Shown in pieces: positions 1 through 64,000 of a stretch of 64,000 nucleotides of DNA (position 1 is the stretch's first letter; every line of letters starts with the position of its first letter). The notes under the pieces are model-generated. The model saw nothing but the letters and a program-made list of their open reading frames with translations. It was not told where the DNA came from and made no database searches. The stretch spans positions 160,001 to 224,000 of the forward strand of contig CAVPCQ010000017.1 of NCBI GenBank assembly GCA_963702425.1, written 5' to 3'. The position numbers and the translations under genes were made by a program. Origin of the DNA: an uncultured Acidobacteriota bacterium (lineage in GTDB: Bacteria > Acidobacteriota > Polarisedimenticolia > J045).

Positions 1-916
1 TCTTGTAGGTATTGCTGTTGACGGGATTGTCGGAGTGCCCGTCGGTCCAGTACCCGGTCTGCATGGGGAACTGGAGGATGAAGTTCCGCGCGAGCGTCAT
101 GGCCTGGGCATAGGCGCTCGTATCGCCCAGCCCCGCCGTGACGAGGCTCTCGAGCAGGTCGTAGCTGCCGATCCAGTTGGCGCCGTACTCCGCCGTGATC
201 GTGCCGCTGTCCATCTTCACCCGGTAGGGCCAGACCGACTGGGTTGCCGTCCCGACGCGGGCGTTGGCCGCAAGCGCGTCGGCGACATGAATGGCACTCG
301 TCAGGTATTTCGCATCGCCGGTAAACTGGTACATTCGGAAATAGGCTAATCCCATGTCGCCTGCGTGGTCGACCTGGATCTCATGCAAGGCGAAGGTGGG
401 AGTGAAACCTTCGAATTCGAGATCGCCGTGTTTGGTGGTCGTGTGCGGGAAGTTGGGCCAGGCGAAAGTGGCCGGGCTGGTGCCGTGGTCGATGGCGTAG
501 TCCATGAGGTCGCGGACGATCGCCATGACGGCGACGTCACCGGTATAGGCGTAGTAGAGGCGGGCCGACTCGAACCAGTTGGGGATCTTCTCGCCGATGT
601 CGTTCATCCAGTAGTCCGGAGTGATCTCCGCCTGGGTGGTTACGAAGCCGTCGTAGAAGTAGTACTGCGGGTAGGAGGAGCGCGGTGCCGGCCCCGGCGA
701 CGGCGGGACACTGGTCTTGATGAAATTCCACCGCCTGTCGAGGAACTCATCGTAGGCGTTGGCCGCCGGCGAGAACCACGGGACGATCTTGCTCTGGGCG
801 TCAAGCTGAACAGTATGGCCGGCGATGGTATCGGCTGCCGCTCGCATCCCGGTGGCCGCGACGATGAGGACGAATAGCAGCAGGAGAAGCTGTTGCACGG
901 GCCGCGCCCTGGTCAT
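1..916 (-). CDS. Secreted hypothetical protein, possibly (alpha/alpha)-barrel glycoside hydrolase-like; 3' end runs off the window
   Basis: Missing from the ORF track because it has no stop in the window. Open frame from ATG 916 with RBS AGGAGG; MTRARPVQQLLLLLFVLIVAATGMRAAA signal peptide; Trp/Tyr-rich helical segments (FESARLYYAYTGD, LAYFRMYQFTGDAKYL). Confidence 0.65.
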   Translation of the reverse strand, partial: MTRARPVQQLLLLLFVLIVAATGMRAAADTIAGHTVQLDAQSKIVPWFSPAANAYDEFLDRRWNFIKTSVPPSPGPAPRSSYPQYYFYDGFVTTQAEITPDYWMNDIGEKIPNWFESARLYYAYTGDVAVMAIVRDLMDYAIDHGTSPATFAWPNFPHTTTKHGDLEFEGFTPTFALHEIQVDHAGDMGLAYFRMYQFTGDAKYLTSAIHVADALAANARVGTATQSVWPYRVKMDSGTITAEYGANWIGSYDLLESLVTAGLGDTSAYAQAMTLARNFILQFPMQTGYWTDGHSDNPVNSNTYK

Positions 917-1099
917 GGTCCGACCTCCTGGTCGCTGGTCGAGCGGCAGACGGCGGACGGAAATTCCGGGCCATGAGAAGACCCCGTCTTTCTCGCCAGA
1001 AATCCGTCAGCCTAGCCCTTCAACGAGTTGAGCTCCGATGTAGGATACCCGAATCGCCCGCGGAGGAGCCCGGTTGCCGCTGCGGTGCCCCCGCCCACG

Positions 1100-1894
1100 T
1101 CACAGCGTAGGTCCCGGCGACCCCTCCGGCGACGGCCGAACGCTCCGGTACAGTCGCAGGGCCATGCCACCGAGCGTGAGCGCGACGAGGACGACGATCG
1201 CGACCTTCGCTGTCCGATCGGTAGCCGGCGCCACGAACACCGGGCCGTCCAGCGCGATCCAGGCGAGGACGGCGCAGGTGGCGAGGCTCAGCGCCGTCTG
1301 GAGGCGGCGGCGGAAGGCCTCGGTGCAGGCGAAGGCCTCCCTCGCCGCGGGCACCGCGCGGCCGCCGAGCAGGAGGTCCAGGAACCAGCGCGAGTCGACG
1401 AGCACGAGAACCCCGCACACGATGCCGACGAGTCCCAGCACCGGCGCGGTGCGGCTCGCGTCGGCGCGATCGCCCGGGCACGGCTTCCATTCCGCGGTCC
1501 GCGGCCAGCGGCAGCGGGCCCACACGGCCGCGCCGAAGCCCACGACCAGCAGGCCGGGCCACCACAGCGCTGGGATCACGGTGGCGCCCCACCAGTCGCC
1601 GAGAGCCCGCAGCAATTCGGGCACGGAAGCGCGCAGGAAGGCGCGGCCGTCCGCGGGATCGATGATCGTCAGCACCGGGCGTTAGCGCGCGGCGACCTCC
1701 GCGGGACGGCCGAAGCCGTGCAACAGCTCGGTGGCCAGCGCCGGGTCGGCGTCGCGTCCCGCAGCCTCGGCCCGGGCCTGCAGCTCTTCGCGCAGCGGCA
1801 CGCGCAACTCGAACGCTACGTCGTTGCGCTGCGCGCGTGGCCGGCGGAGGGCGACGTCGGTGACGTGGGCTTCGATCAGGTCGTTGGTGGTCAT
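1100..1894 (-). pseudogene. PadR-associated membrane protein (HAAS-like N-terminus) interrupted by an in-frame stop
   Basis: MTTNDLIEAHVTDVALR...FGRPAEVAAR-TAA(1682-1684)-RPVLTIIDPADG continues in the same frame into TM helices; TAA sits where Tyr is expected. Confidence 0.7.
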
Positions 1895-1992
1895 CGTCCG
1901 TCTTCCCTCAGAAGGCGGGCCATGGCGTCGTTCAGGCCCTGCCACGACTCGGTGAGCTTTCGGAGCAGCTTCCGGCCGCTGGCGCTCTGGGT
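1891..1992 (-). pseudogene. 3' remnant of a PadR-family regulator
   Basis: SASGRKLLRKLTESWQGLNDAMARLLREDGR* resembles the PadR C-terminal helix; ATGA overlap with the next gene; no N-terminal wHTH. Confidence 0.55.
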
Positions 1993-2231
1993 GCAGTTGT
2001 CGCGCACAGCATGTCAAGCGCCGTTGCGCTTCGCCATGGCCGCATCCACGCGTCCGCATGACTGATGCCTCGGTAGGTGCCGGGGCAAGAGCGTTGGTGG
2101 AGCGCACTCGCGATGGCATCCGCGACGGTCGCGCCCAACGGCTGGTAGAAACGGCGGCGGAGAGCTCGACAGCAGGGCACACGCGCTCGGCGACGACGCG
2201 GTGGTTGCGGCAGTTTGGTCGAGCGAGAGCA

Positions 2232-2370
2232 TTACGCTGCGGGACGCCAGCCGTTCCGGTGGGAAAGTCCGCCAAGGCGAGGTCGAGCGAAGGCCTCGCG
2301 GTGGTGGCTGAGGTCCGTTCGCCAGCGCTGACCCGCCTCTGGATCGACTGGACGCCGGGTCACACCCCGT
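2232..2370 (-). mobile_element. Degenerate 3' end of an rve-type integrase/transposase
   Basis: ...RPVDPE...ARPRLGGLSHRNGWRPAA* resembles the PRLGGLHHRY-x-W-x-AA C-terminus of such integrases. Confidence 0.45.
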
Positions 2371-2379
2371 GATGCGCCG

Positions 2380-4245
2380 CTACGGGCAAGCACCTCCCGG
2401 TGCAGGACTCGGTCGCTCATGTCCGTCGCTGTCGGTGCCGAACGACCCGTCACCGGCACCGTTTCGCCCGACCACGACGAAGCCGCACTGATCCGGAAGC
2501 TCCGGCAGGACGGCCGAGGTGCCGGTCCCGAGCACGGCCTCGCACTCTGGCTGCGAGCCGCCGCCAAGCGTGCCGAGATCGACGCGGTAGAGGTAGTACG
2601 CGCTGACCGCACCCCCGCTGATCGGCACGGACCAGGCCAACTCGAAGTCTCCGGAGACCCCACGGATCGTGAAGGGTGCTCCCGCGGCCATCGGATCGGA
2701 GGGCTCTCCCGGCGGTGCCAGGGCGAACACGTCCATCTTCGTGTAGTCGTTGGTGACCTGGTAGCCCGCGCTCAGGATGTTGTTCATCGAGCGGTCCAGG
2801 TAGAGGCGGAACGCGCTCGACGAATTGTCCGGGGCGGCGCTCGGGCTCGGCCAGGGGGGCGAGTAGCCGTTCGAAACGAAGCCGGGGATGAGGATGTTCT
2901 TCACGCTCCAGCGGTCGAGGGCGACGGGGTCCGTGCTGGCGACCAGCTCGTCGCGCCGGGTGGCGCCTGCGTACGTCGTAGCGGGCCCCGAGTACGGGTT
3001 GGCGTTGATCCAGATCGCGTCCAGGATGTTCAGATCCGCCGGTCGGACCTCGCCGATCACCGCGCCGAGGAGCCCGTAGCCGATCCCGAGGTGCGAGTTG
3101 GTGCTCAGGCTGTCGGTGACGACGCCCATGTAGTGCTTCACAGCCGCCGTCGCGCCGTAGGTCGAGTGGTGGGACTTCAAGACCGGCACGTTGATGAACT
3201 TCAGGTGGGAGCGGTCGTATAGGCCGGTGGCTTCATTCCAGAGACCGCGCTTCAGGCTGATCGGCGTGCCGTAGCTGGTCCGGAACTTGGGGTAGGAGGT
3301 TCGGCCGGAGTAGCCAGGATCGTAGGGTCCGACGACGTAGCCGCTGCGCAGGTCCCCGGTGTCGTACTCGGTGACCTGCGTCAGGCGAGTGCTGGTCCAG
3401 TCGAGGTGCGAGACACGGTATCCCTGCCCTTGGAAGTGAACGACCACGTCGTGCGGCGACTGGTGGCGGTCCTGGGCGTTGTTGGCCGCGCGATCGAAGC
3501 TGTCGATCGAGTTGAACTGCGAATTCTCGGCGACAACGACCTCGCCCGTGAAATCGTCGGGGTGATCGAGAATCCTCCGGATCAGCCCGCGCAGCACGTC
3601 GGTGTTCGTGCCCCCGCGTTCCGGCCACTGGTAGTTGATCTTGATCACCACCGTGTCGTCGGCCGCGACGATCCCGTCCGGACCCGCCGTCAGGGATGTC
3701 GTGGAGGACCTGTAGAACTTCGTCCCCTGGGCCCCCATGGTCGTGAGCAGCTCGTCGAGGCCCGGAAAGTAATCGCCGACGGGGTCCGGCGCGCAGTTGG
3801 TCTCGTGGAACAACTTCGCGCGGTACTCCGCGGCGGGTGCCAGCAGCGGTCCCGGATCAGGGGCCACCACCGGCTCCGGCCTCGCTGTGGCATCGGAGAT
3901 GTTCTCGCGGACGCCGATGGTCAACGCGAGGCCGAGCACCGCGAGCGCAACGGTCCTCACCAGCGAGATGCGCGGGTCCAGCCAGCGACGAATGCCCACG
4001 ACCGCCGCGACCAGCGGCACGCCGAAGGCGAGCGATGCGGCGGAGAACGCGGCCTGCTGGCAGGGGTATACGAGCCGGCTCGGCTTGCTGCCGCTGCGCA
4101 ATACCAGCCACGCGAGGGCGGCGAGACCGGCGAGGAACGGGCTGGCAGTGAGCGCTTTTTTCCAGCGGCGTTGCGGCAGTTTCCCGCGTCTTGGATCGTG
4201 CGCGGAAGTGCTGTGGCCAGGATACGGATCACCGTGGGGATGCAT
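2380..4245 (-). CDS. Exported/membrane-anchored DUF362-domain protein with an extra C-terminal beta domain ending GGACP
   Basis: VVIKINYQW, GGTNTDVLRGLI, INVPVLKSHH, GATAAVKHYMG, ASTDPVALD motifs; N-terminal hydrophobic segments with KPSRLVYPCQ; start ATG 4245 after GGAGGG. Confidence 0.8.
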   Translation of the reverse strand: MHPHGDPYPGHSTSAHDPRRGKLPQRRWKKALTASPFLAGLAALAWLVLRSGSKPSRLVYPCQQAAFSAASLAFGVPLVAAVVGIRRWLDPRISLVRTVALAVLGLALTIGVRENISDATARPEPVVAPDPGPLLAPAAEYRAKLFHETNCAPDPVGDYFPGLDELLTTMGAQGTKFYRSSTTSLTAGPDGIVAADDTVVIKINYQWPERGGTNTDVLRGLIRRILDHPDDFTGEVVVAENSQFNSIDSFDRAANNAQDRHQSPHDVVVHFQGQGYRVSHLDWTSTRLTQVTEYDTGDLRSGYVVGPYDPGYSGRTSYPKFRTSYGTPISLKRGLWNEATGLYDRSHLKFINVPVLKSHHSTYGATAAVKHYMGVVTDSLSTNSHLGIGYGLLGAVIGEVRPADLNILDAIWINANPYSGPATTYAGATRRDELVASTDPVALDRWSVKNILIPGFVSNGYSPPWPSPSAAPDNSSSAFRLYLDRSMNNILSAGYQVTNDYTKMDVFALAPPGEPSDPMAAGAPFTIRGVSGDFELAWSVPISGGAVSAYYLYRVDLGTLGGGSQPECEAVLGTGTSAVLPELPDQCGFVVVGRNGAGDGSFGTDSDGHERPSPAPGGACP

Positions 4246-4483
4246 GGGGCTTCCCTCCACCTGCTGACCCGGACACGAACGCTCGTGTGACGAGTGATCC
4301 TACACCCGGAACAACCACCAGTAGCCTGCCCCCCGTAGCCCGGCGAAGGGGGCCTGCGGGTCAGGGTCAACCCGTTGAAGCGCCTTGGGACGAACGACGC
4401 CTTGCCGCAGCGGTCAGGATCCACGGGAGGCCCGCTTCCGGGGTAGCATCGCGCCGCGGGCCAGGACTTGAGGAGTCGGGAGG

Positions 4484-7138
<2,655 letters not shown>

Positions 7139-7212
7139 GGTTACGCCAGGTCCTGCGGATCAGCGGATCGGGCTGTGCTTCGCCGGAATCGACGCCGTAC
7201 GTTCCGGACGAC

Positions 7213-7440
7213 TCACGCAGCGCGGCGCCAGCCGTCGCGATGATGAAGCTCCCCGAGGCGAGGAAGTGCGATCACCGATGCAGCGCGCAGCGAGCCGGGC
7301 CGGAAGGCGCCGCAGCTGTTTCTGGTCGAGGACGATCACGTGGCCGAGGAGATCGCGTCTCACGGCGCTCACGAACCTCTCGACGACTCCGTTCTGCCAG
7401 GGACTGCGCCCGGTGATCAGCTTTGGTCCGATGCCCGGGC
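7213..7440 (-). mobile_element. Degenerate integrase core (rve) fragment
   Basis: SPWQNGVVERFVSAVRRDLLGHVIVLDQKQLRRL then, frameshifted, LPRLGELHHRDGWRRAA*. Confidence 0.75.
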
Positions 7441-7573
7441 GCCGGACTGCCGGGGTCGAGGCGAGGCGCAGGTCAAGAGCCTCCGCGGGCCTCGTGTCGC
7501 AGTAGCATGGAGTCGCCAGCAGGATGTCGAAGGGAAGCGCGGACCGGGTAACAGCGAGCCAAAGGGAGCCGTC

Positions 7574-8608
7574 GTGAGCGATCCACGGCAGGTCGTCATG
7601 CGGAACGGGCGGATCGTCAGCACCTCCATCGGTGTGCTGGCTGCGCGTCACTGCAACCTGTCGTGCCGGGCATGCGTCACGCTGTCGCCCACCCTGCCGC
7701 CTTCGTTCGCCGATCCGGACGAGGTCTTCCGCGATCTCGGGACGCTCGGACGGTTTTACCATGCCCGTGCCGCGCGGGTCCGGGGCGGCGAGCCGCTGCT
7801 CCACCCGGCGCTCGGTGAAGTTCTTGCCGCGGTCCGGCGCTCGGGCGTCGCGGACAGGATCGCCGTCGTGACCAATGGTGTCCTGCTGTCGCAGATGCCC
7901 GGGTCCTTCTGGGAAGCCGTGGACGAGGTCCGGGTCTCCGCGTTCCCGCAGCCTGCGTTCGATCGAAAGCGGCTCGACGATTGGCGGGAAAGAGCGTGCG
8001 GCAACGGCGTCGACCTGATCGTCCTGCACGTCGACCGGTTCCGCGAGACGTATGCCGAGGCGGGTACCAGCGACGAGCGCCTGGTGCGGCGCCTGTACGC
8101 GACATGCGAGGACGCCCACGTCCTCCGCTGCCACGGCGTCAGCGGCGGGATCTTCTACAAGTGCGACCAGGGCTGGGCGATCGCGGCCGCGCGCAACACC
8201 GATGATGCCGCGGGCCGGCAGATGAACGGCGTCGAGATCTCCGATGCCCCGGCCTTCGCCGAGCGGCTGCTCGCGTACCTCGAGTCCTGCGATCCGCTTC
8301 CGGCGTGCCGGTTCTGCCTCGGCAGCGCGGGAAGACTCTTCTCGCACGAGCTGGTTCCGCGGGCGCGCTGGACCGCGCACCAGTCGCACTCGACCGAGCA
8401 GCTCCTGGATCCCGAACACCTGTCGCGTCTCGAACGCGGGCACTCGGGAGCCTACCTCCGCTGCGTGCGGGAAGTGACGTTGGAGGCCTTCCACGGGCAC
8501 AGCAGCCGCCTGCTGCGGCTTGCCGTGGGCCTCCTTTCACGGCGCCCGGTCCGTGGGTTGCTGTCGCGACAACTGGAGGACGCGATCCGAAGCTATCGGG
8601 ATCCGTGA
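7574..8608 (+). CDS. Radical SAM protein
   Basis: CNLSCRAC (CxxxCxxC), GGEPLLHP, VVTNG, distal Cys residues including CRFC; GTG start after GGGAG. Confidence 0.88.
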   Translation: MSDPRQVVMRNGRIVSTSIGVLAARHCNLSCRACVTLSPTLPPSFADPDEVFRDLGTLGRFYHARAARVRGGEPLLHPALGEVLAAVRRSGVADRIAVVTNGVLLSQMPGSFWEAVDEVRVSAFPQPAFDRKRLDDWRERACGNGVDLIVLHVDRFRETYAEAGTSDERLVRRLYATCEDAHVLRCHGVSGGIFYKCDQGWAIAAARNTDDAAGRQMNGVEISDAPAFAERLLAYLESCDPLPACRFCLGSAGRLFSHELVPRARWTAHQSHSTEQLLDPEHLSRLERGHSGAYLRCVREVTLEAFHGHSSRLLRLAVGLLSRRPVRGLLSRQLEDAIRSYRDP

Positions 8609-8805
8609 CAGCCGGTTGCCCCGCGCCACGACGCCCTCCGACTGGCTGTCCGGCCGGCTGCAGGGGTGCCCCTCGTCATGCGTCCCGCAGACTCGCCGAG
8701 GAAGCGGCCGCAGCCCTCGCGGGGGCAGGACCGGCGAATTCCGCTCCGGCGTGGGTTTTTCCGGAGTCCGGCGTACCTTTCCGACAGCTCGCGAGAGGGT
8801 CCCCC

Positions 8806-11800
8806 ATGTTCTGGATGGCAAGGCTCGTCCTGATCCCGATGCTCGTTTGCACCGCCTCCGTCTCCGTCTGCGCCGCCGGAGATGCGGCAGCAGACCTCCC
8901 TTCCAATCTTCACTGGTGGGTCGTCCAGCACACCGAGAACGGCCAGAAGGCCGACTTCTTCGTCGTCCTCAGGGGACAGCCGGACGTCTCCGCTGCTCGC
9001 GCGCTCTCCGACAAGCGGGACAAGGGGCGCTTCGTGTTCTCCGCCCTCACGCAGGCCGCGGAGGCGACGCAGGGCCCCCTGCGCGCGTGGCTCGATGCAC
9101 GCGGGGTCAGGTACCAGACGTTCTGGATCGTGAACGCCATCCTGATCCAGGGCGGTGACCGCGCGCTGGCGGTCGAGGCCGCGCGCCGGCCGGAGGTGGC
9201 TCGCGTCGAAGGCAATCCGGTCATCCAGAATGTTCTCCCCCGGCCGGGAGCGATCGAGGACCTGGGCGGCTCCGTGCCGCTCGCGCCCCCGGAGCCCGAC
9301 GGGGCACCCGATTCGGTCGAGTGGGGCATCTCCAAGGTGAACGCACCCGCGGTGTGGAACCTGGGATTCCGCGGCGAGGGGGTCGTCGTCGGCGGCCAGG
9401 ACACGGGATACCGCTGGACCCACAACGCGCTGAAGAGCAAGTACCGTGGCTGGAACGGTACGACCGCCGACCACGACTACAACTGGCACGACGCGATTCA
9501 CGCGGGCGGAAGCAGCTGCGGCGCCGATTCTCCGGTCCCCTGCGACGACTACGGCCACGGCACCCATACGATGGGGACAGTGCTCGGCGATGACGGCGGC
9601 TCGAACCAGGTGGGCATGGCGCCCCAGGCGAAGTGGATCGGGTGCCGCAACATGGACGGGGGCGCAGGTACCCCCGCCACCTACCTCGAGTGCTTCCAGT
9701 TCTTCCTGGCGCCCACCCGTCTCGACGGCTCGGATCCCGATCCGACGAAGGCGCCCGACGTGACCAACAACTCGTGGGCCTGCCCCGTGTCCGAGGGCTG
9801 CTCGTGGGACACGCTGCAGGCGGCCGTCGACAACCAGGAGGCCGCCGGCATCATGACCGTCGCTTCCGCGGGCAATTCGGGATCGAGCTGCAATACCGTC
9901 ACCGATCCGCCCGCGCTCTATCTCTCGGCCTACACGGTGGGATCCACCACCAGCTCGGATTCCATGTCGTACTTCAGCAGCCGGGGCTACGCGACCGGGA
10001 CCGGCGCGATGAAGCCCGAGATCGTCGCCCCGGGCTCGGGCGTGCGTTCGTCGTACTACACGAGCGATTCGGCGTACACCACGATGGACGGAACCAGCAT
10101 GGCCAGTCCTCACGTGGCGGGCGCGGTGGCGCTGCTCTGGTCGGCGCACTCCTGCTTCCAGAACCGCCAGGACGACACGCAGACCGCCCTCAGCGCGGCG
10201 GCCCTCGACCTCCCCGGCATCGTGGAGGGCTGCGGCGGCGATTACGCCGCGGGCCCGAACAACACGTGGGGCAACGGACGCCTCGACATCCTCTCGGCCG
10301 TGAACGCCGGCTGCCTGTGCACCGTGCCGGGAGTTCCCGCGGTCGATGCGGCCACGGTGCCCGGAGACAACCAGATCACGGTGAGCTGGACTCCGGGGTC
10401 GCCAGCCGGCGATAGCTACCGGATCTACCGCTCCGCGGGCGCCTGCCCCGGAGGCGCCTTCACGCTGGTACGGTCCGACCAGGCCGCTTCCCCGTGGACG
10501 GACACCAGCGTCAGCGGTGGAATCACGTACGCCTACAAGGTCGCGGCGCTCGACGCGACGGGCGGCTGCCAGTCCGCGCCGTCCGGGTGCGTCTCGGCCA
10601 CCGCGACGGGACCGTGCACGCTGGCGCCCGCCTTCGCGGGGCTGTCGTCCGTCACGAACCCGGCGCAGTCGACCTGCGCCCAGAGCCTGTCGTGGACCGC
10701 GGCGACGCCGAGTTGTTCAGGGCCGGTACGTTACAGGATCTACCGGTCCACGACGAGCCCCGTCGCGCTCGTGCCGGCGAACGTGGTCGCTTCCGGCGTC
10801 GACGGCACGACCTACCTGGACGCCGCGGGCCTGGTCAGCGGGACGGTCTATTACTACATCGTCCGGGCCTTCGACCTGTCGAACGGCGCCGAGGACACGA
10901 ACGTCGTGGAACTGGCCGGGTCGCCGACCGGCCCCATTTCGACGCAGACACTGACCGAGACGTTCGAGGGAGTGGGCGGATTCGACCTGCCCGGATGGAG
11001 CACGGCCGCCCTGAGCGGCTCGGTGAACTGGACGCGGTCCGACACCTACGCGCAGTCTCCCACCCACTCGTGGTACGCACGGGACGTCGGCAGCGCCGGG
11101 GACAAGGTGCTCGTCAGCCCCGCCTTCGGGGCCCAGGCGAACAGCGGGCTGTCCTTCTACCACGGCTTCCGGTTCGAAGGTACGCCGACGTCGTGCAAGG
11201 ACGGCGGCACGCTGGAGTATGCGCTCGGACCCGGGTTCTCCACCTGGAGCGTCGTGCCGGCGGCGTGGTTCACCGCCAACGGCTTCGACGGCACGGTGAG
11301 CTCGTGCTGCGACAATCCGCTGGCCGGCAAGCGCGCGTGGTGCGTGTCGAACGGCTCCGCGCAGCCGGTGACGCTCGGCTTGGGCGCGCTCGACGGAAAG
11401 TCGGTCAAGCTGCGCTGGCACGAGGGCGAGGACAGCAGCGGTTCGTCGACCGGCTGGTACGTGGATACGGTCGTCTTCAGCAATGCCGCCGTGGGCGCCG
11501 CGTGCGCCACCGGAAGCGCTCCACCGCCTCCCGTCGCGGAGAGCGCGCTCTTCACGCGCTCCGCGGGGAGCATGCTGAACGTGACGTACGACGCCGCGAC
11601 GTGCAATGCGCAGAAGGTAGTCATCCTGTACAACGCGCTCGGCGCGTGGAGCGGCTACTCCGGCTGCGCCCAGTCCGACGGAGGGAACAGCGGCACCGCG
11701 ATGGTGGACAGCGCGGGTCAGGTCAACGTCTGGTACAACCTGGTCTGGACGAACGGAGGCACGGCGGGGCATCCCGGTTTCGCGTCGAGCGGCGCCCGGA

Positions 11801-11865
11801 CGTGGAACGTGGGGACGCTCTGCGGCATGAGCGCGGACGACCACGGCAGGGCCGCCTGTCCGTGA
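8806..11865 (+). CDS. Secreted S8 serine peptidase (bacillopeptidase F-like) with FN3-like repeats and a C-terminal domain ending AACP
   Basis: Signal peptide; triad GQDTG, GHGTHTMG, GTSMASPHVAG; true start ATG 8806 (the track ORF over-extends). Confidence 0.93.
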   Translation: MFWMARLVLIPMLVCTASVSVCAAGDAAADLPSNLHWWVVQHTENGQKADFFVVLRGQPDVSAARALSDKRDKGRFVFSALTQAAEATQGPLRAWLDARGVRYQTFWIVNAILIQGGDRALAVEAARRPEVARVEGNPVIQNVLPRPGAIEDLGGSVPLAPPEPDGAPDSVEWGISKVNAPAVWNLGFRGEGVVVGGQDTGYRWTHNALKSKYRGWNGTTADHDYNWHDAIHAGGSSCGADSPVPCDDYGHGTHTMGTVLGDDGGSNQVGMAPQAKWIGCRNMDGGAGTPATYLECFQFFLAPTRLDGSDPDPTKAPDVTNNSWACPVSEGCSWDTLQAAVDNQEAAGIMTVASAGNSGSSCNTVTDPPALYLSAYTVGSTTSSDSMSYFSSRGYATGTGAMKPEIVAPGSGVRSSYYTSDSAYTTMDGTSMASPHVAGAVALLWSAHSCFQNRQDDTQTALSAAALDLPGIVEGCGGDYAAGPNNTWGNGRLDILSAVNAGCLCTVPGVPAVDAATVPGDNQITVSWTPGSPAGDSYRIYRSAGACPGGAFTLVRSDQAASPWTDTSVSGGITYAYKVAALDATGGCQSAPSGCVSATATGPCTLAPAFAGLSSVTNPAQSTCAQSLSWTAATPSCSGPVRYRIYRSTTSPVALVPANVVASGVDGTTYLDAAGLVSGTVYYYIVRAFDLSNGAEDTNVVELAGSPTGPISTQTLTETFEGVGGFDLPGWSTAALSGSVNWTRSDTYAQSPTHSWYARDVGSAGDKVLVSPAFGAQANSGLSFYHGFRFEGTPTSCKDGGTLEYALGPGFSTWSVVPAAWFTANGFDGTVSSCCDNPLAGKRAWCVSNGSAQPVTLGLGALDGKSVKLRWHEGEDSSGSSTGWYVDTVVFSNAAVGAACATGSAPPPPVAESALFTRSAGSMLNVTYDAATCNAQKVVILYNALGAWSGYSGCAQSDGGNSGTAMVDSAGQVNVWYNLVWTNGGTAGHPGFASSGARTWNVGTLCGMSADDHGRAACP

Positions 11866-12046
11866 ACCGAACGTGATGGGGACTGACGGGCCGAAGCGCG
11901 CCCGGACCTCGAGCGCACGGCCCACCGACCCGCCCCGCGTTTGAGTGAGGACCAGGATCCGCGTCAAATCGGTGACCAGGGACATCGAGATTCGGAACCC
12001 CGACGCGATGGCGGGCGCCATCGTGCGGGGTCCGTATACTCGCCCG

Positions 12047-12886
12047 ATGTTTGCGGACAGCGCAGTGGCCCGGCGGATCGAGGCGGCGGAAGCACGCCTG
12101 ACGCACGGCGTCGGGAGCGCGGTCGCGTCCCGGGATCCCGCGCGCGCGGTCCTGGTGGCGGAGATCGGCGCGGGCGCCGCGGTCCACGCCGGGCAGGACT
12201 CGCCGTTCGACAAGGTCATTGGGCTCGGTTTCGGGCCACTCGACCTCGACGCATTCGCCCGCTTCGAGGAGCAGGTGCTCGCCCGCGGCGGTTCCGTGCG
12301 AGTCGAGCTGGCGACCCTCGCCGATTCCGAAGTGGGCGCGCTGCTGACGGAGCGCGGCTACGTTCTGCGCGGCTTCGAGAACGTCCTCGGGCTCCGGCTC
12401 GACAGGGCGGTGGCCGCGCGATTCGAGGCGGATCTTCCGGACGGCATCGAGGTCGCGCGCGCCGTGGAGGGCGAGACCGACGAGTGGATCCGCGTCCTCA
12501 ACAGAGGCTTCTCGGTGCCGGACGTGTTCGACGGCCCGCCCCCGACGGAGTCGTTCGACAGCACGGCGCTCGAGCAGGTCTTCCGCGACATGCAGTTGGT
12601 GCCCGGGTTCACGCGCTATCTCGCGCGCCGCGGCGGCGCAATCGCGGGGGGCGCGAGCGTGCGCCTCGACGCCGGCGTCGCGCAGCTCGCCGGCGCCGCG
12701 ACGCTGCCGGAGCACCGCCGCCGCGGCGTGCAGACGGCACTGCTTCGCGCGCGACTCGCCGATGCGGCCCGTGCCGGCTGCGACCTCGCGGTGGTCACGA
12801 CACAGCCCGGCTCGGTCTCGCAGCAGAACGTGACGCGCGAGGGGTTCGCCCTGCTCTACGCGCGGGCGATCCTGGTGCGGGTGTAG
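12047..12886 (+). CDS. GNAT family N-acetyltransferase
   Basis: ATLPEHRRRGVQTALL acetyl-CoA motif, SQQNVTREGF; TATACT 6 nt before ATG. Confidence 0.85.
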   Translation: MFADSAVARRIEAAEARLTHGVGSAVASRDPARAVLVAEIGAGAAVHAGQDSPFDKVIGLGFGPLDLDAFARFEEQVLARGGSVRVELATLADSEVGALLTERGYVLRGFENVLGLRLDRAVAARFEADLPDGIEVARAVEGETDEWIRVLNRGFSVPDVFDGPPPTESFDSTALEQVFRDMQLVPGFTRYLARRGGAIAGGASVRLDAGVAQLAGAATLPEHRRRGVQTALLRARLADAARAGCDLAVVTTQPGSVSQQNVTREGFALLYARAILVRV

Positions 12887-13075
12887 CAGTCCGGCCTGAC
12901 CGGATCCTTTCCACCACCCACGCCGACCTACACCCGCGCTTCCTCGTCGACTGCTGCACGACGGTGCAGCGAGATGCTTCACAACATCGCGCTGCACGCC
13001 GTCTCGACGCGCGTGCGGCTGTTGCCGTCGGGCGAGGCGCTGTAGTCCCCTCGCCCGGCGAGGCCCCGCTGGGCC

Positions 13076-13558
13076 CTACTTCGCAGGCAGAGCCAGCGGG
13101 ATGGCCGACGAGATCTCGGCCGCGATCGAGGTGTCGATCTTGTTCTCGATCTGGTAGAGGCGCAGCACCTTGGCCGGCGGGATCGCCCGCTCGAACCTCG
13201 CGCGCCAGCGCGCCTTCAGCTCCCACTCCTGCTGCTTCAGGAAGAGCCACTCCTCGAGCAGGCCCTGGGCGGTCTTGTCGTCCATCGTGTCGCCGCTCTT
13301 CGAAAGGGTGTCGAGCAGCTGGATCCCGCGGTCGCCGAACCGCATCAGTTCTCCGCGGTACTGGAGATAGAGCGGCCAGAACTTCTGCGCCTGCTCCGGG
13401 GTCAGGCTGAGGTTCTCGCCGACGATCTTCTGCCGCTCGGCAGCGAGCAGCCCGCGCGTGATCCGGACGTCGTCCTTGGTCGGTTCCTGGGCCGGCACCA
13501 TCGTCGAGCCGAGCGCGAGCAGCAGCAGCGCCGGGAGCACGGGCATCTTGCGGGTCAT
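13076..13558 (-). CDS. Secreted helical hypothetical protein (Spy/CpxP-like)
   Basis: Signal peptide; LSLTPEQAQKFWPLY motif. Confidence 0.7.
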   Translation of the reverse strand: MTRKMPVLPALLLLALGSTMVPAQEPTKDDVRITRGLLAAERQKIVGENLSLTPEQAQKFWPLYLQYRGELMRFGDRGIQLLDTLSKSGDTMDDKTAQGLLEEWLFLKQQEWELKARWRARFERAIPPAKVLRLYQIENKIDTSIAAEISSAIPLALPAK

Positions 13559-13720
13559 CTGTCGATCCTCCGGCCGCGGCGCGCAGTACCACCCTCTGAC
13601 CGCCGAGCGGGATGATTCTACAGCGACCCGGCGGTCCCGGTGCTACTCTCTCCCGTTCAGGGTTCGCGGCTCGGATCGCGCCTCCGCGCAGTCCCCGCAC
13701 GACGAACGAAAGGAGTTGCC

Positions 13721-14125
13721 ATGAGCTTCTTCGGCACGATTCTCGAGAAACTGGGGCTCAAGCGCCCCGCGCCGCCGCCGATCCAGGTGACACCGCCGCC
13801 GAAACCGCTCCCTCTGCCCGTGCCCGCGGCACCGCCGATGCCCCCGGCCCCTGTCGAGATCCCGCTGGTCGACGTGCTCGCCCAGCTGGAGGACCTCGCG
13901 GCGAACAACCCGCAGAAGCTCAACTGGCGGACCTCGATCGTCGACCTGCTCAAGCTGCTCGACATCGACAGCAGCTTCGCGGCGCGCAAGGAACTCGCGA
14001 TCGAGCTCGGCTGCCCCGCCGGCCTGATGGGCGACTCCGCGCAGATGAACATGTGGCTGCACAAGACCGTGCTCAGGAAGATCGCGGAAAACGGCGGCAA
14101 CATCCCCCAGGACCTGCTCGACTGA
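13721..14125 (+). CDS. DUF3597-domain protein
   Basis: LNWRTSIVDLLKLLDIDSS...MNMWLHK...NGGNIP; RBS AAGGAG. Confidence 0.88.
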   Translation: MSFFGTILEKLGLKRPAPPPIQVTPPPKPLPLPVPAAPPMPPAPVEIPLVDVLAQLEDLAANNPQKLNWRTSIVDLLKLLDIDSSFAARKELAIELGCPAGLMGDSAQMNMWLHKTVLRKIAENGGNIPQDLLD

Positions 14126-14160
14126 GCCAGAGGGGCCGCATCGTTCGAGGAGCGTCACCA

Positions 14161-14577
14161 ATGGCCGAACCCAAGACCAAGGTCAACGACGCGAGCGTCG
14201 ACGACTTCATCGCCGGGATCGAGCACGACCAGCGTCGCGCGGACTGCGAGGCGGTGCTCAGGATCATGAAGCGGGTCACCAAAGCGCCGCCGAAGATGTG
14301 GGGCACGAGCATCGTCGGTTTCGGCAGCTACCACTACAAGTCCGCGAGCGGTCGCGAGGGGGACTGGCCCCTCACCGGGTTCTCTCCGCGCAAGCAGGAC
14401 CTGACCCTCTACCTGATGGCCGGATTCGACGAGTTCCCCGACCTGATGGCCAGGCTCGGCAAGTTCAAGACCGGCTTGTCGTGCCTGTACCTCAAGCGGC
14501 TCTCGGAGATCGACGTCAAGGTCCTCGAACAGCTGATCGCGGCCAACGTCGCCTGGATGAAGCAGAACTTCCGCTGA
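14161..14577 (+). CDS. DUF1801-domain protein
   Basis: MWGTSIVGFGSYHYK, GFSPRKQ, LGKFKTGLSCLY. Confidence 0.88.
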   Translation: MAEPKTKVNDASVDDFIAGIEHDQRRADCEAVLRIMKRVTKAPPKMWGTSIVGFGSYHYKSASGREGDWPLTGFSPRKQDLTLYLMAGFDEFPDLMARLGKFKTGLSCLYLKRLSEIDVKVLEQLIAANVAWMKQNFR

Positions 14578-14602
14578 GGCGCAGCGGCCGAGGGACCGGC
14601 GC

Positions 14603-15640
14603 CTACGCCAGCATTGCCGCTTCCTCGCCGATCACCTTCGCCGCGCGCTCGATCGCCGGCCCGTCGAGGTCGAGGTGCGTCACCAGCCGGAAGCGCCGGC
14701 GGTCGAGCGACAGGAAGTGCACGCCGCGGCGCGCGCAGCGCTCGAGCAGCTCCTCGGCACCGCCGGCCGCGAGCCGGACGATCACGATGTTGGTCTGGAC
14801 CGACGCCGGGTCGATCCGCAGGTTCGGGCAGGGCGCGAGCGCGTGGGCCAGGCGCCGCGCGCGGAGGTGGTCCTCCGCCAGCCGCTCCACGTTGTGCCGC
14901 AGCGCGAAGAGGCCCGCGGCGGCCACGATCCCCGCCTGGCGCATCCCGCCGCCGAGCATCTTGCGGTAGCGGTGGGCTGCGACCCGGAACTCCTTCGTCC
15001 CGCACAGCACCGAGCCGACCGGCGCCCCCAGCCCCTTCGAGAGGCAGAAGGAGAGCGAGTCGAACGGCGCCGCGAGCGCCGCGACCGTCGTACCGGCGGC
15101 AGTGGCGGCGTTGAAGACCCGCGCGCCGTCGAGGTGCATCGGGATCCCGGCGCTCCGGCAGACCTGGGCGATCTTCTCGACTTCCGGCTGCGGAAAGATC
15201 ACGCCACCGCCCATGTTGTGGGTGTTCTCGATCCAGAGCAGGCCGGTCCCGGGGGTGTGGAACGTCGGCGGCTTGATCCGCGCCTCCGCCTGGTCCGCGG
15301 TGAACAGGCCGTTCCCGGGGATCACCGAATACTGCACACCGGCCACCGCCGCCCCGGCGCCGACCTCGTGGAGCACGGCGTGGCAGTCCGTCCCCAGCAC
15401 GACCTCGTCGCCGCGCCGGACGTGGACCATCTGGGCGATCAGGTTGGCCATGCAGCCCGAGGGGACGAAGAGCCCGGCCGCCTTGCCGACGCGCTCCGCC
15501 GCGACTTCCTCGAGTTCCAGCGTCGTCGGGTCCCCGTCGAGGACGTCGTCCCCGACCGCGGCTGACGCCATCGCCTCGCGCATCGCGGGCGAGGGGCGCG
15601 TCACGGTGTCGGAACGGAGGTCGACGAGTTCGTGCTCCAC
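14603..15640 (-). CDS. ltaE: Low-specificity L-threonine aldolase (PLP)
   Basis: DLRSDTVT, VGDDV, ENTHN, HLDGARVFN, CLSKGLGAPVGS, GGGMRQ. Confidence 0.92.
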   Translation of the reverse strand: MEHELVDLRSDTVTRPSPAMREAMASAAVGDDVLDGDPTTLELEEVAAERVGKAAGLFVPSGCMANLIAQMVHVRRGDEVVLGTDCHAVLHEVGAGAAVAGVQYSVIPGNGLFTADQAEARIKPPTFHTPGTGLLWIENTHNMGGGVIFPQPEVEKIAQVCRSAGIPMHLDGARVFNAATAAGTTVAALAAPFDSLSFCLSKGLGAPVGSVLCGTKEFRVAAHRYRKMLGGGMRQAGIVAAAGLFALRHNVERLAEDHLRARRLAHALAPCPNLRIDPASVQTNIVIVRLAAGGAEELLERCARRGVHFLSLDRRRFRLVTHLDLDGPAIERAAKVIGEEAAMLA

Positions 15641-15643
15641 GGC

Positions 15644-16777
15644 CTAGCCCTCCGCGCGCCCCGGCTTCGACCGGGCGTACGCCAGCACCATCCACGCCAC
15701 CGTCGCGATCGCGCCGACCAGCAGCAGCGCGAAGATCGCGATCGGGCCCCACTGCGGCTCGACCCAGGGGTTCGCCTCGAAGCCGGCCATTTCCAGCGCG
15801 CCGCGCCGCACCTGGTCGCGCGAGAGGATCATCAGGACGAGCGTCCCGACCACGGCGACCGACCCGATCCGGACGAGCTTCTCGGGCCGCGGGGCGTAGA
15901 TCGCCAGCGCCATCAGGAACAGCGACACCAGCCCGAGCAGGATCCCCAGCCCCAGCGTCCCGGTGGCGAACATGTTCTTCCCCATGAAGCGCAGCATCAC
16001 TTCCTTGGGGAGCGCGATCAGCCACCACATGCCCCAGACGATGTTGATCCCGGTCGGAATGCAGAACCAGAGCGACCCGTGCCGCAGCGCCCAGGTGCCG
16101 AACGCCGGGTCGGCGTCGCGCCGCTTGCGCCACAGGCCGTAGTGCGCGACGGCGATCCCGGTCACGGCCAGCGCCCCGAACAGCATGTGCAGGAAGCGCG
16201 GCCAGAGCGTCGGGTCGTCCAGGTTGAGCTGGAGGCCGGCCGCACTCCGCGCGTACTTCTCGACGAAGGCGTCGGGCCGCAGCATCAGCGTCATGTTGTT
16301 GGTGTAGAGGAAGCCGATCACGAGGAAGATCGCCGCCACCGTCCACGCGACCAGGCCCGGGGAGCCGCCGAGCCGTTGCGGCTGGAACGCGAGCAGGTAG
16401 GTCCCGTAGTAGGCCAGCATCAGCAGTGGGATCACGGCGAACCAGAACCAGGCCATCAGGACCGAGCTGGAGAAGAACAGCCGGCCGTACAGCGCCTGGA
16501 CGAAGAGCAGCGGTGCAACGCCGAACGACACCGCCGCCGCCACTGCGATCGGCATCGACTTGGCGAAGTAGCGCACCAGCTCCCGCGAGTGCTCGCCGCC
16601 GGGACGGGCCGCGCGCAGGCGCGCGAGCAGCGCGATGAGCGAGCCGCCCAGCACGAAGTTCATCGGCAGCAGGTGCAGGAAGAAGGTCAGGACCAGCAGG
16701 AACCACATCAGCGCCGCCGGGGCGGCGAGCGGGGTCGGGTCCAGCTGGGGGATCGCAGCGAGGAGCGGCGGGTTCAT
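15644..16777 (-). CDS. Multi-TM CydA-like partner subunit
   Basis: About 9 TM helices; LHLLPMN and PRFLHMLFG His motifs; co-oriented directly downstream of the CydA-like gene. Confidence 0.7.
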   Translation of the reverse strand: MNPPLLAAIPQLDPTPLAAPAALMWFLLVLTFFLHLLPMNFVLGGSLIALLARLRAARPGGEHSRELVRYFAKSMPIAVAAAVSFGVAPLLFVQALYGRLFFSSSVLMAWFWFAVIPLLMLAYYGTYLLAFQPQRLGGSPGLVAWTVAAIFLVIGFLYTNNMTLMLRPDAFVEKYARSAAGLQLNLDDPTLWPRFLHMLFGALAVTGIAVAHYGLWRKRRDADPAFGTWALRHGSLWFCIPTGINIVWGMWWLIALPKEVMLRFMGKNMFATGTLGLGILLGLVSLFLMALAIYAPRPEKLVRIGSVAVVGTLVLMILSRDQVRRGALEMAGFEANPWVEPQWGPIAIFALLLVGAIATVAWMVLAYARSKPGRAEG

Positions 16778-16790
16778 CGACGTCTCCTCC

Positions 16791-18557
16791 CTACGGCGCG
16801 CCGGCCGGCTGGCCGAGGCCCGCGAGGTACTCCGCGAGCGCCCGCCGCTCCGCGTCGGTCCCCTCGAACGGGGGCATCAGCTCGTTGAGCTCGGGCAGCC
16901 GGCCGATCGCCGCGTAGAACGCGTCGGCACTCTGACCCTTGAGGTAGTTGGCCATCGGGAAGTCGCTCTCCGGCGCGTGGCACATCGCGCAGTTGTCCTC
17001 GTAGAGCTTCGCGCCGGACGGCGGCCCCGTCGCCGCCGCTGCGGCCGCTTCGACCGCGCCGCCGCCGACGGTCGCGAGGTAGACCGACAGCGCGTGGGCC
17101 TCGGCCGCGGTCCCGACGAACGGCGGCATCATCCGGTCGCGCCAGGTCTTGAGCGCGAGCTGCGGATCGTTCCAGGCCGCGGCCTCGCCCCTGGCGTTCA
17201 CGGGCCGGGCGAGCCGGCCGAGGAGCCCCTCGATCGTCGAGGAGCTCTTCCCCTTCACCAGCCTGTCGATGCCGTTGTAGCGGTCGACCGAGTGGCAGGT
17301 GAAGCACTGCAGCCGGAAGACCTCGCGGCCCGCGGCCGCTTCCAGCTCGATCAGCTTCTCCGGGTCCATCGCCTCCGCGGTCAGCGCGCCGGGCGTGTAT
17401 CCCGCCGGAAGCCGGGCCCAGGGCGACGCGGCGAGCACGCCGGACGCGTTCAGCGCCTCCACCGTGTAGCGGTCGGCGGGAAAGCCCGCAGGCGGCTTCG
17501 GCGCGGCGTCGCGGGGCGGCAGCCGGACACCGTTGACGAACATGTGCTCCCCGATGACCCACGGCTTGCGCAGGTCTTCCCGCACCCACTCCCCGCCGCC
17601 GATCGCGAGCAGGCCGGCCAGCATCAGGAGCGTCCCCGAGACCCGGCCGTAGCGCTCGTTGCGCGCGAAGACGACGAACAGCGTGACGACCAGCGCGAAG
17701 GTCATCGAGGCCAGCGCCACCCGGAGCGCGCGCTGCGCCATCGGGTAGCCGGCCTCGGGCAGCGGCCCGAACGCGCTGGCAACGATCGGGAGGAACCCGG
17801 GCGACGCGGTCCCGAAGATCTCGGCGACCGGCACGCCCGCGGACGACGCGGCCGCGAAGTACCAGGCGAGCGACAGCGGCAGCGCGATCACGGTCGGCAG
17901 GACCCACCAGGTGCCGGCCCAGCGCGCGACCGTGCGCTTCAGCTGCGGGTCGCGCAGGAAGCCGGCGGTGAACACCGCGTACAGACCGGCCAGCCCGATC
18001 GAGGCGAAGGTCCGCGCGAAGAGCGACGGGAAGTAGGTCGGGTTGAAGAAGCCCGACCAGAAGCTGCGGTTCTCGAGCCACGCCCCCGGCGTGAGCATGT
18101 AGGCCAGGATCCCGTTGATGACCACGAGCGAAAGCCACGCCGCCCCGAAGTAGATCCAGCCGACGGCGACGTGGGTGCGCGCCGGGAGCCGGTCCCAGCC
18201 GTAGTAGTAGACCATCGCCGCGGCGATCTCGGTCAGGAAGAAGGTCCACTCGATCGCCCAGCCCCAGACGAAGGTGTTGATCAGGCTCGCGGTGGCCCAC
18301 GGGCTGACCAGCGTGATCGCGAACCAGATCCCGACGCCGGTGATCGCGCCGAAGACCAGCGTCAGGAGGATGAAGAAGCGCGAGAGGTAGCGCACGAAGC
18401 CGAGCAGCGCGGGGTCGTTGTCGCGGCGCGCCTTGCGCTCGGCGAGCACGAGAAACAGGCCGCCGCCGACCGCGAAGTGCGAGACGAAGACGTGGACGAT
18501 GGAGACGATGGCGATCAGCAGGCCGGAGCCCTGCAGGTCCCAGATCGGGTAGTTCAT
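16791..18557 (-). CDS. Cytochrome bd subunit I-like protein fused to two c-type cytochrome domains
   Basis: HVFVSHFAVGGG, TGVGIWF, GWAIEWTFFLTE, EWVREDLRKPW; CFTCH and CAMCH with MPPF distal ligands; start ATG 18557. Confidence 0.85.
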   Translation of the reverse strand: MNYPIWDLQGSGLLIAIVSIVHVFVSHFAVGGGLFLVLAERKARRDNDPALLGFVRYLSRFFILLTLVFGAITGVGIWFAITLVSPWATASLINTFVWGWAIEWTFFLTEIAAAMVYYYGWDRLPARTHVAVGWIYFGAAWLSLVVINGILAYMLTPGAWLENRSFWSGFFNPTYFPSLFARTFASIGLAGLYAVFTAGFLRDPQLKRTVARWAGTWWVLPTVIALPLSLAWYFAAASSAGVPVAEIFGTASPGFLPIVASAFGPLPEAGYPMAQRALRVALASMTFALVVTLFVVFARNERYGRVSGTLLMLAGLLAIGGGEWVREDLRKPWVIGEHMFVNGVRLPPRDAAPKPPAGFPADRYTVEALNASGVLAASPWARLPAGYTPGALTAEAMDPEKLIELEAAAGREVFRLQCFTCHSVDRYNGIDRLVKGKSSSTIEGLLGRLARPVNARGEAAAWNDPQLALKTWRDRMMPPFVGTAAEAHALSVYLATVGGGAVEAAAAAATGPPSGAKLYEDNCAMCHAPESDFPMANYLKGQSADAFYAAIGRLPELNELMPPFEGTDAERRALAEYLAGLGQPAGAP

Positions 18558-18751
18558 GGAGCGGTCTCCCTGGTCGGAACGGGTGGCCGCCCGGCGACCG
18601 TCTCCGGGGGCCGGGCGGGCCGTACTCCATGATGCTAACAGGAGAGTTAGGAACGCCAAGGCGATATTAAGGCGAAGAAAATCCGGGTACGCCCGTCGCG
18701 TGGAGAAGGCCCGCGGCGCAGAATCGCGCCGGTCTCCCGGAGGAACGCGGC

Positions 18752-20233
18752 ATGTCCACCGAATCGTCCGACGGCGGCGTCCGCCCCCTGCTCCCGTCGC
18801 AGCGGGGGCTCGGCGACATGCAGCCGGAGGAGTTCCGCGCCGCCGCGCACGGCGTCGCCGACCGCGTGGCCGACTACCTCGGCCGGCTCGAGAGCTTCCC
18901 CGTCCTGCCCCGGCTCGAGCCGGGCTCGATCCGCGCCGCGCTCCCGGCCGCGCCGCCCGCGCAGCCCGAGCCGCTGGAGGCGATCCTCGCCGACTACGCG
19001 CGGCTGATCGAGCCGAACATCACGCACTGGCAACACCCCGGCTTCATGGCCTACTTCCCCTCGGTCGCCTCGGGGCCCGGCATCCTCGGCGAGTGGCTGG
19101 CGGCCGGGCTCAACTCGAACGTGATGTTCTGGCGCAACGCCCCGTCGTCGACCGAGCTGGAAGAGGTCGTCGTCTCCTGGCTGCGCCAACTCGTCGGGCT
19201 GCCCGAGGCGTTCGACGGGATGTTCACCGACACGGCGTCGGTCTCGTCGCTGCTGGCGATCGTCGCCGCGCGTCACGCCGTGCCCGGCCTCGACGCGCGC
19301 GACGAGGGGCTCGCCGGCCGGCCGGGGATCGGGCGGCTGCGCGTCTACGCGTCGACGGAGGCGCACTCCTCGATCGAGAAGGCGGCGATCGTCGCCGGGA
19401 TCGGCCGGCGCGGCGTGCGGCGCATCCCGGCGGACGGCGCGTTCCGGATGCGGGTCGACCTGCTCGAGCAGGCGATCCGCGAGGACTGGGACAGCGGCTG
19501 GTGGCCGTTCGCCGTGGTGGCGACGCTGGGCACGACGTCGTCGACCAGCGTCGACCCCGCGGCCGCGATCGCCGAGGTCTGCGAGCGCGAGAAGCTCTGG
19601 CTGCACGTCGACGCCGCGTACGGCGGGGCGATGATGGTCGCGCCCGAGCAGCGCGGCCTGTTCGGCGGCTGGGAGCGCGCCGACTCGATCGTGATCAACC
19701 CGCACAAGTGGCTCTGGACCCCGTTCGACGCCTCGCTGCTGCTGTTCCGGCAGCCGGAGACGTTCCGCGCCGCGTTCAGCCTCGTACCCGAATACCTCAA
19801 GGTCCGCGACCAGGGCGAGGTGCACAACTACCACGAGTACGGGATCCAGCTCGGCCGGCGGTTCCGGGCGCTCAAGCTCTGGATGCTGCTGCGTTACTTC
19901 GGCGCCGACGGGATGGCGGCGCGGATCAGGGAACACCTGCGGCTGGCGCGGCTGTTCGCGTCGTGGGTCGAAGCGGCGCCGGACTGGGAGCTGCTCGCCC
20001 CCGTCCCGATGGCGACGGTCTGCTTCCGCCACCGCCCGCCGGGCCGGCCGGAGGCCGAGCTGGACGCGCACAACGAACGGCTGATGGCGCGCGTCAACGA
20101 GAGCGGCGAGATCTTCCTGTCGCACACGAAGCTCGACGGGAAGTACGCGATCCGCGTGTCGATCGGGAACCCGCGGCAGGAGGAACGGCACGTGCGGCGG
20201 GCCTGGGAGCTGCTTCTCCAGGCTGCGCGCTGA
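18752..20233 (+). CDS. PLP-dependent group II (aromatic L-amino acid-type) decarboxylase
   Basis: THWQHPGFMAYF, AHSSIEK, HVDAAYGG, NPHKW, LGRRFRALKLW. Confidence 0.93.
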   Translation: MSTESSDGGVRPLLPSQRGLGDMQPEEFRAAAHGVADRVADYLGRLESFPVLPRLEPGSIRAALPAAPPAQPEPLEAILADYARLIEPNITHWQHPGFMAYFPSVASGPGILGEWLAAGLNSNVMFWRNAPSSTELEEVVVSWLRQLVGLPEAFDGMFTDTASVSSLLAIVAARHAVPGLDARDEGLAGRPGIGRLRVYASTEAHSSIEKAAIVAGIGRRGVRRIPADGAFRMRVDLLEQAIREDWDSGWWPFAVVATLGTTSSTSVDPAAAIAEVCEREKLWLHVDAAYGGAMMVAPEQRGLFGGWERADSIVINPHKWLWTPFDASLLLFRQPETFRAAFSLVPEYLKVRDQGEVHNYHEYGIQLGRRFRALKLWMLLRYFGADGMAARIREHLRLARLFASWVEAAPDWELLAPVPMATVCFRHRPPGRPEAELDAHNERLMARVNESGEIFLSHTKLDGKYAIRVSIGNPRQEERHVRRAWELLLQAAR

Positions 20234-20253
20234 CTGCATCCGGAAGGCGACCG

Positions 20254-21975
20254 GTGCCCGCGTTCCGCTACAGCCCCCCGATCGCGCGGAAGCTGCCGCT
20301 CACCGCGGGGGACGGGCTGGTCCTTCTGCTGCTCGCCGCGCTGCTCTACCTCGGCGCGCGGCTGGCGCTGCGCGTCCCGGCGGTCGTCGCCGGGCCCGAG
20401 ATCTCGCTCTCGCCCCGGGCCCTTCCGTGGTACGCGCTCTTTTCGGTCGGGCGGATGGCGGTGGCGTACGCGATCTCGCTGGCCTTCAGCCTGGTCTACG
20501 GCTACGCGGCGGCGCGCTCGCGGGGGGCCCGCGCAGTGCTCATGCCGCTGCTCGACGTGCTGCAGAGCGTTCCGATCCTGTCGTTCCTGCCGGTCGTCCT
20601 GCTCTCGTTCAGCGCAATCCTGCCGGAGGGGTTCGCGGCCGAGCTGGCGTCGATCGTGCTGATCTTCACCTCGCAGGCCTGGAACATGACCTTCAGCTTC
20701 TACCAGTCGGTGCGCGGTACGCCGCGCGAGCTGCGCGAGGCGGCGGCGGTCTTCCGCCTCGGTCCGTGGTTGCGCTTCCGTACCGTCGAGCTACCGTTCG
20801 CGGCGCCCGGCCTGGTCTGGAACAGCATGATGAGCTGGTCGGGGGGCTGGTTCTTCCTGATGGCGGCAGAGATCTTCGTGGTCGGCCGCCGCGACTTCCG
20901 CCTCCCGGGACTCGGCTCCTACCTGCACGAGGCTTCCGCCACGTCCGACTGGCGCGCGATCGGGCTCGGCGTCGCCACGCTGGTGACGATCGTGGTCCTG
21001 CTCGACCTGGTGATCTGGCGGCCGGTCCTGGCCTGGGCGGACAAGTTCAAGCTGGACCTGACGGCCGGCAGCGAGGCCCCCGACTCGCGCGTGCTCGACC
21101 TCGTGCGCCGCTCGTGGCTGCTCGACCGGCTGGCCGCCGGGACGCTGCGTCCCGCCGCAGAATGGATCGACCGGCGCCTCCAGCCGCAGGCGACCGGATC
21201 GCCGCCAGAGGAGCCCGAAGGGGAGGGCCGCCCCGGCGCGCTCGCCGTGGGCTCGCTCGTCCTGCTCGCCGCGCTGGCGCTCTACGGTAGCTACCGCGCG
21301 CTGCGCCTGGTCTCGGGGCTGTCGGCCGGCGCGTGGCTGGCCGTCGGTGCCGGGCTCGGGGCGACGCTCCTGCGCGTGACGATCGCGCTGGCGATCACGC
21401 TCGCCTGGACCGTGCCGCTGGGGGTGCTGATCGGGTCGAACCGGCGCTGGGCGGCGTGGCTGCAGCCGGTGGTGCAGGTCTTGGCCTCGATCCCCGCGAC
21501 CGCCCTGTTCCCGGTCTTCGTGCTGCTGCTGCTCGGCGCGCCGGGCGGCCTGTCGGTCGCCGCGATCCTGCTGATGCTGATGGGTACGCAGTGGTACCTG
21601 CTGTTCAACGTGATCGCCGGCGCCGCCGCGATCCCCGAGGACCTGAAGCTGACGACCGCGCTGCTGCAGCTGACCCGGCGCGACCGCTGGCGCGTGCTGA
21701 CCCTCCCCGCGATCTTCCCGTTCGTGGTCACCGGCGCGATCACCGCCTCGGGCGGGGCGTGGAATGCCAGCGTCGTGGCGGAGCACGTGACGTTCGGCGA
21801 CCGGGTCTACGACACGGTCGGGATCGGCGCACTGATCGCCGAAGCGACCGCCCGGGGGGACTACGCGCTGCTCGTCGCGGCCACCCTCGCGCTGGTCCTG
21901 CTCGTCGTTTTGATCAACCGCTTCTTCTGGCTCCGGCTCTACCGCCGCGCCGAAGAACGCTACCGCCTGGAGTGA
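20254..21975 (+). CDS. NitT/TauT-type ABC transporter permease, two fused TM domains
   Basis: LDVLQSVPILSFLP, WNSMMSWSGGWFFL, GGAWNAS; GTG start 20254. Confidence 0.9.
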   Translation: MPAFRYSPPIARKLPLTAGDGLVLLLLAALLYLGARLALRVPAVVAGPEISLSPRALPWYALFSVGRMAVAYAISLAFSLVYGYAAARSRGARAVLMPLLDVLQSVPILSFLPVVLLSFSAILPEGFAAELASIVLIFTSQAWNMTFSFYQSVRGTPRELREAAAVFRLGPWLRFRTVELPFAAPGLVWNSMMSWSGGWFFLMAAEIFVVGRRDFRLPGLGSYLHEASATSDWRAIGLGVATLVTIVVLLDLVIWRPVLAWADKFKLDLTAGSEAPDSRVLDLVRRSWLLDRLAAGTLRPAAEWIDRRLQPQATGSPPEEPEGEGRPGALAVGSLVLLAALALYGSYRALRLVSGLSAGAWLAVGAGLGATLLRVTIALAITLAWTVPLGVLIGSNRRWAAWLQPVVQVLASIPATALFPVFVLLLLGAPGGLSVAAILLMLMGTQWYLLFNVIAGAAAIPEDLKLTTALLQLTRRDRWRVLTLPAIFPFVVTGAITASGGAWNASVVAEHVTFGDRVYDTVGIGALIAEATARGDYALLVAATLALVLLVVLINRFFWLRLYRRAEERYRLE

Positions 21976-21977
21976 CG

Positions 21978-23276
<1,299 letters not shown>

Positions 23277-23390
23277 CGGTCCATCCGCGGGGCGGGGCTT
23301 CCACCCGGCTTCCGCGAGGTGCGGAATACCGTCGAGGCATACCCCGTAATGCCGGCGGTTTCGCCGTACCCTCCGCGCGGAGGTCCGCGC

Positions 23391-26300
23391 ATGCCATCCA
23401 GGCTGCTCTCGACTTGGGTTCTCTGTGCCTCATCGCTCCTCCTGGTGCCTGCACCGGCATCGGCGTCGGAGGCCCCGCGCGTCACGAGCACCGCGGACGA
23501 GCTGACCGTCCGCGCCTCGTTCCCCGAGCCGGAGTTCGTCGCCGTCGAGAACGGGTTCGTGCCGGTGATCGGCGAGTGGTCGTCGCTCGCGGACGCGCCG
23601 GGGCTGCCGCGCCTGCCGGTCGTCCATTTCTTTCTCGTGCTCCCGCCGGGTATGGAGCCCGGGGCGCCGCGCGCACTCGGGCGGCCGCGCGAGCTTGCCG
23701 AGACCCACGCGATCGCCTGGGGCCAACCGCCGGAGCGGCTCTCCCGGCCCGCGAGTCTCCGCGCCGACAAGAACCCCGCGGTCTACGGACGGGACGATCT
23801 CTACCCCGTCGTCCCGGCGCGGCTCGTCGGCGTCGGTCTTTTCCGCGGCTACCGCGTCGCGACGATCGCCGTGACGCCGCTCCAGGTGCGGCCCGCGAGC
23901 GGCCGGGCCGTCCTCTGGTCGGACGTGGAGCTGCGCCTGCCGCTGCGCCGCGCCCCGAACTCGCACACCGCGGCCGCGCCGCGCGGCCTCCCCCGCGACG
24001 TCGCCGCGCTGGCGCGGTTCACGGCCAACCCGGAAGCGGCCTACATGGCCGGCGCCCCGGAAAAGGACCGCGACGCCGACATCCCGTACCTGATCATCAC
24101 CACCGAGGCCCTGCGGCCGGCCTTCGAGCGGCTGCTCACCCTGCGCGCCTCGCAGGGGATCGCCGGCGAGATCCGCACGGTGGGGTCGATCCTGGCCGAG
24201 GAGCCGGGACGCGACAACCCGGAGAAGGTCCGCAACGCGATCGCCCGCGCCTACCGCGACCACGGCACGACCTTCGTCCTGCTCGGCGGCGACGACGCGC
24301 AGGACGACGGCACGCCGATCGTGCCGGCGCGCCACTGCGCGCCCTACGACGACATGGCCTCGGACTGGTACTACGGCGCCCTCGACGGCGACTTCGACAC
24401 GAACGCCAACGGCACCTTCTGCGAGGGCGAGGAGGTCGACTACTTCGCGGAGGTCCACGTCGGCCGGGCGACGGTCGACACGCTCGAGGAGGCGAACCGC
24501 TGGATCGACAAGGTCGTCGCCTTCCAGGACGGCCTGCCCGAGGAGCGGCGCCTCGACCTGGTCTTCATGGGCGAGAAGCTCGACGACTCGACCTACTCGG
24601 ACATTCACATGGACCGTACCGCGGCGCTGGTGCCTCCCGAGTACGGGATCGACAGGCTCTACGCCAAACCGGAGACGTTCACTGCCGCGAACGTGATCGC
24701 TGCGCTCAACCGCGGCCCGCAGCTGACGGACCACCTCGGCCACGCCGGCTGGGACTACACGATGGGGATCGGGATCGGCGACGTCGAGAGCCTCGTCAAC
24801 GAATCGCCCTTCTTTTCCTACAGCCAGGGCTGCTACGCCGGCGCCTTCGACCACGGCGTCTCCGGCGCCACGGAGGCGATCTCCGAGCACTTCATCACGA
24901 CCCGCCACGGCGCCGTCGCCGACGTCATGAACGACCGCTACGGCTGGTACTACGTCGGCTGGGACCAGGGGCTCTCGCAGGACCTCGCCCACCAGTTCCA
25001 TGACGCGCTCTTCACCGAGGGGCTGACGACGCTCGGCGAGGCCAACGACGATGCCCGCGCCGACAACGCCGGCACGGCGCAGAGCGACGGCACGATGCGC
25101 TACTGCTTCCTCGAGACCAACCTTCACGGCGACCCCTTGACCCGCGTGCAGACGCGCCGCACGGCGCTGCGTGTCGCGTCGGTGCGGATCGACGACGCCG
25201 ACACCGCCTACGCCAACGGCAACGCGGCGGCGGATCCGGGCGAGACGGTGCGGCTCTTCGTCACGCTGGCGAACGACGGCCCGATCGACGCCCGCGGCGT
25301 CTCGGGGCTGCTCACGTCCAGCGCCTCGGGCGTCGCCGTCCGCGACGGCTGGGCCGCGTTCCCCGACGTGCCGACCGGCAGCAGCGTCGAGATGGCACCG
25401 CTCCCGTTCACGGCCTCGCTCTCCGCCGCCTGCGGCGCGGAGCCGGGCTTCCGCCTCGAGGTCCTCCACGACGACGGCGTCGACGACGTCCTGACCTTCG
25501 CGATCGTCGTCGGCCGGCGCTCCGACATCGTGGTCCGCTCGTACGACTTCGAGGCCGGGACCGGCGGCTGGACGCCGGGGGGCGACGCGACCCAGGGGCT
25601 GTTCGTCCGCGAGGATCCCAACGCTGTGACCGACGGCTGGGTCGGTCCGGTCCAGCCGGATGACGACTGCACCGACGGGAGCGGCACCAAGTCCTGGATC
25701 ACCGGGAATCCGTCGCTCCCTCCCGGCGCCGACCCCCACCTGGGCGACGTCAAGAAGGGGACCGCCTACATCACCTCGCCGTCCCTGGACGGCAGCGGCG
25801 AGGGCCGGCTGATGCTGCGCTTCGGCCGGTACTTCCACCGTACCAACGTCGGCACGGGCAACACCGGGTTGTTCCTCGCGCGGGTCAGTACCGACGGCGG
25901 CACGAACTGGACCGAGCTCGACCGCCTCGAGGGAAATGTCCCGCGCTGGACGATGCGGACGATCGACGTCTCGGCCAAGGTCGCTCCGAGCACCACGATG
26001 CGGGTCCGGTTCGAGGCCACGGAAAAGGTGAAGTACGTGCAGGGGAACGAGCCGCTCATCGAGCTGTTGATCGACGACGTGAAGCTCTTCCGCCGCGTCG
26101 AGACCTGCGCCGGCTTCACCGCGACCGAAACGATGCCGCCGGCCCGGGTCGAGCGGCACGCTGACTCGCGGTGCGCGCCGGACGCGACGTCGAGCTGCGG
26201 TGGCTCGCGCCCGGCGCCGACGCGACCCATGGCCCCGCGCGCTTCTACCCGGTCCACCGCTCGTCCGACCCGCACCGGGGATTCGCGGCGCTCGGCGAGC

Positions 26301-26416
26301 CGACGGCGACGCTCTTCCGCGACGTCGACGCCGCCGGGCCATGGAGCGGGACGCTGTACTACCTGGTCACGGCGAGGAACGCGGCCGGGACGTCCGGGGA
26401 CGAGCCGGCGCCGTAG
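23391..26416 (+). CDS. Secreted C25 (gingipain-like) cysteine peptidase; frameshift(s) near 26150-26170
   Basis: Signal peptide, propeptide (PGLPRLP), YLIIT, VLLGGD, SDWYY, VHVGR, HLGHAG and SQGCYAG catalytic His/Cys, NLHGDP; true C-terminus in the 26171..26416 frame. Confidence 0.85.
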
Positions 26417-26426
26417 CCGCCGAGGC

Positions 26427-27918
26427 TCAGGCCGGCGGGGTGCGCAACGCGGCGCGCTCCGCCCGGCCCGCTTCCGCGTCGCGCGCGAGGCGCTCGATCA
26501 TCCGGTCGAAGATGAACGCGTGGAACGGGTACGCCCCGTACCAGTAGAGCAGGCCGAACAGCCCCTTGGCGTCGAAGAAGGCGGTCTGCGTCAGGAGCGT
26601 CCGCCCGTCCGGCTGCGGCCGTGCCACGAACTGCAGCCAGGCCCGGCCCGGGACCTTCATCTCAGCCCGGAGCCGCAGCAGCGAGCCCGGTTCGAGCGCC
26701 TCGACGCGCCAGAAATCGAGCGCGTCCCCGACCCGCAGGTCGTGCGGATCGCGCCGGCCGCGCCGCATCCCCACCCCGCCGGCCAGTCGGTCGAACGCGC
26801 CGCGGAGCTGCCAGGCCCAGTCCATCGCCAGCCAGCCGCGCTCGCCGCCGAGCGAGACGAACTCGCGAAAGACCGCGGCCGGCGGCGCGTTCACGACGCG
26901 CTGCCGGCGCTCGATGTGCATCCCCTCGCGCTCGGTCAGCACGGCCGGCGGCGCATCCCCCTGCGTCGTGACCAGCGCGTCGTCCCACATCGTTTCGACC
27001 TCGCCGGCCTCGACGCGGTCGAGCGCGAGCTGCACCGCGGTGCGGTAGTCGAGCGGAACGATCTCCGGGAACAGGCGCCGCGCGGCGTCGTCGCGCACCA
27101 CGACCTCGTTGCGCAGCCCTTCGATCAGCGGCTGCGCGATCAGCGCCGGGATCGGCGTCACGAGGTGGACCCAGTAGGACGACAGGCGCGGCGTGAGCAC
27201 CGGGACCGGGATCAGCCGGCGCGACAGGCCGCGCACCGCGGCATAGCCGGTCATCATCTCGCCGTAGGTCACGACGTCGGCCCCGCCGATCTCGAGCACG
27301 CGGCCCGCGCTCTCGGGGTGATCCAGCGCGGCGACGAGGTAGTCGAGGACGTTGCGGATCGCGATCGGCTGGATCTGGGTGTAGACCCAGCGCGGGCAGA
27401 TCATCACCGGCAGGCGCTCGGCCAGGTAGCGGATCAGCTCGAAGGAGAGGCTGCCCGGAGCCGACGATCACCGCGGCCCGGAACTCCGTGACCGGGACGC
27501 CGGCCTCGCGCAACGCATCCCCCGTCCCCTGCCGCGAGCGCAGGTGCTCGGACAGCTCGGCCGCCGGGTCGCCGAGCCCACCGAGGTAGAGGATCCGGCC
27601 GACTCCTTCGTCGCGCGCGGCCTCGGCGAAGTGCCGCGCCGCCGCGGTGTCGCGCTCCGAATAGCCGCCTCCGGCCGCGAGGCTGTGGACGAGGTAGTAC
27701 GCCGCGTCGGTCCCGCGCAGCGCCGCCGGCAGCGTCTCGGGGCGCAGCACGTCGCCGGTGACGACCTCGACGCGATCGAGCCACGACCGCCCCTGCAGCC
27801 GCGACGGGTCGCGCACCAGCACGCGTACGCGGTGACCCGCGTCGAGCAGCCGGGGCACGAGACGGCCGCCGACGTAGCCGGTGGCGCCGGTGACCAGGAC
27901 GGAGAGGGGGCGGGGCAT
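26427..27918 (-). CDS. NAD(P)-binding SDR/epimerase with a DUF2867 domain (YbjT-like); frameshift near 27450
   Basis: VTGATGYVG; RAAVIVGSG shifts to SLSFELIRYLAE; LDFWRVE, LRAEMKVPG. Confidence 0.88.
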
Positions 27919-27976
27919 CGGACGCATTATGCCGGGCCGAGACGGCGGCCTGGCCCGGCAGGGCGCAGGAGAAGCG

Positions 27977-30618
27977 CTACCGGAGTCGCTCCTGCCATCC
28001 GATCCGGATGACGTACTGGTCCCGGGTGCCGCGCGCGCGGCGCAGCACGAGCACGCGGCCATCCGCCGCGACGTCGTAGCTGACGAGGTCCTCCGCCTCG
28101 ATCGCCGACGCGCGGTCGGGCGCGGAGGGCACGATCCGGCCCGCCTCGACCCGCAGCGGGACGCGCAGGATGTGCCCGTCGGGCGCGGCGAAGAGAATCG
28201 AGCGGCCGTCGGGATCCCAGCGCGGCGCCGAACCGCCGTTCACCGAGACCTGGATGATCGCCGCTCCACCGACGTCGCGGAGGAAGACCTCGAGCGTTCC
28301 GGAGCGGCTGGACTCGTACGCGATCCAGCGGCCGTCGGGAGACGGCCGGGCGCCGTCCTCCCAATCCGCGCTCGCCAGCCACGGCGTTCGCGTATCGGGG
28401 GCGTCCAACGGCACGCTCCAGATGTCGCTGCTGGACTCGGCAGTCGTCCGGCGCGCGTACAGCGTGCGCCCGTCGGGCGAGACCGCGCTCGCCGCCCAGT
28501 CGTGCCCGATCTCCTTGAGTACCAGCCGCGGCTCGGCGGATCCATCGGCAGCGACCCGGAAGAGGGAGTAGGGGCCGGGGGCGTCCGATTCGTAGACCAC
28601 CTCCGAACCGTCGGGGAACCAGCAGCCGGCATCCTCGTCGCCGGCGGTGTTCGTCAACCGGGTCCTGATCGTGCGCGCGAGGTCGAGGACCCACAGGTCG
28701 TCCGCGCCGCGCGTCGCGTCCCGCTTCGACAGCAGGACCCGTCCGCCGTCCGGCGAGAGCCTGACCTCCGAGACGTTCTCGTCCTCGAACGCCGGGCCCG
28801 CGCGCTCGCCCCGTGCGTCGAACCACTCTCCGATGACCCGGACCCGCGGAGGCGTCGCCCGGACGAGCGTGTCGCCGACGACGGTCGCGGACGCCGCGGC
28901 CCATGTCTCGCTGTACCACGCGTTCTCGATCGCGGTGCGCCGCGGCCCGGAGACGCTGCCGGCCTCGGGGTCGAAGCGCTGCGCGAACACGACGCCGTGC
29001 TGCACGAAGAGGAGCCAGGGCGACGCGTACCCGATGAGGGCGTCCGCCTCCATCACGACCTTGCGCGGACCGCCGTCGAGCGACGCCATCTCGATCCGGT
29101 TCGACTCCTCCGCGATGGTCCGCGACAGGAAGAGGAAGCGCCGGCCATCCGGAAGGAACACGGGCCAGACGTGGCCCGACTCGCCACGGCTCGCGTCGAG
29201 GGTCGTGACGGCTTCGGGGCGGCCGCCGGTGGCGTCGACGCGCTTCAGCCCCTCGTTGAAGGCGGACGAGAAGAGGATCGTCCCCTGCCGGCTCCAGGTC
29301 CCCCCGACCCCGTAGGATGCGTCGCAGAGCGCCCGCGCCGACCCGCCGGCCGCGAACACGGCCATCAGCCGCGAGCCGGTGAAGTAGGCGATCTCGCGGC
29401 CGTCCGGGCTCCAGAACGGAAGCCGGGGGCGCACCGCGCCCTCGACGCGACGCGGCTCGGCATCGTCGAGGCGTCGCACCCAGAGCTGCCCGACTTCGCC
29501 GCCTTCTTCCATGTCGACGTAGGCGACCGACTCCTGGTCCGGGGAAACCGCCGCCGGGTTGGCGTATCCCGGCGCAGCGCCTCGAAGCGGCACCACGATC
29601 TCGGTGACGCGGGCCGGGGGCTCGGGACGGCGCATCCACAGCACGGCGAAGACCGCCGCGAGCACCAGCGCCCCGGCAGCCGCCGCCCAGGCTGCCCGCG
29701 ATGACGAACGCGGCCTGGCCGCGCTCCCGGCGGCCGTTCCCGGCGTGGTAGCGGGCGACGCCGCGATCCCGCGCAGCTCGGCGGCGACATCCTGCGCGCT
29801 CTGGCGGCGCGCCTCGGGGTCCTTCGCCAGGCACTCGCGGACGAGCCGGTCGAGCGCCGGCGGCAGCGCGGGGACGAGCGAGACGGCCGGCGCGGGGTCG
29901 CGCTCGAGGATCGCCGCGATCACGCTGGCCTGGCTGGCGCCCTCGAAGGCGCGCCGGCCGGTCAGCATCTCGTAGAGCACGGCGCCGAAGGCGAAGATGT
30001 CCGCCCGGTGGTCGACCGTTCGGCCCTCGAGCTGCTCGGGGGCCATGTAGTTGAGCGTCCCGACGAGCGCTCCCTTCGCGGTGAGGGGTGCGGTCCTCGT
30101 CTGGATCGCGGTCGGCAGGTGGCCCGGCGCCGCGGCGCCGGGCTCGGCCAGCTTCGCGATGCCGAAGTCGAGCACCTTGGCGCCTGCTCGGGTCAGCATG
30201 ACATTGCCGGGCTTGAGGTCGCGGTGGACGATCCCCGCCCGGTGCGCGACGGCCAGCGCCGAGGCGATCTCCTCCGCGACGCGCAGCGCCTCGTCGATCT
30301 TCAGCGGGCCGCGCTCGATCCGCGCCGCGAGCGTCTCCCCCTCGAGCAGCTCCATCACCAGGAAGTCCGTGCCCCTTCCCGGCCCACGTCGTGCAGCGTG
30401 CAGATGTGCCGGTGGTTGAGCGACGAGACGACCTGGGCCTCGCGCACGAACCGCTCGCGCGAGCCGGTCGATCCGGCGACCTCTGGCGGGAGGATCTTGA
30501 CCGCGACCTCGCGCCCGAGGCGAGTGTCGCGGGCCCGGTAGACCTCGCCCATGCCGCCGGCACCCAGGGGACCGAGGATCTCGTAGGGACCGAGGCGCGC
30601 ACCGGGGTCGAGGGCCAT
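27977..30618 (-). CDS. Ser/Thr kinase with a TM helix and TolB/PD40-like beta-propeller; frameshift near 30370
   Basis: LGAGGMGEVY, VAVK (30355..30618 frame); HRDLKPGN, DFG, YMAPE; repeated SPDG motifs. Confidence 0.9.
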
Positions 30619-30679
30619 CCGCGGATTATAGGGAGTCCCGGGGTCGGGCGAGCGAGTCGCGGTGCCCGGCGCGCGCGGC

Positions 30680-32575
30680 TTAGAGCGCGGGCTCGGCGAC
30701 CTCGATCAGGGGCGCGCCCTCCGCGCAGCGCCAGTGCCCCGGCGCGAGCGGCTCGAGCGGCTCGACGACGACCCAGCGGCAGCGCGGCGGCGGCGCGAGC
30801 CTCCCGCTCGACGGAGCCAGGACGCGGACACGCGCGGGCACGCTGCGCGCGGCGGTCTCGTCGATGCAGCGCCCCTCGGCCGCGGCGGACGTGCGGGCCT
30901 CGCCGCACTCGAGGCCGAGCAGGCGCGGGGACTCTCCGACGCGGAAGGAGGTGCGGCCCGGTCGGGGTCGGGACAGCCGACCCCCTCGAGCCGCGCCTCG
31001 CGACCGGCGACCATCCACCAGCCGCCGTGCTCCGCGGCGGCGAGGTCGGGGATCGTCACGCGGCGGCGCCGAACCGCCCCCTGCTTGCTCGCGGGGTCGT
31101 CGACGATCACGGAGAGGTTGTTCTCGCCGGGAGCGACGCGCAGCGGGACCGCGAGGGTCTTGCCGCCGGCGCCGGCGGCGAGCGGCGCGAGTTGCTCGCC
31201 GCGCAGACGGACCTCGCGCGACGCGGCCTTGCGCCCCTCGCGCCACGCGACGACATCGACGACCAGCTCGTCGGGCGGTTCGACGGTCGCGGCACCCGAC
31301 GGACGCTCGATGCGGACGATGGCCAGCGCGTCCCACTCCTGGCCGTTGGCCGGGCGCAGGGGCCAGATCCCGACGTCGGCCAGGTAGCCCTGGCTGAGCT
31401 CCGACATCAGGAACATCGCCTCGCGCGTCACCTGGCCCGTGGGCCGGCGGCCCTGGTCGGCGAAGGTCGTCGGCGCGCGGAGGTCGAACTCCGCGGTGCG
31501 CCTCGTCGACAGGCTGATGCTGTGACCCAGCCGACCCCGCCGGCCGACCTTCGGCTTGAAGGAGAGCAGGAAGCGGCAACCCGCCACGCGCCGCAACTCG
31601 TTCACCACACCGGTCGCTCCTTGGCCCTTGGAGAAGCGCCGCCCACCGAGGTTGGCCGCCAGCGGCCCGACGAACTCGTGGAAGCAGCACCGCACATTCA
31701 TTGGCCATCCAATCGGAGTCAGCGAACAGCTCATGAGGTCGACCGTGTGGAGGACGACGTCGTTCTCCTGGGCCACGCTGGCGAGCTCGCGAATCTCCTC
31801 GGCGGAGTCGGCTCCGAGCTGGAAGTGGCAGGTCGGGAAGATCACTTCCTTGGGGCCGTCGAGCTGCCCGAGCGCCCGGAAGAAGCTGATCATCCCGGGG
31901 TACCAGTTGTCGACGTGCGCGGCAGACTGCTCCCACGTCACCCAGCGCATCGCCTTTTCGAGCTCGTCGAGCCGGGTGAATGCCGCTGTCGGGTCGTCGA
32001 GCCAGCCGGTCTCGGCCTGCGGCCAGAAGGCCATCGTCGCGATCAGCACCCGGTCGCCGGCCTGGAACGACTCACGCAGCATCTGTCGCGCCGTCTCGTA
32101 GGCGGCGTGCCGCAGGATGGGGGCCCCGCCGGGCGGAGGACCCCGTCGCAGCAGGAAATGCGCAGCGCGCAGGCCGGGCAGCTGTGATGGAACTCGTCGA
32201 TCAGGATCACGAGCGACAGCCGCGGCGCGCGTGCGGGCGCTGGCTCGGCGGCCGCCGGGCAGGCTCGACCGGGACCTCCACCGCCGTCTCGCCGTAAGGG
32301 AGCAGCGACAGGATCGGCGTCGGCTTGCCGTCGACGTCGAGCGCGAAGTCCTCCCGGGTGAGCGTCGCGCAGCGCGTCGCGTCCCCGTCCTTCGGCCACG
32401 CGGTGACGAGAACCTGGACCTCGTGGACCTCGACAAGCTCGACGACGCCGCTCTGGGGGCGCGGGGACTGGGTCGGAGCCGGTGCCTCGACCGGCCCCGC
32501 GTGGGACCATCGCGCCGCGGCGAGGACCAGCGACGCCACGGCGCACGCGACGCCAGGCCGGGGGGCTGGGCGCAC
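30680..32575 (-). CDS. Secreted VWA-like hypothetical protein; several frameshifts
   Basis: GTG start after GAAGGAGGAG; signal peptide; LTREDFALDVDGKP, LVILIDEFH, LGQLDGPKEVIF, VVLHTVDL; reconstructed across frames. Confidence 0.6.
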
Positions 32576-32604
32576 GGAATCTCCTCCTTCGGCCGGCGTG
32601 CGGG

Positions 32605-33553
32605 CTACTTCGGAAGCGGCGGCGGCGCCGAGGTTCTTCCCCGTCGCGTCGATCCCGATCCGCACCTTCGCCGGCAGCTCCTCGTACGTCGCGGGGGCGA
32701 ACGTCCACGCGCGCACCTTCTTCGCGACGCCCGCTGCGCCCTCCGTCACCGGGTCGGCGAAACGCACGTCGATCACGCGCCCCGTTTCGTCCAGCGCCAG
32801 GTCGAGGCGCACGCCCGCCGGTCCCGCCGCGGCGAGCGGGGCCCGCGGCGCCGGCGCGGTCCACTTCGGGTCGGCGGGATCGAACGGCTTCGGCTTGTCG
32901 GGACCGGTCAGCAACTCGCCCGAGCCCTCGCCCGCCTCGCGGGACAGCACCCGCTCCGGCACCGCGCGCCGCGCCAGCGTCACCTTGACCGGCACCGGCG
33001 CGAGCGGGTTGTCATTCAGGTCCCGCGGCAGGTCCGCGATCTTCTTCGCGACGTCGAGCCCGCTGATCACCTCGCCGAAGATCGTGTACTTGCCGTCCAA
33101 CCGCGGCAGGTTCTCCAGCGCGATGAAGAACTGGCACGAGCCGCTGTCGGGATCGGTGTCGCGCGCCATCCCGACCGTGCCCGGCCGGTAGTGCAGCGTC
33201 GCGCTGAACTCCGCTTGTGAGCCGGCGGTCCCCTTCGCCGTCGCCGTCGTCGGCGCGGGTGGCGTTCTTCGAGTTCGGATCGCCCCCCTGGACGACGAAG
33301 TGCGGGATCACGCGGTGGAAGGTCGTTCCGTCGTAGAAGCCGCGCCCGATCAGCTCCTTGACGTAGGCGACGTGCCGGGGGCCGCGTCCGGCAGGAAGCG
33401 CCAGACGATCTCGCCCTGCGGGGTGCCGACGACGGCGACCTCCTCCTCGGCCGAGGCGGCGGCAGCGTCCGCAGGAGCCTCGACTGCGGCTCCGGCTGTC
33501 GCAAGAGCGATGGCGGCCGCGAGGATCGCGCGGCGTCCCGGGTTGCGGATCAT
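32605..33553 (-). CDS. Secreted cyclophilin-type PPIase with a TonB-C-like tail; frameshifts
   Basis: [29 protein letters not shown]...[19 protein letters not shown]; tail DETGRVIDV...VRAWTFAPA. Confidence 0.85.
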
Positions 33554-33731
33554 GTGTCGCGGCGCTCCCGGCCCCGCGAAGGGACCGATCGACAGACTAG
33601 CACCGGGACGGCCCGCCACCCCGCCCCCGCCCCCGCTCCTCCCGCCGCCGGCCCCCGCTCCCGGGCTGCCCCGGGACGGGCTGGATTTGTCCTGTTTCGG
33701 AGTATATTCTATCCGTAATCGGAGAAACGCC

Positions 33732-34171
33732 ATGGGTACCCGGCCGCTCGCCTACCCCGCCAGCCGCTTCGAGCCCACCCGCTCGTCGACCTGTCCTCCC
33801 GCGAGGAGCGCGAGCGGCTCTCCCGTTCGGCATTGCGCGGCTTCTTCCGCCTGGCCGACCGCTGGAAGCTGCGCGACGAGGACGCCCGCGCCCTGCTCGG
33901 CGGCGTCTCGAGCAGCACCTACTACGAGTGGAAGAAGCGCCCCGAGCGACTGCTCGACGTCGACCGGATCACGCGCATCTCGTACCTCGTCGGGATCTAC
34001 AAGGCGCTGCACGTGCTCTACGGCGACGCACTGGCCGACGATTGGGTGACGCTCCCCAACAGCAACGTCATCTTCGGCGGCCGGACGCCGCTCGAGAACA
34101 TGACCGCGGGTGGGCTGCTCGCGATGCAGACCGTGCGCCGGCTGCTCGACGCGCGCCGGGGCGGCGTGTGA
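33732..34171 (+). CDS. Xre/MbcA/ParS-type antitoxin; frameshift near 33780
   Basis: LLGGVSSSTYYEWKK HTH, RISYLVGIYKALH, FGGRTPL, VRRLLDARRGG. Confidence 0.88.
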
Positions 34172-34868
34172 AGGGCGGGCTCCGCGCACGACCGCGCTGC
34201 GGCAGTCCGACACCGTGCGCCTCGTCCCTCGCGCTTCGCCGCGCGCGAGGAGTCGGTGCTGGCCAGGATCGCGGAGGACGACGCCCAACTCGCCGACCTG
34301 TTCGCGCTGGAGGCCGCAACGAACGAAGCCTGCGTGCACAGTGCGGCCTGCTGCCGGGGATCGGGTTCGATGAGCTGGTCTTCGGCGTCCCAACTGGCGC
34401 TTGGTGAACGCCGCCTTCGCGCACGCCGCCGGAGGGGAGCCGCTTCAACGGCCCCCAGCGCGGCGCCTGGTACTGCGCCTTCGAGGTCGAGACCGCGCTG
34501 GCCGAGGTCGCCTTCCACAAGGCGGTGGAATACGCGGAGATCGCGCGCTTCGACGACAGCGTCACCTACGAGGAGCTGCGCGCTGACTTCAGCGGCGAGT
34601 TCCACGACCTGCGCGACGACCCCCGCTTCACCCGCTGCCTCGACCCGGCGAGCTACGTCGCCTCGCAGCGGCTGGCGGAGCGGCTGCTCGAGCGCGGCGC
34701 GCTCGGCGTCGTCTACCCGAGTGTGCGCCGGCGGAGCGGGACGAACCTGGCGTGCTTCCGGCCGCGGCGGTCGGGAACGTGCGGCGTGGTGGGGCTTGGC
34801 GACTCACCTGGTCGGGCGGGCCGGAGCCGGCGATCGAGGCGGAGTCCCGCACGAGGCGCCGGAAGTAG
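34168..34868 (+). CDS. RES-domain toxin (NAD+ phosphorylase family); several frameshifts
   Basis: VNAAFAH, SRFNGPQRGAWYCAFEVETALAEVAFH, SYVASQRLA, GVVYPSVR; GTGA overlap with the antitoxin. Confidence 0.82.
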
Positions 34869-34954
34869 GGGCGCTGCGGCGTGCCGGCCGGGTTCGCGTG
34901 GGGGCGAGGTGCCTTCCTGGTGGACACGTAATCCGTGCGCACTATTATGTGTGC

Positions 34955-35198
34955 ATGAACCTCACCCTCTCCCTCGACGGCCGGCTGCTCGAACGCGCAC
35001 GGAAGGTCGCCGCGGCCCGCGGCAAGAGCCTCAACCAGGTGATCCGCGATTACCTCGAGGAGATGACGGGCGGCTCCGATCCCGCGGTGGAGATGAGAGA
35101 GCTGCGCGAGCTGAGCCGCCGCTCCCAGGGGCGCTCGAAGGGCGTCAAGATCGTCCGCGACGAGCCTCCACCAGCGGGGCCCGGGACGGAGGGCATGA
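34955..35198 (+). CDS. Ribbon-helix-helix antitoxin (VapB-like); frameshift near 35165
   Basis: MNLTLSLDGRLLERARKVAAARGKSLNQVIRDYL; directly upstream of the PIN gene. Confidence 0.82.
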
Positions 35199-35609
35199 GA
35201 GAGCGCGCGTTCCTCGACACCAACATCCTCGTCTACACCGACGATCATGACGCTCTCGCAAGCAGGCAGCAGCGCTGGACCTGATCGAGCGCTGCCGGAT
35301 CGCAGGCAGCGGCGTCGTTTCGACGCAGGTCCTGCAGGAGTACTTCGTCGCCGCAACGCGCAAGCTGGGCGTGGCGCTGCCGATCGCGCGTCGCAAGGTC
35401 GAGCTGTTCGCGCGCTTCGAGGTCGTGATCCCGGGGTGGACGACGTGCTCGCAGCGATCGACCTGCAGCGGCTGCACGAGTTGTCGTTCTGGGACGCGCT
35501 GATCGTCCGCGCAGCGTCGACGGCGGGCTGCGGAATCCTCTACACCGAGGACCTGCAGCACGGGCAGCGATTCGACGGCGTCACGGTGGTCGATCCCCTC
35601 CGGGGTTGA
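35195..35609 (+). CDS. vapC: PIN-domain toxin; frameshifts
   Basis: FLDTNILVY, STQVLQEYF, SFWDALI, LYTEDLQHG. Confidence 0.85.
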
Positions 35610-35618
35610 CGCCGCCCC

Positions 35619-36656
35619 CTACGCCTTCCGCTGGGCGCGGATCTCCTCGATCAGCGCCGCGTTGGCGCGCTCGAGCTGCGCGGTTCGCTCGCGCACCAGG
35701 AGGTCCAGCTCCTCGTGGAACCGGCGCTGGAGCTCGTCGGTATCGTCCCGCCCGCTGAGCGTCCGCGCCACCCCCGCGGTGCCGACGACCTCGCCCCGCT
35801 CGTCGAAGATCGGCGTCTTGATCGTCTCGTACCAGCCGTCGCGGCCGTCGCGCGCGACGAGCCGCTCGACGATCCGCTTCGGCCGGCGCAGCGCCAGCAC
35901 CTCGCGGTCGTCGCGGTCGTAGCGCTCGGCGATCTCGGCCGGAAAGAGATCGAGGACCGTCCGCCCGACCATCTCCTCGGGCGTCATGCCGGCGCTGGTC
36001 GCCATCGGCCGGTTGACCGCGACGATCCGGCCGGCGGCGTCCTTGAGCCACGCGAGGTCGGCGATGCTGTCGAGCAGCGCGCGCTGCTGCTGCTGGACGA
36101 GGCGCAGCCCGGACTCGATGTGGATGCGCTCCAGGATCTCCGCCTGGAGTTCGGCGACCGTGCTCGTGAGCTGCAGCGTGCGCTCGTGGACGCGGACCTC
36201 GAGCAGCTCGTTGACCCGCTCCCGGGCCTCGTCCGCCTGCTTGCGGAGCGTGATGTCGCGGGCGATCCCGACCAGGCAGAGCGGCCGGCCGTCCTCGTCC
36301 CGCACGAGCGACTTGACGGTCTCGTACAGCAGCCGGGTGCCGTCGGGGAACGGCACCCACTCCTCGACCGCGAGAGGTGCGCCCGACTCCATCACCCGCT
36401 TGTCGACCGAGCGGTACCAGGTGGCCTCCGCCTCCGGGAACAGATCGAAGTCCGTCCGCCCGATCAGCTGCTCGCGCGACACGTCGGCGTAGCGCAGGAA
36501 GGCCGCGTTGCAGCCGAGGTACCGCCCGTCGAGGTCCTTGTAGAAGATGAGGTCGGCGATCGCGTCGAGCAGGCCCTGGCGGATCGCGCGGTCGCGCGCC
36601 ACCTGCGCATCGCTGTCGCGAAGGGAGATTCCATGCGAGGCGCTCCTGCGGGTCAC
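35619..36656 (-). CDS. Tandem PAS-domain protein with no output domain
   Basis: Two PAS/PAC units (FYKDLDGRYLGCN...GIARDIT; WLKDAAGRIVAVN...GVAR) and two VxERT coiled-coil linkers. Confidence 0.8.
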   Translation of the reverse strand: MTRRSASHGISLRDSDAQVARDRAIRQGLLDAIADLIFYKDLDGRYLGCNAAFLRYADVSREQLIGRTDFDLFPEAEATWYRSVDKRVMESGAPLAVEEWVPFPDGTRLLYETVKSLVRDEDGRPLCLVGIARDITLRKQADEARERVNELLEVRVHERTLQLTSTVAELQAEILERIHIESGLRLVQQQQRALLDSIADLAWLKDAAGRIVAVNRPMATSAGMTPEEMVGRTVLDLFPAEIAERYDRDDREVLALRRPKRIVERLVARDGRDGWYETIKTPIFDERGEVVGTAGVARTLSGRDDTDELQRRFHEELDLLVRERTAQLERANAALIEEIRAQRKA

Positions 36657-36802
36657 GCGGTCGGGGGCGCGGCACCGTCGAGAGCTAGGGTAGCGGACGG
36701 AGGGTCCGGGCGGGGACCGGAGCGACGCCTCCAGTCGGATTTCCGGCTACCCTTCCCGGCCGCGGGCCGGAGTCCGGCCCCGCCGCCCTCCGGGAGGCCG
36801 CC

Positions 36803-37795
36803 GTGGATCGTCTCGAACAGATCAGCACCGGGTTCATGGAGGCCAAGGTCCTGCTCGCCGCAGCGGAACTGAGGCTCTTCGACCGCCTCTCCGGCGGCGG
36901 AGCGACCGCGGCCGAGGCCGCCCATTCGCTCGGCGCCCCCGTGCGGCCGATCGAGATGATCCTCGACGCGCTGGCGGCGATGGGGATCGTCGAGAAGCGG
37001 CAGGACCGCTACCGGAACCTCCCGGAGTACGAGCCGCGGCTCGTCGAGTCCTCCCCGACGCACTACGTCGCCCTGCTGCGCCACCGCAACCGGCTGTTCC
37101 GGCGCTGGGCCTTCCTCGAGGACAGGGCGCGCGGGCTGGCGCCGCCGCTGCTCGACGACCTGCGCGAGGGGCTGACCGATCCCGTCGCCAACGAGAACTT
37201 CATCCGCGCGATGTACGCGGTGTCGCACGCGAACGTCGGCGCGATCGCCGACCGGATCCCGCTCGACGGCGTCCGGACCCTGGCCGACCTCGGGGGCGGT
37301 CCGGGGCACTACCTGGCCGAGTTCGCGCGCCGCGCGCCCCGGGCCGAGCCGTTCCTGGTCGACCTTCCGCTGACGCTCGACGTCGCGCGGAAGGTCCTGG
37401 CGGACACGGAGATCTTCCCGCGGGTCCGCTTCGTCGCCTGGGACTTCTACGAGGAGCCCGCGCCCCCCGGGATCCCGCCCCTCGACCTGGTCTTCCTCTC
37501 GCAGGTCGTGCACGCCGAGGACGGCGCGAAGAACCGCGCGCTGTTCGCGAAGATCGCCGCGCTCACCGCGCCCGGCGGCCGGCTCGTGGTTCACGAGCGC
37601 ACGGTGGAGGAGGATCGCAGCACGCCCTACCCGGCAGCGATCTTCGCGATCAACATGCTGGCGATGACCGAGGGCGGCGCGACCTACACCGCGCGCGAGA
37701 TCGAGGAGTGGGGACGCGCGGCCGGCTTCGAGCCCGAGCGGGTGGAACGGCTCTCGCCGCTCTCGGAGCTGATCACCCTGAGAAAGCCGCGCTAG
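36803..37795 (+). CDS. SAM-dependent O-methyltransferase with a dimerisation domain
   Basis: AAELRLFD, DLGGGPGHY, WDFY, LSQVVH. Confidence 0.88.
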   Translation: MDRLEQISTGFMEAKVLLAAAELRLFDRLSGGGATAAEAAHSLGAPVRPIEMILDALAAMGIVEKRQDRYRNLPEYEPRLVESSPTHYVALLRHRNRLFRRWAFLEDRARGLAPPLLDDLREGLTDPVANENFIRAMYAVSHANVGAIADRIPLDGVRTLADLGGGPGHYLAEFARRAPRAEPFLVDLPLTLDVARKVLADTEIFPRVRFVAWDFYEEPAPPGIPPLDLVFLSQVVHAEDGAKNRALFAKIAALTAPGGRLVVHERTVEEDRSTPYPAAIFAINMLAMTEGGATYTAREIEEWGRAAGFEPERVERLSPLSELITLRKPR

Positions 37796-38679
37796 AACAG
37801 CGCCGGATCGAGCAGCGCGCGGGGATCGAAGGCCTCGCTGCCCACCTTCCCGCCCCAGTGCAGGTGCGGCCCGGTCACGCGCCCGGTCGCGCCCGAGAGC
37901 CCGAGCGGGCTGCCGGCATCGACCGCCGCGCCGTCCTTCACGTCGATGCGCGACAGGTGCGCGTAGAGCGTGAACAGCCCGCCGCCGTGGTCGACGATCA
38001 CGGTCAGGCCGGAGTAGTAGAGGTCCTTCGCCAGCGCGACCACGCCGGGACCGGCCGCGACGACCGGCGTTCCGCTGGCCGCCTTGAGGTCGATCCCCGA
38101 GTGCGGCGACCGCGGCTTGCCGTTGAAGACGCGCCGCGCCCCGTAGGTCCCGGTCGCGTCGCCGGGGACCGGCTTGACGAACGCGGCGGCCGGCGGCGGC
38201 ACCGGGCGCAGACGGGCGTAGATCGCGCCCAGCTCCTTGCGCTCGCGCTCGAGCCGCGCCTGGACCGCCTTCGGCGGCTCGACGTACTTCGGCTCGACCG
38301 TCAGCCGCTCCTCCGGAAAGGTCCGCTTCTCGATCGTCACCGCGAGCGCCCCGACGACCTCCGCGCCCCGCTGCGCGCGCCCCTTGAGATCCACGGCCGC
38401 CGCGCCGGGCTTGCGGTCGAGCGGCACGGCGGTCCAGCCGGACCACTCCTCCTGTCCGTCCCGCTCCCCGGCGCGCGCGAAGAAGACCGGCTTGCCGAGG
38501 AACGTCCCCGTCAGCGACGCGAGCGGCTCGGGAGCGCGGACGACGACGCGCACCGGCTCGCCCGGGGCGACGGCGCGCGCCCGCAGCTCGATCGTCAGCG
38601 CCACGGGAGCCTCGCCCCGCGCGGCGCCGGACGCCACGGCGAGCCCCAACGCCGCGACCAGCACCAGACTCCTCCGCAT
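37792..38679 (-). CDS. M23 family metallopeptidase
   Basis: Signal peptide; HSGID, GPHLHW. Confidence 0.92.
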   Translation of the reverse strand: MRRSLVLVAALGLAVASGAARGEAPVALTIELRARAVAPGEPVRVVVRAPEPLASLTGTFLGKPVFFARAGERDGQEEWSGWTAVPLDRKPGAAAVDLKGRAQRGAEVVGALAVTIEKRTFPEERLTVEPKYVEPPKAVQARLERERKELGAIYARLRPVPPPAAAFVKPVPGDATGTYGARRVFNGKPRSPHSGIDLKAASGTPVVAAGPGVVALAKDLYYSGLTVIVDHGGGLFTLYAHLSRIDVKDGAAVDAGSPLGLSGATGRVTGPHLHWGGKVGSEAFDPRALLDPALF

Positions 38680-38683
38680 CGCG

Positions 38684-39262
38684 CTACGGCGCCGGCTGGA
38701 CGGAGCCCTGGACCTCGAGGGTCACGTCCACGTCCTTGCCCACGCGCAGCACGAACGCACTCGGGTCGTTCATCCCCCAGGCGACGTAGGGGATCTTGAA
38801 AGTCCCGCTGGCGGTCACCTTCGTCCCCGTGGCCGTCACGTCGAGCGGGATGGTCAGCGGGTGCGGGCCGCCGTGGATCGTGATCGTCCCGATCAGCTTG
38901 AGCTTGGAGACGCCGGTGTTGTTGAACGGCCCCTCGACCTTCTCCGGCACGAAGACGAACTCGGGGTACTTCGCGCTCTCGAGCACCTCTTCGTGCATCT
39001 TCCTGTCGCGGCCCTCGCTGTCGGTCGTGGCCCTGGTCGCGTCGTAGACGATCTTCCCGGACGCCGTCCCCGTGGCCGGATCGAAGCGGATCTCGCCCGA
39101 CTCGAGCGGCACCGAGCCGTGCGCCTTGTGCAGCGTCGCGGCCAGCACGAAGGAGGTCTTCGTCGCGGCCGGATCGACGGTGACGACCAGTTCCCCCGCC
39201 ATGGCGGCCAGCGAGGCCGTCGCGATCATCAGGAAGAGAAAGAAGGCCGTGATCCTGCGCAT
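38684..39262 (-). CDS. YceI-family secreted lipid-binding protein
   Basis: Signal peptide; GRDRKMH, LESAKYPE, GTITIHG. Confidence 0.85.
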   Translation of the reverse strand: MRRITAFFLFLMIATASLAAMAGELVVTVDPAATKTSFVLAATLHKAHGSVPLESGEIRFDPATGTASGKIVYDATRATTDSEGRDRKMHEEVLESAKYPEFVFVPEKVEGPFNNTGVSKLKLIGTITIHGGPHPLTIPLDVTATGTKVTASGTFKIPYVAWGMNDPSAFVLRVGKDVDVTLEVQGSVQPAP

Positions 39263-39273
39263 CGCATCTGCTC

Positions 39274-41343
39274 CTAGGGCCGGGTCCACTGGTTCAGCCA
39301 CTCGATCACGGTCTCGTGCCAGAGGATGCTGTTGGCGGGCTTGAGGATCCAGTGGTTCTCGTCGGGGAAGTGCAGGAACCTGCTCGGGATCCCCTTGCGC
39401 TGCAGCGCGTTGAAGGTGCCGATCCCCTGGGTCTCGACCACGCGGTAGTCCTTGCTGCCGTGGATCACGAGCATCGGCGTCTTCCAGTTCTTCACCAGCT
39501 CGACGGGGTTGTGCTTCGCGTAGTCGGGCTTCTCCCACGGCAGGCCGCCGTGATCGTACTCCGGGAACCACAGCTCCTCCGTGTCGAAGTACCCGAAGGC
39601 CTCGTCGAGCGTGCCGGAGTGGCTGACGAGGCACTGGAACCCGTCGGGCCACGCGCCCGCAATCCAGTTGACCATGTAGCCGCCGAAGCTCGCCCCCAGC
39701 GCGCAGGCCCGGTCCTTCGACAGCCACGGGAACTTCGCGCGCGCCGCCTCGAGCCCCTTCTGCAGGTCGACCAGCGGCGCGCCGCCCCAGTCGCCCTTGA
39801 TCGCGTCGGTGAAGGCCTGGCCGTAGCCGGTCGAGCCGGTGGGGTCGATCATGATCACGGCGTAGCCGGCCCCGGCGTAGGTCTGCGGGTTCCAGCGGTA
39901 GTGGAAGTCGTTGTTCCAGGAGCCCTGCGGGCCGCCGTGGATCAGGAACGCGATCGGGTAGCTCTTCGTGGGGACGAAGTCGACCGGCTTGACGACCCAG
40001 CCGTAGACGGTCCGCCCGGCCGCGCCCTGGAACGTGAACAGCTCCGCCCCGCCCGTCCGGGCGGTCGCGAGGCGCTCCTTGTTGAAGGCGGTGATCTGCG
40101 CCAGGCCGCTGCCGTCCGGCTTCACCGTGAACAGCTCGGCCGGCTGCGTGAAGCTCTCGCCGTGCGCCAGGACCAGCCCCGCCGCGGCGTTGACGCCGCC
40201 GAAGTTGCCGTCCTTGACCAGGTCCTTCACCGCGCCGGTCGCGACGTCGATCGCGAACAGCGAGTGGTGGCCCAGGTTGTCGGCCGTCGCGTAGAGGGTC
40301 TTCCCGTCCGGCGAGAAGACCAGCTCCGACGGCGAGCGGTCCCACGTCGGCGCCAGCTCGCGCTCGGTGCCCGTCGGCCAGTCGCGCAGCATGATCCGGA
40401 AGCGGTCGGCCTCGTAGCCGGGCTTCGCCATCGCCAGGTAGGCCAGCGTCTTTCCGTCCGGCGAGAAGACCGGTCGCGCATCCCAGGCCTTGTTCGCCGC
40501 GGTCAGGTTGCGCGGAGCCGCCGAGCCGTCGGCGGGGGCGACGTACAGGTCGAAGTTCGTCGTCCAGGCCTCTTCCGCGGGGTTCGATCCGAGGGTCTTG
40601 GCCGAGAAGACGATCGACTTTCCGTCGGGGGTGAAGGTGTAGTCCTCGGGACCGCCGAAGGGCCGGCCGGGGCAGTCGGCATCCATCCCCTTCATCACGT
40701 CGACCGCCGCGCCTCCGGCGACCGGCACGACGAAGACGTGGTTGCGGCGCCCGTCGAGCCAGGTGTCCCAGTGCCGGATCATCAGCGAGTCGTAGATCGT
40801 GCCGGACGACTTCTTCTTCGACTGCTCGTCGACCCGCTTCGCCGTGCACGCGGCGTCGGGGCAGTCGGCGAAGGTCCGCATCGAAATCGCCAGCGTGCGC
40901 CCGTCGGGCGAGATCTGGAACGAGTCGACATCGAGCGGCTGGCTGGTCACGGCGCTCGCCTCGCCGCCGTCGAGCGGCAGGCGCCAGACCTGGTCGCTGC
41001 CGCCGCGCCCCGCTATGAAGTAGACCGACCGGCCGTCGGGCGACCAGCGCGGGCTCGATTCGTTCTCGGCGTGCGACGTCATCTGCCGCAGGTTCTTCCC
41101 GTCGACGTCGACGATCCAGAGGTCGGTCCGGCCGCGGTTCGCCTCCAGGTCGGTGGTGCGCACGACGAAGACGACGCGCTTTCCGTCCGGTGAGAGCTGC
41201 GGGTCGGAGATCCGCTGCATCGCGACGAGGTCCATCACCGAGAACGGGTGGGAGGCGGCCGGGACGACCGCCTGCGCGCCAGCGAGCGGCACGACGAGCG
41301 ACAACGCGGCCAGGGCAAGCGCCGCGCACTTCCTGATCGACAT
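39274..41343 (-). CDS. S9 family peptidase (dipeptidyl/acylaminoacyl peptidase)
   Basis: Signal peptide, propeller repeats, IHGGPQ, GASFGG, DYRV, ENHW. Confidence 0.93.
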   Translation of the reverse strand: MSIRKCAALALAALSLVVPLAGAQAVVPAASHPFSVMDLVAMQRISDPQLSPDGKRVVFVVRTTDLEANRGRTDLWIVDVDGKNLRQMTSHAENESSPRWSPDGRSVYFIAGRGGSDQVWRLPLDGGEASAVTSQPLDVDSFQISPDGRTLAISMRTFADCPDAACTAKRVDEQSKKKSSGTIYDSLMIRHWDTWLDGRRNHVFVVPVAGGAAVDVMKGMDADCPGRPFGGPEDYTFTPDGKSIVFSAKTLGSNPAEEAWTTNFDLYVAPADGSAAPRNLTAANKAWDARPVFSPDGKTLAYLAMAKPGYEADRFRIMLRDWPTGTERELAPTWDRSPSELVFSPDGKTLYATADNLGHHSLFAIDVATGAVKDLVKDGNFGGVNAAAGLVLAHGESFTQPAELFTVKPDGSGLAQITAFNKERLATARTGGAELFTFQGAAGRTVYGWVVKPVDFVPTKSYPIAFLIHGGPQGSWNNDFHYRWNPQTYAGAGYAVIMIDPTGSTGYGQAFTDAIKGDWGGAPLVDLQKGLEAARAKFPWLSKDRACALGASFGGYMVNWIAGAWPDGFQCLVSHSGTLDEAFGYFDTEELWFPEYDHGGLPWEKPDYAKHNPVELVKNWKTPMLVIHGSKDYRVVETQGIGTFNALQRKGIPSRFLHFPDENHWILKPANSILWHETVIEWLNQWTRP

Positions 41344-41478
41344 CTTCGGCTCCTTCGGGGAACTCGCGCCGGCCGGCGCGGGGAACGGGAGATGCTACTC
41401 CGCGGGCGCCGGGCGTCCCATCGCGGGAGGCGGCGCGGGGGGGGCCCGGGGGGAGGCCGCGGGAAGCGTCCCGCCGGC

Positions 41479-41527
41479 TTGACAGGGGGAGCCGATTGTC
41501 CATATTGTCCTATGACATTAGGACAAT
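41479..41527 (+). promoter_or_regulatory. Sigma70 promoter with a YtrA-type operator palindrome
   Basis: TTGACA 41479-41484; perfect inverted repeat ATTGTCCTA-N6-TAGGACAAT 41504-41527 overlapping the ATG. Confidence 0.8.
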
Positions 41528-41967
41528 GGCGATGATCCTCGACCTCGACCCCGCGCTCCCCACCCCTCTCTATCTTCAACTGGTCGAGGGGATTCGCCGC
41601 CTCGTGGCGATCGGGGCCCTGAAGCCGGGCGACCGCCTCCCGACCGTCCGCGAGCTCGCCGTCCAACTCCGGCTCAACCGGAACACGGCCGCCCGGGCGA
41701 TCCAGGAACTCGAGGCCCGGGGGGTCGTCCGGACGCGCGTCGGGCAGGGGACGTTCGTCGCCGAGGAGGCCGGCGAGCGGGGCCTCGCGCGAGGCGCTGC
41801 TCGAGCTCGCGGTCGACCGGCTGATCGACGAGGCGGCCGCGCTCGCGGTGCCGGCCGGGACGCTCCCCGAGCGCGTCGCCGCGCGCGTCGCGGCCCGCGC
41901 CAGCGACGCCACGCGCCCGGCCCCGACCTGCGACGGGGACACCACGCACCAGGAGGACCACCGATGA
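41526..41967 (+). CDS. GntR family (YtrA subfamily) regulator; frameshift near 41790
   Basis: PLYLQLVEGIRR, GDRLPTVRELA, NRNT, VGQGTFV; fused to the ABC ATPase in the track because of the frameshift. Confidence 0.88.
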
Positions 41968-42917
41968 CCGGCCCCGTGATCGAGTTCCGCGACGTCACGC
42001 GCACCTTCGGTGGCGCCGCCGGCATCGGCCGGCGCACGGTGGCGCTCGACCGCTTCTCGCTGGCGATCGAGCCCGGCGAAGTGGTCGCGCTGGTCGGGCG
42101 CAACGGCGCCGGGAAGACGACCGCGCTGCGTCTGGCCAACGGCGTGCTGTGGCCCGACTCGGGCACGGTCCGCGTGCTCGGGCTCGACCCCGCGAAGGAC
42201 GGCCTCGCGGTGCGCACCCGCGTCGCGCTGCTCTCGGAGGAGAACGCGCTCTACCCGTGGATGACGGTGCGCGAGATCCTGCACTTCGGCGCCGCGCTCT
42301 CGCCGCGGTGGGACGCGCGCTTGGCGGCCGAGTTCGTCGAGCGCCTGGCGATCGAGCCGCGCGCGAAGATCCGGACCCTCTCGCGCGGCACCAAGGCCAA
42401 GGTCGCGCTGGCGCTCGCCGTCGGGGCGCGTCCCGACATCCTGCTGCTGGACGACCCGACGGCGGGGCTCGACCCGCTCGTGCGGCGCGAGGTGCTGGAG
42501 GGGATCCTGGCCGCGATCCACGGCGAGGGGGGCGCGGTCGTCTACGCCTCGCACCTGATCCACGACCTCGAGCGCGTCGCCGACCGGGTGGTCTACCTCG
42601 ACGGCGGGCGGATCCGGATGCAGGGATCGATCGACGAGCTGCGGCGGCGCGTCAAGCGGCTGACCGCGATCTTCGAGGGTGATGCGTTCGAGCTGCCCCC
42701 CTTCCCCGGGCTGCTCGACCAGCGCGTCGCGGGCCGCACGCTCGCCGTGATCGCCGAGCGGCGGGACGGGACGGAGGCCGCAGACCTCGCCGCGCTCGCG
42801 GAGCGGTTGCGGGGGCTGGGCGCGGCGCGCGTGGACGTCGAGGACCTGGGGCTCGAGGAGATCCTCGTCGCCGCGCTGCGCCGGCGCGAGCCCGCGCAGG
42901 AGGCCGTCCATGTTTAG
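41964..42917 (+). CDS. ABC exporter ATP-binding protein
   Basis: GRNGAGKTT, LSRG, LLDDPTAGLDP; RBS AGGAGG. Confidence 0.92.
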   Translation: MTGPVIEFRDVTRTFGGAAGIGRRTVALDRFSLAIEPGEVVALVGRNGAGKTTALRLANGVLWPDSGTVRVLGLDPAKDGLAVRTRVALLSEENALYPWMTVREILHFGAALSPRWDARLAAEFVERLAIEPRAKIRTLSRGTKAKVALALAVGARPDILLLDDPTAGLDPLVRREVLEGILAAIHGEGGAVVYASHLIHDLERVADRVVYLDGGRIRMQGSIDELRRRVKRLTAIFEGDAFELPPFPGLLDQRVAGRTLAVIAERRDGTEAADLAALAERLRGLGAARVDVEDLGLEEILVAALRRREPAQEAVHV

Positions 42918-44820
42918 TGCACTGCTCGGGAAGGGGCTGAAGCAGCAGCGCGCGATCGTCGCCGCCGGGATCGGGACCGGACTGCTCTTCGCGCTGCTGC
43001 TCTGGCTCGCGATCGGCGGGCTCTACGGCTCGCGCCCGGTGAGTGCGGAGGACGCGATCGGGTCCGCGCTGTCGCTCGTGCTCGCGCTGGGGATCTGGCC
43101 GCTGTGGGCGCTGCTCGCCTTCAGCCAGGCCTTCACCGGGGACCGCGCCGCGGGCACCGAACCGTTCCTGCTCGACCGCCCGGTCCCGCCAAGGCAGCTG
43201 TTCGTGGCGCGCCTGCTCGCGGCCCTCGCGGGGTGGGGTGCCGTCGCCGGAGGGACCTTCGCGATGCTCTGGGTGCTGGCGCGCACCCACGGCGTTGCGA
43301 CCGACGGCGTGCTCGGGGCCGGCGGGATCGGCCTCGCGTTCTCGGCCCTCGCCGCATGCAGCGCGCTCCTTGCGGCGGCGTTGGGCGCCGTCTCGCTGGC
43401 CGCGGCGCTGCTGGGCCTGCTGCTCGGCCTGGCCGCGCTGGCCGTCGCGTTCCAGCTGTTCCGGGCCTTCCCCGTGCTTTTCGAAGCGCTCGGCTGGTTC
43501 ACGCTCTGGCCGGCCGTCCTGCTCGTGCTGGCCTACCCGCTGGTCGCCTGGATCGCCTTCACGCGCGGCGAGCCGGCCGGCCGCGGACGCACGGCCCGCG
43601 CCGCGACCGTGCTGGCCCTCGCCGTCGCGCTGATCGCGGTGCTGTTCGTCGCCGCCACTCCGGCGCTGATCCGCGCCGGATACGGCACCGCCACGGGCTA
43701 CTTCGAGGTCGCCCTCGCGCCCGGCGGAGGAGGTGCCGTACTCAACGCCTGGCGCCACTTGTGGATCGTCGATCCTGCGACCGGGGCGCGGCGCCGCTTC
43801 ATTCCGCCCTGGTCCTCCTTCCTCGGGTGGCGGGCGGACGGTGCGCTGTTCGCGGTCGCGACCCGCGCCACGCGCCTCGGCGGCGAGTCCCGCCGCGAAC
43901 GGATCGCCTTCTACGACGCTGCCGGCGGGCGGGCGGCCCCGGACGTCGAGTTGGGCCGGGATGCGGTCCAGATTTTCGGCCTCGGAATGGACGGAGGGCT
44001 GTGGATCGGTGACGAGCTGTTCTTCGTGACCGCAGCGGACGGCGAGGAGCCGTCGCTCTGGCGCGTCCGGCCGGGCGAGGCCGAGGGCCGCCTCGAGGAC
44101 GCCCGGCTGCCCGCGCTGACGCGGCCGCTGAGGGGCAGCTCCGACGGGATGCTCTACCTCGTCTCGTACCCGAAACGCGAGCGCGCGTCGCACCCCGTCA
44201 AGCCGTCGCTCACAGAGGACGCGCAGCTGTCGCGCTTCGATCCCCGCACGGGAGTCCTCACGCCGCTCGGCCCGATCTCACCCGGGCGGATCCTCTACGC
44301 CGGCCTCGCGCCGAGCGGACGCTACTGGCTGGTCGACGCCGGCGACGAGCAGTCGGCACGGCTGGTGGTTCGCACGATGGCCACCGGCGAAGAGTCCGAG
44401 TATCCGCTCGGAGACTCTGCGTTGCTCGAGTGGGAGTGGCTCGCGGACGACCGCCTCGCGCTCGTCGTCGAGCGCGAGGGTCGGGCCCATCTCGTGCTGA
44501 CCGGACCCGGCGGGAACGGCGCGCGCGAAGAGCTGGGCAGCTGGCCGGGGCGCCCGGCGTGGGGCTGGCTGCAGGCGTCGCCCGATGGCTCGATGCTGCT
44601 GGTGCGCGATCACGCGACGCGACGGGCACGGGTGCTGCACCTCGCCGACCGCCGCTGGTCCGAGATCGACGCGCCAGCCGGCGCGGCGCGCGCGCCGGGC
44701 GGATCTGTTCCCGTCCAGTGGCGCTGGGCCGGCGAGCGGACGCTCACCGTTCCGGGAGCGAGGGGACCGCTGCTGATCGACGTCGACGATCCGTCGCGGC
44801 AGGTCGCGATCGCCTGGTAG
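42910..44820 (+). CDS. ABC-2 type permease with a large C-terminal propeller-like domain
   Basis: About 7 TM helices, FTGDRAAGTEPFLLDRPV motif, then a soluble beta-rich domain. Confidence 0.75.
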   Translation: MFSALLGKGLKQQRAIVAAGIGTGLLFALLLWLAIGGLYGSRPVSAEDAIGSALSLVLALGIWPLWALLAFSQAFTGDRAAGTEPFLLDRPVPPRQLFVARLLAALAGWGAVAGGTFAMLWVLARTHGVATDGVLGAGGIGLAFSALAACSALLAAALGAVSLAAALLGLLLGLAALAVAFQLFRAFPVLFEALGWFTLWPAVLLVLAYPLVAWIAFTRGEPAGRGRTARAATVLALAVALIAVLFVAATPALIRAGYGTATGYFEVALAPGGGGAVLNAWRHLWIVDPATGARRRFIPPWSSFLGWRADGALFAVATRATRLGGESRRERIAFYDAAGGRAAPDVELGRDAVQIFGLGMDGGLWIGDELFFVTAADGEEPSLWRVRPGEAEGRLEDARLPALTRPLRGSSDGMLYLVSYPKRERASHPVKPSLTEDAQLSRFDPRTGVLTPLGPISPGRILYAGLAPSGRYWLVDAGDEQSARLVVRTMATGEESEYPLGDSALLEWEWLADDRLALVVEREGRAHLVLTGPGGNGAREELGSWPGRPAWGWLQASPDGSMLLVRDHATRRARVLHLADRRWSEIDAPAGAARAPGGSVPVQWRWAGERTLTVPGARGPLLIDVDDPSRQVAIAW

Positions 44821-44857
44821 GCGGCGCCCGGGCCAAGCCCGGCGGCGGCAGCCCCGT

Positions 44858-45823
44858 TCAGGCCACCCGCCGCCGCAGCGCGTCGAGCGCCTCGCGCAGC
44901 TCGGTGACGCTGTCGACGAGGCGCGCGTCGACCGCGCCCAGCACGCCCGCGTAGGCCTCGGCCGCGTCCCCCCCCACGATCAGACCGACCCCGGCCCCCA
45001 CCAACCGCCGCAGCCTCTGCAGCTCGTGCGGAAGGCGCGTGTCGTCGGGCGGATAGATCAGCGACAGCGCTACCCCGCGCGCGGCACTCTGGCGCGCCGC
45101 CGCAGCGATCTCGTCCGCGGGAAGATCGATGCCGAGGTAGACGACGCGCCAGCCGGCCGCCTCGGCGACGAGCGCCGCCATCAGCGCGCCCAGCTCGTGG
45201 ATCTGGCCAGCCGGAGTGGCGACGACCAGCGCCGGCGCGTGGGCCTGCGGTGACCGGGACTGTCGCGCCCCGACGAGCCAGGCGCGGATCGCCGCGGTCG
45301 CGAGGTGCTCGTGCCGGATTCCGAGCCGCCCGTTGCGCCAGCCCGCACCGATCTCTTGCAGCAGCGGAACGAGCAGTTCCTCGAGCAGCTGCGGAAGGGT
45401 CAGCGTGAGCTCCGCATCGGCAAGCGCCTGTTCGAGGGCGGCCCCGTCCAGCCGTTCCGCCGCCGCGATGCATCGCGCAAGGGTCTCGCCTTCGGAGCGG
45501 ATCGCTGCGGGCCGCCCGGCCGTGCCGGTCCCGGGACGCGGACGCGCCTCGTCCTGCGCGACGAGCTGCTCGAGTTCCTCGAGCGGGAGCCGCGCCACGA
45601 AGCCGATGCGCCGGCCAGCGTCGAGCGCCTTCCGGATCAGCGTCAGTCGCGCGATGTCCGCATCCGAGTAGAGGCGGTGCGCGCCGGGGGTGCGTCCGGG
45701 GTCGACGGCGTGGTAGCGCCGCTCCCAGGCCCGCAGGACGTCGGGGGAGAGGCCGGTGGCACGGACGACGACCTGCATCGGGTGCCGGGGCTGGTGGTTG
45801 CGGGGGTTTCGGGGTTCGCTCAT
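44858..45823 (-). CDS. carH: MerR-family B12-binding photoreceptor (CarH/LitR-like)
   Basis: LRAWERRY MerR HTH; W-x9-EH ([12 protein letters not shown]); QIHELG His ligand; YLG and ALS Rossmann motifs. Confidence 0.85.
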
Positions 45824-45827
45824 GGTC

Positions 45828-45905
45828 TGTCTCGTGTTTGTCTATATTTTTTCTGGAAAGTTCCTTGACAATACTTCATGGAGCCCGTATTGTCCACCCT
45901 GTCGA
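45828..45905 (+). promoter_or_regulatory. Divergent promoter region with putative CarH operator repeats
   Basis: TTGACA(45865)-N17-TATTGT(45888); TGTCTC/TGTCTA/TTTCTG at an 11-bp period (45828, 45839, 45850); AT-rich island. Confidence 0.65.
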
Positions 45906-45963
45906 ACGAAACAGACCGCGCCGGGGGGCCCCCCTCCCCCGGGCTAACAGCAAGGAGGCCCTG

Positions 45964-46476
45964 ATGAACCGCTCGGTTATCCGCCCCACCCTGATCGTCC
46001 TCGCGCTCGTTGCCGCCCTCGTCGCCCCGTCCGCCGTTGCGGGCTCCGCAAAGAGCACGCCCGGCAGCGCTGCTGCCTCCATGAACATCGTTGACACCGC
46101 GGTCGCGGCCGGGAACTTCAAGACTCTCGTCGCCGCGCTGCAGGCCGCCGGCCTGGTGGACACGCTCAACGGAGCCGGCCCGTTCACGGTGTTCGCCCCG
46201 ACGGACGAGGCGTTCGCGAAGCTCCCGCCGGGCACCGTCGAGGCGCTGCTCAAAGACAAGACCAAGCTGGTCGAGATCCTGACCTTCCACGTCGTCTCCG
46301 GGAAGGTGACGTCCGGCGACGTGGTGAAGCTCACCTCCGCGAAGACCGTCTCCGGCAAGACCGCGGAGATCGACACCAGCAACGGCGTGCGCGTCGACGG
46401 CGCGCTCGTCGTGAAGGCGGACATCCTCGCGTCGAACGGTGTGATCCACGTGATCGACACGGTGATGATTCCGTAA
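45964..46476 (+). CDS. Secreted fasciclin (FAS1) domain protein
   Basis: [23 protein letters not shown]; RBS AAGGAGG. Confidence 0.93.
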
Positions 46477-46557
46477 TGCTCTCCGGCCCCGACCCGATCT
46501 CCTAACCCATCCCTTTCCACTGAGCAAGTTCAGTTCACCCGAAACAAGGAGGCTTCC

Positions 46558-47256
46558 ATGACCCGCTCGATCCGCTCGCTCTTCGTGACCGCCCTCGCCG
46601 CCCTGGCGATCCTGGTTCCCTCGACCGCCCTCGCCGCCGATAACGCGGTCTACGTCGTGCACGGTATCCCGGGGGCCGTGGTCGACGTCTACGTCAACGG
46701 TGGCCTCGCGCTCGAGGACTACACCTTCGGGACCGTCGTCGGACCGCTGCCGCTCCCCCCCGGGACCTACACCGTGGAGGTCTTCCTGGCGAACTCCGAC
46801 CCGACGACTGCCGAGGCGGTCATCCGGCTGGATGACGCCGCGCTGCCGGGCGGCCTGAACCTCTCGCTGGTCGCGGCGTTGACCCCCGGCGGCACGCCGG
46901 CGATCCTGCCCTTCGTCAACGACGTCTCGCCGGTGATGCCGAACTTCGGCCGCCTCGGGCTGCGGCACGCGGCCGACGCCCCAGGCTTCGTCATCAACTC
47001 GCGTGGTATCGGCCGCGTCAACTTCTCCGCCGGCAGCGGAATTGACCTTGACGTGCTCGCCCGGACCTACACGCTCCCCTTCGCGCTCTTCAACGGCGGC
47101 AACGGGATGCCGGTCATGGGGCCCGAGTTCCTGACCGTGAAGACCGGCACCTTCACCATCGGCTACGTCGTGGGCTCCGCTCCCGCAGGGAACCTCTCGT
47201 TGGTCACGCAGGAGATCCCGCTCGAGACGATGAAGGCCGCCCGCGCGCGGCGCTGA
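46558..47256 (+). CDS. Secreted DUF4397-like protein
   Basis: Signal peptide; VYVVHGIPG, VDVYVNG, LRHAADAP repeat. Confidence 0.8.
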   Translation: MTRSIRSLFVTALAALAILVPSTALAADNAVYVVHGIPGAVVDVYVNGGLALEDYTFGTVVGPLPLPPGTYTVEVFLANSDPTTAEAVIRLDDAALPGGLNLSLVAALTPGGTPAILPFVNDVSPVMPNFGRLGLRHAADAPGFVINSRGIGRVNFSAGSGIDLDVLARTYTLPFALFNGGNGMPVMGPEFLTVKTGTFTIGYVVGSAPAGNLSLVTQEIPLETMKAARARR

Positions 47257-47307
47257 CCCTGCTCCGGGGCCTCCCTGCGGCCCCGTTCTCCTTCCTCCCC
47301 CGCACCG

Positions 47308-47342
47308 CCGGCCGTGGGCTTCGTGCCCACGGCCGGTTTTCT
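47308..47342 (+). terminator. Rho-independent terminator
   Basis: CCGGCCGTGGGC-TTCGT-GCCCACGGCCGG followed by TTTTCT. Confidence 0.85.
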
Positions 47343-47374
47343 GTACAGCCTCTTCGCCTGCGAGTTGCAGCCGT

Positions 47375-47911
47375 TCAGTTCGTCTGCGTCTCGAGGTCGG
47401 ACTTGGGGCTCGTCGTCTTCGTCGCGCGACACGGACAGCCGTCCTTGTTGCCGCAGTTGCACGTGCCCAGGCAGTCGTCGCGATCCTTCGAGACCACGGT
47501 GCCGCACCATTCGACGGTGATCCCCTCCTTCGCCGCCGCGAGCAGTCCGGCCGGCAGCAACTCCGCCGGGAGCGCGGCGAAGCTGCCAAGCGGCCGGGCG
47601 ACCTGCCTGGCCTCGGGTTCGTGCCCGAGCGTGGAGAGCCGGTCGCGCAGCCGGGCGAACGCCGTCGCCGAGACGAGCGCGCTGCCGTCCATCGCGCGGC
47701 CGGCCGGCTCGCAGCCGGGAACGGAGATCTCGGCCAGAACCGTGGGTCCCTGGAGCGCGCGGATCGTCGTCACGTGCTGCTGGAGATCGCAGATGTAGGC
47801 GATCTCGAGTGGCGGCGGAGCAGCGGCGGCGGCCGCGGCTGGGACCGCGAGCACGGCAAGGACGACGAGCAGGGCGGGATAGGTACGGGTTCGGAGCGGG
47901 ATGGGAAGCAT
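47375..47911 (-). CDS. Secreted Cys-rich hypothetical protein
   Basis: RBS AAGGAGG; signal peptide; C-terminal CLGTCNCGNKDGCPC. Confidence 0.7.
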   Translation of the reverse strand: MLPIPLRTRTYPALLVVLAVLAVPAAAAAAAPPPLEIAYICDLQQHVTTIRALQGPTVLAEISVPGCEPAGRAMDGSALVSATAFARLRDRLSTLGHEPEARQVARPLGSFAALPAELLPAGLLAAAKEGITVEWCGTVVSKDRDDCLGTCNCGNKDGCPCRATKTTSPKSDLETQTN

Positions 47912-48125
47912 CGGGGAACCTCCTTCGGCGGTCGCGGACGCCGCGCCGCAGGCAGGAGAGTCGGGCGCAGGGCGCGGGAATGCGAGCAGGAAGCTGCCGG
48001 ACCGTCCCCGCCGCGGGATCGGAGGGCCGCGGGATGCGCCAGTGGCGCGGTGCGCCAGAAAGACGCGGCCAAGGTCACTCTTCAGCCCGGTAATTCCTCG
48101 GAAGGGGCGACGGCAAGGGGCCTCG

Positions 48126-48180
48126 AATCAATGACTTGACCCGACGCGGCGATTCTCCGCCTGCTGGCATCCGCCTTGCT
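48126..48180 (+). promoter_or_regulatory. Sigma54 (-24/-12) promoter with an upstream IHF site
   Basis: TGGCATCCGCCTTGCT 48165-48180 (GG-N10-GC); AATCAATGACTTG 48126-48138 matches WATCAANNNNTTR. Confidence 0.8.
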
Positions 48181-48190
48181 CTATTAGGAG

Positions 48191-48320
48191 CGACAAGATC
48201 AAGTCGGGACATCGCCGAGAGCCAGCGACAGGGCAGATGTTCGATGGGCTCCGAAGGCCCGACCTGACCTCCTCCTCCCCTCCCTTGGCCCCCGGTGAAA
48301 ACCGGGGGCTCGTCTTTTTC
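48191..48320 (+). ncRNA. Putative structured small RNA (possibly related to Acido-Lenti-1; unverified)
   Basis: Lies between a sigma54 promoter and an intrinsic terminator with no credible ORF; TCAAGTCGGG/CCCGACCTGA and ACATC/GATGT helices. Confidence 0.65.
48288..48320 (+). terminator. Rho-independent terminator
   Basis: GCCCCCGGT-GAAA-ACCGGGGGC then TCGTCTTTTT. Confidence 0.8.
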
Positions 48321-48331
48321 GATCGAGCGGA

Positions 48332-49021
48332 TTACGGCCCGGCGCGCCGCATCACCTGCGCGAGCGCGCCGTCGAACATCGCGCGCGTCAGCCTCCCGGT
48401 GTTCGTGTTCTGACGCGACACGTGGTACGAGTCGATCAGCCACCGCCCGGCCGGCAGTTCGTGTTCCGCGCCGTGCGCGAAACGGTGCGCCGCCGCCGGG
48501 AGGCCGAAGCGCGCGAGCAGCGCGTCGTGTCCGATGCGCCCCAGCGCCAGATAGGCCCTGGTCTCGCCGAGCAGCGCCAGCTCGCGTTCCGTCCACTTCG
48601 CGCAGGCGACGATCTCCTCGCGCGCCGGCTTGTTGGCGGGCGGGGCGCAGCGCACCGCCGCCGTGATGTAGACGTCGTGCAGCACCAGCCCGTCGACCCG
48701 ATCCCGCGATTCCGGGGCCGACGACAGCCCCGCGCGGAAGAGTGCGTCGTACAGGAAGAGCCCCGACGCGTCGCCGGTGAACGGGCGGCCGGTCCGGTTG
48801 GAGCCGTGCGCCCCCGGCGCGAGGCCGAAGATCACGAGGCGTGCCGCGGGATCGCCGAACCCGGGGACCGGCCGCGCCCAGTAGACGTCGCCGCGGTGCG
48901 CGCGCTTCTTCGCCCGGCCGACCTGCTCGCGCCACGCCACGAGCCGCGGGCAGGCGCGGCAGTGCACCAGTTCCTGGTGCAACCGCTCGAGGGGACCGGG
49001 TTCGCGGGGGCGAGGCGTCAT
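48332..49021 (-). CDS. Uracil-DNA glycosylase, family 5 (UdgB-like)
   Basis: CRACPRL, GLAPGAHGSNRTGRPFTGD, RCAPPANKP, SYHVSRQNTNTG. Confidence 0.92.
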   Translation of the reverse strand: MTPRPREPGPLERLHQELVHCRACPRLVAWREQVGRAKKRAHRGDVYWARPVPGFGDPAARLVIFGLAPGAHGSNRTGRPFTGDASGLFLYDALFRAGLSSAPESRDRVDGLVLHDVYITAAVRCAPPANKPAREEIVACAKWTERELALLGETRAYLALGRIGHDALLARFGLPAAAHRFAHGAEHELPAGRWLIDSYHVSRQNTNTGRLTRAMFDGALAQVMRRAGP

Positions 49022-49120
49022 GCGCGGCATGCTAACGCCTGGCCCGCGAGCCGGGGCAACGGGCGCGCTTTGCGGGCAGGGTCCGGTCGGCCGGAGAATG
49101 TCTCCCCGCGGAGGATCGCC

Positions 49121-49840
49121 ATGAACTTCGGCCTCATCGATCGTGTCGTCATCGTCACCGGGGCCGCCGGGGCCCTCGGCTCCGTCGTCGCCCGGCAACT
49201 CCTCGGCCAGGGTACGCGCGTCGCGCTGGCGGACCTCGTTCCGGACGCGGTGCGGGCCGAGTCCGGCGCGCGGGCCGCGTCGGAGAGCGCGTGGGTCGCC
49301 GAGGCGACCGACCTGACCGATCCCGCGGCGGTCGCGCGGATGGTCGACGGTACGCTGCAGCGCTTCGGCCGGGTCGATGGTCTCGTCAATATCGCCGGAG
49401 GCTACCGAGCGGGCGCGCCCGTGCACGAGATGACGCTCTCCGACTGGGAGTTCATGTTCGCGATCAACGTCCGCTCGGCGCTGCTCGCATCGCGCGCCGT
49501 GGTGCCTCACTTCCTGCGCCAGGGTTCGGGCGCGATCGTCAACGTCGGCTCACGGGCGGCGCTGGCCGGCGTCGGCGACGCGGGAGCCTACAGCGCGGCG
49601 AAGGCTGTCGTGGTGCGGCTGACCGAGAGCATGTCGGCCGAGCTGAAGGACCGCGGCGTGCGGGTCAACTCGGTCCTCCCCTCGATCATCGACACCGAGG
49701 CCAATCGGGTCGCGATGCCCGACGCCGACTTCGGCCGCTGGGTCGATCCGGAGGCGCTGGCCGAGGTGATCCTGTTCCTGCTCAGCGACGGCGCCCGGGC
49801 GATCCACGGCGCCGCGATCCCGGTCTTCGGGCGGGCGTAG
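49121..49840 (+). CDS. Short-chain dehydrogenase/reductase
   Basis: TGAAGALG, NIAGG, YSAAK. Confidence 0.92.
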   Translation: MNFGLIDRVVIVTGAAGALGSVVARQLLGQGTRVALADLVPDAVRAESGARAASESAWVAEATDLTDPAAVARMVDGTLQRFGRVDGLVNIAGGYRAGAPVHEMTLSDWEFMFAINVRSALLASRAVVPHFLRQGSGAIVNVGSRAALAGVGDAGAYSAAKAVVVRLTESMSAELKDRGVRVNSVLPSIIDTEANRVAMPDADFGRWVDPEALAEVILFLLSDGARAIHGAAIPVFGRA

Positions 49841-49852
49841 CGCGGGCAAGCG

Positions 49853-50692
49853 CTACGGTTTTCGCCCCGCGACGTCCACGCTGGTGAAGTAGTCGACCGG
49901 TGTGGTGCCGGCCGGCAGCGACTCCATGATCCGCCGGTAGAGCGGGTCCTCGAACTGCTGCATCGCGGCGACGTACTCCGGCTTGGGGTTCAGCGTGACG
50001 TCCGCCAGGCCGGCCGCTTCCAGGGCCCGGCGGTAGTCGTCGATCAGAACCGCACCGGCGATGCAGCCGACCCAGGCGACGATCTCCTGCTCGACCGCCT
50101 CCGGCAGGGGCCGCAGCAGCGCCATGTCCGACACCGCCACGCGGCCGCCCGGCTTGAGGACCCGCGCGATCTCGCGGAAGACCTGCGGCTTGTCGGGCGA
50201 GAGGTTGATCACGCAGTTCGAGATCACCACATCCACGGAGCCGTCGGCCACCGGCAGGTGCTCGATCTCGCCGAGCCGGAACTCGACGTTGTCGAGGCCG
50301 CTCTGTCCGCGATACCAGCCGATCCCGCCGCGCGCCTTGGCGATCATCTCCGGCGTCATGTCGACGCCGATGACGCGCCCCGTCGCACCGACGCGCGGCC
50401 CCGCCAGGAAGACGTCGAAGCCGCCGCCGCTGCCGAGGTCGAGCACGACCTCGCCCGGCTTCAGCGCGGCGATCAGCGCGGGGTTGCCGCACGAGAGGGC
50501 CATGTTCGCCCCCTCGGGAACCGCGGCCAGGTCCGCCGCCGCGTACCCGATCTGGGCCGCGAACTCGTGCGCCGGCATCGCACCCGGCATCCCGCAGCAA
50601 CCGCCCGGTCCTTCGACCGCCACGCGCGCGTACCCCTCCCGCACTTCGCCCCGGATCCGCTCGTCGTTTGCCAGCTTGTCGTTCGTGCTCAT
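49853..50692 (-). CDS. arsM: Arsenite S-adenosylmethionine methyltransferase
   Basis: GCC, LSCGNP, LDLGSGGGFD, ISNCVINL, WVGCIAGA; ars context. Confidence 0.93.
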   Translation of the reverse strand: MSTNDKLANDERIRGEVREGYARVAVEGPGGCCGMPGAMPAHEFAAQIGYAAADLAAVPEGANMALSCGNPALIAALKPGEVVLDLGSGGGFDVFLAGPRVGATGRVIGVDMTPEMIAKARGGIGWYRGQSGLDNVEFRLGEIEHLPVADGSVDVVISNCVINLSPDKPQVFREIARVLKPGGRVAVSDMALLRPLPEAVEQEIVAWVGCIAGAVLIDDYRRALEAAGLADVTLNPKPEYVAAMQQFEDPLYRRIMESLPAGTTPVDYFTSVDVAGRKP

Positions 50693-51129
50693 GGCGTGGC
50701 CTCCAGCTGCCTGGGCAGCGTTTCGATGAAGCTCCTGATCTCGTCACGGACCCGCCGGTACGGGGCGAGCGCGTCCTCTTCGGTCTTCGCGTCGCGGGCC
50801 AGCTTCGGCGGGTCGTCGAACCCGTGGTGCAGGCGCCGGGTCGCGCCGGCGAAGACCGGACAGCGCTCGTCGGCGGCGCCGCAGACGGTGACGACCCAGT
50901 CGAAGTCGGTCCGCTCCAGCTGGTCGATCGTCCGGGAGCGCTGCCCGCGGATGTCGACGCCCGCTTCGGCCATCACCTGCACGGCGCGGGGGTTCACGCC
51001 GTGGGCCTCGATCCCGGCCGAGTACGGCTCGATCCGCTCACCGTGCAGGGCGCGCGCCCAGCCCTCGGCCATCTGGCTGCGGCACGAGTTGCCGGTGCAG
51101 AGGAAGAGGACTTTCAGCCGCGGTAGCAC
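50689..51129 (-). CDS. arsC: Thioredoxin-type arsenate reductase
   Basis: CTGNSCRSQMAEG, VTVC, CPVF, FDDP. Confidence 0.93.
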   Translation of the reverse strand: MLPRLKVLFLCTGNSCRSQMAEGWARALHGERIEPYSAGIEAHGVNPRAVQVMAEAGVDIRGQRSRTIDQLERTDFDWVVTVCGAADERCPVFAGATRRLHHGFDDPPKLARDAKTEEDALAPYRRVRDEIRSFIETLPRQLEATP

Positions 51130-51485
51130 GCCGTCACCTCCTCGAGGTCCAGCCCGCGCAGGTGCGCCAGGCGCTGGGCGTCATCCCGCACGCCGGGGTC
51201 GTCGCGCAGGGTGTCGAGCACCCAGCCGAGCGCCCAGCGCGCCGCCGGGCTGGCCTCCCGCCGCGCGAGCCGGAAGTAGCGCCACTTGCCGCGCCGCTCC
51301 ATCTCGACCAGCCCGGCCTGCCGGAGCTGGTCGACGTGCTTGCTGACGGTCGAGGGGGCCAATTCCAGGAGCCCGATCAGGTGGCACAGGCACAACTCGC
51401 CGTCCCGGAGGGCCGCCAGAACCCGGACCCGAGAGGGGTCCGACAGCGCCTTCGCGATCTCGACCAGCTCGTCCTGGCTGCCCAT
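51114..51485 (-). CDS. arsR: ArsR/SmtB repressor
   Basis: KALSDPSR, ELCLCHL, STVSKH. Confidence 0.9.
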   Translation of the reverse strand: MGSQDELVEIAKALSDPSRVRVLAALRDGELCLCHLIGLLELAPSTVSKHVDQLRQAGLVEMERRGKWRYFRLARREASPAARWALGWVLDTLRDDPGVRDDAQRLAHLRGLDLEEVTACYRG

Positions 51486-51586
51486 GAGAACACTCCGTTG
51501 ATTCGCTAAGTAACGAAGTGAATCTACGCCGGGGTCCCCGGCGAGTCAAGTCGCCCGGGCGCGGGAGAGCCGTTCCTCGACCAGCT

Positions 51587-51742
51587 TGCGGTAGGGGCCG
51601 GCCTCCGTGCCGGCCCGCCCGGCGCCTGCGGGAGGGGCCGGCCTCCGTGCCGGCCCGCCCGGCGCCTGCGGTAGGGGCCGGCCTCCGTGCCGGCCCGCCC
51701 GGCGCCTGCGGCTTTCGGGCCGGCACAGAGGCCGGCCCCTAC
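51587..51742. repeat. GTAG-type REP cluster: three 40-bp tandem units plus one inverted copy
   Basis: G(T/G)AGGGGCCGGCCTCCGTGCCGGCCC at 51591, 51631, 51671; inverted copy 51717-51742. Confidence 0.85.
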
Positions 51743-52620
51743 AGCCGGGCGGCGTAGTCCCGGATCAGCCCCTCCACCATGACCCCGATCCGCTGCATGT
51801 TCTCGGCCGACGACGCGCCCAGGTGCGGCGTGAAGATCGTGTTCGGCGCCGAGAGCAGCGGGCTGTCGGCGGCGGGGGGCTCGGAGCAGAAGACGTCGGT
51901 GGCGTAGCCGGCCAGCTTGCCGCTCCGCAGCGCATCGGCGACGTCCTGCTCGACGATGATCTCGCCGCGCGCGGTGTTGACCAGATACGCGCCGTCCCGG
52001 AAGTGCGCCAGCAGCGCGGCGTTGATCATCCCGCGCGTCTCGTCCAGCAGGGGCATGTGGATCGAAACGAAGTCGGACTGCTGCAGGGTGTCGTGCAGCG
52101 AGGGCACGATCTCGGCGAAGTCGGTGAAGAACTGGTCGGGGTGCCAGCCGACGACCCGCATCTTGAAGCCCCGCGCCCGCGCCGCCAGCGCGAGCCCGAT
52201 CCGGCCCAGGCCCAGGATGCCGAGCGTCTTGCCCGACAGCTCCGTGCGCTCCAACTGCCCCTTGGGCCACTGGCCGGCCCGGATCGCCGAGTCGCCCGCG
52301 GTGATCCGGCAGGGCATCGCGATCATCATCGCGAACGCCAGCTCGGCCACGGCGGTCGTCGACGCTTCGGCCGTGTTGCGCACCAGGATCCCGCGCTGCT
52401 CCGCGTAGGGCCGGTCGATGTTGTCGAGCCCGACCCCGCCGCGGATCACCAGCTTCAGCTTCGGCGCCTTGTCGATGTACTCCTTCGTGACCTTGGTCTT
52501 GCTCCGGACCAGGACGATCTCGGCCTCGGCGACGCGCGCCGGGTCGGTCGTCACCTCGCCGTATCTCTCGAGCATCTTCGGGAGCTGCGCGTCGAACTTG
52601 TCGGAGATCAGGATCAGCAT
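51739..52620 (-). CDS. D-isomer-specific 2-hydroxyacid dehydrogenase (short SerA-like)
   Basis: GVGLDNID, GLGRIG, NTARG, EP, TPHLGAS. Confidence 0.9.
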   Translation of the reverse strand: MLILISDKFDAQLPKMLERYGEVTTDPARVAEAEIVLVRSKTKVTKEYIDKAPKLKLVIRGGVGLDNIDRPYAEQRGILVRNTAEASTTAVAELAFAMMIAMPCRITAGDSAIRAGQWPKGQLERTELSGKTLGILGLGRIGLALAARARGFKMRVVGWHPDQFFTDFAEIVPSLHDTLQQSDFVSIHMPLLDETRGMINAALLAHFRDGAYLVNTARGEIIVEQDVADALRSGKLAGYATDVFCSEPPAADSPLLSAPNTIFTPHLGASSAENMQRIGVMVEGLIRDYAARL

Positions 52621-52719
52621 GGAAGCCCTCGCCGCGCGCTCCGGGCGCGCTCGGCTGGCATTCTAGCCCGGGCCCGGGCGGGGCTCCGGGCCGTCGGTCC
52701 CGGGAGTAGACTGGCCCCG

Positions 52720-53793
52720 ATGGGAGCCTCCTCCGCCCCGCGGAACCGCTCCGAGGCCCAGCACCGCGCCGACCGCGTCCGGGCCTTCCAGGACGAGCTT
52801 GCCGCGGCGCGCGCGGACGGGGCGCTGGCCCTCGCCCCGGAACAGGACGCGTCGCTCGGCGCGTACCACGACCGCGTGCTGGCCGAGCTCTCCCGCGCCT
52901 TCGACGTCGACGTCTCCGAGCAGCAGAAGAAGGTCTCGCTGGGGATGCAGGTCGCGGCGCTGGTCGGCGGCTTCGCTCTGGCGGCCAGCGTCGTGCTGCT
53001 GTTCTTCCGCGTCTGGGGGCTGATCCCGATCGCCGCGCAGGTCGGCCTGCTCGTCGCCGCGCCGGTCGCGATGATGATCGCGACCGACTGGACGTCGCGC
53101 CGCGGCGGCCTGCGGTTCACGACGATGGTCCTCGCGGCGGTCGCCTTCGCCGCGTTCGTGCTGACGCTCGAGGGGCTCGGCCAGGTCTTCGCGATCACGC
53201 CGACGGCGGCGCTGTTCCTGGCGCTCGCGCTGCTCGCGCTCGTGCTGGCCTACGGCTACGACCTGCGGCTGCCGCTCGCGGCCGGGCTCGTCTGCCTGTC
53301 GCTCTGGCTGGCCACGGTCCCGATACGGCTCGCGGGGGGCTGGTGGGGCGGGGTGGACGACCACTTCGAGAACTTCCTCTTCGCCGGGGCGGTCGTCTTC
53401 GCGCTGTCGTTCCTGCGGCAGCCGCGCACGCTGGACTTCCCGCCCGTCTACCGGCTGGTCGGTCTGGTCCAGGTCTTCGTGGCCCTGCTCGTCATGAGCT
53501 ACGCCGGACACACCAGCCGGCTCCCGTGGGACGGGGACACGGCCGAGGGGTTCTACCAGGTCGCGTCGTTCCTCGTCGCCGCGGGGATGATCGCGCTCGG
53601 GATCGTCCGCCGCTGGCCGGAGACGGTCTACCTCTCGACCGGCGCGCTCGTCGTCTACCTCGTCGCCAAGTACTCCGACTGGTGGTGGGACGCGCTCCCG
53701 CGCTGGCTGTTCTTCCTGCTGCTGGGTCTCTTCGCGCTCGCGCTGCTGTGGGTCTTCCGGCGGCTGCGGGCACGGCTGGCGGGGACGCCATGA
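52720..53793 (+). CDS. DUF2157-like membrane protein
   Basis: AQHRADRVRAF N-terminus, multi-TM, KYSDWWWD. Confidence 0.75.
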   Translation: MGASSAPRNRSEAQHRADRVRAFQDELAAARADGALALAPEQDASLGAYHDRVLAELSRAFDVDVSEQQKKVSLGMQVAALVGGFALAASVVLLFFRVWGLIPIAAQVGLLVAAPVAMMIATDWTSRRGGLRFTTMVLAAVAFAAFVLTLEGLGQVFAITPTAALFLALALLALVLAYGYDLRLPLAAGLVCLSLWLATVPIRLAGGWWGGVDDHFENFLFAGAVVFALSFLRQPRTLDFPPVYRLVGLVQVFVALLVMSYAGHTSRLPWDGDTAEGFYQVASFLVAAGMIALGIVRRWPETVYLSTGALVVYLVAKYSDWWWDALPRWLFFLLLGLFALALLWVFRRLRARLAGTP

Positions 53794-54648
53794 GCCGGCG
53801 GCTGCCGCTCTGGGCCGGACTCGCGGTGATCCTCGCCGTCAGCGCGGGGACGCTGCTCGGCGTGCTCTGGAACCGCACCGGCACACCCGATGCCGTGCTG
53901 GAACTCGAAGAGCGCGAGCTGATCCTGCTCCCCGCCGAGCGCGAGGACAGCGGCCGGACGATGACCTGGATCGTCGACGGGTCGCGCGGAGAGTGGTTGC
54001 GCCCGACCCCGGCCTGGCTGGACCGCGAGAAGCTCGGCGCGCTGGGGTTCGACGTGAGCGTCGACCCGCTGACACCCGGCGCGGAGCGTCACTACCAGGT
54101 CCAGCCGCCGCGAGCGGTCTTCGTCGCGCTGGAACTGGGCGGCGACGCGTACCGCGAGTCCCTCGCGGCGTGGACGAAGCGGCTCGAGGAGGAGGCGGCC
54201 CGCACGGGTGGGGCCGCACCGACTGCCGAGCGGCGGGCCGAGATCGAGCGAGAGCTCGCGGCCGCGCCCGGGACGGCCTCGCGCCTTGCGCTCGTGGACG
54301 CCGATCGCGACGCGGCCGCGCTGCGGGCCCGCCATCCCGACCGTCAGAAGGTGGCCCTGCTCCGCGCGGTCCTGCGGGTCCGCTGGCGGGAAGATGCGCC
54401 GGGCCCGGACCAGTCGGAGAGGACCCGCATCGAGGGGACGCTCAGCGACGTGACCCCCGCAACGCTCACCGTCCCGCCGCGCCTGCTCGCGACGCTCGAG
54501 GCCCTCCCGCTCGAGGAGTCGGGACCGCAGCGATTCGTCCGCCGAGCGGGTCGCGCTGCTGGGCCGTCCGTCGCGCTACCGGGTGCGCGTCGCCTTCGGG
54601 CGCTCGCTCGAGCCGTGGATCGAGTCGATCGAGCCGCTCGGAAAATGA
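53790..54648 (+). CDS. DUF4824-like membrane-anchored protein; frameshift near 54560
   Basis: WNRTG..LELEEREL, WLDREKLGALGFD, SRLALVDAD; shifted end RYRVRVAFGRSLEPWI. Confidence 0.72.
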
Positions 54649-54923
54649 AGCGGCGCGCCAGGCTGAGCCGGCGCGCCGTCCCGTCCTCCGGACTGCAGAG
54701 AGCTGAGCCTACTGCACCCGGCCCCCCGACACCCGCACCTGATGCGACACGCTCTTGTTCTTCAGGTTCGCGGCCGGCGCCGTCACCTTGCCGCTGATGT
54801 CCCTGCTGAGGGTCAGCTTCCCCGTCTTGACGACGCCGGCGACGATGGTCTGGTCGCGGTCGACGACGAGCTGCCGCGCGGTGCTCTCCAGCAGGCTGGC
54901 GAAAAGGACGAGCAGCAGCTCCC

Positions 54924-55253
54924 TCAGCTCAGCCGGTCGGCCACCCGGTTGTAGATCCAGGCGATCACCGACCCGCTGATCGTCCCCAGGACGAAGCCCC
55001 AGGCGGCGCCGATCAGGCTCCCCACGAACGAGACCTTGTAGCCGATGAAGAACTGCCCGAGCAGCTGCAGGTGTGGCCCGACGATCTGGTTGCCGTACTT
55101 GTCGACCGGCCCCCCCTTGAGCAGCAACCAGTTCGTCGCGATGAACACGAGCAGCGCGAACAGGATCCCCAGGACCAGTCCGAGCACCTTGCTGTTCAGG
55201 CGCGCGGTAGCCCGGAAGAGCTGATCCATCTCGTCTGGCGTGCGACCCTTCAT
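54924..55253 (-). CDS. Small membrane protein paralogous to the C-terminus of the upstream oxidoreductase
   Basis: GPHLQLLGQFFIGYKVSFVGSLIGAAWGFV; start ATG 55253 after GAGG. Confidence 0.78.
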   Translation of the reverse strand: MKGRTPDEMDQLFRATARLNSKVLGLVLGILFALLVFIATNWLLLKGGPVDKYGNQIVGPHLQLLGQFFIGYKVSFVGSLIGAAWGFVLGTISGSVIAWIYNRVADRLS

Positions 55254-55288
55254 CGGTGGCCTCACTCCGGGACCGGCCCGGGACCCGC

Positions 55289-57190
55289 TCAAATGTAGTC
55301 GAAGAAGTTCCCGAGGGATGCCGCCTCCGCCCGCCGTCGGATCCACTGGGCGTAGATCCCCAGCGAGAGATTCCTGAGGTAGGCGACCAGCCAGCCGAGG
55401 GCGAACCCCCACACGAACCCGTATCCCGCGCCGACCAGCGCGCCGGTCCAGCTCACGGTGTAGCCGACGAAGTACTGGCTGAGCAGCCCGAGGTACATCT
55501 CGACTGTCGGGCCCCCGCGCCAGAGGACCCACGCGGTGGCCGCCAGCATGTAGCTCGCGCCCAGGGTGCCGATCGCGGTCCCCAACGCGGCCTTGTGCAG
55601 CCGCGCGAAGGCCAAGCGCAGGGCCTCCCGCATCGGGTCCGGAACCGGCGCGCCGAGCGGCAGCGGGACCCTCGGCTGCGTCGCCTCGAGGGCGGCGGCC
55701 TCGGCCGCGCGGCGTTCGGCCTCCTCGCGCGTGATCTCCTCCTGGTACTCCTGGTCGACGTTCACCGACCAGACGTCGTGCTTCGCACCCAGGACGTTCT
55801 CCGCCGCCAGCATCGCGGTCAGCATCGAATGGTCCTGGTTATTGTACTTGTGCATCCCGTTGCGGCCGACCAGCTGGAGGTTCGGGAGGCCGTCCAGCCA
55901 GCTCCGGATCTCGGCCAGGGCGGCCGCGTAGACGCCGTCGTAGACCGGGTAAGCCTTGGCCATGCGCACCACGGCCCCGTCCTCGACCTCCGCCGCGCGC
56001 ACCAGCCCCAGCTGGTCCATCTCGCGCGCCCCCAGCGCGACCAGCTCCCTGTCGTCCATCGTCCAGAGCCCGTCCCCCTCGAAGCAGAAGTACTCGAGCC
56101 CGACGCACGACTTCTTCGGGTCGGGCACCATCTCGGGGCTCCAGTTCTTGAAGTTCTGGACCCGCCCCACCTTCACGTCCGGGTCGTGGATGTAGATCCA
56201 GTTGTCCGGGAAGAGGTCGGGGTTGTCGACGATCAGCGCGACGGTCAGGAAGTCGCGGTAGCTCAGCTTGTCGGCCGCGGCGAGGATTTCGGCCGGCGGA
56301 GGCGGATCGAGCTTGTGGACCAGCTCGCGCACCGGCATCGTGCTGATGAAGTGCGTGCCCTCGATCCGCTCGGTGCGGCCGTCGACCGCCGCCTCGATCG
56401 CTGTGACGCGACCGCTCTCGTGGAGCACGCGGACCGCGTCGGCGCCGGTCTTCACCTCGCTGCCGGCCTGCTGGATCTTGTCGGTGACCGTCTCCCACAT
56501 CATGCCCGGGCCGCGCCGCGGGTACTCGAACGAGTCGATCAGCGTCTTGATGACGCTTCCCTTGTCGCCGCCGCTGCGCTGCGGAATCAGCGCGTTCTTG
56601 ACCGCCGTGAGCAGCGACAGTCCCTTGATCCGCTGCGCGGCCCACTCCGCCGACAGCTCGCTGCAGGGGATCCCCCAGACCTTCTCGGTGTAGGTCTCGA
56701 AGAAGATCTTGTAGAGCCGCTTGCCGAAGCGGTTGGAGACCCAATCGGCGAAGGAGCGCTCGTCCTTCACCGGGAACAGCCTGGACTTCAGGTAGCTCAG
56801 CAGGACCATCAGACTGGTCCACGGGCCGAGGCCGAACAAGGCGTTCGAGGCGCGCAGCGGGTAGTCGAAGAACTTCTTGTTGTAGTAGATCCGCGACATC
56901 CGGCCGCGCACCAGGAAGTCCTTCTCGGGAAGGACCTCGTGCCACATGTCGTCGACCGCTTTCACCTTGGTGAAGAAGCGGTGACCGCCGATGTCGAAGT
57001 GGTAGCCGCCGTGCCGTGCGGTGCGCGAGAGGCCCCCGACCGTGTCGTCCTTTTCGAGGACGACCGAGCGCACCCCCGCCTTGCCCAGTTGGTAGGCGGC
57101 GGTCAGTCCGGCCGGACCGGCCCCGACGATCACGACCTTGCGGCCGTCGGCAGGGGTGGTGGGCGATGGGGTGCGGGGCAGCGAGGGCAT
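55289..57190 (-). CDS. FAD-dependent oxidoreductase (HemY/UDP-galactopyranose mutase-like) with a C-terminal TM domain
   Basis: GAGPAGL, DIGGHRFFTK, WAAQRI, GRNGMHKYNNQDHSM. Confidence 0.88.
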   Translation of the reverse strand: MPSLPRTPSPTTPADGRKVVIVGAGPAGLTAAYQLGKAGVRSVVLEKDDTVGGLSRTARHGGYHFDIGGHRFFTKVKAVDDMWHEVLPEKDFLVRGRMSRIYYNKKFFDYPLRASNALFGLGPWTSLMVLLSYLKSRLFPVKDERSFADWVSNRFGKRLYKIFFETYTEKVWGIPCSELSAEWAAQRIKGLSLLTAVKNALIPQRSGGDKGSVIKTLIDSFEYPRRGPGMMWETVTDKIQQAGSEVKTGADAVRVLHESGRVTAIEAAVDGRTERIEGTHFISTMPVRELVHKLDPPPPAEILAAADKLSYRDFLTVALIVDNPDLFPDNWIYIHDPDVKVGRVQNFKNWSPEMVPDPKKSCVGLEYFCFEGDGLWTMDDRELVALGAREMDQLGLVRAAEVEDGAVVRMAKAYPVYDGVYAAALAEIRSWLDGLPNLQLVGRNGMHKYNNQDHSMLTAMLAAENVLGAKHDVWSVNVDQEYQEEITREEAERRAAEAAALEATQPRVPLPLGAPVPDPMREALRLAFARLHKAALGTAIGTLGASYMLAATAWVLWRGGPTVEMYLGLLSQYFVGYTVSWTGALVGAGYGFVWGFALGWLVAYLRNLSLGIYAQWIRRRAEAASLGNFFDYI

Positions 57191-57410
57191 CCGGCTCTCC
57201 GGCGGCCCGGTCGCCCGGAGCCCGCCGCGGCCCTCAAGATACGGTGTTGCGGGGTGGATTCCACGGGGACCGGGGCCCCTGCCCGGTTTTTGCACGCGGT
57301 CAACGCAAACGAGGACCGAGATCCCCGCTTCGTTGTGGAGGTGGCCACCGCGGCGGGGGGGCCGTGAGCTCCCCGTCGGCGATCGCCTGCGGCCGGGCGT
57401 GTCCGCGCTG

Positions 57411-60400
57411 CTAGTTCCACTCCCCCTGGATGACGAACCCCGCCCAGTAGTACGGCGACGCCCAGCGCTTCTGCCGAGACATCTCCACCTGCGCCGCGCG
57501 CAGGGCTGCGGCGGGGCGCTGGCCGTTCTGCAGCATGCCGCGGTAGAACAGCCGCATCAGTTCGGACGTCGCAAGATCGTCGACGCGCCAGAGGCTGGCG
57601 ACCACGCGCCGCGCACCGCCATACATGAAGCCGCGTGTCAGCCCGACGAGTCCTTCCCCCCGGACCTCCTTGCCGAGCGCGGTCTGGCAGGCGCTCAGCA
57701 CGACCAGCTCGACCGGCAGCCTGAGGTTGTAGATCTCGTTCAGGCGCAGGAAGCCGTCCTGTGGATTTCCGCGCTCGTCGACGAGTGAGAAGACCAGCCC
57801 TGACAGCTCGGGGTGGTCGGTGTCGAGCAGCCCGTGAGTCGCGAAGTGAACGATCTTGAACTGGCCGAGGTCGTCGTTCATCGCCCCCTTCCGGCTGGCT
57901 GCAAAACCGGTGGCTTTCAGCAGCGAGTCGGCCGGCACCATCGACGCGATCATCTCGGCTTCCTCGCGCGAGAACGGCAGGCGGGAGAGCCGCCCGCGCA
58001 TGTCGGACTGGAGGGCGGCGGCGGCCGGCCGCGCTGCGCCTTGCTCCCGTTCCGCGGAGAGGACGCGCGGATCGCTCGCATCGAACACGGGGTCCGCGAA
58101 GACCGCCACCTGCTTCTTGCCGCTCGGCCGCCCCGCGGTCTCGACGCGCACCGCCCCCAGTACGGACGCCGAGGGCAGGCTGATGATCTCGTGGTTCGCA
58201 ATCAGCGGTCTCGCGCCGGCGCCGATCCCGTCCTTGCGGCCGACCGGCTCGGGAAGCGACGCGAACGGCACGTACTCCAGCGCTCCGGGCGCGACGATCA
58301 CGAGCCGCTTGTCCCGCCAGTCCCGCGCGAGGCGTGCGGCCGCCTTGCCCAGGAGCATTTCGCTGAGCGCCGCCGCCTGCGACGCCAGCTCGGCGTCGGC
58401 CCGGGACAGGCGCGTTTGTCGCGCGGCGCCGTTCTCGTCGCTCCTTGGCTGACGGGCAGTCAGCGCGTCGTAGACTGCGCGAGCGAGCTTTTCGATCGCG
58501 GCTCGCGGCGGAAGTTCGTAGCTCGAGATGGACGAGGGCGTGACCGCCCAGAGCCAGCTCCGCCGCTCGCCGAGCGCGATCTCGAGCAGGACGGTGTCCT
58601 CGTCGAGCAGCTGCCCCTGGATCGCGGCAGCCTTGAGCGACTGCGGCTGCGTCAACGCCGCGTAGCGTGGACTGGAAGCGCGAACCTGCGCCTCGACCGC
58701 GCTCAGCTGGTCCGTCAGGTCTTCGAGCTCCTTCGCGGTGTCCGTCGCCTGCGCCTCGGTGTGTTTCCCACCAAGCAGCCGCTCCCGATCGAACGCCTTG
58801 AGATGAACCCGCCGGCGGAGCGCCTGCTCCCTTGCGAGCAGGGCCGCGTCCGCGCCTTCGCGCGGGTCGACGCCGGACTCCGCGAGCATGTCGAGCAGGC
58901 CGCGCGCCCGGCTGCGCTCGCTGAGCTCGAGGGCCAGCGCCATGTCGCCCGCGCCGGACCGCTCGCGCGGCCCGGACATCAGGATCTCGATGAAGAGCGA
59001 GTACTTGTCCTGCACGGTCTCGAAGTACGACGAGCGCCAGTCCCGCCGCGTGAAATTCTGACGCAGCGATTCGCCGATCCGAACCGCCTCCTCGATCTGC
59101 TGCCGCGCCCGATTCCTGTCCCCGGAGGAGAGGCTCCAATCGGCGAGATGCGAGAGGGTCCGCGACTCGAGGTCGCGGGCCCGCAACGCGCGGGCGATCG
59201 CGAGCGCTGCAGTGCTCTCTTCCCGCGCCCTGCTCAGGTCGCCGAGCCGCGCATGCGCGACCGCGAGCAGGTTCAGGGTACTGGCCTCGGCATAGCGGAG
59301 CCCGGCCTCCCGGTACAGCTTCAGCGCCTGCCCCAGCGGTTCCAGCGCCCGGGTGTCGTGGTGCAGGTCGAGTTCGATACCGCCGAGGATCCGCAGCGCG
59401 TACGCCTCCCCGGTAGGGTCCCTGATCTCGCGGCTGAGTTCCAGCGACTGCGTGGCGTAGGCCGTCGCCTCTGCGGTGTTGCCCGCGCTCCGGTGGACAC
59501 GGGCCAGGCCGTTGAGCGCGGAGGATTCGCCGTTGCGCTGGCCCATCTTCCGGCTCGCCTCCAGCGCCCGCCGATAGCGCTCCTGGGCATCCTCCCACTC
59601 GCCGAGATGCTCGTACGCCACCGCGAGGTTGTTCTGGACGGACGCTTCGGCCCGCCCGTCGCCGGCACGGATCGCCGCTTCGAGCGCGCGACCGAAGACT
59701 TCGGTCGACTTCTGGTACTCGCCCGTCCCGTTGTAGATCATGCCCATCCGCGCGAGGATGTTCGCGATCCGCCCCGGCTCACGCTCCGGCGAGGTCAGCG
59801 CAAGGGCTCGCTCGAAGTCCTCGATCGCTGCCGCCACGTCGCCAAGCTCGTAGTGGGCGAGCCCCAGGTCCGACAGAACCCTGCTCTGCCCCGGCCGATC
59901 GTTCGCATCGGCCCGCAATGGCAGCGCACGCTCGTAGTACTCGATCGCCTTCGGCCGGTCGCCGACCCAGCGGTAGTACCAGCCCAGCCGGTTCAGCGTC
60001 TCGGACTCCCAGTAGAGGTCGGCGATCGCCTCGTGGATCGACAGCGCCGCCAGGTACGACTCCAGTGCTTTCGGCTTGTCGTACGCCGTGTAGGCCGCGA
60101 GGCCGACCTGGCTCAGCGCTCGCCCCTCCTCGCGCTTCCGGCCGGTGCCGCGCCAGAGCGCGAGCGCCTGGTCCGCCGCCGCCTGCATTTTCGCGGTGTC
60201 GCCCAGGTCGTAGTAGACGTCGAAGAGCTCGCCCTGGGTTTCCGCCTCGCCGACAGGATCCCCCAGCGCGCGCCAGAGCACGAGCGCCCGCTCGAGCCTG
60301 ACGATCGCCGCTCTCCTCTCTTCGTCGCTCGTGGCGCCGTCGAGGAGAGTGCGGCCTTCGCCCACGAGTCCCCACGCCTCGACTCGCTCGGGGTCGGACG

Positions 60401-60833
60401 CCTCCGCGGGCCGCTTCTCCGCGAGCGTCAGCCCGTACCGTAGCTTCTGCCCGGTGTCCGGATCGCTGGATGCGATCACGAGGCGCCACGTTCCCGACGC
60501 GTCGGCGATCGCCGCCATCTCCAGCGAGACCGGTTGAGTCGCGGCATCGTCGTGCTCGCGCAGCGACCGTCCGTCCGGTGCGATGAGTGTCGCCGACAGC
60601 TCTCCGACGAAGATCTCGATCGAGATCTCGACGTAGTCACGCGCCCGGGCCTCGAAGGTGAACTCATGGGATTCGCCGGCCGGCAGCTCCCGCTCGACGA
60701 CGGCGCCCAGAACGAGGTCCTTCGCTCCGGGCATCGAGCCGGCGAGCGACGCCGAAAGCAGGATCGCGAGCAGCCAGATCGCACCCGACGCCGCCAGCGG
60801 GAGCGGGAGCCCGGGCGGCGGGTGACGATCCAT
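57411..60833 (-). CDS. TPR-CHAT caspase-like protease with an N-terminal signal/TM segment and PPC-like domain
   Basis: Many TPRs; SERSRARGLLD; HFATHG and LSACQT catalytic His/Cys; SLWRVDD, PYYWAGF; TATAAT at 60863-60868 (minus strand). Confidence 0.92.
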   Translation of the reverse strand: MDRHPPPGLPLPLAASGAIWLLAILLSASLAGSMPGAKDLVLGAVVERELPAGESHEFTFEARARDYVEISIEIFVGELSATLIAPDGRSLREHDDAATQPVSLEMAAIADASGTWRLVIASSDPDTGQKLRYGLTLAEKRPAEASDPERVEAWGLVGEGRTLLDGATSDEERRAAIVRLERALVLWRALGDPVGEAETQGELFDVYYDLGDTAKMQAAADQALALWRGTGRKREEGRALSQVGLAAYTAYDKPKALESYLAALSIHEAIADLYWESETLNRLGWYYRWVGDRPKAIEYYERALPLRADANDRPGQSRVLSDLGLAHYELGDVAAAIEDFERALALTSPEREPGRIANILARMGMIYNGTGEYQKSTEVFGRALEAAIRAGDGRAEASVQNNLAVAYEHLGEWEDAQERYRRALEASRKMGQRNGESSALNGLARVHRSAGNTAEATAYATQSLELSREIRDPTGEAYALRILGGIELDLHHDTRALEPLGQALKLYREAGLRYAEASTLNLLAVAHARLGDLSRAREESTAALAIARALRARDLESRTLSHLADWSLSSGDRNRARQQIEEAVRIGESLRQNFTRRDWRSSYFETVQDKYSLFIEILMSGPRERSGAGDMALALELSERSRARGLLDMLAESGVDPREGADAALLAREQALRRRVHLKAFDRERLLGGKHTEAQATDTAKELEDLTDQLSAVEAQVRASSPRYAALTQPQSLKAAAIQGQLLDEDTVLLEIALGERRSWLWAVTPSSISSYELPPRAAIEKLARAVYDALTARQPRSDENGAARQTRLSRADAELASQAAALSEMLLGKAAARLARDWRDKRLVIVAPGALEYVPFASLPEPVGRKDGIGAGARPLIANHEIISLPSASVLGAVRVETAGRPSGKKQVAVFADPVFDASDPRVLSAEREQGAARPAAAALQSDMRGRLSRLPFSREEAEMIASMVPADSLLKATGFAASRKGAMNDDLGQFKIVHFATHGLLDTDHPELSGLVFSLVDERGNPQDGFLRLNEIYNLRLPVELVVLSACQTALGKEVRGEGLVGLTRGFMYGGARRVVASLWRVDDLATSELMRLFYRGMLQNGQRPAAALRAAQVEMSRQKRWASPYYWAGFVIQGEWN

Positions 60834-60955
60834 GCAGGTTCCTCGGTCGGGGCGAGGAGCCGATTATACGCGCGGCCCCTCGCGGGGTCGTGCCGCCGGC
60901 CGGGACCGCCCGGGAAATCGAGACCACCCGGGAGGGCAGCCGGCGGCGCCGCAGC

Positions 60956-62635
60956 TCACTCGGGATCGGTCGGGTCGGCGAACAGGACCTGCAGCTTCAC
61001 GCTCCCGTGGCCGAACTGCGGGAAGTCGGGTGTCGCGATGTTTCCGGGATCGAGGTTCGACGCCGTGTCGTCGGGCGGGAACAGCACCAGGCTGTGCAGG
61101 AATGCGGCGATCGCCTGCTGCGCCCCGGCGGGCAGCCTCGCGAAGTTCGCGCGCGCGCCTTGCGCTTCACCGCCGTGGCGCATGATCACGTCCTGGAGCG
61201 TCATGCTGCGGCCGTCGTGGCCGTACGGACCGGTCGAGCCGACGCCCCACAGCGCGGTCGACAGGAACTGCGTGCGCAGCTGACCGTCGTATTCGCGCTC
61301 GTAGAATGCCGGTCCGACGTCGTGGCGCTTGAAGTCGGTGTAGATCCCCTCCACGAGGAACGGCTTCCCGAGGGGCGCCTTGCGATGGGGGAACGCACTC
61401 CCGTCATCGACATCGCCGTGCAGCGGTGTCGCGGTGGCATAGAGCGCGTTGAAGATCCCGTGCACCGGGTCGTACGCGGTTCGCACCGACGCCACGCGCC
61501 GATCGCGCGAGATCGGCAGGTCGGGGACATGACAGCTCGCGCAACCGGCCTCTCCGAACAGCCGGCGGCCGGCCTGGGTCTGCTCGCTCTGCTCCCCGCT
61601 CGCGGGCGGGAAGTAGTTGAGCAGGTAGAACTCGAGGTAGTCGACGAGCGCGGTCGGCGCCTCGTTCGTGACCCCGTCGCCGTCGAGGTCCGCGGCAGGG
61701 TCGGCGGTCGGCGGACCCTCGATGGTGTCGCGCGAACCGTCGAAGACGCGTCCGGCCGGGCTCACGACTCGTCCGCCGAAACTGGCCGCCCGGAGCTCCG
61801 GATCGACCGCCTGCAGCCCCATCTCGTTCTGCAGCGCGCCGACTACGAATTCGCGGATCGAGGCCGTGCCGCCATGTGCAAAGAACGGCCTGACCCGCAG
61901 GTCGGCGTCGACACCCTCGACCTTCGAGGCGTCCACCGTGCCGTCAGGCAGTGCGGTGATCGTTCCATAGCGCAGACCCTTGCTCGCGAGCGGGACGATC
62001 ACTGCCTTGCCGAGCGCCCTCGCGGCGATCACGGCCCGCGCACGGGTCGCGCGAAGATCCTCCGTGATTTCGTCGCCCAGCATCTCCTTCAGTCCGAGGC
62101 CGAAGAGATGGGGCGCATCGCGGCTGTCGGGCCTCGTCGCGACGTCGCCACCGAAGCCGGCGGAACCGCGCGGACGGCCGTGACACAGAGCGCAGCTGTC
62201 GGCCAGGCCGGCACCGATCGCCAGGTTGGTCTCGATACGGCCCGTGCCGTCGCCGGAGTTCGGACCGAGTCCGTTGGCGAGGCCGAACTTGCGTTGGAAG
62301 AGCTGGCGTCCGCGTCGGATCGCGCGAAACGGATCGCGGGCGATCAGGAAGGCGGACGAGTTCGGAGTCATGTCGTCGCCGCGCCCGGCACCGACTTCGT
62401 CCGGCAGCGACTTCGCGATCCCAGCCCCGGCCGCATTGGGGGCTTTGGTCTTGTCGACCAGTTGGGCCTGCGCGACCGCACTGCAGAGCAAGGACGCGAG
62501 CGCCAGGACGACGAGTCGCGTCCGGTACGGGCCGCTTGCTCCAGGCTGCCGCGTCGCGAGCTTCGGCGGCTCTTCGTTGCAGGCTGGTTCAGCGCCCCGG
62601 GGCTTCCACAGCGGCGCAGGTCGTCCGGCAGTCAT
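60956..62635 (-). CDS. Secreted di-heme oxidoreductase-family (di-heme peroxidase-like) protein
   Basis: Signal peptide; CALCH and CASCH; YTDFKRHDVG, TALWGVG, PYGHDGRS, IMRHGGEA. Confidence 0.85.
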   Translation of the reverse strand: MTAGRPAPLWKPRGAEPACNEEPPKLATRQPGASGPYRTRLVVLALASLLCSAVAQAQLVDKTKAPNAAGAGIAKSLPDEVGAGRGDDMTPNSSAFLIARDPFRAIRRGRQLFQRKFGLANGLGPNSGDGTGRIETNLAIGAGLADSCALCHGRPRGSAGFGGDVATRPDSRDAPHLFGLGLKEMLGDEITEDLRATRARAVIAARALGKAVIVPLASKGLRYGTITALPDGTVDASKVEGVDADLRVRPFFAHGGTASIREFVVGALQNEMGLQAVDPELRAASFGGRVVSPAGRVFDGSRDTIEGPPTADPAADLDGDGVTNEAPTALVDYLEFYLLNYFPPASGEQSEQTQAGRRLFGEAGCASCHVPDLPISRDRRVASVRTAYDPVHGIFNALYATATPLHGDVDDGSAFPHRKAPLGKPFLVEGIYTDFKRHDVGPAFYEREYDGQLRTQFLSTALWGVGSTGPYGHDGRSMTLQDVIMRHGGEAQGARANFARLPAGAQQAIAAFLHSLVLFPPDDTASNLDPGNIATPDFPQFGHGSVKLQVLFADPTDPE

Positions 62636-62683
62636 CGGCGTCCTCCCTCGAATCGCGGCCGTCGCCGGCGGGATTCATCAGTA

Positions 62684-62711
62684 GGTGACACCGAAGCGCA
62701 AAACGTGTCGC
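62684..62711 (-). promoter_or_regulatory. Putative ECF promoter, copy 1 (GCGACACGTTT-N11-GTCACC)
   Basis: Both boxes and the spacing are identical to 63554-63581; 48 nt upstream of the di-heme ATG. Confidence 0.7.
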
Positions 62712-62739
62712 AGTGCCCCCCCGGAGCCGGGTCGACCCG

Positions 62740-63552
62740 TCAGGGCGTCTCCACGCGGAAGAAGTAGCGCTGAACCTCCGTCTGGCCGGCTGGGGGGCCC
62801 GCTTGCCCGAGCGAAAGGAAGTAGTCCCCCCGGGCGAGGCGCACGGCCGGAACCGTCACGGTCGCCACCGTGTCCTGCGCCGCCGGGCCTGTCGCAGCGT
62901 CCGCCGGCCCGCGCCAGACCTCCGCCCCTGCGAGTGACCGCACCGTCGCGACAAAGGGCGGCTGGCCGTCGATCTCGCCGCGCTCGAGGCGGAAGACGAC
63001 GTTCCCCCGCCCGGCGACCAGCCGAACCGTCGGCGTCTGTCCCTCGCCGCGGACCATGATCGCCGGGAGCGTCATCGTCACCTCGGCCAGTTGCAGGGGA
63101 GCCGGCCCTCCGTCATTCCCGGTGCCCGGCGCCGATCCACGAGCCGCGAGATCCGCGCCTCCGCGCGGAGAACGTGTCTGCACGAACCATGCCGCGCCCA
63201 CCGCACAGGCGGCGAGCGTCGCTGCGATCGCTCCTGTGGCCAGGGCGCGCCGGCTCCAGCGTCGCCCGAGCCAGCGCCTGCGGCGCAGTGCCAGTTCGAT
63301 CGCCAGCCGTTCCCGGTGCACGGGGCTCGCGAGGTAGTGGCTCTCGAACAGCGCGCGCTCGGCCGGCCCGAGCCGCCCGGACAGGTAGTCCCCGACGAGA
63401 TCCCGCTCGATCTCCGAGAGAAGATCGAGCGATTCCTGGCACGCGAAGTACTCGCTTTCGAGAACGTCCGCGTCGCGTTCGGGGAGGGTGCCCATCAGGT
63501 ATCGGCGGATGGCCGCGGGATCGGTCGTCGGTGTCGTCATGTCGTCACTCAC
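62740..63552 (-). CDS. Putative single-pass anti-sigma factor (start may be ATG 63540)
   Basis: Two YLxGxL...E helical repeats, one TM (ALATGAIAATLAACAVGAAWFV), C-terminal Ig-like domain; follows the ECF gene. Confidence 0.7.
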   Translation of the reverse strand: MSDDMTTPTTDPAAIRRYLMGTLPERDADVLESEYFACQESLDLLSEIERDLVGDYLSGRLGPAERALFESHYLASPVHRERLAIELALRRRRWLGRRWSRRALATGAIAATLAACAVGAAWFVQTRSPRGGADLAARGSAPGTGNDGGPAPLQLAEVTMTLPAIMVRGEGQTPTVRLVAGRGNVVFRLERGEIDGQPPFVATVRSLAGAEVWRGPADAATGPAAQDTVATVTVPAVRLARGDYFLSLGQAGPPAGQTEVQRYFFRVETP

Positions 63553-63553
63553 T

Positions 63554-63581
63554 GGTGACTAAGGGGTCCGAAACGTGTCGC
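63554..63581 (-). promoter_or_regulatory. Putative ECF promoter, copy 2
   Basis: Same motif, overlapping the sigma stop codon, just upstream of the anti-sigma gene. Confidence 0.7.
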
Positions 63582-64000
63582 CCGGCGCTCGCCCATGCCC
63601 CGCGCCGTCCGTCGGACCGGATGCGCAGCGCCGGATGCAGTCTTCGAGCCGGTCTCGAAGTCGCTGCACGCGGCTGCGCAGCGCGTTGTCGGTCAGGTCG
63701 TGGCGCAGTGCGAGACGGCGCCGGTTCTCGATCTTGTCCCGCCCGCCGTCTTCCGCATAGTAGGCGAGAACCAGGCCGCGGCCCTCCGCGGGAAGCTCGG
63801 CGAGGCAACGCTCGAGGCACGCGGCGATCATCGGCTCGGGGGAGGGCTCGCGGGCCGGGACGCGGGCCAGTTCGCGGGCATCGAGCGGCACGACGGGTGC
63901 GGCCGCGCGCCAGCTCTCGCGCAGGATCATTCGCGCGATCCCGAGCGCGAAGGCGGGCACGTCGGCGACCACGACCCCTTCCTGCAGCTTGCTCCCAAGA
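63559..64000 (-). CDS. ECF-type sigma factor; 5' end outside the window
   Basis: FALGIARMILRE (region 2 end); CLERCLAELP...LVLAYY...NALRSRVQRLRDRLEDC (region 4 HTH). Confidence 0.8.
   Translation of the reverse strand, partial: LGSKLQEGVVVADVPAFALGIARMILRESWRAAAPVVPLDARELARVPAREPSPEPMIAACLERCLAELPAEGRGLVLAYYAEDGGRDKIENRRRLALRHDLTDNALRSRVQRLRDRLEDCIRRCASGPTDGAGHGRAPGDTFRTP

Follow-up and report, generated by a model that had tools for sequence, protein, structure and literature searches.

Several bacterial small RNAs (sRNAs), among them Qrr1-5, CrcZ, NrsZ and Pxr, are made as the direct output of a pathway in which an enhancer-binding protein (bEBP) works with sigma-54, and their genes usually adjoin that of the activator. 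In Enterobacteriaceae, the sigma-54 promoters of glmY and glmZ are described as needing sites for the response-regulator bEBP GlrR/QseF as well as IHF, and that account places IHF between three activator sites and the promoter and mentions an adjacent two-component system (PMC3045617). A precedent of another kind is the motif CCUCCUCCC, which is described as the anti-Shine-Dalgarno (anti-SD) seed of the alphaproteobacterial cuckoo/alpha-r14/RSs0680 sRNAs, NfeR1 included (PMC4615179, PMC10746234).

How does the element studied here relate to these systems? It belongs to the Acidobacteriota, which are abundant in soils and sediments and for which a literature search turned up no report of an sRNA or of how one is controlled. 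The source genome (G000) is a 5.1-Mb metagenome-assembled genome (MAG) of 71% G+C, with 91% completeness and 5.85% contamination. The element occupies a 420-nt gap, both neighbours being minus-strand genes, within the window, as we call the whole 64-kb stretch of DNA that was analysed. We read it as an independent gene for a trans-acting sRNA of ~130 nt (~48190-48319, plus strand) with an anti-SD seed and under sigma-54, activator and IHF control, and give this reading a probability of roughly 0.6; it is from the glmY/glmZ-like layout together with the free CCUCCUCCC motif that the RNA is taken to be an activator-gated, trans-acting sRNA. The original prediction likewise named a ~130-nt, activator-controlled non-coding RNA driven by sigma-54 and IHF, and the conserved islands of a comparative footprint lend such a candidate strong support.

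The layout, with a dyad ~110 nt upstream, an IHF-like site and -24/-12 boxes, resembles the one described for GlmY and GlmZ (PMC3045617). The RNA itself, however, has no sequence or structure similarity to either (no Rfam match); the former serves as a protein decoy, the latter activates glmS, and the account cited credits neither with a C/U anti-SD tract like the one found here (PMC3045617). The locus also differs from what is related there in having one conserved activator block, perhaps two, and no adjoining bEBP gene. With the cuckoo RNAs it shares the exact CCUCCUCCC, unpaired, and what the two reports say of rapid divergence outside the motif and of compensatory changes in stems (PMC4615179, PMC10746234). 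Yet in those RNAs the motif is described as repeated in the loops of two to four adjacent hairpins (PMC4615179), whereas here it lies in one linear tract between the 5' hairpin, SL1, and the terminator, the loop of SL1 being CAGGG and not the motif. NfeR1 is characterized as having a sigma-70 promoter, activated by LsrB and repressed by NtrC, the promoter as described there bearing no sigma-54 signature, unlike the RNA here (PMC10746234). The cuckoo RNAs, moreover, come from a different phylum, and the present RNA matches no Rfam family. Compared with Qrr1-5, CrcZ, NrsZ and Pxr, the RNA would be an output of the same type, but the activator gene does not adjoin it and there is no sequence relation.

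No Rfam 15 family reached its gathering score anywhere in the window, nor did any in 10 related loci. At E<=10, six weak matches were obtained over 47900-48400, of which five cover the terminator, with or without the C/U tract: raiA-hairpin (18.4 bits against a threshold of 43.7), Flavi_CRE (17.0 against 42), BSnc120 (16.9 against 114), anti-hemB (RF02837; 16.4 against 49.5) and mmgR (RF00519; 16.3 bits, E 0.82, against 41). The sixth, mir-483, falls on the minus strand over the 5' hairpin (14.5 bits against 60). MmgR (suhB family) and anti-hemB do share a short single-stranded CCUCCC-type tract directly 5' of a terminator, but their scores are far under the thresholds and the resemblance is that of the tract plus a generic terminator. 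The Acido-Lenti-1 motif, reportedly described by Weinberg and colleagues in 2010, had been suggested in the original prediction as a possible identity of the core; cmscan gave no gathering match to it in the window, and it is absent even among the matches at E<=10, leaving as the one likeness its occurrence in Acidobacteriota. To judge from sequence, the element would represent a family of RNA that is new but of a familiar kind, the sigma-54-dependent anti-SD sRNA, and the CCUCCUCCC solution of the 'cuckoo' sRNAs may also have emerged in a phylum unrelated to theirs, where another sigma factor governs it. The gains would be a new RNA family model, built on six distinct sequences and absent from Rfam 15, and a defined promoter with which to find the activator.

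The locus and its predicted control region

On its upstream side, the element is flanked by the gene of a 178-aa protein (47375-47911, minus strand) without Pfam family and with a hydrophobic N-terminus; its start codon points towards the element and its transcription heads away from the RNA gene. On the other side lies a convergent gene of the uracil-DNA glycosylase (UDG) superfamily (48332-49510, minus strand; PF03167, E 4.2e-26), the stop codon of which points towards the element. Because the UDG domain is found only at residues 216-384 of the longest open reading frame (ORF), the true start of this gene is probably later. The 178-aa gene is syntenic in three further genomes of the genus (G004, G003 and G001), and the UDG gene adjoins the RNA in the same three and in the metagenome loci L129, L141, L147 and L170. 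A plus-strand gene downstream of the terminator was found neither in the ORF list nor by Pfam search. BLAST of 48150-48325 against the genome returned only the query itself, which makes this a single-copy locus.

The genome appears equipped for the control that we propose. A missing rpoN, which the original prediction had singled out as telling against it, was checked for, and the gene is encoded (206 bits). Of 36 matches to Sigma54_activat, 32 score at least 178 bits, which points to about 32 bEBP genes; none of them adjoins the element, the nearest match (C17:235199) lying ~27 kb off on the contig. Four genes of the HU/IHF family are present, two of which match IHF-beta models best, yet under the cut-offs. 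What one would look for in a sigma-54-dependent sRNA is thereby found in the form of a conserved promoter, of rpoN and bEBPs in the genome and of predicted upstream and IHF-like sites. The marks of an Hfq-type base-pairing sRNA, namely a U-tailed terminator, a single-stranded seed and an hfq gene (70 bits), are likewise present at the level of prediction.

The sigma-54 promoter, which had been read at 48165-48180 (TGGCATCCGCCTTGCT), is indeed found there, as CTGGCATCC-N4-TTGCT (48164-48180, plus strand). Written as TGGCAT-N5-TTGCT, it has the -24 GG (48166-7) and the -12 GC (48178-9) at the correct spacing, and both boxes are conserved in the orthologues. Across six of these, 14 of the 17 columns (82%) are invariant; variation is confined to the N4 spacer between -24 and -12, with GG and GC fixed. 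Taken alone, the match is within chance, one being found with at most one mismatch where 2.14 are expected and at least one occurring in 86 of 100 shuffles; support for the promoter comes from its position and conservation and not from the motif match alone. Between 47500 and 48900 there is no sigma-70-like site. From the -12 GC at 48178-48179, the RNA is predicted to start near 48190.

Upstream of the promoter, two further sites stand out. An IHF site had been proposed at 48126-48138 (AATCAATGACTTG, plus strand) and an IHF-like site is indeed present there: its consensus, WATCAANNNNTTR, has this single match on both strands of the 64-kb window, where 0.02 are expected and two of 100 shuffles yield one, and the core TCAA-N4-TTR is kept in all six orthologues amid an otherwise unalignable spacer (43% invariant columns in the block against 8-14% in the adjoining spacers). 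The site lies between the promoter and a candidate enhancer (UAS) for a bEBP, the conserved block CGCGGTGCGCCAGAAAGACGCG (48046-48067), which starts 114 nt upstream of the promoter start. The core of this block is TGCGCC-N5-GRCGCG, in the metagenomic orthologue M129 a near-palindrome, GCGCC-AGAAA-GGCGC. Of its 22 columns, 18 are invariant in the six orthologues (82%), compared with 14-18% in the flanking spacers, and in G003 and G001 the 22-mers are 100% identical to it. The activator site had originally been taken to be a pair of TGCGCCAG copies, at 48035-48042 and 48051-48058. The second copy lies in the conserved block, but the first is present only in G000 and G004; together with the palindrome GCGCCAGTGGCGC (48036-48048) it forms a distal dyad, TGCGCC-AGT-GGCGCG (48035-48049), a possible extra activator site. 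As this dyad is kept in G000 and G004 only, and not in G003, G001, M129 or M147, its significance is uncertain.

TGCGCC-N5-GNCGCR has 99 matches in the genome as a whole and TGGCNY-N5-TTGCW has 39; only here, in one case of the 99, do the two follow each other in the correct order and at the correct spacing. The dyad of the conserved block also fits TGC-N11-GCR, which the generic NtrC motif, in the form quoted in the NfeR1 report, resembles (PMC10746234), a possible lead towards NtrC and nitrogen. The ~700 nt upstream of the main glnA homologue (contig C18) contain neither a sigma-54-like site nor a similar dyad, and an ammonium transporter was not found in the 91%-complete MAG.

Shape, conservation and distribution of the RNA

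The predicted transcript begins with a long imperfect hairpin, SL1 (48190-48263, plus strand), which is found both in minimum-free-energy (MFE) folds and by RNAalifold and which agrees with the proposal of a structured non-coding segment at 48199-48267, around GCCGAGAGCCAGCGACAGGGC (48214-48234). Its apex, CGA-CAGGG...-UCG, is invariant. In the alignment used (A2; seven sequences, six of them distinct, in two subclades), RNAalifold places helices at 48204-07/48259-62, 48211-13/48253-55, 48218-23/48247-52 and 48226-28/48241-43. The proposed structure pairs 96.2% of the cells in A2; sliding the partners lowers this to 22-54%. Both sides have changed in four pairs, of which the 5' hairpin and the terminator contain two each, and 42 of 500 shuffles reach this count; RNAalifold run unguided recovers the same helices and identifies one more covarying pair, the fifth, in which three pair types occur. 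In the lower stem the register of the 5' arm differs between the subclades and the 3' arm (GACCUGACCU) is invariant. The folding energy is unexceptional, with z = -0.86 in G000 (matched by 39 of 200 shuffles) and z = -1.95 in G003. Folds and covariation from the six distinct sequences support a model of the RNA in which a long 5' hairpin and a 3' terminator leave the C/U tract between them free.

This terminator (48287-48319, plus strand) is of the intrinsic type, with a 10-bp stem containing eight G-C pairs, a GAAA loop and the tail CGUCUUUUU; the hairpin proper, at 48287-48310, is followed by CGTCTTTTTC. The two pairs beside the loop covary (G-C/A-U/G-U and C-G/U-A), and 79% of the columns are invariant. 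It is the only terminator-like site in 47500-48900, where shuffled sequences average 0.4. The GAAA-loop terminator of the original prediction is confirmed, on the plus strand.

Between hairpin and terminator lies the single-stranded, C/U-rich tract CUGACCUCCUCCUCCCCUCCCUU (48264-48286, plus strand), which carries three overlapping CCUCC and is the proposed seed. The 17-nt anti-SD tract noticed earlier, CCTCCTCCTCCCCTCCC (48268-48284), occurs only once in the window at up to two mismatches, where 0.04 occurrences are expected; it is invariant, and unpaired for the most part in the folds. The tract contains the exact CCUCCUCCC motif and, at 48271-48279, CCTCCTCCC. As CCUCCUCCUCCCCUCCCUU, it is unpaired over ~16-20 nt between the 5' hairpin and the terminator; the unpaired length is 12 nt in the MFE fold of G000, 16 nt in its centroid fold, 16 nt in G003 and 20 columns in the consensus fold (columns 79-98, ACCUCCUCCUCCCCUCCCUU). 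The motif itself is unpaired in the G000 centroid, G003 and consensus folds, and the G000 MFE fold pairs 48273-48274. Conservation peaks here: a block of 28 columns that includes the tract (48259-48286) is 100% invariant in the six orthologues.

Coding potential is absent. The sole plus-strand ORFs touching the segment are one of 43 aa (48136-48267), which has a TTG start and begins upstream of the predicted RNA start, and one of 58 aa (48237-48413), which reads through the terminator and whose ATG is missing in four of the six orthologues (G003, G001, M129 and M147). No ORF is conserved across the six, and neither candidate fits the bounds of the RNA, in agreement with the earlier statement that no credible ORF lies inside.

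The comparison on which these figures rest was assembled in several ways. Of 61 relatives searched at the DNA level, three further members of the genus, G004, G003 and G001, contain the region, in the same gene context and with flanks 90.6%, 73.3% and 73.4% identical to the window. Public collections were scanned with a 19-mer, yielding 31 genome and 73 metagenome stretches that were then screened with covariance models, R1 on 100 of the 104 and R2 on the other four plus two re-checks. Six loci proved to be true orthologues (L096, L109, L129 = L141, and L147/L170, the last two identical in the RNA), and the remaining stretches were chance or coding matches. Two further distinct versions thus come from metagenomes (L129 = L141 and L147/L170). 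The resulting set comprises six distinct orthologues (G000, G004, G003, G001, M129, M147), all derived from MAGs or metagenomes, and the footprint alignment begins 200 nt upstream of the RNA and extends 15 nt beyond it. Read in the direction of transcription, the share of invariant columns is 82% in the upstream site CGCGGTGCGCCAGAAAGACGCG, 14% in the spacer that follows, 43% in the IHF-like block, 8% in the next spacer, which holds a 12-nt indel, 82% in CTGGCATCC-N4-TTGCT, 11% from -11 to -1, 43% in the 5' part of the RNA, 100% in the 28-nt block, 79% in the terminator with its U-tail and 6% beyond the terminator.

Run over 23 genomes of the family (R1) and 119 of the class (R2), the models scored 134-153 bits in G000, G001, G003 and G004 only. 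There was no strong match in the other 18 family genomes or the other 96 class genomes, nor in G002, a genome of the same genus that is 88% complete. On this sequence record, the RNA family appears confined so far to one uncultured acidobacterial genus, in four of its five genomes. The next-best matches score 24-34 bits and, L051 excepted, fall in coding sequence or at 3' ends of no relation. L051, in another genus (genome G014), is built in the same way, GTGCGCCGTTTCGGCGCGG being followed by TGGCGCCGGGATTGCTCTATAGG, a pair of hairpins, ACCUCCUCCCCUC and then a terminator, but its gene context differs and it has no UDG neighbour. It may be distantly homologous, or an analogue under shared regulation.

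Proposed action and competing explanations

What, then, would be the role of such an RNA? From the layout we infer a gene that starts from a -24/-12 promoter and stays silent until sigma-54 is contacted by a bEBP; this protein would sit at TGCGCC-N5-GRCGCG, ~110 nt upstream, and be looped onto the closed complex, with the IHF-type bend at TCAA-N4-TTR presumably aiding the looping. The free pyrimidine tract of the transcript would copy the anti-Shine-Dalgarno end of the 16S rRNA and could pair with ribosome-binding sites of the GGAGG type, or with other purine-rich stretches, in several mRNAs, Hfq probably being bound at the terminator U-tail during pairing. Translation initiation of these mRNAs would thus be blocked for as long as the activator senses its signal. 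If so, the locus would tie one of about 32 enhancer-binding proteins to post-transcriptional control, and it offers a compact, testable unit of predicted enhancer site, IHF-like site, sigma-54 promoter and sRNA with an anti-SD seed. Complementarity as such does not single out partners: once the poly-G artefact and the locus of the RNA itself are discounted, the genome contains 121 runs of 12-17 nt complementary to the tract (G.U allowed), against 135 for the reversed control, and no single long target stands out genome-wide. Among 465 complementary runs of at least 11 nt, 32 are followed at a distance of 3-13 nt by a possible start of a high-GC3 ORF, and many of these positions are probably internal.

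Could the same RNA act in another way, or the element be something other than an RNA gene? A real, sigma-54-driven RNA might titrate a partner, as the decoys or sponges CrcZ and GlmY do, with the 28-nt block binding a C/U-preferring protein or a G-rich RNA; we consider this possible, though unlikely. It is kept alive because the 28 nt are completely invariant, which is more than a short seed needs, and it sits comfortably with complementary sites that are not in excess over the reversed control and with the recurrence of C/U tract and terminator at other 3' ends, which would fit a shared protein-binding module. Against this, neither a candidate protein nor a G-rich partner came to light, a seed can also be frozen by the constraint of multiple targets, and the tract holds precisely the CCUCCUCCC that is given as the anti-SD seed in the description of NfeR1 (PMC10746234). 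The conserved neighbourhood with the 3' end of the UDG gene, kept in all six distinct orthologues and so close that only ~12 nt separate the UDG stop from where the U-tail ends, is the reason for also retaining a minor, cis-antisense reading, by which the element would serve UDG: either the hairpin ends UDG transcription, or the sRNA is antisense to a read-through UDG 3' UTR and affects mRNA stability. We think this improbable. On the minus strand the hairpin runs into CAAGGGAGG, without the U run that the plus strand alone provides, and would therefore serve UDG poorly as an intrinsic terminator; termination alone would, besides, leave the conserved promoter, UAS, IHF-like site, 5' hairpin and 28-nt tract unexplained, and the analogous locus in G014 has no UDG neighbour. 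The original prediction had itself raised the possibility that the hairpin serves only the convergent UDG gene, and on these grounds that too seems improbable.

That there is no functional RNA at all, the blocks being DNA-level signals (for instance for the 178-aa gene) or merely a sign of recent divergence, seems highly improbable to us, even if only one genus carries the element and a sigma-54 match on its own is within chance. Recent divergence cannot explain the blocks, because the patches of conservation coincide with UAS, IHF site, -24/-12, RNA and terminator and the spacers between them are only 8-18% invariant; compensatory changes, furthermore, keep the helices, and the blocks lie 135-400 nt from the start of the 178-aa gene, in the opposite orientation. 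Least credible, to the point of being nearly negligible, is a transcript that encodes a small protein: the 58-aa ATG ORF does overlap the segment, but it continues through the terminator and lacks its ATG in most of the orthologues, and the indels, of 3-4 nt, have no codon pattern. We therefore continue to favour the trans-acting, activator-gated sRNA.

C/U tracts before other terminators

A C/U tract directly before a terminator is found, under a strict filter, at 12 sites of the genome. In two of these, the present locus and one on contig C6, the 600 nt upstream include a sigma-54-like site, where by our own estimate 0.03 such coincidences would be expected from 39 sigma-54-like sites in 10.2 Mb (both strands). 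On C6, a sigma-54-like promoter precedes an ORF of ~118 aa, which by eye resembles sigma-factor region 4, and a 3' UTR ending in CUGACCGACCUCCUCCC and a terminator; this 3' element recurs in two other genera (L035, L058). A GACCUCCUCC-type tract before a terminator might be a shared output module of sigma-54 regulons in this acidobacterial class, an idea that we put forward as doubtful; its bearers would be the sRNA described here, the C6 transcript and the ~280-nt RNAs of sister families described below. Were it true, it would amount to a sigma-54-coupled post-transcriptional layer, in which anti-SD mimics rival the 16S rRNA or a common C/U-binding protein is titrated.

A class-wide search for TGGCNY-N5-TTGCW-N50-130-CCTCCTCC over 119 genomes gave 38 matches (34 distinct sites, counted from the table) against 24 in the reversed control, a weak enrichment made up mostly of coding sequence. 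A C/U tract with terminator is also seen elsewhere in the window, at 47286-47340, and at L205, in another family. In sister families, non-coding stretches of ~280 nt, which like the C6-type elements match no Rfam family, combine sigma-54-like promoters with two to three CCUCC tracts (L085, L086, L088), and one of these stretches sits directly downstream of the end of a bEBP gene.

C/U-rich tracts before terminators in the window and its own genome

The predicted small RNA of the window does not carry the only C/U-rich tract there, as a second one, TTCTCCTTCCTCCCCC, is found about 900 nt away together with a strong terminator (-29 kcal/mol; 47286-47340, plus strand). This element lies directly 3' of a DUF4397 gene (46558-47256, plus strand), a homologous tract and terminator occupy the equivalent position in both G003 and G001, two of the same-genus genomes with orthologues of the small RNA, and it may represent a 3'-UTR-derived RNA.

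Elsewhere in the window's own genome, a sigma-54-like promoter, TGGCACGACCCTTGCT, is followed by an ORF of about 118 aa (G000:C6:86865-87391, minus strand), for which the likeness to sigma-70 region 4 is one seen by eye only. The 3' UTR of this ORF contains, in order, GAGGGAGGAG..CUCCCCCUCCCCCC, CUGACCGACCUCCUCCC and a terminator, and shares the core GACCUCCUCC with the small RNA of the window. This 3' element is also present in two other genera, in genomes G015 (locus L035) and G005 (L058).

Related arrangements in other families

Stretches of about 280 nt are located 3' of sigma-54-type promoters in a further two families of the class (L085:22-300, L086:1501-1770 and L088:1501-1790, all plus strand). 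They have in common the conserved sequence ACGGAYAAGGACCCCCUCCUCC and a second tract, CUCCUCCCCC, with a terminator at the end of the stretch in L085 and L088, and in each of the three the next gene encodes a protein whose N-terminus is hydrophobic. The promoter of L086 is situated a short way downstream of the part of a bacterial enhancer-binding protein gene that encodes the C-terminal HTH. The three stretches yielded no Rfam match, and BLAST against the window's genome returned no homologue.

Three loci of family f4 of this class (L079, L080 and L081) show TGGCAC-N5-TTGCT, followed by about 80 nt of non-coding sequence and the tract (G/A)ACCUCCUCC; they also share a conserved hairpin, GAGGGCGGGCCCCCAGACCCGCCCUC, which lacks a U run, and upstream repeats resembling TTATCCGCGNAGATA. 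A further case of the module in which a C/U tract precedes a terminator is L205 of another family, where a protein-coding gene has CUCCUCUCCUCCUCCUCCCUUCC and a strong terminator at its 3' end (G098:C45:8129-8258, minus strand).

Other features of the window and genome

The window also encodes a protein with MerR HTH and B12-binding domains, the architecture of CarH/LitR-type light-responsive regulators (44858-45823, minus strand), and a TPR-CHAT protein of 1140 aa (57411-60833, minus strand). The genome-wide scan for complementarity to the C/U tract of the small RNA was dominated by a stretch of over 50 G with single C interruptions (G000:C21:160045-160102), which may be an assembly artefact.
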